Of a stretch of DNA of 64,000 bases, positions 1 to 64,000 are shown piece after piece. The stretch lies in contig JBLDXI010000003.1 in assembly GCA_047495785.1 (NCBI GenBank), positions 558,001-622,000 of the forward strand, given 5' to 3'. Within the stretch, counting starts at the first letter, position 1; every line of letters begins with the position of its first letter. This DNA comes from Lepidodermella squamata (lineage: Eukaryota > Animalia > Gastrotricha). The notes below the pieces were generated by a model. That model searched no databases and was not told where the DNA came from. It worked only from the letters and a program-made list of their open reading frames with translations. Both the position numbers and the translations under genes were made by a program.

Positions 1-168
1 GGTAGAAAAAATACGAATTTTCATATCAACAAAAAAATAAAAGCTTTTTATCAAAATTCAATGTTTTGTTGACTTTCATTTCCGTGGGAAAAACTATTGA
101 AACTCCATAGAGAAAACATCGAGGATAAAGAATTCGAAATCCAATAATTTTGCGGATGAAATCCAGTT

Positions 169-1342
169 TCAAGTTAGAACCGTGACCCCTCTTGCACCTG
201 ATCGATTTTCTCGGGTGCGAAGCTCTGATACATAGAAAAGGTACCGTGATGCATTCAGTTCCTGATGCAGAAGCGATTTGAATACGCTTTGGTGAATGTC
301 AATGGTCGGCCCTGGCCATACTGGAGTATAACCCTGCAAGACATTATTTTTCGTCCGCTATCTTATTTTGCTGAAAAGAATACAAAGCGAGGATATAATT
401 TTAAGGATTTAGGCACCCTGTTGTTGTAGTTTTCCTATTGGATTTTGTGATCTTCCGCTAATAGGAGGTGGACACAAAATTGCTTACTTTGAACATCGGG
501 TAAGATTGAAGTGTAAGTTGCGAAAGTTCGTTACACATGCCGAGGGTCGAAGGAGGGCTCCCGTTCGGCAGGCTGTTGAAGAGCGCTTTCACATGAATTA
601 CGCTCGTCGATCTGATCGCATCCAAATCTTCTTGGGTGAGATATATTGGGTCTATTCCTGAGCGAAACCAATATTGTTCAGTGAAGATACGATCATTAAG
701 CGGCAATGTCTCAACCTTTGAAAAAATTGCCATATTCCTCACATATCATCGACTCGAATGCAGTTTGCTCCAGGCCCAACTTGACCACTGTTTCGATATT
801 ATTGATAGCCGCAGAGGGTCTTTTCAGCGGTACTGATTCCAGGCCGTGAAAAAGCGTGAAAGCATTGGCTGTGCACATCATCATAGCTTCAGCTCTAGGT
901 CCTAGTTTATTTTGCGGATTTGGGATTATCACAGGAGGGGATAGTCGAGTATCCTTCCTGGATATGGAATCCGATGATGCATTCGAGTCACTTTCGCCTG
1001 ATTCTTTTGTCATGAATTTACCTTTAAAATTGGGGAAATTATAGTTGATTGAAGAATAAGGGGTTTATGCTTACTTTGCAAACCAACCGACAAGCATTTA
1101 TCGTAACGGCATCGCTTACACATTTTCCCCTTCAAATGACTGGCTAATTTGCAAGGCGAGTTCTTTAATTGGTGGCCTCCGTTGGTTTCCTGTTGATCTT
1201 GTACACACACTAACCCATGAGGTTTTTCGCAGTGGCGCCTGAAGAACTTTTGACACGCCTCGCATGCTGTAGGCTGGTAGTCTTTGCGTCTAGGAACGAC
1301 AGAAGTGCAAATTTTACATAAAACAGCGTTGACAGGTGGCAT
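169..1342 (-). CDS. Divergent nuclear hormone receptor (C4 zinc-finger DBD + LBD), spliced; 3' exons uncertain
   Basis: Exon 1342-1075 encodes CKIC..CEACQKFFRR..CKRCRYDKCLSVG (NR DBD). GT-AG introns 1074-1022 and 715-658 join the three listed ORFs in frame, giving the LBD signature-like FFKGIDPIYLTQEDLDAIR. There is another donor at 487. A probable later segment at about 333-169 (IHQSVFKSLLHQELNASR) was not resolved. Confidence 0.8.
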
Positions 1343-1889
1343 TTTAAAACGATGAAAAATGTGTTTATACTGGAGAGAGGTAAAAGCAGTGCTATAGGGT
1401 GCGACACCCTAAAAAAATCGATGTAGAACGAGATGAATGACATCTGAGCTGCTACTTCTAGTTCAACAACTGAATACAGGAGAATCATCTCTCATTACGG
1501 ACGAAAAAACACGAGCAGATTTAATTATGAATTCGCGCTATAGATCTGCTTCTTCGGTTACCATGTTTAACGATTGAGATTTGAACTAAATGTGATTTGA
1601 ACTGAAAGCCTGAACGCCGGAGACGCAGCAAGTTTTCAGCTTTAGCTCGGGGTTGCTCCGGGGAAGTTTGCAACATTTTAATAGATAATTGCATTCATCG
1701 CCTCAGCCTAATCTCAAATAGAACCACGGGATTTGCTGATAAGCGATGTAAGAAAAGATGAACAGCGCGAAAACTCCCCTGATATTTATTTTCGCCTTCT
1801 GATGCTCAATTTCTCAACATCTGGCGCCTGGCTCACATGGTGTTTGCAGCATAGGCAATAGTATCTTAGAAGCTATCTGACGCTGAATC

Positions 1890-2768
1890 ATGGCTGGAGT
1901 TAACTTCCGATTACTAGAGGCCTGCTACGAAGGGCGAATCGATCAAGTCGAAGCTCTTCTACTCTCTGGCGAGTGCGATGCCAACAACCCCGCTAGTGAA
2001 TCGGACCTCGAAAGTTCTGGCGATGGTGTGACGCCTCTTATCATCGCTTGCGAGCAAAATAACTTGGAACTAGCCAAACTCCTCATCACAAAATTCAACG
2101 CCGACCCCAATCGAATTACTTCATCTCACAATGTTGCGTTACATTTCGCGATTGAACACAGTAATTATGAGATGATGAAAGTTTTGTGCGAAGCTGGGGC
2201 TAATGTGAATCTAGGCGCTGAGCCGCCTTTGATGCTGCTTTGCTGGCAGGGTGGCACCCCGGAAATGATGGAATTGCTGCTGAAACATGGCGCTGATGTT
2301 AACAGCTCCAATTCCGTTGGTTGGTCGCCGATCAAAATCGTTCTATGGCACAATCAAATTCAGGAATTTCCACATTACCCATTCTACGATTTTTTCACAC
2401 TCCTCAGTGATTTCGGAGCTACCACTCGGATTTCTACGGCTACAATTCGTGATATCGACATTTTAGAAGGCGCTGTTGTTAGGATCTGGAGTGATAAGGA
2501 GCAAATTAGCGATCGCGATTACAAGGCTTTGCTGGTTAATGCATACCAATTGATGTCTTTCAGCCCTGATTTGTGGGCAGATGAGCCGACGTCAGAAGCT
2601 TGCAAGTTGCTGCGTGAGTTACACCCACTTCGCCTCCAAGATATTGTGAGGATTGTTCTCCTGCGAAATCTGCCTGTGGGATATGAGAAAAGGCCGAGAG
2701 CTATCAAGGATCTGGGTGAAATACTACCGCCTAGTTTGCTCTACTTTCTATGCTTTTTGAAATCGTGA
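1890..2768 (+). CDS. Ankyrin repeat and SOCS box (ASB-like) protein, intronless
   Basis: Ankyrin motifs (GVTPLIIAC, ALHFAIE..EMMKVLCEAGANVN, LLLKHGADVN..GWSPI) and a C-terminal SOCS box (PLRLQDIVRIVLLRNL..LPPSLLYFL). Confidence 0.88.
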   Translation: MAGVNFRLLEACYEGRIDQVEALLLSGECDANNPASESDLESSGDGVTPLIIACEQNNLELAKLLITKFNADPNRITSSHNVALHFAIEHSNYEMMKVLCEAGANVNLGAEPPLMLLCWQGGTPEMMELLLKHGADVNSSNSVGWSPIKIVLWHNQIQEFPHYPFYDFFTLLSDFGATTRISTATIRDIDILEGAVVRIWSDKEQISDRDYKALLVNAYQLMSFSPDLWADEPTSEACKLLRELHPLRLQDIVRIVLLRNLPVGYEKRPRAIKDLGEILPPSLLYFLCFLKS

Positions 2769-3436
2769 TTCCAATTGATGAGTAAATAAATTGTGACGTC
2801 TCTTTCTCTGTTTAGTTCGCTTGACGATTTTCAGGGTCTCCTCCTCCGTGAAGAATGACTTTTCCCTTTTTAACAAGGAATCGCAGTACCTCCGAACCCC
2901 AGCAACGATAGGGCGCTTGCTCGAGATTGGGAAACTCCTGGTTAATTTTGGTCGATAAAGTGTACAGTAAATGTTACAGTTTTTGCGCAGATTTTCTCCA
3001 ACCCCCTCGGAAAAGTCATGGGAGTTTAAGAGTGTAGCCATATCCATCGTCGCTCATCGCTACAATTGTTGTCCAAGATTCTATCCTAGCTCCCAGCGTT
3101 ACTCGTTACTCACTCAATTTTCCAAGCGTTTGCAACTCTTTTTCTCAACTCCTACTGAAGTTTATGCTGACCAAGTAAACGGAGAATTGATGAATTGGAA
3201 CACAGCGCTTTTATTCCCCGCAATGAATTCTCCACAAAAAGATAAAACATTTTTCCAGCAGTAACAAACAGTCACTGGTCTTCAGCAGGAAACTATTTAC
3301 GACGATAAATAATATTAAAATTCTTTTTTGAGAAGCATCCACATTGTAAACAGAAAAAGCAGTAAAACATTGAAAAATGTAATAGCACCAACACCTTATT
3401 CACAAGAAAGCGAACACAGATAGATTTGAGTGCTGT

Positions 3437-6400
3437 CTAAGCGCCAACAATACGCTTGCCGATATAACCGGGGAGACTGTAGACGAATAGCGCGAAAATA
3501 AGCGCAATCAGCGTGATAATGACCAGCTTAATGAACAGCCACTTGAATTTGTTGCACAGAATGTAACGCAGCGATCTGAACGGATTTGTGAACCACAAGA
3601 AGCTAGTGTCAGGTCGATTTGGTTTCTCCATCGGGTCTGGTGGATCTCGGCCGAGACCGACAGGTCGTGTTGAAGCTTCCTCGGCGGTTAGAAGTTGGAA
3701 TTCAGCTTCGACTTTGCCTGTGAGCTCGATTTCTTGGGTCGTCTCGTTTTTGACGGTGAACGGCCAAAAGCCTCGCATACGGCGCTGTTTGAAGAGAGAT
3801 GTTAGCGGGGTCCTGCTGTCTGGAGCCACCATGTCTGGCGTGCAGTCTTTAGCGTCCTTAGCGCCACGAGGTAAGCTGTTGAGATCGAGCACCAGCGAGC
3901 CGAGAAAATCATCGGCTCCGACTAAATCAGCATCCCAAACCTAAAAATCAAAACTCAATTAGTATCCTTCGAAAATAATGGCTTCCCATACCAAATTCTA
4001 TATGACCCAATGATTCCCATAGATCCCCTCTTATTCCCCATTAATCCCCTCAGATCACCACAGATTCCAAGGGGATCCAAGAATCTTAATTTACTCGATG
4101 CAACAGCATCTTTCTAATGGTCTGGGGATCTTCCGAGGACGAACGGACAAATTCCTTGTATAAATCTATGAAAAGCTGTCAAACCTGAAGCGTGAGCCTA
4201 GCTGGCAGCTTCTCCTCGCTCTCGTCCCAAGACAGCATGTTCTCCTTCCGCTTGATAACAATTTTCTGCTCGCAAGACAAGTAGTCGAACTTGAAAACGA
4301 ATCGCCAATTGAAGTTTCCCTCGCCAGTCAACGAGCGGTAGTGCACATCCGTCTGCTGTGTATCCTCCGGCCCAGTCAAATACCCCTTGACGTAGATATC
4401 ACTCATCTTCTCACCGGTAATAGAAACATCATCCAAAATAACATCCTCAGTATTCCAGATGATACAACGCAACTCGTAGGACTTGGGCTTACGCGGGGAT
4501 ATGTCAATCGGGGGAGGGATGTTGCCCTTATCTGAAGGGAACATATCGACCCACATTTCAAGATGACCCATAACCTGTCCAGGCTGGTTTGGGTCGAACA
4601 GCAGCCGGTTTTCAATATGCTCAGGGACTAATTTGTACCCAGTCACTTTGTCCCAGTTATTAAGGACACCCAAAGCAAGATGCTCATTCGCATCCGGCAT
4701 GTTCTGCTCCCAGGTAACAGGTTGGTACAGTTTCTTGCCGATAATAACCTTCCCATCTTCGTAGATCGGAGCGTCGAGACCCTCCCGTCTACACATGTAG
4801 CTCAAAACGTGGGTCGGTCTGTTAGAATCTCGCCAGTTGTTAAAACCGCCCTTCTCATAGACAAGGGGCAATCCACACGTTGGTCTGTGTTTTGAGTAAA
4901 ATCGGCCTTCCAGGTCAATCTTAGTCTCGCCAATCAGCTCGTCGGTACCCACAAGATCCCAATCGTAGATTTGAACGGTCAGCATGTTGTCGAAGGGTAA
5001 CGAGGCTTTGATGTCAAAACAACGACCGAAAACAGGATTCAGCTGCTTCGAGACGTAGTTATCCTTATCTTTAATGACAGTTTTACCCAACCGGATGGTT
5101 ATGTAAGGATCAGACTTTCCGTTCATGTCTTTCGGATACAAATCGTAGGCCCGAACAACATAGACCCTTACCATAAGGGGTACGACAGTGGAAGGGGGTA
5201 GATTGTGGAAGAGAAGCGAACGACCGTGTTCGTCTCGATGCGGTTTCTGGCCAACCAGCGATGAATCCAAGCGGGATACTCGGATATTGCCCTTGAATTT
5301 GCCAGACATATGGCTCTTCTTCTGAGCCGGGTCGGCATCTTCATCCTCCTTACCGCGATTCAGCTCGAAAGTTCTGACAAAGTCTTCAAAATTCCCGAAA
5401 GCTGTTTCAAGGTCTGACGTAAACATTTTGAACACACGAACATTTTCCTCGCGTTGTAGCCGCTTGAGTTCAGATTTCGACAAATTCTCTGCTGGAATTT
5501 CGTCTGCAATGTACGCGGCGTTGTCAAAACCTGACTCTGATTTCGACTCGCTCTGTTTCTTCGTGCGGCTGAATAACTTGAGTTTCGACTTCCCGCCCAT
5601 TCCACCGGCCATAAGAGCCTTCCCAGCTAGCGTTGACGCTTCCAGTTCCACCCGTTTTTGCTCCTCGATAGTTGCGTAATACTTTGTCCACCAATCGGTT
5701 TCCTCGTCGTCATCGACTGGAGCTGCTTGCGCGGCGCCAGGTTCCCCGCCAGCCTCTGCAACAGGAGCAGGTTTCGACGATTGAGGTTCGGACTCTTTTG
5801 GCGGGAATCGAATTCGAATCTTCACTCGCTCGTACTTTTTGAGATTCCTCGGCTTCGCTTGAAGCTCCATACCTTCCGTCATCATTTCATCAGTCGCGCC
5901 GTAGCCAAAGTCGTCGTAGGCCGACGTCATCGCCATTGCCTCATCTGCAAGATGCGGATCGATCGGGCCGATTGCTGATTTCAAAACAGACGGAACCATG
6001 TAAGCGCCCTCCACTGGCGGAGCTGGGGTTTGGCCCAATTCAATCTGTAGTTGCGCCTTAGTTTGGTCGCCGAAATTTCCAGGAAGACTTCTGGCTAACG
6101 ACGAAATAGCTGGGGTACTGCCTGGTCCGAAATCTACGTCAATAACTGACTCTTCATCAGATGATGCTTTTCCGGAATCGTCCTCCATTGCCACGAAAAA
6201 CGCTGAAATATTAGGAACAGCGGCGGATCCAACTAGGAGTTGACGGCCAAAACTACGGCAATCCACGCAACGAATCATAAGAGGCGGGCAGAAGATGTCG
6301 TTATCAGGTAAATCCATCTCAATCGCTTTGATGAGACAGCCGAAGTTGGGGAAAGTCTGAGCGTTATTGATGACATCACTCTGAATAGTTTGACCAGATA

Positions 6401-9400
6401 ACTCAACATCTAAACGCGGTTTGTTGACCGAGAGGAGTTGAACCCTGGAGAGCTCGCGAAGACCCCAGAAAAGGATTTCGATCCTATACCTGCTCAAGGT
6501 CGGTCTGATACCTCTGGGGACTGGCATTGGTGAGTCTGAGGGTGCATCATCCGGGAGGTCGAGTTTAGGCAGGTCCTCCTGAGTTTTCCCGTCTTCAATT
6601 TGAAGCAGCTCGGTGGCGGCGAGGACCTCGCCAGATTCTGCGAAGGTCTTCGGCGAGATGAGTTTGAACCACTGTAACTGGGGTGGTACGTAGCGCTGAA
6701 GTTCGCGGCTGAAACGAACTATGGGAGTAATGTAAGCCACGCCGATCAGCTCATAAGATTCAGGGTCGTCGTAGTCGTAAATGTTAAGTGTAATGACTGG
6801 AGGGCGTTCCGTGATGGATTCAATGTTACCCCAGACTTCGACGTCATTTACGAGAAGAGTTTCGTCCCAAATCGGGCTAAGGGTTTCATTAATCACTCGA
6901 GATTTGTTAGCACAGTTTTGAATGTGGATAACAGCGAAAGGGTCGGATAAACCTGTATCATCAAGACCTCGAATTCCTCTGGCTTGGTAGAGATAGGACC
7001 TGAGTTGGAACTTCATCGACTCCTTGAAATGCAGGCTTGATGGGATGGGGGTAGATGGGGGTATTACGATGCCTTTCGGGAGTAACTGGAAGCATTTGTG
7101 CCAGTCTTTATGGAGGCCGTGCCAGGCTGATAGCGTGAGATTGCCGACGTGGGCGTTGGTGCGGTCAGGGGCAAGAAGTTTGAAGGTCTCCATCTTGCCG
7201 CACATGTTGCCGCACTCTTCAGGGACTTCGCTGAAATGTAAGCAGCGAAGGGGGATTTTAGCGTAGCCGATTTTTCTGTGATCACTGCCACCGACTAGCC
7301 AGATAAAGGCGTCGGGGAAGTCTTGTTCACGGGGAAGGAGAAGAGCATCAATTACTGTCATGGTTCGCGAGAGGGTAGTTACTGCTTCTTGACATGAGTG
7401 CACATTCAGACCGCTTTTTGTCCTTGAACAATTAGTGACGATTTCAGTCTGGAAATAGCAAGTTATCAGCAAAAATCATCATTATTTCTCTTATTAAATC
7501 CTCAGGTCCCTCAGACTTAATCTTCCACTTGCCCATGCTTCCCCATGCTTCCCCCTACTTTCCCCCACTTTCCCCAATCATCCTCGCGGAAAATCCCAGA
7601 ACTTCAAGAACTCTTTCTTAATAAAGTCTTCAGCCATTCAACCAACCCCTTAACTATTACATCCCGTCCCCATAGGCAATTATCGGGGCTAAAAATTTAT
7701 CTTACCAATGCATCCTTAGTTTGCTTCAGCCAATTTTCGAAGAGCTTCGACTGACGACCGACAACGCCAGTCGATTTTGAAAGGCGGTTGAACGTATTGC
7801 AACGGCCTACGACTTGCTTCAGGGTTTTGGCAACAACAGCCACAGCCAACTCAACTTTTTGCTGCTTCAAAGCTTGCCTAGCCCTGTAAACACCTTCGTC
7901 CTAAACAAAAGAGGATTGTAAGTTATAGGCTGATTTTCCAAGCTAAAAAACCTACAATTTCTGTGGCAATCTTCTCCAGCATATTGATTGTCGTAGCTTG
8001 CTTCCTTTGATCTTCATAGGCATAATGAACGGCCAGTAAAGGTTTCTTGCCCTGAAGGGGTAGGTACCCAAAGTCACCATCAGCTGGCTTGACAGCAAGA
8101 GCCGGGGTCAGGTGTAGAACTTTATCTATAAAAGATGTAAGGATGAACTTTAAAATCAAGTCTTATCAAGCCTTTCTCCCATATTCCGCATCAAAAAACC
8201 TTGGACCAATACCGGGTTTGACCTTCAACCGTAAAAACACTTACACTGTTCATAAATTTCTTCGAATGAAAACCCGACTAATATCGAGGCAATTATTTAT
8301 AGAAATGAGAGAAGTTCTAGACTCTTGAAATATAGTCGAACTTACCATGGTCCGCTCCGAGAAGAGGTTGAACCTCTTCTTTCACTGACTCTTTGCTTTT
8401 CGGCCGAGAGCCAATCGGGTTCTGAATTTCAGCTGGCAAAGTGATTTCAGGGTAAGGTCCAAGTGACAGTTGGACATGGATCGGTTTGTCCTTGATCTTT
8501 CCATCAATCATATCAACGCTGTGAATAGCTCCAAGAAGCAACAAGTCGCCTTTCACAGGAAGTAGAGACCGATCGCAAGGGGAACAGGTGTCGTTCAGAA
8601 CTTGGATTGCAGTAGGTTCAGGATTGTCGAGCAGCTCGGTGTGGAGCTCGATCAGGATCCTACCGCGATAGGCCTGAGCTTCGCCATATCGAGTGGCCAG
8701 CTCATCGTTAGGATCCAGAGCTCCGTACAGGTTGACCCAACAGGGTCCGAAAACAGGTAGATAGCCACCCGTGTGACTTTTGCCTTCGTTCGACACAGTG
8801 TACATGTCAATGTAGTGGCAGGCGATAAGATTGTCGCTGATGCCAGAATCGCGGACTTGGATAGCTAGACGTCGACATGGAGGAGGGAACATTTCTATGA
8901 AGGAAATCTGCTCGTTCCATTCGGGACTTGTCGTAGCTTTTTTGACAGTTGTTCTACCCTGCGAGAAATAAAAAATGAGCAATAAGATCACGCAACTACA
9001 AGAAATACAAGCCGTATAATCATACTTCCGACTTCAAACGTTCTCTGAAATTTGTACACCTACATATATTGAACCTTTGATGAGAGCCAATCTGAACCTT
9101 TTACCAGCTTTTACCGATTGATAGACAATAAAAAATGTGTTACCAGAGGTGGGGTTCGAACCCACGCGGGATTACTCCCATCAGATCTTAAGTCTGACCT
9201 CTTAAACCACTCGAGCACTCTGGTCGGGTGAATATTGAACCTATTACAACACTTCAGATCTCCTGTCAGATAGAACCCAGGTACTCTCAAAAGCTATTCC
9301 AGCCGATATTTAAAATAGGTGGAATCTTGCTAAACTCCTGGTTCAGGCCTCAATGAGCTTTAGAAAGGTTCAGAAAGGTTTCTCTGAATGTTTTTGGAAG

Positions 9401-12400
9401 AGCACATACCTGTTGATTGGCGAACAAGGCCATGACGAAAGGATCAAGAAGAGCAGAATCGCTTGACTTCAAAGCTCGTTTGAAGCCTGTCATTAGGCCG
9501 GAACTACTAGCAGAGGGCAGTTGCTCGGCAGCGAATATTCTCAAGCTGTACTTGGCAGTTTGCCAAAGCCCATCACTCGAACTTGCGCTCATCGTAAACA
9601 GATTCCTAAAAATATAAGATGTTTTCAAGTTTCAGAGCAAAAAAAGGTCAACGTACTTTTCAATGTTGTCATCTTCACCCTCAGCAGCGGCAGGTGCTCC
9701 TCCTCCCTAATAATGAAAAGAACAGTGTCAGAAATTCAGTTCAAACAAAAATTATGAGTATTGTGAGTGAAAAAAAGAAGAATTATCTTAGTTAACAAAG
9801 TTGAGTGGATCAGAACCGCATGCATACACGTTTTGTGAGGAATTTAATTTTCTGTTAATTCAAGACCAACATCAGCTGGTTGGCTTTTGTTATCTGAACT
9901 CCCCGTTGCAGCATTCCGCTCTTCCCTAGCGATTTTATGCTGATTTAGGCCGAAAAACGCCTTAATAAACTCTGCAGAGTCCTGTACATTGAAAGTATTT
10001 CGAAAATTTATGATTTTTGGATACCCAAAAATTTTAAAGAAAATTTGTAAGAAACTTACTCCGGCCATTTCGCCCTTTGCAACGACTGAAATGCAACATT
10101 TGAGGAAGCCCTTCGGAGGCGAGCAAAGATCGTTAGGGTCTGCTAATTGCACCCATTTTGTACCGATGGTGTGATCTAGGAATAATGCAAGATTTTTCTT
10201 GTAAATCGTTAAAATATAATATTTGATTTTTTACCTTGATGACGGTAGATTGTCGCCAGATCAACACGAAATTGGCCGATCATTTCATCGGAGAGCAGCT
10301 TTTTGCTATGCATAACCGATATGCAAACGACTTGATCGAGCAATTGTTGCAGACACATTCTCACATCGAAGAGCATAAACTAGAAAATTAGAAAAATAAT
10401 TTTAAAAATTCCAAAGAATGGGAAAATCAATTTAAATGTTTTCAAATTTTTAAACTTTAAAAAAAAAATCAAAAATTATTAACAGAAATTTGGGACATTT
10501 TCTTCGCATCTCAAACCTCATTGAAGTAAGGGCAATTAGTCGAGGTTTTAGTCGCCGTGGTTTTCTTCTCATTTCCAACTTGAACCGTGACCACCGGGTC
10601 AATATTCTGACCACTCAATTGGCGCGCCTCGACAACTGTGATGTGAACCTGGAAACTGCGCGTCTGCAGCGCTTCGTAATTTCGGCATTTATACAGCCGA
10701 TCGATTCTAAGATATCGGGCGAAATTAGGAAAATTCAGAAAAATATTTGATTAGTGCGCTCGCCTTTTGCGGGGTGACAGAAAATCGGCCGATGGCATGC
10801 TGTCAAGTTCCTCGGCAAATTTTTCCGAGCCATCGTCAAGCAGAGATGAAAGAGCCGATTTTGAGACAACTAAAAAATTAGAAAACAATTAATTTAGCAA
10901 AGCAAAAGGTAAAAAATATTTTAAATATTTAATTAGTTATTATCAGACACTAATTAACCTATTTAACTAAATCATCCCATTTAATTAGTTAATATTTAAT
11001 TATTAATTAATTAGTATGTTTTTAATCAAAATTTGTTGACAAGACAATTGAACAAGACAATTCACGAGACTATACATCGATTGATTTTTTTCAAACCGTT
11101 GCGAAAATAGAAAAAATCGTTGTCGTCGTAGCACTCGGGCGTGGCCATTAGGGCTTTCACGGCGCGACTCGGCGACGGCGTGAACCGCCGCCGCGCTAGC
11201 TCCGGGTTGCTCGTGCTCGCGCACAGCAAGTTGCGGCGCTCGTGAAAGCCCGCGTTAACCACTATCAGCGGTTCAAGCTCTACACCTGTACGGGATTTCG
11301 ATTTTTTGGGAGAAAAGATATCAAGTGATCATCAATTTAGAAACATGTCGGAATCATTATCATGGCGGCTGATTTGAGGAATTAAAAGAGGTCCGTACCT
11401 GAAACGGAGTCAGCATCCTTTGTGCCGCGCTTTTGAGGGGTTGAGGATTTTCCTTTGAAGCCCAGCTTTCCGAACAATCCTTTCCTGAAATAAAAATAAG
11501 AAATAACAAGAATAAATAGCTGAACAAGACGAAAAATCAATCAAGGTTCCAAAGGCAATCAGAGATGGAGACTCGATATTCTCAAGTATGGATATTAAGG
11601 TTCGATAGAATATCAAATGAAAAGCTGGTCAAGAGACAATTTTTTCAATTCCTCCGATTTAGGAATGAGCCTCGAATTTAGTTGTCAAAGATCACCAGGG
11701 GCATAATAAATGTTGCAGCATAGCGCTGAATCCCCGCCCAGTGTTCCAGATCTAATTTGAGTAATAGATCGGAGTTTAGGATTCTCTGTATCCAGCCGAC
11801 CAGAGTGCTCGAGTGGTTTAAGAGGTCAGACTTAAGATCTGATGGGAGTAATCCCGCGTGGGTTCGAACCCCACCTCTGGTAAATCTATTTTGATCGTTT
11901 AAAAGCAGTTTCCAGAAAATTCGTCCCCAGGAATATATTTTTTCGAAGTATTTGATGGTATTTAAAATTAACAATTTCCAGGCAACCTAGGCAAGAATTC
12001 GATATCTTTGAACAAATACGGTTGACCGAAGATTCCAAGATCCTTTATGGTGCGTCCACAAACTAACTTCGGAGAGGGTGACTTCGGAGACCGAACTTGA
12101 AACTTCGGAACACTCACGCGAAACTTCGGTGACGTTATCAGTGGCAATTTCCGCGCGCGCACGGCATGAGTCGTCCGAAGTTTCTATTGTTTGCGGGCCG
12201 AAGATTTCGAGTGCGCGCACGAGTGCGAGCGCGCTCAAACTAGAGAAGGGGCCGCAGGGTAGACACAAATTTTTTTCACTTTCACTTGAATTCTCAAAAT
12301 TCATAATTAATAATATGCGAAATGCGACGACGATAACAAGAAGCTAAATTTCGACGCAAAATTCACCATTTTTTTCAGAATAAATACAAAATTAAATTGA

Positions 12401-15400
12401 TTTTTTTCAACGCGCACTATAAGCTATTTTCAAGGGCACCCGATGATTTCTATATTGAATTTTTTGTGAAAACAAGGATTTTACTGCGCGCGTTTATATC
12501 CTTGAAATTTACGTCATTCTCGTCAATTATAGTCAATAATACGAATTAAAGATGCCACAGGAAAAGTTAATTTATGTCGTCGCCCTACCTCGCGTGGTCA
12601 AGTGGCCGCGCGCGCGTGCGTATGTAATAACTTCGGACACGCACAAACTTCGGTTCGGAGGCGCTTCGGAGAGCATTTGCGGGGCTCTCCAAACCGAAGT
12701 TTGTGCGCGTCCTTTGTTCAGTGCGTGCGCGCCGCCCATTGTTCTCACTTCGGGCGCGCAGTCCGAAGTGCGCGCGTTTGTGAACGAAAATCTCAAACTT
12801 CGGTCAGCGATTACGAAACTTCGGAGGCTAAAACTTCGGACGCGTCTCCGAAGCAGTTTGTGAACGTAACATTACTTTCCTAAAAGCCAAATATGTTCAA
12901 TGATTCGCTTCGAAAAATTATCCGGAATCTTGAAATCAGCTTCAAAAAGGTTCCAGATAATTTTTCAAAGCAAGTGAATCATTCAAAATGGTTCATAGCT
13001 GAATTATTCTACAATTTATTTCCTAGCAATAAGGCAGAGACTGGTCGATATCGGTCGAAGAAAGATTGAAGATATAATTTAGGCTAGGATAATAATCGAA
13101 AATTCCCTATCAGGACATAAGGCTACGAATAAACTTAGTGCATCAACGTTGAAGGTTCCGAACTTAATTTAAGCTATGAAACGAAGCTTAGCAGCCTCTG
13201 CTTCCGCCTAACCAGAGTGCTCGAGTGGTTTAAGAGGTCAGACTTAAGATCTGATGGGAGTAATCCCGCGTGGGTTCGAACCCCACCTCTGGTAAATATA
13301 TTTTATCTCTTTTGGAAACCATCTTCCTGGAAATACCTATTCAGAAATATTTTTTCGAAGGGGTATTTGGAATAAGAATTTCCAGGCAACAAATACGTAA
13401 CAATCTGAGTATAAATAAATTAAAATTCATAGGTTGATAAAAGATCCCAAGATCCTTACTTTCATAACAACTAGACTTCATAGACTGGAATCATAGCTTG
13501 GAATAAGCTTCAGAAAGGTTCCAGATTTTGATCGAAGCTGGTAAATCATTACTAAAATAGTCTATACCAGTGCATTTTTCATTTCAAGCTAAATGCTTTC
13601 TCATTCCTGATCGGCCACGAAACATGAAGGATCTAATGTAGACTAGTATTAAAACTCCCAATCAAAGGTCAAATAAACGTTGAAGGTTCCAGACTTAATT
13701 TGAGCTATCAATTGAAGCTTAGCAACATAACCATAGTGCTCGAGTGGTTTAAGAGGTCAGACTTAAGATCTGATGGGAGTAATCCCGCGTGGGTTCGAAC
13801 CCCACCTCTGGTAAAATCGTTTTTCTACCTCAGGAAAAGAAGTTAGCCTGTTAAAATATCAGCTTAGATATTAAAAATGAAATAATAATTGCGGAACAAG
13901 TTTTTTAATTGAAATTTGAATCAAATTTAAAAAAATATTGTCTTACTTTTTCTTCTCGCCCCCAGCCGCTGACGTAGCACTGGTGACAATCGAGGTCGAG
14001 TCGTAATGCTCATCGCCATCGCCATCAGGCTGCGACGCAATCTGCTGCAACAGCGCCCTCTGCCGCGCCTCCTCGCCCTCGTCGCCGCCCGGGGTCGCGT
14101 AAGACACCTCCATATCGATGCGGTGCTGGGTTGGCTGGTTCGTCTCCGCGTTGACAAACGTCTCATTCACCTCAATGTGCTTCAGTTCCATGACTTGTTC
14201 GAGTGAAATGGGCAGAGCTGACAGGTACTTGTCCCCGCTCCGCTTCACCATGTACAGCTTTATCGCCAGCATATCGCCCTCGTGAAGAGTCGAACCAAGA
14301 GGCCATGAGAAAACCTGATTAGAGAAAATTATTGTCATTTTTTTAAATAATTAATTGCTAAAATTGGGAATTTTTCGATTTTTCACAATTTTCCGAGATT
14401 TTGAAATGATTTCCAAGGAATGAAAAATGCTCCGAAAATTCGGAAGTTTCATTCAAATTTCAGAAAAAATATTCCACGAATTTTTCGCGAAAATTTGATG
14501 ATTAAAATAAGGAAAATCGAATTTTGAAATAAAAAAGCTTACCTGATTGATTTTAATGCTGTCACCATCGGCTTTGACCTTGTTCGACTTATACAAGGAA
14601 CTTTTAAAATCAAGCGACAAATAGTAGTACTGCTTCGGCTCGGGCAGTCCCGCAACCCGGCCGACCTTCACCATCAGCGCCATGACTGAATTGATGCGCT
14701 GCTTTTTCGCTGTAAAAATTAGAATTAATTCACATGGAAATCGACGTAAAATTAGCGAAAATTACCTGGTTTATTACTTTGACCTAGGTTATGCGCACGC
14801 TTTTTGTAGTGGCGGTCGGTTTTATTACTCGAATAATCGGTCGAAAGTGGGTCAGATGATGACGATGGCTTTAGGTTGTCTGTATTGGGCAATGACGCTA
14901 ATAAATTCGCTTTGTCGTCGACGTAGGAAGAATCGTCTACAATTAATTCAAGACGACTTGTTTCTGCTGGGGCCGCGGTAGCAGCAGCAGGTGACGCCGG
15001 CAATACGGTGCTCGCACTTCGGCCATCCTTGAAAAAAACACGCACAAAAATTAATCGAGCGCATAAAAAACTACTCTCGCGTATTAAAATGAGGAAAAAA
15101 GAGACAATTTGACAAGTGAAAAATGGGTTTTTGGCAATCCGAAACACGTATTTCAGGCTATATATCGATCGAATCGTCTCGATCATTTGAATCGTTCAAT
15201 GGGTGTCTCTCGAATCGGTCAAAATTACGTGAAAATTCGAGTTGGGCGTTTTACTATTGGGTACTATTATTTTTTATATGTTTTTTTCCTATTGCGTAGT
15301 GGGATATAGCGAAATGCCTTTTGGCTAATTTCCCATTTATCGCACCTGACTCAGGTATAATACCTATACTACGGCGTTATCTGAATTAATCAGCCCTTTT

Positions 15401-15961
15401 GCCAGGTTGGTGCCAATATGTGTCCAGTATAAGAGCTCAATAAAAAAACCGGAAAGAGCGTAAATTCGAGAAAAATCGCGCAAAATGCCACATGAAATAT
15501 TAATAAAATTGATATTTTCCAGTAAAAATTAATAAAATAAATTGAGAGTAAAAGCGAATTATTTCCTTATTAAAATCTGTATTTTATTTAAAAAAATAAA
15601 AAATAAGGTATTTAATCACAAAAAAATTCAAAAATTGTATACCTGGGAAATTCGTGATATAAACTCAGGTATGAAAAAATCACAACATATAGGTGAAAAT
15701 TTAATAGCGATAACGATATCGAGTGCATGTTGGCGCCGAAAATATGTCATGACCCTGACTATTCTCGTTATCGCGATCGCTCGCCTTTTTTATCTCGATT
15801 TTGCGAGCTGAACACGGCAGATTTTTACTTACTCGAAAATCGACGAAAAAATCATCGAAATTATTTGTTGCCGGTTTAGGATGCGTTAAAATCGCCAAAT
15901 CACTGACGGCCCAAGTATCGGAGCCCGTCCAAGTTTTCAGCTGAGCCTCGGAGCGACTCAT
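3437..15961 (-). CDS. OTOF: Otoferlin-like type-2 ferlin (multi-C2, C-terminal TM), multi-exon
   Basis: Conserved MAL start at 14683 (C2A). C2B at 10706-10517 ([25 protein letters not shown]), C2C at 9605-8345, a 3.3-kb exon at 7448-4185 (FerB, C2D-F: [40 protein letters not shown]), and a last exon at 3941-3437 with [13 protein letters not shown] plus a TM anchor. No DysF domain was seen. In-frame upstream exons lie at 15961-15833 and 15027-14766. Confidence 0.93.
9141..9224 (-). tRNA. tRNA-Leu(TAA), intronic copy 1
   Basis: ACCAGAG/CTCTGGT acceptor stem, TCAGA-CT-TAA-GA-TCTGA anticodon arm, long variable arm, GTTCGAACC B-box, downstream T6 terminator. Confidence 0.96.
11799..11882 (+). tRNA. 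tRNA-Leu(TAA), intronic copy 2
   Basis: Identical 84-nt sequence to copy 1, with TTTT at 11889-11892. Confidence 0.96.
12048..12871. mobile_element. Non-autonomous TIR element (PIF/Harbinger Tourist-like MITE)
   Basis: Imperfect TIRs (TGGTGCGTCCACAAACTAACTTCGGAGA / TCTCCGAAGCAGTTTGTGAACGTAACA), TTA on both sides (12045-12047, 12872-12874), about 15 subterminal CTTCGG/CCGAAG motifs, and an empty paralogous site GATCCTTACTTTC at about 13451. Confidence 0.82.
13211..13294 (+). tRNA. tRNA-Leu(TAA), intronic copy 3
   Basis: Identical to copies 1 and 2, with T-runs at 13301-13313. Confidence 0.96.
13730..13813 (+). tRNA. tRNA-Leu(TAA), copy 4, with acceptor-stem mismatch (G5>T)
   Basis: Begins ACCATAG instead of ACCAGAG, giving T5:C68. 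Otherwise identical; T5 terminator at 13820-13824. Confidence 0.9.
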
Positions 15962-17096
15962 CGTATATTACGAAAAAAACCAGACTTATTTTCTCTGTTC
16001 ATTTTTTTCCAGAGGGGGAAATTTTCGGCGTTTTATGACAGCGATTTGCATAATTTTGAGCAGTAAAAACGGAAGTTATTGCAGACTCACCTGTAGTCAA
16101 TTCGTATTAGAATAAGTTGATGGCTAATGAGTAAGTTGAAATTAGGAAATATTTAATTAATATTCTGCTGAAAAATAGTAAAAATTTAATAAAAAATCGC
16201 TTTCGATCGACTCTTCTGGAACTGTAAAAAAATGAACAATTGAAGAAAAATAAAAAATATGAAAATATGATATTTAAAAAATGTATTGAAAAAATAGAAA
16301 ATTAGATAATAATGTTTAAAAAATTGCTAGTGAATTGAGATTTCGTATTTTGGGTGATTCTCTAAATTTTGGCGCGAATGAGTAACTCTGTGATTTGTTT
16401 CTGCACCGGACTCAGGGGCGGTAATTTATGAGTCTCTGAGCAGCATGTCTGCCTGTCACAGCGATGCTGAAACATACTGGCGGAAAAAACGGGGAAAGAA
16501 GTGAGCGAAAAAAATTAATATATTATAATATACACATCATAGCGCGTATCGCGCGGCAAAACCGAGCAGCTGCCATGGTCGAGTGAATAGGATGGTGGGA
16601 GAGCGGCGCCGGGCAGCTGATCAAACGAACACCTTTTATCATTTAGCGATGTGTTAACAAGTACTTCAATATTAAATTAATTATTATTATTATTCAAACC
16701 GGATGAGAAAAATTTAGCGAAATTTTACAACACCACAAAATTTATTTTTCGTCATAGGCATTATTTGTTCATTCTTTCGCAAAAGTTCATTGAGTGGGCG
16801 AGTTCAAATTCGCGTAGGTTGCGCATTGAACCGGTACAAGAGGTTTGAAGCTATACCTGTGGAATTCATTTTTGAACCTTCGGCACTTGAGGCTTTGCAG
16901 GTTACTAAATTTTCCCAATTGAACTTGAAAAAAACAGTTTGGAGCAGAAATTGTTATCGAAAAAATTCCGATTTTAGAAATTAAAATCAATTCATTTTAT
17001 TTAATTAAAAAATAATAAAAAATTCTGGACATTCCCAACAACGTTGCAAAATATTGGTTTCAAGTTCCAGCTTGAATATCGCGTTGGAGCCATTAT

Positions 17097-17981
17097 TTAT
17101 CGCGGGCCACAACTGCCGCTATTGATGTTTCGCCTGTTGACAACAAAATATATAAAAAATCGTGAATAATTCTAAGAGGAAAAATTCAAATACAACTTAC
17201 ACGACGCAGTTGTATTTAACGTTGCAATCGGCGTTGCTCGCCTTCGGGCAGCCGTTTGTCACGCATGGGAAGCAGTTGGGCGAGCGGCTGGGCGCGGAGC
17301 AAAACTGAACGGCTTCGGATTCGGCCGCTTGACACGCACGAGCGCCGCAGTTCACAACATTACGGGTGCTAAACGAAAATACAAATCACTCAATTATATT
17401 CCGAAAAAACTGATGAAGTTCAAAAATGGCCTAAACTTTTAAATAAAAAAATTAAATTAAAATATTTTACAAGATCACGATAACTGAAAATGATGAAGTT
17501 TCCTAGTAATTTGATGCGAAAAATGGCTGAATCTATATCCAACTTCAAATATCGAGCTGAATTTTCATGAACCTTTCAAAGGTCGATTCGAAGGTTAGAA
17601 ACTCACTTGACGTGAAGCAGCATAGCCCTGCAACCTTCCGGTGTTTCGCGAAACGATCTAATTAAAAAGGTCGAATTGAAAGAAATTGAACTTGAAATAT
17701 GGGGTAGATTATTTACAGCGCTTCAGGCGGGATATCGGTCCACAAACACCTGTGGCAGTTGAGGTTATCTTCTTTGCTCAAAGTAGCCGGGCATCGACGG
17801 CTGCACAAAAAATACGCGAATTTCGTAGTGTAAGAAAAAAATCGAAAATTAATTGAACTTCGGAAACTTACAAGGAAGCTGCGATGAGGCCTGGGCAGGG
17901 TTCCACGAAGCCATTCCACTGGCCAGCTGTCAAGCCAAATGCGGCCATGGCAAACGTCAATGTCGCTAGGAGAGAGGCCAT
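17097..17981 (-). CDS. Small secreted cysteine-rich protein (149 aa, 14 Cys), 5 exons; not in ORF track
   Basis: Exons 17981-17872, 17800-17717, 17657-17607, 17368-17201 and 17133-17097 are joined by four GT-AG phase-2 introns into one open frame (450 nt). Signal peptide MASLLATLTFAMAAFGLTAG; AATAAA on the - strand at about 17001-16996. Confidence 0.85.
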
Positions 17982-19406
17982 ATTTTCGAAAAATGTGAGT
18001 AAAATTGTTGACTTATTTTGAGAGGGAATCTTTCTGTAAGGTTGCTCACCTTTGGCTTAAATACCGTTTTAACGTCCATAATTTTGAGGCTGTGGCGGGT
18101 AATAAAACCCCGCTTGGCCTCGAAGGCGTGGACTTGGACATTTTTATAACGCGTAAAAACACCAATAACGAGCGTCGCGGCGATGACTCTAGGCAAATTT
18201 TTTACCGAGCGGTGTTTACATGAACAAAAAATCTCACCTGTGGGCACATCTCACTTGTAGAGTTTTTGTGATGACTAAAATAAGATAACAATTCAACATC
18301 ACGCCTAAAATAGTTGACCAATTTAATGTTTTATATTTCCATCATACAATCAGTTGAAACCACGATTTTGTCGCGAACTTCAGAATTTCGCGGCTCAACA
18401 GGAGCCTCTCCACATCCGTCTACTATAGTCAGAAAATGTTAGGGTTATATATATCACGCTACAGCCCACAGTGCATTCTCGCAATTTGTTTTCAATAAAA
18501 TGTAAAAATAATTGAAATCCTTACTCAAATAAATGCGTGTTATTGAATATTGGTACTGGGAAATGGGTCCAGTTGAGTAAGACTCTTGCTTCCCCTGATG
18601 CGGGCGGAAAAAATCAATTTGACCTTACCATTATATTTGGTGTTCAAAAATGCACTTATTTGCTAGATTTCATCGTTAGATCATGAGCTTCCTGGCCTTT
18701 CTGCTTTCTGAAAGGTTCCACTCGCGCTGTGCAGTTGCGCAGAGTTGTCCTCGGGTCCAAAATTTCGGATCCGATCTGATCCCGGCGAAGGAAAGTTGGG
18801 AGACTTTTCAATCACTTATTCAGCCTAACCACGCGGATATCCGTTTTCCTTCAATTTTCTCACCAAAACTTGTCATTAAATGGATATTTATGATGGCAAG
18901 TTTCGAGCTATTCGGATCCGGCCAGATCCGGCCCGGGGAAAACTTTGATTTCACAATTAATTTTGCCAGAGTAAAATATAATCAAACCACATTTCATTTC
19001 GAAAACAGTGGATTTAAAATGTTCGCCCGTGACGATTCAATTCTTCTGTTACTTCAAATTAGATGTTCTACAAAAACATGTATACCAGGCAGAAAAGAAA
19101 TTTTCTTTGCCAAGTCCAAGTTTGAGGGCCCAGCCCTGCTTGATAGATTGCACGCGAAATGGGTCGAAAATGGAAAAATTTTGTTCGTCCAGCTCGGTGT
19201 ATGGCGTGCTTTGGAAACACTAAACAATTCGACGTGTTCGACTTGTACGTCATGCCTTCCACGTTAATATATCACGTGTTAAAGCTACCACACGACAGTC
19301 TCTACATAAAACCTCTCTACGGCACTGTAATTTCTCAAAACACGAAATTCTCAAAGCGGAGACTTTTGCTTTTACCGTTCATTCGACTTACATTTCTTTT
19401 ATCGCA

Positions 19407-20267
19407 ATGTCCAAGTTTGCTGCCTTTTTTCTCATCGCATCGGTCATATGCGCTGTAGGCGTGAGATGTCAAGGTCCTCAATCAGCAGGCGATGGAGTGG
19501 ACAAACAATCACCAACAAGACGAGGTAGAATTGCAGAGTCCACTACGACAGAGTCCATCCTTATCGTGAGACGTCGCCAGTGCCTCACAAAGATGTGCCC
19601 GCGCGTTCGCTGCATGGCTAATGCTAAATGTGATCTGCAGATGAATCCTGAAACCAACGAAATGCAATGCGGATGCTGGCGCAACAGAGCTAATAACGGA
19701 TCCAGCGACGGATCTGGCGAACAATCAACAACAACAACTACGGAATCAATCCTTTCCGTGAGACGTCGCCAGTGCCTCACAGATTTCTGCCCGCGCGCTG
19801 ACTGCATGGCTAATACTAGATGTGATCTGCAGGTGAATCCTGAAACCAACGAAATGCAATGTGGATGCTGGCGCAACAGAGTTGATAACGGAACAGGATT
19901 TGGCGAACCATCAACAACAACTACAGAATCCGTCCTTGTCGCGAAACGTCGCCAGTGCCTCACGGAGACATGCATGCATGTTCGCTGCACGGCTACTACT
20001 AGTTGTGATCTGCAGATGAATCCTGAAACCAACGAAATGACATGTGGATGCTGGGGCAACAGAAGTGATAACGCATTTGACGACCAATCAACAACAAGAC
20101 GGGGTAGAATTGCAGAATCCACTACTACAGAATCCATCCTATTCGCGAAACGTCGCCAGTGCCTCTCGGAGACATGCCCGGTTGTTCTCTGTAGAGCTAA
20201 TACTAGATGCGATCTCAAGGTGAATCCCGCAACCAATCAAATGCAATGCGGATGCTGGAGCTACTAA
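19407..20267 (+). CDS. Secreted polyprotein precursor of four 6-Cys peptides
   Basis: Signal peptide MSKFAAFFLIASVICAVGVRC, then four repeats of (R/K)RR|QCL..C....C.....CDL..NP.TN.M.CGCW separated by Thr-rich spacers. AATAAA at about 20366. Confidence 0.88.
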   Translation: MSKFAAFFLIASVICAVGVRCQGPQSAGDGVDKQSPTRRGRIAESTTTESILIVRRRQCLTKMCPRVRCMANAKCDLQMNPETNEMQCGCWRNRANNGSSDGSGEQSTTTTTESILSVRRRQCLTDFCPRADCMANTRCDLQVNPETNEMQCGCWRNRVDNGTGFGEPSTTTTESVLVAKRRQCLTETCMHVRCTATTSCDLQMNPETNEMTCGCWGNRSDNAFDDQSTTRRGRIAESTTTESILFAKRRQCLSETCPVVLCRANTRCDLKVNPATNQMQCGCWSY

Positions 20268-21005
20268 GTTGATAACGGAAATCGAGGCAGCACGAAAACC
20301 ATGGTTGTAACGTCAACTTTTTAGGCTGAACATTAGTTTTATAACTTCCGAAATATTGGCGAGCCAATAAATTTTATCTGATACAATTACGACTAAATCG
20401 AACACGGAGAGTTGTATAGCTTTTACGTTTGAAAAATGACACAGGTACGCGAGCCAGGAGATTAAATGTCCCTTTTTCATGAATCTTTAGGCAAGACTAG
20501 GCAAGCTCGGAGTCAAAAGTTGCGCGCTTTCATGGACAACGCGTCAACTGGTAGCTAAGCGAATGTCCCAGAAACAGGCCAACTAATTGTCGTTTACGTT
20601 TAGCCCATGTCAGATCGAAAATTTAGCTTTACGTTGAAGCGTTAACGTTGAATTACGTTGAAACCTCTCGCACACTTTTCGCATTTTTTCTAAAAGTATA
20701 TTTTTCTACAGTCGGTTTTTGAAGCGGTGAACAAAAAAATTTAAAGCTTTCCACAGCTGACAGCTGGAACTGGTACATTTTGCGTGTGTTTTACGTCACA
20801 AGACATTCACGTATTGAATAGGTAAGAGATAACCTGCGCTGAATGCACAGGTCGATACATTTTGATGCTCATTATCGTAATTAGTCAACTACCGTCATGC
20901 AGCGAGCCCTTCGTCTCGTCACCGACTGACACCTCCTCCTTGCTCAATTACATTGAAAGAGAATAAACCTGTTAAAGACGATGAGCTACAAGTCTCTCAG
21001 ATAAT

Positions 21006-23300
21006 ATGGCTTTGATTAAACCTGTATTTCTTCTGTTGTTTTTTCCCGCCGTTCATGGTGAATTAACGCAATCAAAGAATAGAACCAAAACCATCCGCTT
21101 GCTTTCACTAATACCCGTATTTGGTATGGATCCAAAGCAAGTTCAAGGATACACAGCAGCTATAAGCTACGTTTTGGACAAAGTTCACTCAAGTGCAAAC
21201 ATACTAAGCGATTATCACATCGAGGTGGAACAACAGGAGGAATTTTTCGGAAACTACGCTGTAAAGAGGGCAATCGAACATCGCAGAAAGGCAGAGAACC
21301 AAGTGCCTATCATTTTCGGAGCTGCCTTTGGCGAGGGATGTAAATCGCTCGGGGCGATCCTTCACCACATTGACAGCATAGCCATCAGCCCAATGTGTGG
21401 AGCGCCTTATCTGGTTAACCGAGAGCTCATTCCGAATTTATTCCTATCGATTGCGACCACCAAAACATCTGTCATGGCTGTATTAGCATTTATGCGCCAA
21501 ATCGGTAAGTGGGACACTTTAGCCATTGTAACGAATTCAACCGTACTTTTCGATTATTCCACAGCTTTCATGCTCCACGATCAGGCAGTTGCGAACGGCT
21601 TTAAAGTTCAAAGTTTCGATGCGATCAACCAAGTGACTTCAGAAGCGGTCGCTGTTTTGAAAGCCTCCCAGCAAAGGGTAATCTATCTATCGATAAGTCA
21701 TCCTACAATGGCACCGCAGTTCCTTTGCGAGCTTTATCGTGCTGGAATTACGGGTGCGAGGTACGTCATCTTCGCTCCATTCACGGCTTTCTCGACTACC
21801 GTGGTTCCTGGATGCTCGAGTGAAATCTTGATAGAACAGTACCGCAAAGTCCTTTTCCAAGGTATCGTTACAAAACCTTTAAACAGCTCAGCAAGAACTG
21901 ATCTAGGCGACAATGCTGCGGAATTTAACGAATTTTTGGAGAGCCGAAATATATCTCTCCGTGACGATCCATTCCTAGCATACATATTTCGCGATGCTCT
22001 CTCAACAACTTTGATCACTTTAAATCAAACGGATAGCATACTGAAAGAGGAATTCAATCTCACATTGTTAGATTACGATCGCTACCCGAAACTTGTGGCT
22101 ACAGTTACACGGAGAGCTTTGCTGTCAACTGAATTCAATGGTGTTAGAGTTGGAAGACAATCATATAGCAATGAGGGCCAATTAATTGGAGATGCTGTTA
22201 ATCTCGCCCAATTGAGTTCGAAGGGTGGTATGACGGCTCGTCTGCTCATCCGCCAATCGCGAACCAATTCTAAGGGTGAATCTGACCTTCTAAGTTTAGT
22301 CCTTGAAGCAGTCACTCCCATTTTTTGGTTAGGCGGTTCTCCTCCAAGGGTTCAGCCTTTTGTTCATTCGGAAATGTCGACAATCAACAAGCCCGTTTTC
22401 GCAGTAATTTGGTTCATAATAATCGTTGCGACTCTTTTACAAGGCTCAGCTGTAGTCGCAATTTTAGTTGACAAACCATTCAGGTTTCAGTTTAGAATTT
22501 TAAAGTTGACCGGATTGGTAGGGTGTCTATTCCTCAATTCAGCTGCTGCCTGTTTGTCGATCGATCGAACTGCAGATGCAGCAGGCTTATCCGATACCTC
22601 GATTTTCCTTGCTGTAGTTGGAGCAGTAGTTCCGATGTCGCTTTCAGCTTTTCGCATGCTTGCTTTGCACTCGCTGTCCAAGCAAATTGCTTTCCCCTTA
22701 GTTAAAAGAGCAGAGCGAATGTTAGCGCTATATTCGCTTCAGTTTGTCGAAAAGCCTAGCATGAAGTTGTTCTCAATATCGAGCGCAGGAGTTGCGACTT
22801 TGATGATTAGCTGGATTGCCACGAGAAAAACGAGGTGCTTAAAGTTTCAAGCATTCGCACCGATTTACGATGAGCCTTCTGATACGATTACTGGAAAGTT
22901 CGTCGTAAAATGCTTGAATTATGGCGCCAGTTCGACAATAGGATTCGCCATTCTTGGTGTTATTGGTGCATACCTGGAAGCTTTGCTGATTTTCGCATCG
23001 TTTCTATGCTATCAACTGGAGCATGTCATAAAAAGTCAGAAGATTGAAGTTCCGGAATTTGCATCGAGTGCTTTAGCAGTAATTTTCGGCGCGACCATGC
23101 TACCTGCTATCATTTTGATTCAGATCAGTTTGGCAAAGGACAATCTCACGCAACAAACCATATTGTCACTCAACTGCGCAGTCGTTTCAGCTGTATATTC
23201 AATTCTGTACATAGCGCCAATTTTCCGTGAGCTGATGGCAGCAAAACATCGCAGCAAAGTATACGTCGGAGGTTCGATCAAAATGCGCAACGTTTCGTAG
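21006..23300 (+). CDS. Class C GPCR, GABA-B-type architecture (VFT + 7TM), intronless, copy 1
   Basis: Signal peptide, ANF/Venus-flytrap motifs (ILSDYHIEV, PIIFGA..C, PNLF, WDTLAIV, FLCELYRAGITGARYV, IFWLGGSPP), no Cys-rich domain, seven hydrophobic segments. Confidence 0.88.
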   Translation: MALIKPVFLLLFFPAVHGELTQSKNRTKTIRLLSLIPVFGMDPKQVQGYTAAISYVLDKVHSSANILSDYHIEVEQQEEFFGNYAVKRAIEHRRKAENQVPIIFGAAFGEGCKSLGAILHHIDSIAISPMCGAPYLVNRELIPNLFLSIATTKTSVMAVLAFMRQIGKWDTLAIVTNSTVLFDYSTAFMLHDQAVANGFKVQSFDAINQVTSEAVAVLKASQQRVIYLSISHPTMAPQFLCELYRAGITGARYVIFAPFTAFSTTVVPGCSSEILIEQYRKVLFQGIVTKPLNSSARTDLGDNAAEFNEFLESRNISLRDDPFLAYIFRDALSTTLITLNQTDSILKEEFNLTLLDYDRYPKLVATVTRRALLSTEFNGVRVGRQSYSNEGQLIGDAVNLAQLSSKGGMTARLLIRQSRTNSKGESDLLSLVLEAVTPIFWLGGSPPRVQPFVHSEMSTINKPVFAVIWFIIIVATLLQGSAVVAILVDKPFRFQFRILKLTGLVGCLFLNSAAACLSIDRTADAAGLSDTSIFLAVVGAVVPMSLSAFRMLALHSLSKQIAFPLVKRAERMLALYSLQFVEKPSMKLFSISSAGVATLMISWIATRKTRCLKFQAFAPIYDEPSDTITGKFVVKCLNYGASSTIGFAILGVIGAYLEALLIFASFLCYQLEHVIKSQKIEVPEFASSALAVIFGATMLPAIILIQISLAKDNLTQQTILSLNCAVVSAVYSILYIAPIFRELMAAKHRSKVYVGGSIKMRNVS

Positions 23301-23389
23301 AAATCAGGATATAATTCTTTCGATTTGTTTCATATTACAGAACTTCCTGAATTCCTTTGATGCTCCCCTAGATTCAGAGGTAGATCCAC

Positions 23390-24340
23390 ACGGTATATTC
23401 GTACAGTGGAATTTTCCGCACGAATAATGAATCCGCACAATATTTCCGCATAGAATAATGAGTGATGGGAATTTTGCGCACGATCCCAGATTTAATAAAT
23501 CGCGGAAAGTTCCGCATGGCGTTGGTGTTGCGTAATCGACAAAGAATTTGGAGCGGCAATGCCCGCACGCGACAAGCTTAACCCGTTGGTCACCGTATCA
23601 TTCTTGTCAATTTATCCCTTTTTGTTTGATGAAATGGAGCTTAAGTGCGATATATGCAATGATGGAAAGACTTATGCTTCAGCTAGAGGTCTCGCTATTC
23701 ACAAAGATAAAGCGCAGAAGCAACTGCTATTATTTGACCTCGAGCCCCATTATAAATTCCACTTCCACAGCAATACTCCTTCACCCCACGACTTCATGGC
23801 AATTATGTTTAGCCAGTATCAACAACAGTGGCACAGCAACTGGCTTGCGGAGAATCTCCAAGTTTCGCAACCAACTCAACCGGCTGAATTCTTTACAGCT
23901 CTTCAAAACGTAATGGCGGAGAATAAAAAAAATTGGCAGACCACAATCAATAGAATGTTTTGGTGCCACAATTGTTACTAAAGTGTGTCCCAGTAAGGCA
24001 AGCAAGGAATATACGGGGAAAAAGGAATCCGAAGCTCGAAAATGAGAGGCGAAGTCATAATTGATGACCAGAAAAATCGTAGAATAATCCAAAATGACAT
24101 ACCAAGTATGCCGATTGTTCATTGGATTAAACAACAATGACATGGCATGTAAAGGATTTTATTTGTACCACCATCCGTCATAGACGCTCTCGGCTGAGGA
24201 AGATACTGCGTTTCGGAGGCGCCAATTTCTTTTTGGCAGGAGAAGATTTCGTAGAAGCTTCGTAGAAGCTTCGTAGAAGCTTTTTAAATTCCGAAGCACT
24301 ACCATGGGAAATTACTATTAAAGTGCGGAGGGGCACTCTA
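23390..24340. mobile_element. Possible degraded DNA-transposon fragment with C2H2 zinc-finger remnant
   Basis: ORF 23559-23981 contains CDICNDGKTYASARGLAIH. Repeated TCCGCA motifs occur at 23416-23520, with an inverted GTGCGGA at about 24323. Confidence 0.35.
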
Positions 24341-24564
24341 AGAGAATAAAACTGTCGTTTATTAAAACTACAGGTGAAATGCATGGGAGCAGTGATTGCT
24401 GTTCTTAAGCGCTTAGCATGCCGAGAAACAGAAAGGTGGCTGTTTTTAGGTTTGAAACCTAATTGAAACCTTCACGTCTAAAATTAAAGAATCAGTATTT
24501 ATCTTGTTATCGAATTAACAAGCTAGACGGTTAAATATCATGATTTGAATTTTCACGTGAATTT

Positions 24565-27500
24565 TTACATGACTGTTATCACAAGATGAAAATTGATGAC
24601 GACAATAGCTCCGACAGCAACTAGGAAAGCCAGGGTGTCAATGAGTCGCAGAAAGGTGACCTCAAATCTTCCTGCTACGATCGTGCTGGCCTTGTCCAGG
24701 AAGCGGCGATAACATTCTTTACTAGAAATAGTTGTTAAAACAATTTCGTAGATGGTTATTGCCGCTACAACCGCTGACAGCATTAGAACGTAATTCGTGT
24801 AAAGCAGCTGTTTCGAAGTCTCGGAAACACTGCTGAGTACATCAGATTGGGCTACGACTAGCGCTAGCATAAGAGTCGAGCAGAGAACAGGCCGATCAGC
24901 TACATCAGGCTCCATTAATATGGAACTAAGAGCCAAAACGATTAGCAAATAGCAAGGCATAATCAAATTTACGACGTAGTAGGTTGGATCACGTGTGTAA
25001 GTCAGAGCGATCTTGCCATAGGAGACAGGCGCTCCGGTTCGAGAGGGCGACGAGCATGTTCCTCGATACGTCATCGTGTTAGTCAGGGTCCAAATGCCAG
25101 TGGAGAGCGAGGCATAGGCTCGAACATATACCCCGGCTATAGCAACATATACAGCCGGCTCATCCATCAGAAATGTGAACTCGCATGTTTGTGAATCGAA
25201 TGGAAATTTTGTCAGATCCATGTTGCAAGACGATGTGAAAGTCCCGATTCGGTCCCAATGGAAGAACGATGTCCTATCTGGCGTCGAAGCGTAGTAGATT
25301 ATCTGATTCTTCTCCCCATAATCCTGGTTGTTAAGGTAAACATTTCTAGTAGAGTTGGGCAGAGCGATTTTCGGCTTCCAGAAGTACATGTTATCAGCTG
25401 GGATGATTCGTTCGTTCAAGTCGACCCCAGGCGCTGTGTAGTTTTCACTGCAAGATTCGACAATCCATTGCGTGAGAAGTGAGCCCCAAAGTGAAATCTC
25501 ACCATGAGCCTGGTCCATCTCGACTAGTTTTTCGATCGAGAAGGTCAAATACAACGATGTGTTGAGTTCAGGCGATCGGCGATTAGCTGCTATGAAGAGG
25601 CACTTTTCGATGTCTTGAAATGTTACGACTGGCTCGTAATTCCCGTCTATTGCATCGGGAATCGGAGATTTATCGAGAAACATCAGCGGTTGGTCGGTAG
25701 GAAGCATTTGCGCCGTTTTGGTACCCGACATCTTTGTTGTCCTTTGTGAAATTGAGGTCTGAATGGAAGGCGTAGACAATGGAACGGCTGTTGGGGCGAT
25801 GCCTTCACTTAGGAACCAAAACAACCTGTGAAAATTATAATTTCATTGGGCTACGGGCCTTGGGAATCGGTTCTCACGCTTTCCGGAAGGAAATGCTAGC
25901 ATCTTTAGTGCCAAGGGCGTTGATTCCTAAGGACATGCTACTCGAGAGAACGGTCGACCGAAAGCCAGGTGCGAGAAAGTTTTGAAAGCAGCTATAAGAT
26001 GGAGTAAGGCCTTGACCCGGCATCTTTGAAATCGAAACCTATATACCAGAAAATAACGGTTTTTACGATGTAAACTGAGGATGCAAATCTAATGTCAAAA
26101 GATTGGAGAACCTCATGGCACGGGCGTCTCAGAAGTAACAGTGTGAAGTCAAGTTAAAACAGGAGAAAATAGCGAAAATGACCGAGCCATTCCCGTTTGG
26201 TTTTTTGGGGGTTTCTTCAGTTAACTTCAATTTTATTCGATTTTATTCGAAAGTTTGATTTCGTTTGATGCTCAAAAAGAAAGAACCCGAATCACCTGCC
26301 ACGTCTCATCTTGTTGTTCGCTAGATTATGCTCTAAAAAATCAACTCCACCAACCCCACCTACCCCACCATGTTGGTTATGTTGGAGAGCTTTCGAAAGG
26401 TTGAATATGAAAACAAATTACGTTAATTTGGTCGTTAACATGTTGTGCTACGATTCGATAGCTCGTGTTACCAGTTGGAGCAACAAATTCGGCGTCACCA
26501 CATCCTGGAGCTGTAGGGGTGGCTGTTGTTGGAGGCATCGGAGGTCCCGATGTTCGATTTGCATAATATGCTGCGTACAATTCACCCCGATTAGCTGCCA
26601 GAACTTGCCAGATGCTGAACCCATACAGCTCTGTTACGCCCGTCAATTCGTTTGTTGTATTCGAGATCGCTGAAAAACGACGATTTATATAAAGCTCAGG
26701 AATCGTTGCATTTAACGCTCACTCCAACTTGGTTTGGAGCCGCCTAAGCTGAAAATCACGCCAAGCCATGCCGCAGATCCGTCCGAGCTACATTTCACAT
26801 CAATTTCAAGCTCGAACCTCCAGTCTTTCAAGTAATTAAGACTGGCTGTTGAGATGAAATCATAATTTTTGAAATTCATCGGAAGATATAGCCATCAAGC
26901 TCACGTATAGGAAATAATTTCCAGATTGAGATCCTGTCTTGATGAGAGAGTACGATTTTCCACCACTTGATCCCGTGAATTTAGTCGTTGATGTGAACTC
27001 GCCGGTGTAGTCAGTGCTGAAGTAGCCAGCGTATCTTAAATCGCCAAAATTGGTTGGTAGAGCCATTGCGTACAAATCAGGCTGCGGAGGCGAGTCATCC
27101 GTCAATGCCCAAAAGTACCTTGACAGGCGAATAAGTAACATCAAAAAGCTAACTTGCTTGTTCCTCGAAAGTCATTCAATATCGTTTGATTTGTTTGAAA
27201 AATTCAGCCAAAAGATTTTATGGATTTAAAATACCGAATAACGTAACATCCGAATTAGAACGCAGAACCTAAATAGATGGCAGTCTCCATTATTTGCAAG
27301 GCCTTGGGGTCAGTCAGTGGAAATTATCTCGAAACTAATGAAATTCTCCAAAAAAACCTTAAAGCTCCAGGAAATTTTGTAATAAAAACTGTACAAATAA
27401 ACTTCATTATAGATTATAGGTAATTTCTACCAAGCCATTGGATATATCTCCTAATAGAAGGCTAAGCTTATCCCAGTTTTCGCCGAGCTACCCAACGGAT

Positions 27501-28532
27501 CTTCCACCCACGTACTCCCCGTTTTCGAATCACAGATTTCACCTACATTTTCTCGAGAAGTACATCTCCATCAGCTCCATTTATCGCGTAGAACCTCGGC
27601 TCTAGAGCTGCTTGTGTCACCTGATAGCCGATATAGTAGATGTAACCCGAAAATGTAATCCCCGTTGAACATGATGGTCCACCCGCAATCGGAACCACTG
27701 CAACCTGTGTTATCAAAAAAACAAATATTGCATCATTCGGGCCTAATGCTCAGTGGCATACCGTTAATACGTCTATCGCGCTCTGTAAGACGAGTCGCAT
27801 CTTCGCCAAGCCTGAGGAGTCGAGAGCGTTCGATGCATTGCAATTTGGGTCCCAAGAATGTGAGTTGCTGTCGTTAAAAGGAAGCGGTATCGGACCAGCT
27901 GTATCAACGCTGTTTCGCCATGAAATCACCATCTTGCCCTGCGGCTCGAGTTTTAACCAGGCCCCTAAGCCGAAGCCAAACTTTGAAAACAAATCGTAGT
28001 AAGTCGCAGTGCTCGACATATCTATCGGAGATGTGTAAAAAATATAATGACTACAACATTCGAAAAATCAAACTCGGAACGATTATTTCTTCGCTGAGCT
28101 GGAATCCAAACCAAGCATTTGAAGGCCCGCTGGTTTTGTATCTCAATTCAACTTCCATCTCGATTCGCCAGTTGACTGACCGCGGTGCAATTATTCTGTT
28201 CACTGTCTTTTGAAAATCAGATGTCCTATCGCGTACAATCGAATACAAAATCCTACCGGTCCTTCAAGCACAGCGAAAGATTCATTAGGATTCACATTCG
28301 AGCCTGTCATCGAGTTGAGCTGGTAGCCGTTTCCAACTTTTCGCGTTGAGTAGAAACCGCTGAACGTACCATTTGTAGTTACGCTTGAATTTTCCGCATT
28401 AAAAGACATTTGTGGGTAATATACAACAGGTCCTTGGAAACCGATTGGCAACGGTATATTCGCAACGTCTGGCGAAGGATCATAACCAGAGAGGGCTGGG
28501 ATCAAAATTGAGAGAACTGAGATTCTCAGCAT
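24565..28532 (-). CDS. Cys-loop ligand-gated ion channel subunit with two tandem N-terminal accessory domains (about 940 aa, 9 exons)
   Basis: The last exon (25825-24565) has WKPKI, Cys-loop CNMDLTKFPFDSQTC, R.PTYYVVNLIMPC and four TMs. Upstream exons are 28532-28257, 28206-28074, 28021-27771, 27704-27547, 27118-26905, ~26845-26723, 26669-26422 and 26038-25878, starting with signal peptide MLRISVLSILIPALSG. All junctions are in frame except exon 5/6, which is 1 nt off. Confidence 0.8.
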
Positions 28533-28697
28533 TTTAAAATGAATACCCGCTTTGTCTTCTATCGGTTCGAAACGCTGATACTTATATATGTTTTGTTATC
28601 GACAAAAGCAGTTACCTTGTTGACGTTGAGTTCGCGCATTAAAAATTCATGCTGGCTTTTAGACAAAAAACAGCCAGCTTGTTGACAAAGAGTTCAC

Positions 28698-29424
28698 GTA
28701 TCTATTCGGAACAAGAATTCTGTGTCACGCACTAGATATACTCGAACGTTGCGTGTCTGCGATTGGCTTCTTTAGCACAAGTGGGCGTCAAGGCTATTCG
28801 AACACAGCTTTTCACACCGAGCAAGCCACCTGTTAATCACCTGAAACTGGTTCATAAATTTTTTTAAGCGTGAAAAATTGCAAACATTCAAAATACCAGT
28901 CTAATGGGATAATACCTGGTACCCAATTAGAGCTAGCATTATCATGGGTATTTCGGTGATAAAGGCACATTAATGGCCAATAAAGCTCAAATTCCGAAAA
29001 TGAGTTGCTGCACCGGATGAGCGGTGCAATTGCAACTGATAATAAGCTATTTGTCTCCGCCCGACTTGTTGCCTTCGGTTTTATTTCAATTTGGTTTGCC
29101 GGCAGTCCTTCAAGCGCGCGGCGAGGTGAGACTCCAGGATACCCAGGATGATGGCGGCGAGTAATCAGGATAAATTTATTAACCAAGAATAAATAACATT
29201 TTCAGGGATACCCTTTGATAATATGGTTCTTTTCCTGTTATTCGCTTTAAATCTGGTCAGTTGTCATATTAGTGTTAGCATATTAGCGGCGGTATTCCTT
29301 GATTTGGAAGGGCGTGTTCGAATAGCCGCTTCACACACCGCTGTGTTCAAGTAGCCATTACGAAGCTCACATTGTGTTCGAATAGCCATTGCGTGACATA
29401 CATTTCACTGTGTTAGAATAGCCT
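28698..29424. mobile_element. MITE-like element with inverted GGCTATTCGAACAC-type subterminal repeats
   Basis: CTATTCG(G)AACA motifs on the left are mirrored by GTGTTCGAATAGCC x3-4 on the right. The element interrupts a ~58-bp tandem repeat (GACAAAAAACAG..CATTAAAAAATCATG) found on both sides. Confidence 0.6.
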
Positions 29425-29657
29425 CGTCCATTAAAAAATCATGACGGTGGCTTGTCGACAAAAAACAGACGACTTATTGATATGTAGGTCACGCATTTAA
29501 AAATCATGATTGAACTTGAGAGCATATTGGAAGGCACGGAGTTCGACAATGTGCTCAAGTTGCACCTCTATTAAAATCAATGAGAGTTTGCTGCTGATCT
29601 CACGTGAAATTCAAATTTTGCCATAAAACCATTTACAGACTGTCGGCCTTTGACAGT

Positions 29658-29788
29658 TGACGGGGAACTCCCCGTTTTTCATGTGTACTCTCTTGGCCTC
29701 CTGGACTTTTTTACGCGCACACATAACTTCCTTGACGTACGCGCACACGTAACGACGACGACCCACGACAACGGGGAGTTCCCAGTCA
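29658..29788. repeat. Short inverted-repeat element (mini-MITE)
   Basis: TGACGGGGAACTCCCCGTT ... AACGGGGAGTTCCCAGTCA, with an internal direct repeat TACGCGCACAC. Confidence 0.55.
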
Positions 29789-29892
29789 TTTTTTCATTTT
29801 AATCGTCACGGAATGCAGTGTATAATTCATTGTCATGAATGTTATAATACCATGATTAATCATCAAAAATACATCAACATGCACATTTATTA

Positions 29893-30208
29893 CATTTGAC
29901 GACCACCGTTAACAAGTGAAAAGTGGGGTTTGGTGAATTCTTAGACATCGTGAGATTTTGCAGCCGATCTAAGAATTTGATGGAATCAAGATAAATGCTT
30001 GCACGTAAGTCGAAATCGGCGACACTTTGGGATCTCAGGTCTTTGCGGTGGATGGGAGCTTCCCAGAGGTCTCATTTCCTTTTTTAATTCAAAATCTTCG
30101 AGAAAATCTAAGTAAGAAAATGTAGGAATCGTTCCACTTTAAGTCAACACACTACAGAAAATGCGCAAAACCCCACTTTTCACTTTTTAGCGGTCGGTGC
30201 GTCACACG
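29893..30208. mobile_element. MITE with ~45-bp imperfect TIRs
   Basis: AAGTGAAAAGTGGGGTTT (left) versus AAACCCCACTTTTCACTT (right), extending to TGACG/CGTCA ends. Confidence 0.62.
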
Positions 30209-32225
30209 TGCTTTTCGTGAGCTAAGGGCAGCTAAACATCCAAGCAAGTGATAAAAGTTGTATATTTCGATAGCTTAGCCCATTCTGGTAAAGAAAATAT
30301 TTGTTCTGGAATTTTCAGATCACATTTTAACAATTTTTTCCGCCCCGACATAATCGACAAATTTCGATCTTCGTGATATAGTGACCTACTTTGCGAATAT
30401 CTAGATGACCTTGTAAAGGTCCCAGGATGACGAGCCTGGTCTCGTTCGAAAGAGCGCCAAACGTTGTACTAGGATAAAAATTATCAACAAATTACAAAAA
30501 TGACGTTTTTCAAAAAGCAATTTAAAAATGGGTCGATTTTGCATGCATTTAGCTAGGCGCACATGGCTCAAATAAAACGCACAAAAATGTGGCTTTGCAC
30601 ATGGTGACCTTTGCACCCTAAAATTTTGACACTATGGCAGGATCGTAAGCTTCCGATCTTTATTATTATCTATGGAGATAACCGTTTCCTTTGAAAACTA
30701 GCCTAAGGAGTCACGCGCCTTGAGCAACATCTGCGACTAGCCTTACAAGTCTAAAAATAGGTGCGTATTATTTCGCGGACACATTGTAGTTTAAACCCGA
30801 GCTATTCAACACGCCTAACTATGAAAATGTCTAGCAGAAAGATATATTTTTGGTTAATAAATTTAAATTGAAAATCGAAATTATAGTATTCGTCTGAAAG
30901 GAGGACAGCGCTAACTAGTGTATCATTTTCGGCAGGTAAGCGACTACATTGCGGTTCCAAATTGTCGGATGAGGTGTTTTAACCCAAATATTGAACACTG
31001 AACACGAATGCATAAAAAATCTGGGTTTCGGGATTGATTCTGAATGTTAACTACAGCTAACTACAGCGTGCCTCATAAGTTGCGCAAACATTTTTTAATT
31101 TTGCAGATTTGTGAAGAAGTTAAACCGAACCTGATTTTTGAGTAAATTTTTATGATACAGCTTCAAAATTTATATGGTTGAATAGAGCGGGAGCTACTGC
31201 CCTTTATGGCCACGGCTCGTCCACAGCCGATGAAAACTGTCGTTGCAACGCCAGGATATAGTGAGGGCTGAAATTCGTAAATTTACTTAGAAATGTGCTC
31301 AGGGAGGAATTTTAAATTGTAAATTCGAATAATTTCGGCAGTATTGCAAAGACAAGAGTCTCTTATTATTTGTCGATGCTTCAGGGATACAGAGGATGAA
31401 TTTTCACATGAAGTTGAAATTATAAAATTAAGGCGGATATTTTAAATTATTCCATCCTCTGTTTCTTGTCTACGTGGTCGAATTCGGTCGAAAAATTGAA
31501 AAAAAAATTAAAAATTGACCTGAGATTTTGTCGGAGCCATATGCGTTTTCCTGAAAAAGATAAAGGAAGAAGTGGTACTGGTACAATTAGCTTTCATAAG
31601 CCGGCATTTCGCGTGCTATTTTGTTTGCATTTATTAATTTAATTTAATAAAATTCATTTATTCAAACTTGAAAATTGATTTTTAATAGTTGTGAATTCCT
31701 TGACTTAAAATGTGCCTTAGGTGTTAGGTGATAGCCTTAGATGATAGGTGTACCATCGTGTTCCGCGAGGTTTCCGAATAATGTTCTCACTTAGCCGACG
31801 TTTTAACGTTTTGCCGTCCCAAAATTGATAAAAATAAAATTTATATCGAACCATTGTGACTAAACGTGACGCACGTGACTAATCAGGGAACGTTTCAGAC
31901 TGCTCGAGCAGCCTGAAAGGTAGCAGGATAAAGTGTTTCATATTATGACAGCTTGAAAGATCACATGATACTTTGGCGTGCGCTATGCGTCTCGGGATGT
32001 TCACCTACTGACGGAGTATGGTATCATAATGTTTGGCTGAACGCATCAGTCGTTACATTCTTCATACTTATTATCGTAATTATTTATTACTGTTATGCAG
32101 TCAGATCGTCGCCCGTCTTTGATGAATTCTGTCATTCATTAGAACATCGCCGTCTGATATATCCCCTTACTCAATCGCATATTAAGACAAGCAGTGTGGT
32201 AAAAGCTTCAAGTCACTCGGATGCT

Positions 32226-34496
32226 ATGGCTTGTATTAAACCTAAGATATTTTTCGCGTTAGTTCTTCTCGTCGTTCATAGCGAGTTGGCGCTATCAAAG
32301 AATAGAACCAAGACAATCCGCTTGCTTTCCCTTGTACCTGTATTTGGCATGGATCCGAGGCAAGTTCAAGGATTCACAGCAGCTATCAGCTACGTTTTGG
32401 ACAAAGTTCACTCAAGTGCCAACATACTAAGCGATTATCACATCGAGGTGGAACAGCAGGAAGAATTTCTCGGAAACTATGCTGTGAAGAGGGTGATTGA
32501 ACATCGTCGAATGGCAAGTAGCCAAATGCCTATCATTTTCGGAGCTGCCTTTGGCGAGGGATGTAAATCGCTCGGGGCGATCCTCCACCACATTGACAGC
32601 ATAGCCATCAGCCCAATGTGTGTAGCGCCTTATTTAGTTAACCGACAGCTAATTCCGAATTTATTCCTATCGGTTGCGACCACTAAGACGTCGGTCATGG
32701 CTGTTTTAGCATTTATGCGCCAAATCGGGAAGTGGGACACTTTAGCCATTGTAACGAGTTCAACCGTACTTTTCGATTATTCCACAGCTTTCCTACTAAA
32801 CGATCAGGCAATTGCGAACGGCTTCAAAGTTCAAAGCTTTGATGCGATCAACGAGGTGACGCCCGATGCAATCGCTGTTTTGAAAGCTTCGAGGCAAAGG
32901 GTGATCTATTTATCGATAAGTCATCCTACAATGGGACCGCAGTTCCTTTGCGAGCTTTATCGAGCTGGGATCACAGGGTCGAAGTATGTCATCTTCGCTC
33001 CAATCACACCTTTCTCAACTACGGCAGTTCCCGGATGCTCGAGGGAAATCTTGACCGAGCAGTACCGCCAGGTCCTTTTCCAAGGCATTGTTACAAAACC
33101 TTTAAACAGCTCAGCAAGAACTGATCTAGGCGACAATGCTGCGGAATTCAACGAATTTTTGGAGAGCCGAAATATTTCTTTGCGTGATGATCCCTTCCTG
33201 GCATACATATTTCGAGACGCTCTCTCAACAACTTTGATCACTTTAAATCAAACGGATAGCATACTGAAAGAGGAATTCAATCTCACATTGTTAGATTACG
33301 ATCGCTACCCGAAACTTGTGGCTACAGTTACACGGAGAGCTTTGCTGTCAACTGAATTCAATGGTGTTAGAGTTGGAAGACAATCATATAGCAATGAGGG
33401 CCAACTAATTGGAGATGCTGTTAATCTCGCCCAAATGAGTTCGAAGGGTGGTATGACGGCTCGTCTGATCATCCGCCAATCGCGAACCAATTCTAAGGGG
33501 GGATCTGACCTTCAAAGTTTAGTCCTTGAAGCAGTCACTCCCATTTTTTGGTTAGGCGGATCTCCTCCGAGGGTTCAGCCTTTTGTTCATTCGGAAATGT
33601 CGACAATCAACAAGCCATTTTTCGCAGTAATTTGGCTCATAATAATCGTTGCGACCCTTATGCAATGCTGGGTCGTACTCGCAATTACAGCAAACAAACT
33701 GAGGTTTCAGTTTAGAATTTTGAAGTTGACCGGATTGCTAGGGTGTCTATTACTCAATTCGGCTGCTGCCTGTTATTCGATCGATCGAACTGAAGATGCA
33801 CCTAGCCTATACGATATCTCAGTTTTCCTCGCGTTACTCGGAGGTTACGTCCCCATGTCTCTCTCGGCATTTCGCATACTTGCTTTGCACGTGCTTTTAA
33901 TGAAGCAAATTGTTCACCCAGTTGTTCAAAGAACAGATAAAATTCGCCCACTGAAATCTCTGCAGCTAATCGAGAAGCATTGCCTGAAGCTTTTCTCGTT
34001 ATCGAGTGTAGGAGTTGCGGCTTTGATGATTAGCTGGATTACAACGCGAAACACGAAGTGCCCAAAGCTTCAAATGTTCGCACCGATTTACGATGAACCT
34101 TCCGATACGATTACTGAAAAGTTCGTCATAAAATGTTTGAATTATGGCTCCAGTTCGGCGATAGGATCTGCCCTTCTCGGAGCTATTGGCTTTTACGTTG
34201 AAGTTTTACTGATGTTTGCATCTTTTCGATGCTACCAAATAGGGCATGTCATAAAAAGTCAGAAGATTGAAGTTCCGGAATTCGCATCGAGTGCTGTGGC
34301 TGTAATTTTTAGCGCGACCATGCTACCTGCTGTCATATTAATTCAAATCATTTTGGCCAAAGAAGGTTCGACGCAGCAAGCTATAATGTCACTCGAATGC
34401 TTAATTGTGTCCGCCGCATTTTCCAGTCTGTACATAGCGCCAATTATCCGTGAGCTGAAGAGAGTAGCTAAATGTACCAGGGTGGCCAATGTATAA
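32226..34496 (+). CDS. Class C GPCR, GABA-B-type architecture, intronless, copy 2
   Basis: Collinear paralogue of 21006-23300. The true start is ATG at 32226 (MACIKPKIFF), by alignment with MALIKPVFLL. Confidence 0.88.
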   Translation: MACIKPKIFFALVLLVVHSELALSKNRTKTIRLLSLVPVFGMDPRQVQGFTAAISYVLDKVHSSANILSDYHIEVEQQEEFLGNYAVKRVIEHRRMASSQMPIIFGAAFGEGCKSLGAILHHIDSIAISPMCVAPYLVNRQLIPNLFLSVATTKTSVMAVLAFMRQIGKWDTLAIVTSSTVLFDYSTAFLLNDQAIANGFKVQSFDAINEVTPDAIAVLKASRQRVIYLSISHPTMGPQFLCELYRAGITGSKYVIFAPITPFSTTAVPGCSREILTEQYRQVLFQGIVTKPLNSSARTDLGDNAAEFNEFLESRNISLRDDPFLAYIFRDALSTTLITLNQTDSILKEEFNLTLLDYDRYPKLVATVTRRALLSTEFNGVRVGRQSYSNEGQLIGDAVNLAQMSSKGGMTARLIIRQSRTNSKGGSDLQSLVLEAVTPIFWLGGSPPRVQPFVHSEMSTINKPFFAVIWLIIIVATLMQCWVVLAITANKLRFQFRILKLTGLLGCLLLNSAAACYSIDRTEDAPSLYDISVFLALLGGYVPMSLSAFRILALHVLLMKQIVHPVVQRTDKIRPLKSLQLIEKHCLKLFSLSSVGVAALMISWITTRNTKCPKLQMFAPIYDEPSDTITEKFVIKCLNYGSSSAIGSALLGAIGFYVEVLLMFASFRCYQIGHVIKSQKIEVPEFASSAVAVIFSATMLPAVILIQIILAKEGSTQQAIMSLECLIVSAAFSSLYIAPIIRELKRVAKCTRVANV

Positions 34497-34553
34497 ACAT
34501 GACATGTATAAACCTGATGTATAAACATGTATAAACATGCCGTATAAAATTTA

Positions 34554-35011
34554 CATATATGTGTCGTATCGTATAAGGCAATTTCTTCCAATAGCCGATT
34601 GAGACATCTCAATGAGCAATCCGAATTGTTCCCAACGTCATTTTCGGTTATTTTAATCAGTTTTAAAAATTTGGAAACCAAGCAAGATTACAGGATAGCC
34701 TTTCGCCTATCAAGCAGAGCCCACTCTTTCCCTAATAACTTGTTTCGTATCTGCGTGTTTTATGAGTTTTTTAAAACCTAGCGTATTTTCACTGTAACTG
34801 TCTTCTGGCCTTCTCGGCCCATTTAAACTCTTTATTATTCTATTAGCAGACCAATCGATAGGGCTATTCGGGCTCTTTAATATGTGATAGATAATTATTC
34901 AATAACCTGAAGGCTGGTGAAAACAACAGGAAAAAAGCATTGCTCATTGATTGCTCATTGAGATATCTCTATCGGCCATTGGAAGGATTGCCTTACACGA
35001 TACGACATATG
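34554..35011. mobile_element. TA-flanked MITE with ~65-bp TIRs
   Basis: TGTCGTATCGTATAAGGCAATTTCTTCCAATAGCCGATTGAGACATCTCAATGAGCAATC is mirrored at about 34949-35011, with TA at both ends. Confidence 0.78.
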
Positions 35012-35099
35012 TATAAACCGCTCCACGTGGCAATATTGTGCACCGAAAGCCCTCATTTCGTGATATCCTTGTCTAGTCACTTGTCATTTTTGAGTATTT

Positions 35100-35645
35100 G
35101 CAACAAATAACAAATATATACATGGCGGAGAGAAACCGGGGCGGTAGACCCGGAAGCCCTACCAGAAATAATTTTTTACTTGCCTCTTCTTCCAACGACC
35201 TCCCACCCAATCTAGCCGAATGTGTAGCGTGTCATGACATATGGCATATTCGAGTAGCGAAACGCATTTTGAAACTCTTCGTACCCATTCGAATTGTCGA
35301 ATTGCAAAAAAATTAAGGAAGAATTTGATTCGAGAACACCGACACCGGCTATAGGAGGAACGCCGTAACGAAAACGAACTCAAGAATACGACTCGCCATC
35401 TTCATCTTCCTCGAATTGCTCGATGGCTGGACATCAGAATCTGGTGGGATTATTTCGACGATTTTCGGCACAGCGCTCGATTGGCATCTCATCAATTCTC
35501 GCGATGTTGATGAAAATGGCAGCAAAGCTGAGGCGATGTTCCCTCATCTCAAAAATTCGTGCAATGATATTACCAACCTAGGCGGGACGGTTGTTGGACT
35601 GGTAAGCGACAACGAGGCCAAAATGCAGCTGCTTCGTGATGGTGT
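35100..35645 (+). mobile_element. hAT-superfamily transposase relic (BED finger remnant + DDE N-terminal part)
   Basis: AECVAC at about 35215; LDGWTS...VVGLVSDNEAKM at 35416-35630, matching hAT/DUF659-type motifs. Frameshifted and truncated. Confidence 0.7.
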
Positions 35646-36001
35646 CATCTTGGGGTCACATTTTGGTTTGTCGGCATCTATAAAGGACGTCCGGTACGAA
35701 ATGGCAGTTTTTACCCCTCCCCCTTGATGCCACATTTGGCGAGCCCCGTCCTTTAGCATGTCACAACGCCCGTCCCTCCCCCTCCTCTGTTTTACACCAA
35801 TGCAGAGAACGAAAAAGACAAAAAGACAATGTGACCTCGCAATTTTTTTTATTCTCCGTCATCAAAGCGTCGCACTTTACAGGAATAATAAGAAGTCGAT
35901 ACTATTTACACACCGAAATTTACACAAGAAAAAAGAAAAACTGAATAGAATAATAACACGGTATCGAAAAAACACAGGAGGGAAAAAGTCGCGTTTATTC
36001 A

Positions 36002-39000
36002 TCATTTAACAAGCTTGTAACGAGTATAACGGTGGTACGGCGGCGCCACGTCGGAACCCGCCGGCACCGGCTCGACGCCCCGGTCGACAAACCACCCAGC
36101 CGTGTCGGCGCGCATGGCCGGCGACACGTGTTTCGCCTCGAAGTCGGCGAGCCACGCCTGCAGCCGCTGGTTCTGCGTCTGCGCCACCCGTCGCTGCACC
36201 TCGTCGTGCTTGATCGGCCGGCCGGAACGGAAAAACACCATGCGGTGGTCGTTCGTGTACTGGATGCGCAGCGTTTTCGGGCAGATGATCGCGTGCTCGT
36301 TGTCCCAGGCGAGCAACTGCGCCCGCCTCGGGTCGTCCGCCGCCAGGCCGTTCGCCTCGAGTCGACCCCAGGCTGTCCCAGATTCGACCGGGCCATTACC
36401 GGGTGTGGACGCTGATTCGTTGTCGTTTTCGAAGGCGAGATTCCGCCGCCAGCCTCGCAGAAGGAATCTCGGTCGGCGGTATGACATTCTGAGGCGAAGT
36501 TCCGGGGCGGCGTAGCTTCGGACATAGGACGCCCAGTTTTGCGGCGAGCCTGGGTCGTTGCCTGGGCTGCTCGACTCGGCGGCGATGAGTTCGACGGCGA
36601 GCGCCACCCGGTTCGGGTTTGCGGTCGATGCGGCGAAGCGGAACACGTTGTCGGCGGGCAGCAACCGGCAGATGCGTCGCTCGTACGCGATTTCGGCCAA
36701 CTGGCGTTGAGCAGGGTCCAATAATCTGAAAATATAAATTACAAAATGAAACTCTGAAAAATTTGAATTTTATATCCTAAATACTGCATAAAATTTTAAA
36801 AAATCTTCAAAGAACGGTTAACAAATATTCTAGAAGAAACCCTTCATTGCAGCTTGCTTGTGGCAGACGTCTTTCCAACTAAAGCGAGGCTTAAGCGATC
36901 GACCACGAATGGATTTTATACACATCACGCAATTCCATTGAAAATTACTTCTGCGAATGGATGGAGTGTTACCATACAAAGATAAGTATAATAAGGAAAA
37001 AGAAGCCGGGAAGAGGCGGAATTCAGCGAATTTCAATTTTTCACTCATCCTTGAGCTTTCGACCTTCAATTCAGCTAAGTAAATTTTTACAGTAAGACAT
37101 CTCAAGCCCAGTAGCTAAATCTCGACACACCAGATGTACATCGGCATAAATTGAGTCAACGATTCCACCGAGCCTTTCGAAAAATGTTCGACAAGAGGCG
37201 TGCGGTTCAATGCTAGTTAGTTCGTATAATGATTGTTCTGACATTCCCTGCCCCATGCTGCATGGCTCAGATATTGTCAAGTCCAACGGAAAATGGTATA
37301 AACAATCGCATGGACTAGAAATCGGGCCGTCAACTCTCCATATTGATATGTTTCACGAATCAATCGACTGCAACGATTTTGTTCAACTTATCGGCCAGTG
37401 CGTCATTCATCATCAACGACCTCAGTTACAAAGCATTCAACATCGAGCAATTCAAAGTTGTCATCAAGGCCTTAAAAGCGAAATATGACTGGTTTTTCCA
37501 AGATTAAACTTGACAAAATTAGTCAATCACCTTGAAACCGACGTCAGAAGTTCCAAAGGGGTATGCATATTTGCACCACTGAATGAGGTCCTAGTTCTGA
37601 AAACTACAATAAAACACTGAATTTTTTCAATTCCTGACTATTTCGGCTTTTTCGTTTGATAATCGATAGATACTCAAGCCCTCACTAGACCTAGAATGTT
37701 CTATTTCAGCTACATTGGTGCCCTAGGCTATGAGGAAAAATTAACGATATCAAATTCCAAGCCGAAAGATCGGAAAATCACTGATTTCTAAAGTCGACAC
37801 TGGCTGAATCGGTTTTGACTGAAGTGAAACTCGTCAAGCACAAAATAAGCGAAGATCCATCGATTTATTCCCGTGCCCCCGAAACAGTTTCCCCGAAAAC
37901 TGTGAGCGCGACTTGATTGTGTTGAGTAGCTTTTTCCGGAAACAGCGATAACACACGGCTTGTCCTTACAGACTATCGGTTGAAATCTTAAATGTTAACA
38001 GAAGGCGCGACGCTAGCGTCCCCACACCCGATCATCTGGCAATTTATCGACCTGATCTTGAAGGAAAATAGAGGCGTAGATGCTAAGGTCATACAGCAAA
38101 GCGGCGGCCAGCAGCTCAAATGTCGCGTGAAACAATATGCTGATCTCGACCACCATTTCCACGAACTTGAACAATGGTATTTGGCGGAATGCCGAATTAT
38201 CGATAATCAAGGCTTCGGTCCTCACAACAAGGCTCAACAAGGCGATTAAACAAACTTATTGAATTTTTTGTGGCTTATAAATGCCTCAGATTAGCAAGAC
38301 GTCTTGAAGCTTTGAAAATCTGCGTCGTTTGTAGATTTATATGTAATAAAGATGAGGCTGTGCGCGTTTTCGGAGTAATGAGTTTTAGGACATCGAGCAA
38401 TTTCGGGGAGATGGGAACGCACCGATAAGTTTTCACATCGAAATAAAAGAAATTATTGACGGGAATTTACCAACAAATCTTTCGAATCATTCTTCATAGT
38501 AACTTGGTATTTAACATGCGTAATCGTAGGTAAGTAATTTACGACAAACCTGGCTGTTGCGACGCCCTCGCGCAGCATCTCGTGGAAAGTGGCCATGGTC
38601 GCCGCGTGCGCGTCGTCCGTCACCAGGTGCTGCAGCTGCTTGACGACGTGCTGCACGAGTTTGTCGAGCGTGAAGCCCCAGTATGCGTGGATGCCGAACA
38701 TGGCCCGCAGCTGCTCCTCGTACGCGTTCGCGTCGATCGAACAGTCGAGCAGTTGCCGCACAAGCTCCAACAGAGCCGAATAATACCTAAAATACAATAC
38801 AAACAAATAAACATTGAATTACATCGGCGAAATTCAACTAGCGACTCTCGACTTTTCATTGACTCAAGAATATCAAATAATAAAACTGAAATTTCGAAAC
38901 ATTTCATGTCCCAGATTTGTTTATAATACATAGAAAAATTTAGTGGAGATGGGACCGAATTTCCAAGCTTCAAAGAAAAAAGGGATATAGTGAAAGCATC

Positions 39001-42000
39001 ACCAAATTATTGAATTCAGTACCAAATTATTCCAATCAGTTGCAAATCCCCAATTTAAGACCCAGCCTTCAACCCTAACCCTAGCTAGGTAAATAACGAA
39101 TAAAATGGTTAGGTATTGAATTAAATGAAATTTGGTAACGGCGTATGATTTTCCCCAAGAAAAAAGGTCAAATTTCAACAAATTTGCACCTCAGCTAATT
39201 TCAGAAAATGCTTGAATTCCTCCGGTTGAGTCGCAAGTCGAAATTACACGCCTCAAATGTGATGAGGGATTAGCATTAATTTTGGAATGTTTCAGAACTT
39301 GAGAGTCCAGTATGTTTACAAATTTCGAATTTTTCTCCATAGTCAATTATATGATTCTAGAAATTTCTCAAATGAACCTAATAACGCTCGAGCTACCGTA
39401 ATTTATTTGATTTTTTCAGATTATCCCGAAATTCCAAGAAATCTTGAAAATTATAATTTTAATCAAACCAAGAAATGTGGGGTAACAGCCATTGATTCCA
39501 TCTTGGATCTAGTCTCAGGCTATCAGAAGACCGATGATATAGTAAAATTGTTCGAAAATTGTTCCAAATTTATGATAATTTATTTCAAATTGTTATCGAC
39601 TTCAAAAAACTTTTTAGGATTTTTATTTAAAAAATAAGAATCAGAAATTACCTTGCGGGTTCGCATTCTGGCGGTTGCTTGAACTTGAGCTTCGACGCAG
39701 CGGCCGATTTCGAGTCGACGGGCGGGTCGTTTTCGGCCGCCAGCGCCGCCGCCGTCGCCGCCCGCTGCAGCATCTGCAACCGCACGCACAGCAGGTTGTG
39801 CAGGCGGAAGAACAAGTACCAGTGGTTGCCACCGAAAAACAGCGACGCGTTCGTGTCGATGGCGGACGGCAGCAGGTGTGGGCCTTCCTTCAACTGCGCG
39901 TTGAGATGCCCGTTCACCGACGAGTTCTGCTGCTGCTGGCTAGAGTTGTTGCCGGATGATTGGAGAAGTTGAGTTTCCATCAACATTGGGCTCGTACACG
40001 CCGCTTCATCGGTCGCGGCTGCGACGGGTTTTTCGAGTGACGAACTCTCAGATTTGACAGTTGGTTTTTCTTCGAGCTTGGTCTAATAAAATAAAATGAT
40101 ATATTTGATAAATTCGCGAAATTTTCATGACGTCATAGCAAATCGAAAATCAATTTTTCAATTCGATTTCAAATTTCAGAGCTTATCAAAATTTAAAATC
40201 AGAATTCAGAAGTTCAAAATTCCAAAAATAATTGGGATTTTTAAGACTTTTCAAGGGTAATACCGTTGTTTTATGGTATTTTGCTTTTTTTCCCCGAATA
40301 ACTGCGAAAAATCGCCAAAATCGTTGTATTTTATTTAAAAATTGATGAATCGTGTTTCGCTTCCGTTCACAGTGCTTTCAGAGTAACGATTTGTCTCTAC
40401 TTATTGTCGATTGCTATTTGCTATGGCACGATAGCCCATCTTCCGGGCAATGTATGTCTCGCCATAATATGTACAACTCTCACGCTGCTAGGATTGCTCT
40501 CTTCTACTACTCGGTGCGCCTGATTGGGGACAACAGCACTGAGCCGGCTTACAAATCTTAGCAACAACTGATCCAACTTATTTTTAGTGATATATTCAAT
40601 TTTTTTCATTTGTTGTATCGGATTCGAAACAGCCCCTGAAGATGCTCCTGAGCTGCAATGGAGAACGCGCCGTTGGCAATCGAAGAAGAGTCTAACGACT
40701 GATAATGAATGATACAAATTTCGATGGGATGAATTTCACGACGATAGCACGTGTGCAGGGTTTCGCTGCGAGTTGAAACGAGGGATTGTCGGTAAAAAAT
40801 CCCCTACTACATATCATAACTCAATGGTGCAACCGTAAACAAGATCGTAGCAACTTGAGCTCTGGTTTCTTATGGCCTCACTGCTTTGCGCTAAGCTCAT
40901 CTGCAGTTTGCGAGGGATGACTATTGATGAGGTTCTGGAAAAGACCTCGACGAACTTTGCTGAATGCTTCAAAATTTTCTCATCCTCGATGGAGTTTGAT
41001 ACCGCTCAACATTGCTGACATATAATTATGGTGCTGCAATTCACATAGGGACATCACGAACGTCGTAGACAAAATGTCTGAAAATGCCGAGTCGTAAGTG
41101 TATCACAGAGATGACATGTTAGTCAAATAGTATTTTTTTACCAGATTGTTGATGCAATTTCAAGACAAAAATCGGGAGGTCAGTCGTTTGTACACAAATA
41201 ACATAAAGTGAGCTTTAACACGATCCACGGCGATATAACATGTAGTTTTCCTTTACGTCTACTTCAACTTCATTAAACAAAATGCCGTTGTTTGTTTCGA
41301 AGATCGAATAATTTACTCGCCAGATCAATACCGGAGCCTCGAGACATCGAAAATTTGGCCGTGCATTGAATGGCGTGAACGACTGACAACTATCGTCGTC
41401 GCCCTGATCGTCGGCTTTATAACCGGAATGTTTGGCGTGTATTTCACATTGGAGTCCGTGAAACAAGCAGTTTGCGGATGACTTGGCCGAATTTCTCAAA
41501 CAACAACAAAACATGGTAGAGGCGATGCCACCGCAAATTTTACTACGATTCTAGCGCGAAAAAAGAGCTCAAATCTCTGGAAAAAGCTGATTCAACGACC
41601 TTTCGGTACCCGGTCAAGGATTTCCTCGATTTACGGGGATTTGTCGACCCGTTACAAGGAGGCTGAGTATTTGGCTGAGCGTTGTCTGCTGGCCACCCGA
41701 AATGATGAGGTCGACCTCTTGAATGAACGAATTTTCAAAGAAATTTCCGAGAACGAATTAGTTTATTCAAGTGCAGACTCTGTTGAAAACCCGTATGAGC
41801 GACAATGGTACCCAACAGAGCTGCTGAACACATTCACTCCACCAAGTCTACCACCTCATCGATTAGTGTTGAAAGTTGGAACCCCCGTTATTCTACTACG
41901 CAATCTCGACCCTGCTTCTGGTCTTCAGGTTCTTTCGACCTGATGATGAAGTAAGGTTCTCTTATTATTCTCGTTCTAGCCGACCTATTTAAAACCTAAT

Positions 42001-45000
42001 TTATCCTGACCGATTTGGGTGGGCTGCCGTTTTTTCTGGGCACTTTGTGAAACTATACTTGTTCGCTGCTGATAAGTCTCGGCCTGAGAATGGACACATG
42101 CATCCGAAATGCCGAATCTGCTTCGACTCTTTAGTAATTGAAAAAACTTGAAAAAAACCACACCTTTTTCGTTTCCTACCTGGAAGTCGCGACGCTGCAC
42201 TCTGAATATCAATTTTATTTGGAAATTCTATAAATTATTCTTAATGGGTAAAGCAGTATAACCAACCGCCGTTGTAGCCCTCTTGCTTAGAGAACCAAAT
42301 TTCGGAATTTTTATAAGGTCTAATGCCTTTTCGGAACATTTTAGGGAGCAATTTTATAGTCTATCATAATTCTGAAAAAATTGTCATTAAATTTAGCAAA
42401 AAATTAGGTCGAGAAATCGATGGTTGCCTCGAATTCTCAGAATTTTTCCAAAATTTGAAATTTTTAGAATTTGGCATATTTCGAGATGGGTTCCGCTAGA
42501 GATATTCCAATTTATTTATTAAGCTATTACACCCAAAGAGGGAAGCTTGACAAAGTATAAGGAAAACAACATATAATTGCAGGACAGGATCACATTTAGG
42601 ACAGGAAAAGTGTTGCAGAAGAGGACTATTCAATGGAGTCGACAGTCAAAGAGAATTATTTAAAAATTTCAACAAATTAAAAATTAAATAAATCGTTTCT
42701 GCCATCAGCCACGAGTTTTACGAAATTGAAATGTAAAATACTAAAAACCAGTATTATTTTTTAAATAATTTTGAGGAAACAAGAAAAAGCTTCGAAAACT
42801 TAGAAATGTTACCTCAGCACTTTGGCCAGTAGTCGTTGCTTCTTCGGTTTTCGACGTTGTATCCGCCTGCGGTTGGTCCGTCTCCATCGGCTGCGAAGCA
42901 TTTTGCTGCGAGTTCAGCCCGCCTTCATTCGCCGCCTCGCTCAGGTTGTTATTCGCCGCATTCGCAGCCTTCGTCGCCTCGAGCCGCTGGGCCCTAGCCT
43001 GCGCCCGCGCCTGCCGATTGGACACCTTCAATTGCCGCGCCTTTTCATCGTCATCCGACGCTGATTCATTCTCGGAATCTGTATCGTCCTCAGAGTCGGA
43101 GAAATCGTGCCGTTTCATGTGAAATAAGTCCGGCAAAAAGTGGTACAACAACTGCTTGATCATGCGTTTGTAGTCTTTCGTCAGACCGGTCTGGCGTTTA
43201 GCGTGGTGGACTATCAACTCGGTCGCATCGTCGATTATTGCCTGGTCATCGAACTGCAACATCATATGCGGTTCAGACCTAGACGCAAAAAATTCAAAAA
43301 TAAAAAAATTCCATCTCTTCCTTTGTAAAATTAGTCTTTATTTAGAAATTTAGATAAAATTACCAAAAATATTTCAAAAATTTAAATTTTAAGAATTAGC
43401 TAAATAATGAATTATAAATAAATTTAAAACGGTAAGTTTGTGGAAACGACGAATTTTTCAAAGAATTCTAGAAATTCGATTTTTCCACGAATTTCAAATT
43501 TTTTCAGTTTTTTGTACCAATTGTTTACATTTTCGAAAAATGAAATACAAATCGAATACAATATCATCGACAGACATTTTTGGGGAGAAATCATGATTAA
43601 CTAAAAAATTGAACGAATTTTACGGAAATTTCACAACCAAGTTTTTTCCTATTCTTACCAACCTTGTGATGCCACGATCGTCATTGCTAGCCGCTGCTTC
43701 AAATGCTTCTTCGATTTCGTTGAGCAGCGCTTTCGACCTCAACGCCTTCCCGTCATTCTGCTTGAAATTGACGCCCTGGTGGTCGAGAGATTTCAGGTAG
43801 AATTTTCGCATTTGCTCGCGCCAGATTTTGTTGAAAGCCCGCTGAGCATCGCGCCATTCATCGTCTTTCGCCTTGAGACGCCGCAGCACTATCGGCACAG
43901 CCACGACTGGGTTGCGCTTCAGACCTTCGATGATTTCAGGCGCTCGATCACCGTACAAACGCTGAATTGCCTTTTGTTGAATGACCTTTTAAAAAATAAA
44001 GAAATTTTTTGAAAAGAAATTTTCAAAAAAATCTGACCGAATTTTGCACTAAAATGTTATCTTCAATCGAAATTATTAAAATTATTCGCAAAGTTTGCTG
44101 TAATTCTAAAATTTTCAATGGAGTTCACAAATGTCTAGAATGCATTTCAATGCTTTTTGAATTATTATTGAGAAAAATCAGCTTATCAATAATTCCTAGA
44201 ATTTTCCTAAAATTATTCATTTTTCATATATTTTTTACGATTTCACGAATAATTCTTCGCTCAAACTACTAAATTGCAGATTGTCACACTTCTTATTGAT
44301 GAAAATTCAAATTACTCACCTCACTAGACCCGCCTAGGGTGTTATCGAGCCGATAATTAGCCGCATCTTCGGAGGACATTTTCGCCATTTTACGCTGCAC
44401 CGATTCGAGACACAAAATGGCCGATCGATTGATTTCAATGACCATCTCCAGCTCGAATCGCTCGTCCTCACACCGATAGATTGTCTCTTCAAACTGCGTT
44501 TTCTTCGCCGAGACGAAATACGATGACTCAGACCAGGCGGGGAATGAAACATAGCGATCATTGAGGACCTCGTAACACAGCGCAGTTCGGCCAGAACATT
44601 TCGGTTGCGGGTAATTGGCGGGTAAAACTCGATAAGACTCGGATTCGTCAATCATTTTTAAGGTGGAATAATCGACTTCAACCTGCGGATCTTGGCCCCA
44701 GCGACCGCCAGGCGCGTAAAGTGGCACAGAATTCGGGATAGCTAGGTCTTTCTGCCCAGATTGAGGTATCAACCCCATGATTTCCTTGAATTGCCTCAGC
44801 AGCTCGGGATGAGGGCGTAAAAACGGCAGAACCATTTGTAATAAGTCACTTTTCGACGCGACTTCATCCGCGTAAACATTGAGGCATCTCAGGAAATTTT
44901 CATAGACCTGCCGCGATTTTACAGCTTTGCGAAATTTGTCGAAAAACGCAATTTCCTCCAATTTACCGTACTTGGCCGCCTCGGCTAGGTCTGAATGCGC

Positions 45001-46418
45001 ACCACTCGGACCTAGTCTCATCTTTTTCGCAGGTTTCTTCACGAAACTCGGCTCATCGTCCGGTTTCGACTGGGCCCCATTCGGCTTTTGCTTACGTCTA
45101 CCTGGTCCAGCGCTATCAGAACCAGCTTTTTCCGCTGAAACTGGTAGAGGCTTTTGTTCAGCAACTGCGCTAACAGCTGCGGCTTGTAGAGTCGGGAAAT
45201 TCGAAAATTGGCCCTGGGTTGCGCCTGGGTTCTCAATCGAAGCTGATTGACTAGACTGGAGTAACAAACTCGCCCCCGAAGCCGCTGTAGTTTCGGGTAA
45301 AAAGTGGCCGAATTCGTCTAAGATGTCCTTTTGGTTTGTGAAAAGGCGAGAAACTTCGGTATACACCTCGCCTTCAGTCAAAAACCTCGACCCAGGCGGG
45401 ATAGTGCCTTCTCTCAACATTTTCTGCTCCTTTTGATATCGGTGCAGAATTTCGAGAAATTGCTTATAGACATCAGGTTTGTCTTGAAATCGCAGCTTAA
45501 TTTTATTGACGTAGTTGATGGCGTAGTTGAATTCAACAGGTACGTTGATAGCCTGTTGATTCGGGTCTTGAGGCTGTTGTTGTTGCTGCTGCTGTTGTTG
45601 AGCAGCCGTTTGTGGGTTACTTAATGGCTGTTGCTGCGGTTGTTGTTGCTGAACTTGCTGAGGGCCAGTTGGTGTAATTTGCGTCAGCTGTTGCTGTTGC
45701 TGCTGGACGATGAAGACAGGGGGTGACGATGAGGCGGACGTTCCCTGTCCGCTCATCAATTGCTGCCGGGCAGCTGTCAATTCATCTCGTGAAAGAATTG
45801 TAGTTCCTGTCGGCTGCTTAATGATAACAGTTTCGTCTCGAACTTCCATCCGAAAACCAGGCGGTAGAAACGTGTTGAACCCAATGATTAAGTCAGGGTC
45901 CTTCTGAAACAACGTGCTAACTCGTCTGATAACTCCAGGTGTGTCGATGCTAATAAAAACACCTCAGATATACGATATTTACATGTTGAAATACCTACCT
46001 TTGGGATTTAAATTCTTTCATGATGTCAAGAAATTGGTTATATATGTCAGGCTGATAAAGATATTTGATCTTAACCTTGTCCAAATAAGACAAGGCGTCT
46101 TCGACCTGCAAAAGATGAATCATTAGTACTTGGCATTACTCAATTCTAAGTGAATGTTACTTTTAGACGTTGAAGCTGTTGAGGAGTCATGGCAGAATCA
46201 GCTGATTGTGCAGCTTGTTGAGCCATATTGACAGCCATAGGCTGAGATTGCTGGAACTGTTGTTGCATCGCAGCGGCTTGGGCTGCAACTGCAGCAGCTG
46301 CAGCCGCATTCACTGGTGTCGACATGCCAGAGGCAGGGTTGGCAGATGGAACAACTATAAAACTGCCAGGCTCGTGGGAAGGAGGGCGGTTTCCCTCGGG
46401 TCGTTGGCGAGGAAACAT
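36002..46418 (-). CDS. SIN3: Paired amphipathic helix protein Sin3 (HDAC co-repressor scaffold), about 8 coding exons
   Basis: PAH1 ([14 protein letters not shown]..), PAH2 ([23 protein letters not shown]), PAH3, HID ([34 protein letters not shown]) and Sin3_C ([22 protein letters not shown]). Exons at about 46418-46161, 46105-45998, 45948-44339, 43985-43658, 43277-42813, 40083-39651, 38786-38549 and 36725-36002. Confidence 0.95.
37992..38249 (+). mobile_element. Mutator-like (MULE) transposase C-terminal relic in Sin3 intron
   Basis: [27 protein letters not shown] resembles the C-terminus of FLYWCH/MULE transposases. It is flanked by inverted CCCCGAAA/TTTCGGGG motifs (about 37870-37900 and 38365-38410). 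Degenerate - strand W.VDG similarity occurs at about 37330. Confidence 0.55.
41641..41943 (+). mobile_element. Helitron RepHel (PIF1-like helicase) fragment in Sin3 intron
   Basis: [62 protein letters not shown] is a typical Helitron helicase segment. It is truncated. Confidence 0.85.
45560..45710 (-). repeat. Coding poly-Gln (CAG/CAA) tracts between Sin3 PAH1 and PAH2
   Basis: Runs of TGC/TGT triplets on the + strand. Confidence 0.8.
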
Positions 46419-49400
46419 TACAGATTAACCAATACTACAATCACACACCATGTGAAACTGATTAAGCGTGAATAGTTAACATTTGCGACAAGAATAAAAC
46501 ACATGAACAAGAGCTAGAACTTTAACTCTGAACTATTGCTTTGCTATTCCTCAGTTTCAATGAAGGAATGACGGAAGGAGGCACATTAGCTAAATTCTGC
46601 AGTAGCACTCAAAATTCAAGTTATGCCATAAAATCTTAATACAGCCATGCCAAAATATGCTAACATTTCTAAAGGCTTCTAATTTACAAAACAATGGCCC
46701 TCATTAGCAGAACTAACTCAGCCCCACCACGCACCTGATGTAGGGAGATTGAGAGCCGACAGAAGAGGAGTAGTAAAAATAATCGAGAATAGGACAGGTT
46801 GTTGTCTCCTCAGACTGGCAGTGAGTTTTCAGCATAAAGCACTACGGTATTGCACTCATTTTTGGCCAGAGATGCCCGAAAAAGTATTTTCGCACTCGGC
46901 AACAACTGTCAAGTGGAAGATGTAATGGCTAAGCAACCTTTAAGAAACTGTCAAGGGAATCACTATAAGCTGCATCTGCAAACTAACTCAAGTGTCGACT
47001 CTTTAGATGGGGAAGCATTGGCAAAATATATTCAATCATGCAATAAACACTGCAGAGTAGCAACGGCGTAGGGAGCATTCAGTCCGCGCTTCACAAGTTG
47101 GATGAGTTCCGAAAAAAATTCCCTCGCAAATCGAAATTCAAAAAGTGAAAATTTTCACATATAAATATGAATAACATATTATTCATATTAAATTTTAACA
47201 CTTTATGCTTATTCATAAACTGTAAATTTGCGTTTTGTAAAACGCCCGCCAAAACCCGCGCAATTTTAGTGAGCTTTCGTTTTCAGACTGAACACGTTCT
47301 GGGGCGAGACGTGTCCTGGCAGGCCGCAGTCACCTCTACTGATAAGCATCTGCATGCTGGTTGTTACGTTTATATGTTTTAGGGTCAATCTGAGTATTCG
47401 GTAATTCGATCTAATCCTTTTATTCTGCTTGTGCTCGCAGTTATTGTCACCTTTCGTTCCCGGCTTCAATCGTCAGTCTACAGTCTTCCTGATTTTATAG
47501 GCTATGTATACTTTCTATTTTGTAACTTGTTACACCGTATAAGAAGTACGTTCATTAGCCCGTGATTTGCATGCCAGTTGCAAAAATTGGCCACTGTTGC
47601 ACTGCGAAGTTATCAGAAGTTCTTGATTTATTGCAGGTCTTTAAGGCATTTTTGATGCACTTTAGTATCCTAACAATTCACCGTAAAAAAGCAATGTTTC
47701 CTGTATCAGTTATCAGTTATGTGCATTGAAATTTATTGCTGAAGTTGTGGTCTTGAATCTGGTAGATAGAAGCCGCGCAGTCATTAAAGTTTTAGTCATT
47801 AAAGTCACTTTGATTGAGTGTGATTCTTTATTTGCTAGAATTCTACTCCCTTTAATTTTTAATAGCAACACTTTGCCAAAGGCTGTTAGCTGTTTCGCTC
47901 TGAAGCCTAATGATTTTTTGAACAAGGCTCGCAACTACAAACTGTTTACTTGTTTTCCATGTTGCCTAAGACCGTTATGCTTACTTATTATTACCCGCGT
48001 CAAACGTCTAACGCTCACGCGAACTCTGGATTACACTAATGGATTTCAAAATCATCCCTACCTTGACTGCATCAAACAATGATAGACTGGAAAATTCGTC
48101 CTTTTACCGTAAAACTAAACGTAATGCGAATATGCGGAGGTTATAAATGTTGACAATGTGCCCATTTATTGCGTCTTTTTGACAAACCGCGAGGATTAGC
48201 CGACGGTTAGATTTCTTGGCAAAGTTTACCTTTTTGCAGCAGGTCATTGAACTTTACCATTAAGACGAGCTAGACATGATCTTTCGACTAGCTAACGTTT
48301 CGAGAATAAAGAATCATCGTTTATTACCAGGGATATTTGAGAGAATTACTGAGTTGTTGAAACAGCTTTGCTGAAAGCTGGTGTGAACCAGAGTATCTAT
48401 TCACTTTGAGGAAAATATAATTTAGATCTCTAGTATAGAAAGTTTGAGTGATTATGAAAGTAATCCATGGGCTCGCTTGAAAGATATATTGGAAAAGGGC
48501 AGTTGTTTCAGACCTTATTGAGCTCGTCAACCTAATTTCTCTGGTAATCAACAATTGCTTTCCGCTGAGCTGTTCAGATATTTTCACAAGTTTGATGTTA
48601 CACTCATGCTACATATGATGTTACCTTTTTTCCCTGAAAGTGATCACTTTGGCAACGGCTTTAGCTGTTTTAACCTTATTGTCTAAGAATTTAGAGGCTG
48701 TTTGTGTTATTTAATTTCTCGCTTTGTTTATTTAGTTACCGCGCTAAATTTTCAAAGAAGTTCATTTCCACGCAATTTTTGCGTTACGTTCAGGCGTGGG
48801 CTGTTCTAACGTGGCCACGCTTTCAAACGCACGCCGTATTGATTTGGATGCAACATCTAAGATGTAATATAATATATAATATAATATAATCCTTGTGTAC
48901 ACAAGACTGGTCAAGTGTAGTGAAATTATGCTAGTTTTTCTACCATACAGATATATTATATTTATATCAACAGCTTTTCCGAGCAATGAATAAATGAATG
49001 AATAATAATAATAGTAATAATTCTATGCGAAATGTGCAATTATTTTATTGCTTCGCCTGTCACATGCATACGCGCGCGACTACTACACAACAGGGTGTCT
49101 GAGTAAATAAAGCAGGGTGAATAATTGCCTATAGAATTTCGCCCGCTGCCTCTGGTGACGGTTGATTGTTGTTGACTGCTGGCTTTGCGCTCATATACAC
49201 ATCTATACGCGTATAATCGAAAAATATTAAATCGCATTTCTTGATTATGCAAAATTTTCACAGTGACTTGTAACAACTTTTGCGACGCATCGAATTTTGT
49301 TTATTTATCATAGCGACTATGCTTATATATGTTATTGCTACAACCCAACCATCTGTCGATCGCTGCTCGATAAATATATAGGAATTTCCTGTCCCTCAAT

Positions 49401-52400
49401 TATTCACTACGTAATTACGCGCCCTACTCACCTCTCTTCACCTGATACTACACGTAGTAATTACTTATATCACACAGCTTGGGGCGGTTTCATATACTAT
49501 AGGATTTTCGAGTTAACACCTCGTTGTTTAAATTTTGAGACAGGCGCGCAAAATCTCTTGCGCGATTATCGCATAACATTTTCACACTTGAGTTGCGCTG
49601 AAATTGCACGTATTTTTAGAGCAAGTTTCAAGTGAGAGAAAATCCTCTCGTCACGATCGGTTTAGTCTCAGCATTATGGCTTGTTGAGAGAAATCCCATA
49701 TTTATTTCAAATTTAAATTACAGATTTTGAATTGAATTTATTATGAATTGTCCCATTTAAAATTTCTATTGTCAATAATTAGGCTTGAAATCATGTTTAC
49801 TTCATTTTTACTCATTTGACCTGAGGTAAGTAGGACAAGTTGCGCATCTTGAGCTAAACTAGTATAAGACCATTTGATTTAGATGAGCTGCAAACAGTTG
49901 TAAGTACGATTCATTTTTTCTGCCCACACGCGGCCAGCTGTTACACACGTGCGCCGGACGAAAAAAAAAATTGATTCCAAAAAACGTCTGCGCGTGCGTG
50001 TGTCTTCCTTCGCGAGTTTTTTCTGCACGATCCTAGTTGCTGTTCGCTACAATTTATTTCCTCTAATTTATATTCATTACTCGTTAAGCCGGTTTTTTTA
50101 TATCCTGGCAAATTTTGCTGCGTATACGCATTTCCTTGGATTAATTTTCAACATTTTGTGAATGAATATAGAGTTTATTTGCGAATATTAGCATAATTGG
50201 CGTTGAAGTGTTGAAAAAGAAGCACTCGGCAAATTATTTAAGTTTTTTAGTTTTGCAGGATTATTTTTTAATATTCATTGAAATAGTTCATTCCGCTGGG
50301 AATTTATAGGTTTCAGCCCGGATAAATGATAACTGGGAGAGATCGTGGCCTCGTTTTGAAAATTTGACCAAATATTAAAAATTAATGGAATTCTCTTGAG
50401 AGGTATCGTAAATTTTGAAATAATAGCCCGATTTTGAGGTTGTAATGGAGCTCAAAATCAATGGTCATATGAATATTTCATTTTTTTCAAATTTTAGGGA
50501 TTTAATATATTTCAGATTTCGATATTACGAAATTTTTGGTAATAATAGAAAGCGAGGAATTTTGCTTCTATTCATTCCCAAACATTTTTTTAGTTTTCTC
50601 GAAAATATGTCGACGATCCTCACCACATTTTTGCCGCTTATACCTATGATAAAAATTCCAGTGTCTCTCTTAGTAATCCCCTTGTTTCCTAGCACTGTAA
50701 GTTTTTCACGTGAAAATGACTTTGGCATGTTTTTTCAAAGAAAAAAATGCAAGATTTGAGAGCGCAACTGCGCAACGAAATCGCAACTGCGGTGTCGCAT
50801 TGTGTACTTAATTTATTTTAGCCCAATTCAATGAGTGAGCTGATTATATTACATCAAGCTCTATTTTAGCAATGCCATTTTTGCTGCTAACTAAACGAAC
50901 AGGAAATATATATATATAAATAATTTTTTTTCATCTCAAATCCCGCCTGACTAATATAAAAATTATATATATGGGAAAAAATAGTCGAGATTATTTGCGC
51001 CGAGCGGCTCATCATCAGTTCACTCTTTTATAATGTAATACGAGGCATCAGCAAAAAATCCTGTCGTAGATTTTTTATCGCCGCCTCACCGATCGATCGA
51101 TCGAGTGAGTATAGTCGCCATCCGGGCTGAAATAAGGAGGAGAAAATTATTATTATTATTATTATTATTCGCAACCGCGGCTCGGCTCGCGTGCATTTCC
51201 GTCTTTTCTGCGTTTGACGGCCGCTTTTCGCGGTTACATATACGCGCGTATTACATTATAGAAAGCTGCGACGTGACGGCTCCGCGACAGGAAAAAAAAT
51301 CGATGATATATATATTTGTATAATGGGCACTACTCAGTCACTCGAGCGAACGCTTTTCGCCGTCGATTCGTCGCCGTCGTCGTCTGCCTATATGTATGAA
51401 TACATGAGCGATTGATCGATGCATCGGCCGGCATAGAAAATGTGCACTAATGCTCGATACTATATATCTGTATGTATTCGCTGTGTGTTTCGCTCAGTCA
51501 TTCGCAACGACGATGACGGGCTACACGGCTGAGAGCAGCAGCGGCCGCCGCCCCTCTCTTTCTCTCTCTCTTGCGCTGTAATATATGTATTTATGTTGCG
51601 AATCGCCCTGTGCTGAAAAATATCGCCGACGAAAAAAATGTACACGCGCGATAATAATAATTTTTAACATATTTTTCGATAGCCGTACTAGATGCGGCTC
51701 GACTGACTGAGAAAATTGCCGCTATTAAAAGGCGAGGTCAGCAATTTTTATGAGGGCCGCCATTGTCTTCCGAGATGAGCGAATTTTTCTGAATTTTGCT
51801 GGGTTTTCCCGCAATTTTTTCCTAATGATTTCGAATTTTTTCAATTATCACTGATTTCTCTGATTTTTACTCGAGCTTTCTGTCCATCAAATTTGTAATA
51901 GTGATTTTTGAATTTCTTTTTCAGGAATATTTTGTGAATTCGAAAATAATTAGGTTTATCGATTTTTTTCATCGATTGTCCGTTTTTCGAACTAGAAAAG
52001 TCCAAAATTAAAGGTGGCAGATTGTTCACGTAAAATTTGATTACAAGGTCGCTCGTGCCTGAGAATCTTCACGCCGTGATATTTTATCTCGATGTTTTTA
52101 CTATGTCTTTGAATTTTTTCCATTTCTTGAAGTTATTTTGAATTTTTGTGAATTTTCTAGGATTTCTTAAATTATTGTAATTAATATAACATTTTACGTG
52201 ATAATTTATTCCTGTTTGAATTAACCGGTTGGATACTTGTTTTGTAACTTCACTTTTACTCGGCTCACCTGCACCTACTCGATAGAAGAAGAAAGAAAAT
52301 TCGCAAAAACTCGGCTCAACTTGACAAAATCTGTGAATAAAACCAACCGGCTGTCAGTAAAACAAATCGATCAAGTCGATAATATTATTATTATTACTAA

Positions 52401-52431
52401 CAAACAAAATCCCCCTCCAAAATAATCTGAA

Positions 52432-55061
52432 ATGGCGGCTGGTGGCGCGAAACACCAGACGGATGCGGCTGATCAAAACTTCGACTACATGTTTAAAATT
52501 CTGATAATCGGCAACAGCTCGGTGGGCAAAACGTCGTTTCTATTCCGCTACTGTGACGACTCGTTCACGTCAGCCTTCGTCTCTACCGTTGGCATCGATT
52601 TCAAGGTGAAAACGGTCTTTCGGCACGACAAGCGCGTCAAACTTCAAATATGGGTACATTTTTATTCGAATATTTTATTTTCGGCTTTTTTGACCATTTT
52701 TTTAATTATCGATTTGTAGAGATGGGAAAAAAATTGTCCATAACTTTTTATAGAAACTATTGTTTTCAATCTCCAGGCTGTAATTTTTTTCAGGAAACAC
52801 CGATTTTTTTCTGAGTTTAATCCGTGGATTTAGTCATTTTGATCGATTTTGGGTTAAGCAAATATTATGGCGGCTTTGCTATGGAGGCAGTATTAATTTG
52901 AGCCGCTTTTGTGATCGTTCTTGAATACTGAATATAGCCTACGGTTGCTTAATTATTCAACAAGAAAAAAAATTCAATAATTTGAATAATAATCGAACAT
53001 TTTGATTTCAAAAAATTTACTATTGAAATTTATGGGAGTCAATATTTTCTGAGTTTTTCCTATTTCTTTTTATCTGAATTTGTAGATTTTCTTTTAATAT
53101 ATCCATTATTTTGATGTGAAATTTATGAAAAGCTAGAAAATTTCTGCCTCATGTCCCAAAATATGCAATTTTCTCGTGGTTAGATATACCGTTGCAATGC
53201 ATTTTTTTTGTTTAATAATTTGGAATCTCCGATTTTTTTAAACTATTTTTCATGGAATTTTGGGATTTATTTTGAAGTCTTGGGAATTAATTTTTGAAAT
53301 CGGTTTTGAAATTGACTCTGACATATCAACTGATTTTTGCTTATTATTATTGAATTTTTTGGTGAAACGTAGGACACGGCGGGGCAAGAGCGGTACCGGA
53401 CGATAACAACGGCGTACTACCGCGGTGCTATGGGCTTCATACTCATGTACGACATCACCAACGAAGAGTCGTTCAACGCGGTGCAGGACTGGTGCACGCA
53501 GATCAAGACGTACTCGTGGGACAACGCGCAGGTCGTGCTCGTCGGCAACAAGTGCGACCTCGAGTCGGAGCGCGTCGTGTCGTCGGAGCGCGGCCAGCAG
53601 CTCGCCGACCAGCTCGGCTTGGAATTCTTCGAGGTACGCTTCATTACGGATTTTCCTATCATCTGTCATTCGCTTCACTACATCCCACCCCCATTGCGTC
53701 TTATATTAGTAGGGTAAAAACAATATGTGCGAGGAATAGCTAAGTGATTGGATTCCACAAGTAATACAAGTTGATATAAAATGATAAGGATTACAGTCAA
53801 ATTAGGATCAGGAATTTTTAAAATCAAATAAATTGAGTGAAGTGGAAATGGATAATTCTCCTATAATTTTTTAAATATTTGGAATTTTTATACAAAATGT
53901 TTCCACGTGTGGCGAACGATTCGACATGGGAACCAGTTATTTTTTAGATTTTCGGTTTCAGACTAATGGTTCATGGAAAACTACGTACCTAAATAATAAA
54001 ACTTGATTTTTAGCCGCCAATTTTGTGAATTTCTAGAGGAATTTTTCAACCACAATTTCATCCGTCAATAGTCGTTATTTGGGGCTAAAATGGTCTAAAT
54101 TCCACTTCATTATCATGGTTGAACAGTTTAAAATGTTTACTTAACCATAGGAATGCTTACTTTTTAAACGCCAGCTGATTAATGAATTCCCCGCTTGTTG
54201 ATGGGAGGAAACCGCAAAAACAAATTTCTCATAGGCTCTGAATTATGAAAAAACGTGAAGAAAAAAAGCTTGCGCATACCTCAATTTGCGAAATATTTTC
54301 TGGCTCGATATGCCAAATGCCATTATATTTTGACCTGAAGTTGGGAATTCTCGTAACAACTTATTTTTCAAGTTATATTCGCCTTTGTAAGATGGTTTTT
54401 CGGTATTTTCGTTGGCCAATAGAAAATCTAATTATGAAGAAATTCTGGTTTCGTATTAGGCACCTCCTTATCCTCTTTGGAAACCCAATCAAGCCATGAA
54501 CATATTCTGAAACTGAATGTTCTGATTATTTTTGTATACCTTATCTTGAATATTGGTATCTTGAATATTTAGTATTATTTGTATATTTTGAATATTTAGT
54601 CCCCCTAAACTGTAGCAACGGGGTGAATAAACCAGCGGCGAGCAATGGGGGGACAGCTGGCAACTGTCTAGGACGTCACACGCCTCTGAAAATTCTCCGT
54701 AAATGAAAAAATTACGAAATAACGCGTAGATCGTTCCGATTCAAATTCGGTCATTTTCTTCCTATTTTTGTCGATTTATCCATCCTGTTTACCTCGATTT
54801 TAGCGACGTCACGATCGAATATTTTAACATTGGTTTTTTTCTGTGTTTTAGGCATCAGCGAAGGAGAACATCAACGTGAAGGCGGTGTTCGACCAGCTGG
54901 TAGATATAATCTGCGAGAAGATGGCGGAGACGCTCGACCAGGACGCGCACGCCAACAGCATGGGCGGCGCGGCGGGCGGCGCAGCGGGCGGCGTGCACCG
55001 GTTAGACGGCGGCGCCGGGCAGCCGGGAGGCGCCGCGAAGCAGGGCGGCTGCAACTGTTAA
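52432..55061 (+). CDS. RAB3: Ras-related protein Rab3, 3 coding exons
   Basis: Exons 52432-52653, 53373-53633 and 54852-55061. Motifs: [74 protein letters not shown], and a C-terminal CNC prenylation motif. Confidence 0.96.
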
Positions 55062-56987
55062 TCGTATAACGCTGTATTATATCCATTCACATATTTACAT
55101 TATATTCGTACACTCCTTACTATACAGCCATGTCACCATTGCACGATATACAAGTCATCAATTCTAGGATAAAAAAGAGCCTCATTTATTAAAAAGACCG
55201 ATAAATCCCGAAAAAACCGGAATTCGGAATTTTTCGGTTTTTTTGAGATATCGGCAGTAGCCTATTCAAATTTCAATTGAAAGACGCGGTGACAATTCGG
55301 TATAATCTTCATCATTCGCACGTTTATACTACAACAGATCAGCTTTTCTCAACGCGATTCTGAAAATTTGACATAATCCCGTTTCTTTTTTATGTAAAAT
55401 AATCATCAGCTATATAATCACCACCTGAAAAAGCGCATGTCGATGTTATATTGTTGGCTAATTTTTTTTGGTTGCGAGAAGCGAAATCCGGAAAAATTGA
55501 TCTAGTTGTTAAATCTAGTCTCAAATTGCAATTTCTTATGTGTAGCTCTGCATTGGTTGGTTGGTTGATAATATACGAAAAAAATTCCATGCGATAATGC
55601 TGCCATGTTCTGATTAAAATTATTCTCAATGCCGTTGTTTCTTCGTTTTAGCAGATCTGGTCTCTGATATGAAAACAGTGGAATTTCATCATCCGCGCTC
55701 GATGTCGTGCAATATAATAATATTACAAGAGAATAACTGTGCTTTTTTATACCCTTTTTCTGATCCCGAATTATTGACATGTGAAGCTTTGAAAAATTTC
55801 CCCTGCGCGAAACTTTTTGACGATCGTGTATAATAAATCTGAAAACATGCGATTATTTATGTACTGAAAAACGTTCCGCTACCTTGATACGTAATTAAGT
55901 GCGTCTGAAAATGAATTTATTATACCATGTCTGAGCTGTTTAAAAATATTATATTATACATGTTATAAAACGGATGTTTATTTATTCATATTATTATTAT
56001 TATTATTATTATTGCTATCTTACGTTTTTTTGTGTCGTCGAGAAAAAACTGATTGAAATACTAATTAAACTGAATATTGATACTAATAATAATAATTGAA
56101 TGTTTATTTAGCAGTTCAAGCTACATCAATTCACAAAAAATAAAAAATATCCAAGTGAGCGATCGTAAAACGGGCTCGGTTTCCTACAAAACTCAGCAGT
56201 CATGAAAGTGCGGAAACAGTATATTCCGATTTCGAAATTACTTGGAAAGAGTGCAGCTCTCGTTTTCCTTTGAAGCCGGTCTGGAAAAAGTTTACTAGCT
56301 TGAGATCTACTTAGAAATGCCTTCTGTTTGGTCACAGGAGATTTCGTGATTCTGATGATACTTGCAGTTTGGGGGGCAGTCTCATAAAACAGCTCATCAC
56401 CAAGCCGAAGAGAATGGTTATTTTACTGTTTTCACCAAATTTATAGGATTTTCCAGCGCGGAGATATGCCTTTAGACACCCTGGGGTTGTAGTCACCCTA
56501 CAGGATTTTTAGGGTGGTCGAAAACGCTGCCATTGCTGGTACAGAGCTAAACGTTACCAGTTTTTATACTTATTCTATGCCTTTTGCATTTTCTGCCCTT
56601 TGACTTCGTAGTGAGTCCCATAAGTCATAAGTTTCTGAAGGCTTCGAGCTTCGAGATTTATACTTGACTGGCAACGACGATCCAAAGCTGCATGCATTTA
56701 TCGATTTATTGTCATCATTCAAATAAAAAAATAGCTCAACACTCGATCATAAAGACGCTAACTCAAAAACCATCATGAAGACACAACAAATTCAACGGTC
56801 AAATGCGGGAGATGGTTGGTATAAATTTTGAAAAGTGTATTTTAAACTCATTAGAGTTCAGTAGGAATCTTCACATAACGCGTCTCGCCAATCAACCAAA
56901 AATTATAATACGCTAGTCAAGTCTCTATATGGCCTAGACTGCAAAACCATTAAAACATGTTTTTAGGTTTCCCATAATAGGCCAAAT

Positions 56988-59900
56988 TCATTCATGACCC
57001 GAAACCGGCTCTAGGGCATCAGGAATCACAGCGGCATCTTGCGCACGCTGTCCATAAGACGACCTACCAGCGCTGAGTTCGCGTGGCTTCGCGCTCTCCT
57101 GGCGAGCGTAGGCACTGCGAACATTGACAATGGCTTCGCTAGGTATCGTCTTGTTCTTGCCAATCAACGCTGTGATGGTGGATATTTTCGACGCTGCAGC
57201 AGCTAGTTTCGTCTTGCGCTGCTCAGAATGCAGGTTGTTCTCAGCCTCAACGTCAATAATTCTTGACGTTGCAGAACTGAATCGTTCGATCAGCGTATTG
57301 ACTAGATGCGAAAGTTCAAGTAAAACAATTGAAATGCCTGGGAGAAACTTACGTTTTTTGAATGTTTGATCATTAGCTGGCTTAATGACTTTCTCCGCTT
57401 TTTCTTTCGACTCTTCCTCGATTTCATCTTTCGACTTGCTCCGCAACATCTTCGCAATTTCTTCTTGGATGTACTTTGCCAATTCGGCGTCATAATCCGT
57501 CTCCGCCTCGACATTAGCAACCACTGCACCGTGGGCGTTGCCAATGATTGTCATGAAGAGATTCGAGCCGATGAAAAGAACAATCGCAGAGTAGACGAGA
57601 GAACAACCCATGGAATACCCGTCGGGAAAGCCAAGTTTCGTCAGCTGTGACGTAGTTCCGCCCAAGCAACGCGAGGCCAAAGTGTAAATGGCCCACTTGA
57701 AAGTCGTAAAATTCCACATACGGTCTCCGACAAGCAGCGTGAAGTAGCCAGCCGAAGCTACGGTGACCAAGAAGAAGAAGCAGGAATACGAGACAATGTC
57801 ATAACGGCCTTTGGACAGCGTTCCAGTAAACGACGCCCAAAAGCGGCTGATGGAAAGATGCTTGAAAAACGCCATCATCGCGAAGAAGAACGTGAAACCC
57901 AACATGCACATCATCGTGTCCTCGATCATAGCGGCTAAATCGAGATTTACGAACGAGTACTTGTCATTGCGCATCTCCTCAATGGTGTAGATGTTGTAGG
58001 CGATCCTCAGGCCGAACAGAATCACGACGACCAGGCCAAGGCTCAATTGCACGATTTCAAGCAAGTTCCAATAGTTGGAGCGGAACTTTTTGAAGCCGAG
58101 CTTAATGCCATTTCGGATGAGTTTTACAATAGAAACGACGAGGACAATGAACCAAATGCTTTGGATCACAAGTGCTGGCAACGCGTTAGCCCCGGAGTAG
58201 AGGTAAAGCTGAAGGGGGGCCATCGTGAGCCGATAAGTCATTCCTCCAGCTGACAATGTCTCGAAAACCGTCTTCACAGCGATAAAAATGTTAGTCTGCG
58301 GGTTGAAAAGGTTGAAATCAACGAAAACAACGTTCGTCGCATTGTCGAGCCACCGTGACATCCTTAGTTTTTCGATTGCAGCTAGGGCTTCCAGTGGTTT
58401 GGTTGGCAGATCAATGTAATAGCCTCCGCTGTTGTAACTATCCTCCATGCCGTAGTATTGTGGTCCATTTGTGTCTCTGTGTACCCATGGGGACTTCTGT
58501 CCTGAACATGAAACTTCAACTCTCCACGAGCCGTTGAAGCAGCGATTTTCTTGGAAAGATGCAACGGTTAAGCCTTGCTTGTAGCAAGGTGATAGATATT
58601 GATCAATCAAAAACGGAGTGTAGCGCTTTGCAAGGCCTGGCGAGGCTGATTGCTGAACCTGGCAGTTGCCTGGCTGGAACCTCTGTTGCCGGATCCTTAT
58701 CGCCCCGATCAGAACAACGTCATGATTCGGAACTGCCAGGAAACTGTTATCCTTGAATTTCAGGCCGTATTTCAGTTGATTGCCGTTGAGAAAGCCCGGG
58801 ACGATTTGATTGTTCAGATAGTCGTAGATTTGTTGCTGATTCATTACGACGTCTTTGATTTCGCGTAACCCAGATGGAACAATTATTGGCTCAAGAGCTT
58901 CGGTTTGGATGTAGCTCCAATCATTAGTGATAGTTCCGATGACGAAGCCAAACATCAATACGTAGAGCAAATGCAGGCCTATGCCAACCATAACCGTTCG
59001 GAATCGTCTGAACAAGTTGACGCGATATGCATGCGAATCTTAAGAAAATTAAAATTTGCTAGGATACAGTTCAATGATGGGATCACTAGCCTACCTTTCG
59101 GGAAGGTGATACGACCAAGGCCAACGCCATCATCAGGTAGATCGAGTTTAGAAGCGTAGAATAAGGCTAGCAGGACGACTTTCGCTGTTTGAATGATGAG
59201 GACGTCTTGGATGACATGAAGGAACATGCCGCTGAGCCACTGAACCGATTTCTCTTGTCCCCATGATAAGCTGTACATTATGACGAAGAAACCAGAGATT
59301 CCGATGCAAATGCCGACCACTGAAAAGAAAAGATACACAATTTAGCTGTTACAACTTCGAACGAAAATTCTGCGCGTTTCCCGTCAAGTTTTGCAAACCC
59401 ACTGAAAAGCTACTAACCACTAATGAGGATTCCCATATATCCACTGATTTCCCAAGGAAATCTCAAGAAAGCCGGCACCCTTCCCGCGATGACCCTGGGT
59501 TTCTTTCTTTTAAGGATTCGGAAATGTTTCAACTTACATGCCCAAGCGATGTAAACACAGAAGAAGGGCAGTTGGAATTTAGGCTTAGCCTTCAAGGTCC
59601 TCTCTTCTTTCTCATCGTCTTCATCCACAACCTCATCAATCTTGATGTTGAAAATTGTGGCCCATGCGCTCTTCTCCGCCGATTTGCGATGAACATAGAT
59701 GAAGAAGAAGGTGATGAGTGACATTGGCGGTAGAACGACCAAACAACTGATGACGCTTGTGTAGAATGTGAACCACGATAGACGGAAAATCTCTCCGATT
59801 TTCACGCCCATTCGCGGAGAACTTGCTTCCTTTCCGTAGAACATTGCATTGACAAGCATAGCGAGGAAGGTGGCTGCAACTATAGTTCCAACACGCTCAC

Positions 59901-62900
59901 TCCTGGTCCAGTTGCTAGGCAACGGCCGTTGGACGATCGACAGCCAAGGATGCGCGTCTTTGATAGAAACCCTCGAGTGGCCTTTCAACAGGTATTTAAA
60001 GCCCATTATTTCATCCTCAGTCGCCAGACTACGGCAGCGGGTTTGATTAGCGCGAATCGTCGTGTTGAACAAGAACAAGAATTTACGGCCTTTCACGACA
60101 TCGACAACGATAATTTTGTCAATGTTCAGTTCAAGGGGGTGTTTTTCTGAGGTTGCCTCGCGACTCTTCAAACTGATTTCAATCTTATCGATGCGGCCAA
60201 GTGGGTAGAAAGTGTTCAAGATGAAATTTGAAGGTCGGTGGTAAGTGAAGTTCTGACGAATTCCGTCATCCAGCTGCCGCCATTCGGTCGCCATACCTTC
60301 ACCGATGAGTCGAATGTCAACCAGAGGTCCGAATCGGTGATTGACGGTCTTTGTCACATGAACTGAAACCAGGTACTTCTGATCCTGATGAACGTCATTG
60401 CTTTTGATCGGCAAGAAAGCCCACTAGCAACACCAAAAACCAATATTTCAGCCGGAAATGAATTGTTAGAGTAACTTACGTCCTTCAAGTCACGTTTATC
60501 GAAGAAATGCATAGAAACGACGGTGACAATGAAGAAGACGATCACGATGACAATGAATGCAAGTACCGCGGCATTATTTGCGGCTAGAGTTGAGAAGTTG
60601 GCGAAAATATCCGAGAACTGGATAGTATTAGGAGCGATAAGAAGATCTGCTCCAATGCTGCCGAAATAGTTCGACTTGAAAACGACCGATGACTCGTTCG
60701 AATCAAGCTCAAGCTGTAGGAAATTGAAAGAGCGTTAGAGAAGCTTCATACAATCAAAATTCAAATTTCGGGATAAATATTTGTCAGCTTACAGATAAGT
60801 CGTCAGACACCGAAGCCGTGGTATCACGTCTGCTTCTTTGGGAAGTAGATTTGGCAGCATTGGCTAGTCTAATTTGACTTCCTTCGCTCTTCAAAAGTTC
60901 GCAAGCACTTGCAGGTAGATCTTCCATCGCATTCGGGAATATTCTTTTCATGAAAACATTCACCGAAATCGTTCCACCAGATACTTTATAAGTAGAAATA
61001 GCCAAAGAGACCACACTTGATGGAATCTTCACTTTGAACGGCATGCGAGGTTGGAAAGATGCTAATAACTCGCCGAATTGATCGTTTCTCGAGATTTTAG
61101 CCTCATTCTGTGAAACGGAAGCTAGCCAATGGTACTTTTTGTTTGTCGGCACGTCTTGGAATGAAATATACGCCGAGTATTGATAATCATCATAGGGTAA
61201 GGTAAGTACAAAATCGCCAGCTTCGGGATTTAAGGTGTAAGCAGCCAGGGACCCGAGAGAGTCGACATTGCTAGAAAGATCGCACTTGACGCGAGAAGTT
61301 TCACACCGAGCGGCTGCTTTTTGCTTCGCGAAGCTCGCGGCGGTTTTTGCAACGGGTTTCGTGGACATTCGGACTGAATATTTCGGATTCAACTTGAGCT
61401 CTTCAAAACCGGCGAAGGTTCGAAGCGAGATTGTTGGATAGTTGAACTGCTGATCGGCATCGAGCACGTTGTCGATGAATACCGTTAGCTTTGTGAGAAA
61501 AAAAAAGTTCTTAGCTACGATTTACAACCGAGTTTTTTGTACTTACCACAGTGGTAACTACCGTTTTACTAGTTAGAGTTTGCGATGAGGATGTGAAGAG
61601 ATCAGCATGGTTCGTGGATACATCGGGAAATACAACCCCTCCTCGGTCTACTACCAATTCCAATTTTGAAAGATCAGCTAGATAGACTTTCTGAACGAGA
61701 ACGTTGTAGAATTCGCCGTTGTACTTAATCGCCGGCCCGATAGATTGAACGCTCTTCTTCAGCGCTTCAATAATGCTGTCCAGGAAGCTCCTGAAACTTC
61801 CATACAGGATCTTGATTTGCTCATTCGGAACTGCCACGTTGACGCTAGGCTTTGACGCGGTTTCCACCTGTTGCTGACAGACTGGGTCTGATTTTGCAGC
61901 GGTTGCCGAATCTACTTCTATGGCCGAGTCTGTTTTAGCGGCAGAAATGATTTTCCCAACTGAGGCTATGCTATCATCAGCTGCTTTTGCGAACGAAGAT
62001 GCGATTTCCATCACTTTAGTGGCCGGCATCGATGATGCAATGCTGTTGATGCGCTGAGCAATAGCGCCAAGGTCTGAAACCATTTCGGCTTGTTTCTACA
62101 AAGAAAAAATTATGTCTAATCCTCAATTCAAGTCGTCTACAAAGCTAAAAAAGCATGTTGAAAAACACGCAAGGCCACATACCAGAACTGATGTTAACGT
62201 TGGAATCGGGGCTTCTGTCACAATAGAACCAGCGGCCACAGATTGGGTTGTGGTTTCAATCGCACTCGACTGGGCAGCTTTTACACTCGATGCTGAAATC
62301 AAAGCTGCAGTGGCAACATCTCCCACTTTGTTTAGGAAATCTGTATCAGACATTGCCGCAGCGTTTTTAACCGCCAAAGTCTCAGCCGATGCCGTAGCTT
62401 TGGACGCCGTGGATGTCAAACAAGTGGAGCCTTCGAAACCAGCCACACAGCTGCATTTATTCGGACCAGTGCAAGAGCCTCCATTCGCGCATGGAAACTC
62501 GCACGTTGGTGTTTGGCAATCATTCCCACTCCAACCTGATAAACATTGGCAGGTATTCGGACCAACACAACGGCCGTTTGAGTTGCAGTTGTTGCAAACC
62601 GCAGACGAACATTGGCTACCTGACCAGCCACTAGCGCAAACGCATTGGCCTGGTGATGAGCACGTGCCGCCATTTTGACACGATGGGTCGCAAATGGGAG
62701 TGCTGCAAGTCGCCCCGCCCCAACCTGTTTTACAGGTGCAAGTGTTAGGCGATGTACAGTTGCCGTTGACGCAGGCATTGCTGCAGGTCGGAATGGTGCA
62801 GTTAGATCCTGACCAACCAGTTGAACATGAGCAGCTTCCCGGCGAGATGCAAGTTCCCTGGGAACAGCCAACACAAACGGCTACATAAAGTTAAGGGATT

Positions 62901-64000
62901 TTACCATAATTATACTGTCAGGTTTAGTTTTGAAGTCTATACTTACGAGTAGAGCAAGTCGATCCGCTCCAGCCAGTGGTGCAACTGCAGCTATTTGTCC
63001 CAATACAAGTTCCTCCGTTGGCGCACGGAGTAGAACAAGTCGCTGTTGGTATAATTTAAGTAAAACTAATATCTTCAAAAGGAAACTCTTGCTTCTTACT
63101 CGTTGCAGAAGAACCGGAGGAGGAAGCAGAAGAAGAACTGTATGAGGAGCCCGATGAGGACCCAGAAGAAGAGCCCGATGAGGAGCCCGATGAGGACCCA
63201 GAAGAAGAACCGGATGAGGAACCTGATGAGGAACCAGAAGAAGAGCCGGATGAGGAGCCCGATGAGGAACCCGATGAGGAGCCGGATGAGGAGCCAGAAG
63301 AAGAACCCGAGGAGGAGCCCGATGAGGAACCAGAAGAAGAACCCGACGAGGAGCCCGATGAGGAACCAGAAGAAGAACCGGATGAGGAACCGGCATCGGC
63401 TTCGGCACATGTTGCTCCTTTGAAGCCCGCCTTACAGGTACAAGTATTTGGCGCAGTGCAGTTGCCATTCACACACGCAGGATTGCAAACAGCTGCAATT
63501 AATTCAAAACATTAGAAGTTTAATAATAAACCAAGCATTAAGCATTCTGACACTCGGAAGAACACACAGCTAACAAGAAAGCAAAGCCGGTAAGAGGCTA
63601 GAAGCTAGCCAATGTAACATACGTGTTGAACAGTCAGTCCCAGACCAGCCCGTAGCGCACTGGCACGTACCCGGCGCCGTACAGTTACCGCTGTGTTTGC
63701 AGGATGGATAGCAAACAGCTAAGAAAATTCGGAATAACACCTTTGGCCCCGAAAAATATCAGATAAATCTTACGAGTTGAACAGTCAGATCCTGACCATC
63801 CCGTAGCGCACTGGCAAGTTCCGGGTGCCGTGCAGTTGCCCCCATTTTTGCAGACGGTCGAGCATATAGGGGTCGAACATGTAGTCCCGCTCCATCCAGT
63901 CGAGCATGTGCAGGTATTTGGGCTAGAACAATTCCCATTCACGCAGGCGTTCGTGCAAACAGGAATTGCACAAGTGGTCCCGCTCCATCCAGTTGAACAT
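56988..64000 (-). CDS. Polycystin-1-like (PKD1L) protein: EGF repeats, Ser/Gly repeat, GAIN-like region, TM1, PLAT, polycystin channel domain; 5' end outside window
   Basis: EGF repeats (CVNGNCTSPNTCTC..GW.G..C), PNTIQF plus TM1 (60713-60480), PLAT (59540-60415), HPWLS..WTRSER..MLVNAMFY, and a channel exon with IGAIRIRQQR, YNSGGYYIDL, RWLDNATNVVFVDFNLFNP and NLFMTII. Confidence 0.92.
63110..63392 (-). repeat. Coding 12-bp minisatellite, about 20 x SSSG
   Basis: GAGGAGCCCGAT/GAAGAACCGGAT-type 12-mers on the + strand, in frame within an EGF exon of the PKD1-like gene. Confidence 0.9.

Follow-up and report, generated by a model that had tools for sequence, protein, structure and literature searches.

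Sequence evidence for a family of probably secreted 14-cysteine proteins in the gastrotrich Lepidodermella squamata

An earlier note on a contig of the gastrotrich Lepidodermella squamata had read five small exons as a hidden gene for an orphan secreted protein with 14 Cys residues and had recognized no family for it. Is this locus a genuine gene, does it stand alone in the genome, and what kind of protein would it encode? Among invertebrates, it is common to find small, secreted, disulfide-rich proteins in families restricted to one lineage. The Gastrotricha, to our knowledge, have received almost no molecular characterization, and we know of essentially no exploration of their secreted proteome. 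Here, the gene is rebuilt from the window, i.e., the whole 64,000-nucleotide stretch of DNA that was analyzed (G000:C3:558001-622000 in the genome searched), and is compared with its relatives in the same genome and with known protein families.

Gene model and paralogs

Five minus-strand exons, rebuilt from the window sequence, join into a 450-nt frame of 149 codons followed by TAA (Table 1). The spliced product of 149 aa contains 14 Cys residues and is identical, by eye, to the protein of the earlier note; the five-exon structure, the four GT-AG introns in phase 2, and the even number of Cys residues all hold as they had been described. The GC content of the exons is 0.53-0.60, versus 0.24-0.31 in the introns. 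The internal exons (84, 51, and 168 nt) are symmetrical, with phase 2 on both sides, and any of them could therefore be skipped in frame. A BRAKER annotation of the L. squamata genome, made with RNA-seq of adults, has been deposited on figshare, and the published assembly spans 122.8 Mb, has a GC content of 43.3%, and consists of 157 contigs (PMC11660948). A prediction for the window gene may therefore already be present in that set.

Table 1 Features of the 14-Cys gene in the window and positions of related loci in the genome. Positions without a contig label (C) are those of the window.
Feature	Position	Strand	Description
TATA-like TATTTAAG, putative promoter element	18056..18063	minus	about 75 nt upstream of the ATG; read from sequence
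Exon 1, coding part	17981-17872	minus	110 nt; ATG 17981-17979, leader, mature start with Gln, first conserved Cys
Hydrophobic leader, about 20 residues, in exon 1	17981-17922	minus	
Intron 1	17801..17871	minus	71 nt, GT-AG, phase 2, GC 0.31
Exon 2	17800-17717	minus	84 nt; 3 Cys including the first CxxC, then Leu-Trp; most conserved block
Intron 2	17658..17716	minus	59 nt, GT-AG, phase 2, GC 0.27
Exon 3	17657-17607	minus	51 nt; 1 conserved Cys
Intron 3	17369..17606	minus	238 nt, GT-AG, phase 2, GC 0.29
Exon 4	17368-17201	minus	168 nt; 8 conserved Cys including the second CxxC
Intron 4	17134..17200	minus	67 nt, GT-AG, phase 2, GC 0.24
Exon 5, coding part	17133-17097	minus	37 nt; last conserved Cys; TAA 17099-17097
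AATAAA, putative polyadenylation signal	16996..17001	minus	about 96 nt downstream of the stop; read from sequence
Paralogs A, B, C	C3:330-334 kb		three tandem copies
L027, decayed fragment	C3:339 kb (L027:1393-1799; G000:C3:~339.0-339.4 kb)		between paralogs C and D
Paralog D	C3:343 kb		
Paralogs E and F	C30		
Loci G, H, I	C32, C20, C29		more distant members

The organism's own genome (121.2 Mb, 151 contigs) was searched with exon 4, an exon-4 profile, and an exon-2 profile, and paralogs were modeled by exon-by-exon tblastn and splice-site tracing. The family comprises at least 10 related loci, the window gene and at least nine more, and the term orphan, in the sense of a singleton, no longer applies. 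Six paralogs (A-E and G) could be modeled in full, and they have their exon plan in common with the window gene; together with it they make up the seven models referred to below. Paralogs A-E have five exons each, with GT-AG introns and the same phases as in the window gene. The introns in the older pairs are no longer alignable, unlike the exons, phases, and splice sites. Paralogs B and E have an in-frame stop directly before the ATG, which shows that the start codon does not encode a Met inside a longer protein.

All introns of the family are in phase 2, which is unusual. Paralog G keeps the common plan and has one extra phase-2 intron inside exon 4, as is found in the divergent subfamily G/H (L012:4488-5268, minus strand, and L017:1350-1790, plus strand). 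A run of 11 Gln residues lies immediately behind the leader of paralog G. At locus H, exon-2-like and exon-3-like pieces are located 4.5 kb apart (L026 versus L017; G000:C20:2727145 and 2731750) and represent either one gene with an intron that is very long for this genome or two partial copies. In a tree of the seven models, B groups with D and E, the window gene, A, and C are without firm placement, and G lies far outside. Tandem and dispersed duplication is the most likely explanation for the expansion of the family.

Two copies are damaged. Paralog F (L011:3950-4573, G000:C30:~1.086 Mb) is near-identical to E, which lies 33 kb away; its homology ends within exon 1, a TAG in frame is located directly upstream, and the leader-coding part is missing, i.e., the copy is 5'-truncated. 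In L027, exon 4 is truncated, a Ser stands in place of one Cys, and the Leu-Trp behind the first CxxC is replaced. Judged by these changes, L027 shows an unconstrained family copy that has lost Cys and Trp.

Substitution rates were estimated from Nei-Gojobori counts for the 21 pairs among the seven models, and pN was well below pS in every pair (21/21). Where dS is unsaturated, dN/dS ranges from 0.05 to 0.24: the value is 0.05 for D-E and 0.12-0.24 for the others, including 0.16-0.20 when B is compared with D or E and 0.12-0.22 for the window gene versus B, D, E, and A. In the oldest pairs, silent sites have reached saturation. By these counts, the family members are old coding genes under purifying selection. 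Since six paralogs keep the exons, phases, and splice sites, the 14 mature Cys residues are invariant, and pN is well below pS, the window locus is an intact, constrained, spliced protein-coding gene, far beyond what chance would produce.

Export, cysteine scaffold, and search for relatives

Signal peptides were judged by simple rules: a hydrophobic core, small residues at positions -3 and -1, and no further membrane segment. A hydrophobic N-terminal stretch is present in all seven models (mean Kyte-Doolittle value of 2.0-3.3 over 10 residues), a later hydrophobic segment was found in none of the seven precursors, and a small -3/-1 site immediately precedes a Gln residue in each of them. By this heuristic, 7/7 models have the features of a classical secretory protein. 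Both the signal peptide and the mature N-terminal Gln, which had been noted earlier for the window gene, are thus recurrent features of the family, the latter directly behind the predicted cleavage site in every model. Because the leader and the small-residue site right before Gln occur in all seven, the proteins are probably exported, and cyclization of the N-terminal Gln to pyroglutamate is plausible. The predicted mature proteins have 129-140 residues (14.0-15.5 kDa), a pI of 5.3-8.3, a net charge (K+R minus D+E) of -3 to +3, and at most one N-glycosylation sequon each.

All 14 mature Cys residues are invariant in the alignment of the seven full models, and extra Cys residues occur in the leader only. 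The spacing between successive Cys residues is 10, 11, 2, 17-19, 13-14, 4, 10, 7-9, 2, 4, 7, 5, and 7-9. As the Cys count is even and invariant, seven disulfide bonds are probable in the mature protein. The invariant residues are Cys, Pro, Trp, Glu, Asn, and similar ones, which are structural in kind. No CC, CxC, or HD motif is present in the mature part of any of the seven members.

The earlier note had also described an internal duplication of 6 + 8 Cys residues. The two similar patterns, C-x10-C-x11-CxxC (C1-C4) and C-x10-C-x7..9-CxxC (C7-C10), are indeed present and conserved in the seven models. An hhalign comparison of the family sub-alignments placed C1-C4 in register with C7-C10, with P = 0.053 and a probability of 1%, and the intron positions of the two halves do not correspond. 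The resemblance in spacing thus stands, whereas a duplication lacks statistical support, and we regard it as unproven.

Homology searches outside the genome used single exons or one natural open frame of 98 aa, in which exon 3 of paralog D is read through an open intron into exon 4; the longest query pieces were accordingly 55 aa or, in the frame with the intron-coded insert, 98 aa. Pfam, searched at E<=10 with exons 1, 2, and 4, with the exon-4 sequences of eight paralogs, and with the 98-aa frame of D, returned no match. Searches of the PDB sequences with the exon-4 profile and the 98-aa frame returned only chance-level rows. The HMMER exon-4 profile had no match at E<=0.001 among 1.84 billion representative proteins, and a word search for the 98-aa frame among candidates 54-171 aa long found none. 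Scans of JGI metagenomes with the exon-4 and exon-2 profiles gave no confirmed match, and the ESM Atlas gave no usable neighbor for exon 4. These exon-wise searches agree with the earlier statement that no family is recognized. Within the genome itself, the exon-4 profile gives locus H a score of only 32 bits, and equally distant relatives would therefore be invisible in the library of 1.84 billion proteins. AlphaFold2 prediction of exon 4 alone with eight rows reached a pLDDT of 48.8, with one low-confidence helix over C-x10-C, and was too poor for a fold search. The scaffold (14 fixed Cys residues, two CxxC motifs, and introns all in phase 2) thus matched nothing in exon-wise searches, while proteins of this kind are themselves familiar.

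Several known systems share individual features with the family. Secreted phospholipases A2 of groups I and II (about 14 kDa, 14 Cys residues, and seven disulfides) are alike in their signal peptide, mature size, and number of Cys residues. The seven mature sequences differ in having no CC pair, His-Asp dyad, or CxC, and the Cys spacing is unrelated. The secreted phospholipase A2 model of Pfam gave no match at E<=10 with single exons and the 98-aa frame, and we reject this assignment because the catalytic CCxxHDxC motif is absent (no CC, HD, or CxC in 7/7 members). Water-borne protein pheromones, such as attractin, temptin, and the Er pheromones of Euplotes, are small, secreted, disulfide-locked, and partly helical proteins of lineage-restricted families. 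The present family resembles them in being small, probably secreted and disulfide-locked, and lineage-restricted, but no sequence similarity to the mollusc and ciliate proteins was detected, and its products are much larger and have far more Cys residues than attractin or Er.

The two C-x10-C segments, of which that in exon 4 is predicted with low confidence to be helical, recall the helical hairpins of twin Cx9C (CHCH) proteins. The latter lack a leader, reside in the mitochondrial intermembrane space, and have four Cys residues, whereas the family has a leader and 14 Cys residues, and its spacing of x10 likewise places it outside the CHCH group. Flatworm micro-exon genes also encode secreted products and have symmetrical internal exons. 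Their micro-exons are 6-36 nt long and encode a variable low-complexity peptide, unlike the exons of 51-168 nt and the fixed Cys scaffold found here, and the family does not belong to this class.

Nature and possible role of the family

We consider it probable that the window gene belongs to a lineage-restricted family of small secreted Cys-rich proteins, with at least 10 loci and precursors of about 150 residues, that is under purifying selection. In the proposed scheme, the signal peptide would be cleaved from the precursor to release a mature protein (about 14 kDa). Its 14 invariant Cys residues would most likely be joined in seven disulfides, and it would start with Gln, which is possibly capped as pyroglutamate. 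The product would be a compact, partly helical, disulfide-locked extracellular protein, and its role would be to bind a conserved endogenous partner, such as a receptor, a matrix component, or a small ligand. We think that the family proteins are neither enzymes nor fast-evolving weapons. The selection is purifying rather than diversifying, the proteins carry almost no net charge, and the conserved residues form no motif that looks catalytic; on these grounds we suggest, with low confidence, an extracellular binding or signaling protein with a conserved endogenous partner. A bolder form of this proposal, which we put forward only tentatively, is that the family represents a new 14-Cys extracellular domain limited to gastrotrichs or their close kin, with two CxxC half-units and a pyroglutamate cap, and constitutes a new class of signaling ligand or carrier.

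It is less likely that the family is a divergent member of a known Cys-rich domain family, e.g., a helical extracellular domain with 10-14 Cys residues, that was missed by exon-wise searching. The short queries (55 aa, or 98 aa with the intron-coded insert) and the low score of locus H within its own genome speak for such an oversight, whereas neither exons 1, 2, and 4 of several paralogs nor the 98-aa frame matched Pfam at E<=10, nothing meaningful was found in the PDB sequences, and the ESM Atlas held no neighbor. An immune or antimicrobial effector, or a toxin acting on microbes or prey, is unlikely. Small, secreted, Cys-rich products, a multigene family with tandem copies, and a neighboring gene that also codes for secreted Cys-rich peptides would suit this role; the near-zero net charge, the pI of 5.3-8.3, and the purifying rather than diversifying selection (dN/dS 0.05-0.24) would not, and we know of no venom apparatus in this microscopic grazer of bacteria and algae. 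The charge and pI ranges place the family outside the cationic antimicrobial, defensin-like group, and the pI and selection data agree less well with an arms-race toxin or a cationic antimicrobial peptide than with a binding protein. About equally unlikely is a structural role, with cross-linking by disulfides, in a secreted material such as the cuticle scales, the egg shell, or the secretion of adhesive glands: several paralogs would meet a need for dosage, but low-complexity or repeat regions are absent, and the even, invariant Cys residues with fixed spacing suggest intramolecular bonds and a globular fold. A non-functional locus, i.e., a chance or decaying open frame such as the damaged copies F and L027 might bring to mind, is very improbable in view of the intact frame, the canonical splice sites, the GC contrast between exons and introns, the invariant Cys residues, and a pN well below pS against every paralog.

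Of the interpretation given in the earlier note, a real spliced gene with a probably secreted, disulfide-rich product therefore remains; the singleton is replaced by a family, and the internal duplication is reduced to a resemblance in spacing. That note had suggested a pheromone, a toxin, or an antimicrobial-type protein, and of these a classical cationic antimicrobial peptide and a fast-evolving toxin are disfavored by the mature pI and the dN/dS values. If the gene is expressed, its product would be a compact, probably very stable protein with a new fold, and the family could serve as a marker for gastrotrich gland or signaling biology. The practical gain is a verified gene model and a family catalog.

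Neighboring genes in the window

By its sequence, the window is animal DNA. Its GC content is 0.36-0.50, and long open exons around the 14-Cys gene match ferlin C2 and FerB domains, two ionotropic-receptor-type ligand-binding domains, a pentameric channel, Sin3, and a polycystin channel. A large ferlin-type gene with C2, FerB, and ferlin dsrm-like domains occupies 4179-14683 on the minus strand, as does the 14-Cys gene its own stretch, and what appear to be the first exons of the ferlin-type gene are located about 2.4 kb downstream of the latter. A single open frame of 286 aa is located 1.4 kb from the 14-Cys gene (19407-20267, plus strand). Behind its leader, a 6-Cys unit occurs four times, each time after basic residues and Gln, and the sequence of this frame is unrelated to the 14-Cys family. 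Two long exons with an ANF-receptor-type ligand-binding domain, at 21006-23300 and 31953-34496 on the plus strand, are about 11 kb apart and probably belong to paralogous ionotropic glutamate-type receptors.
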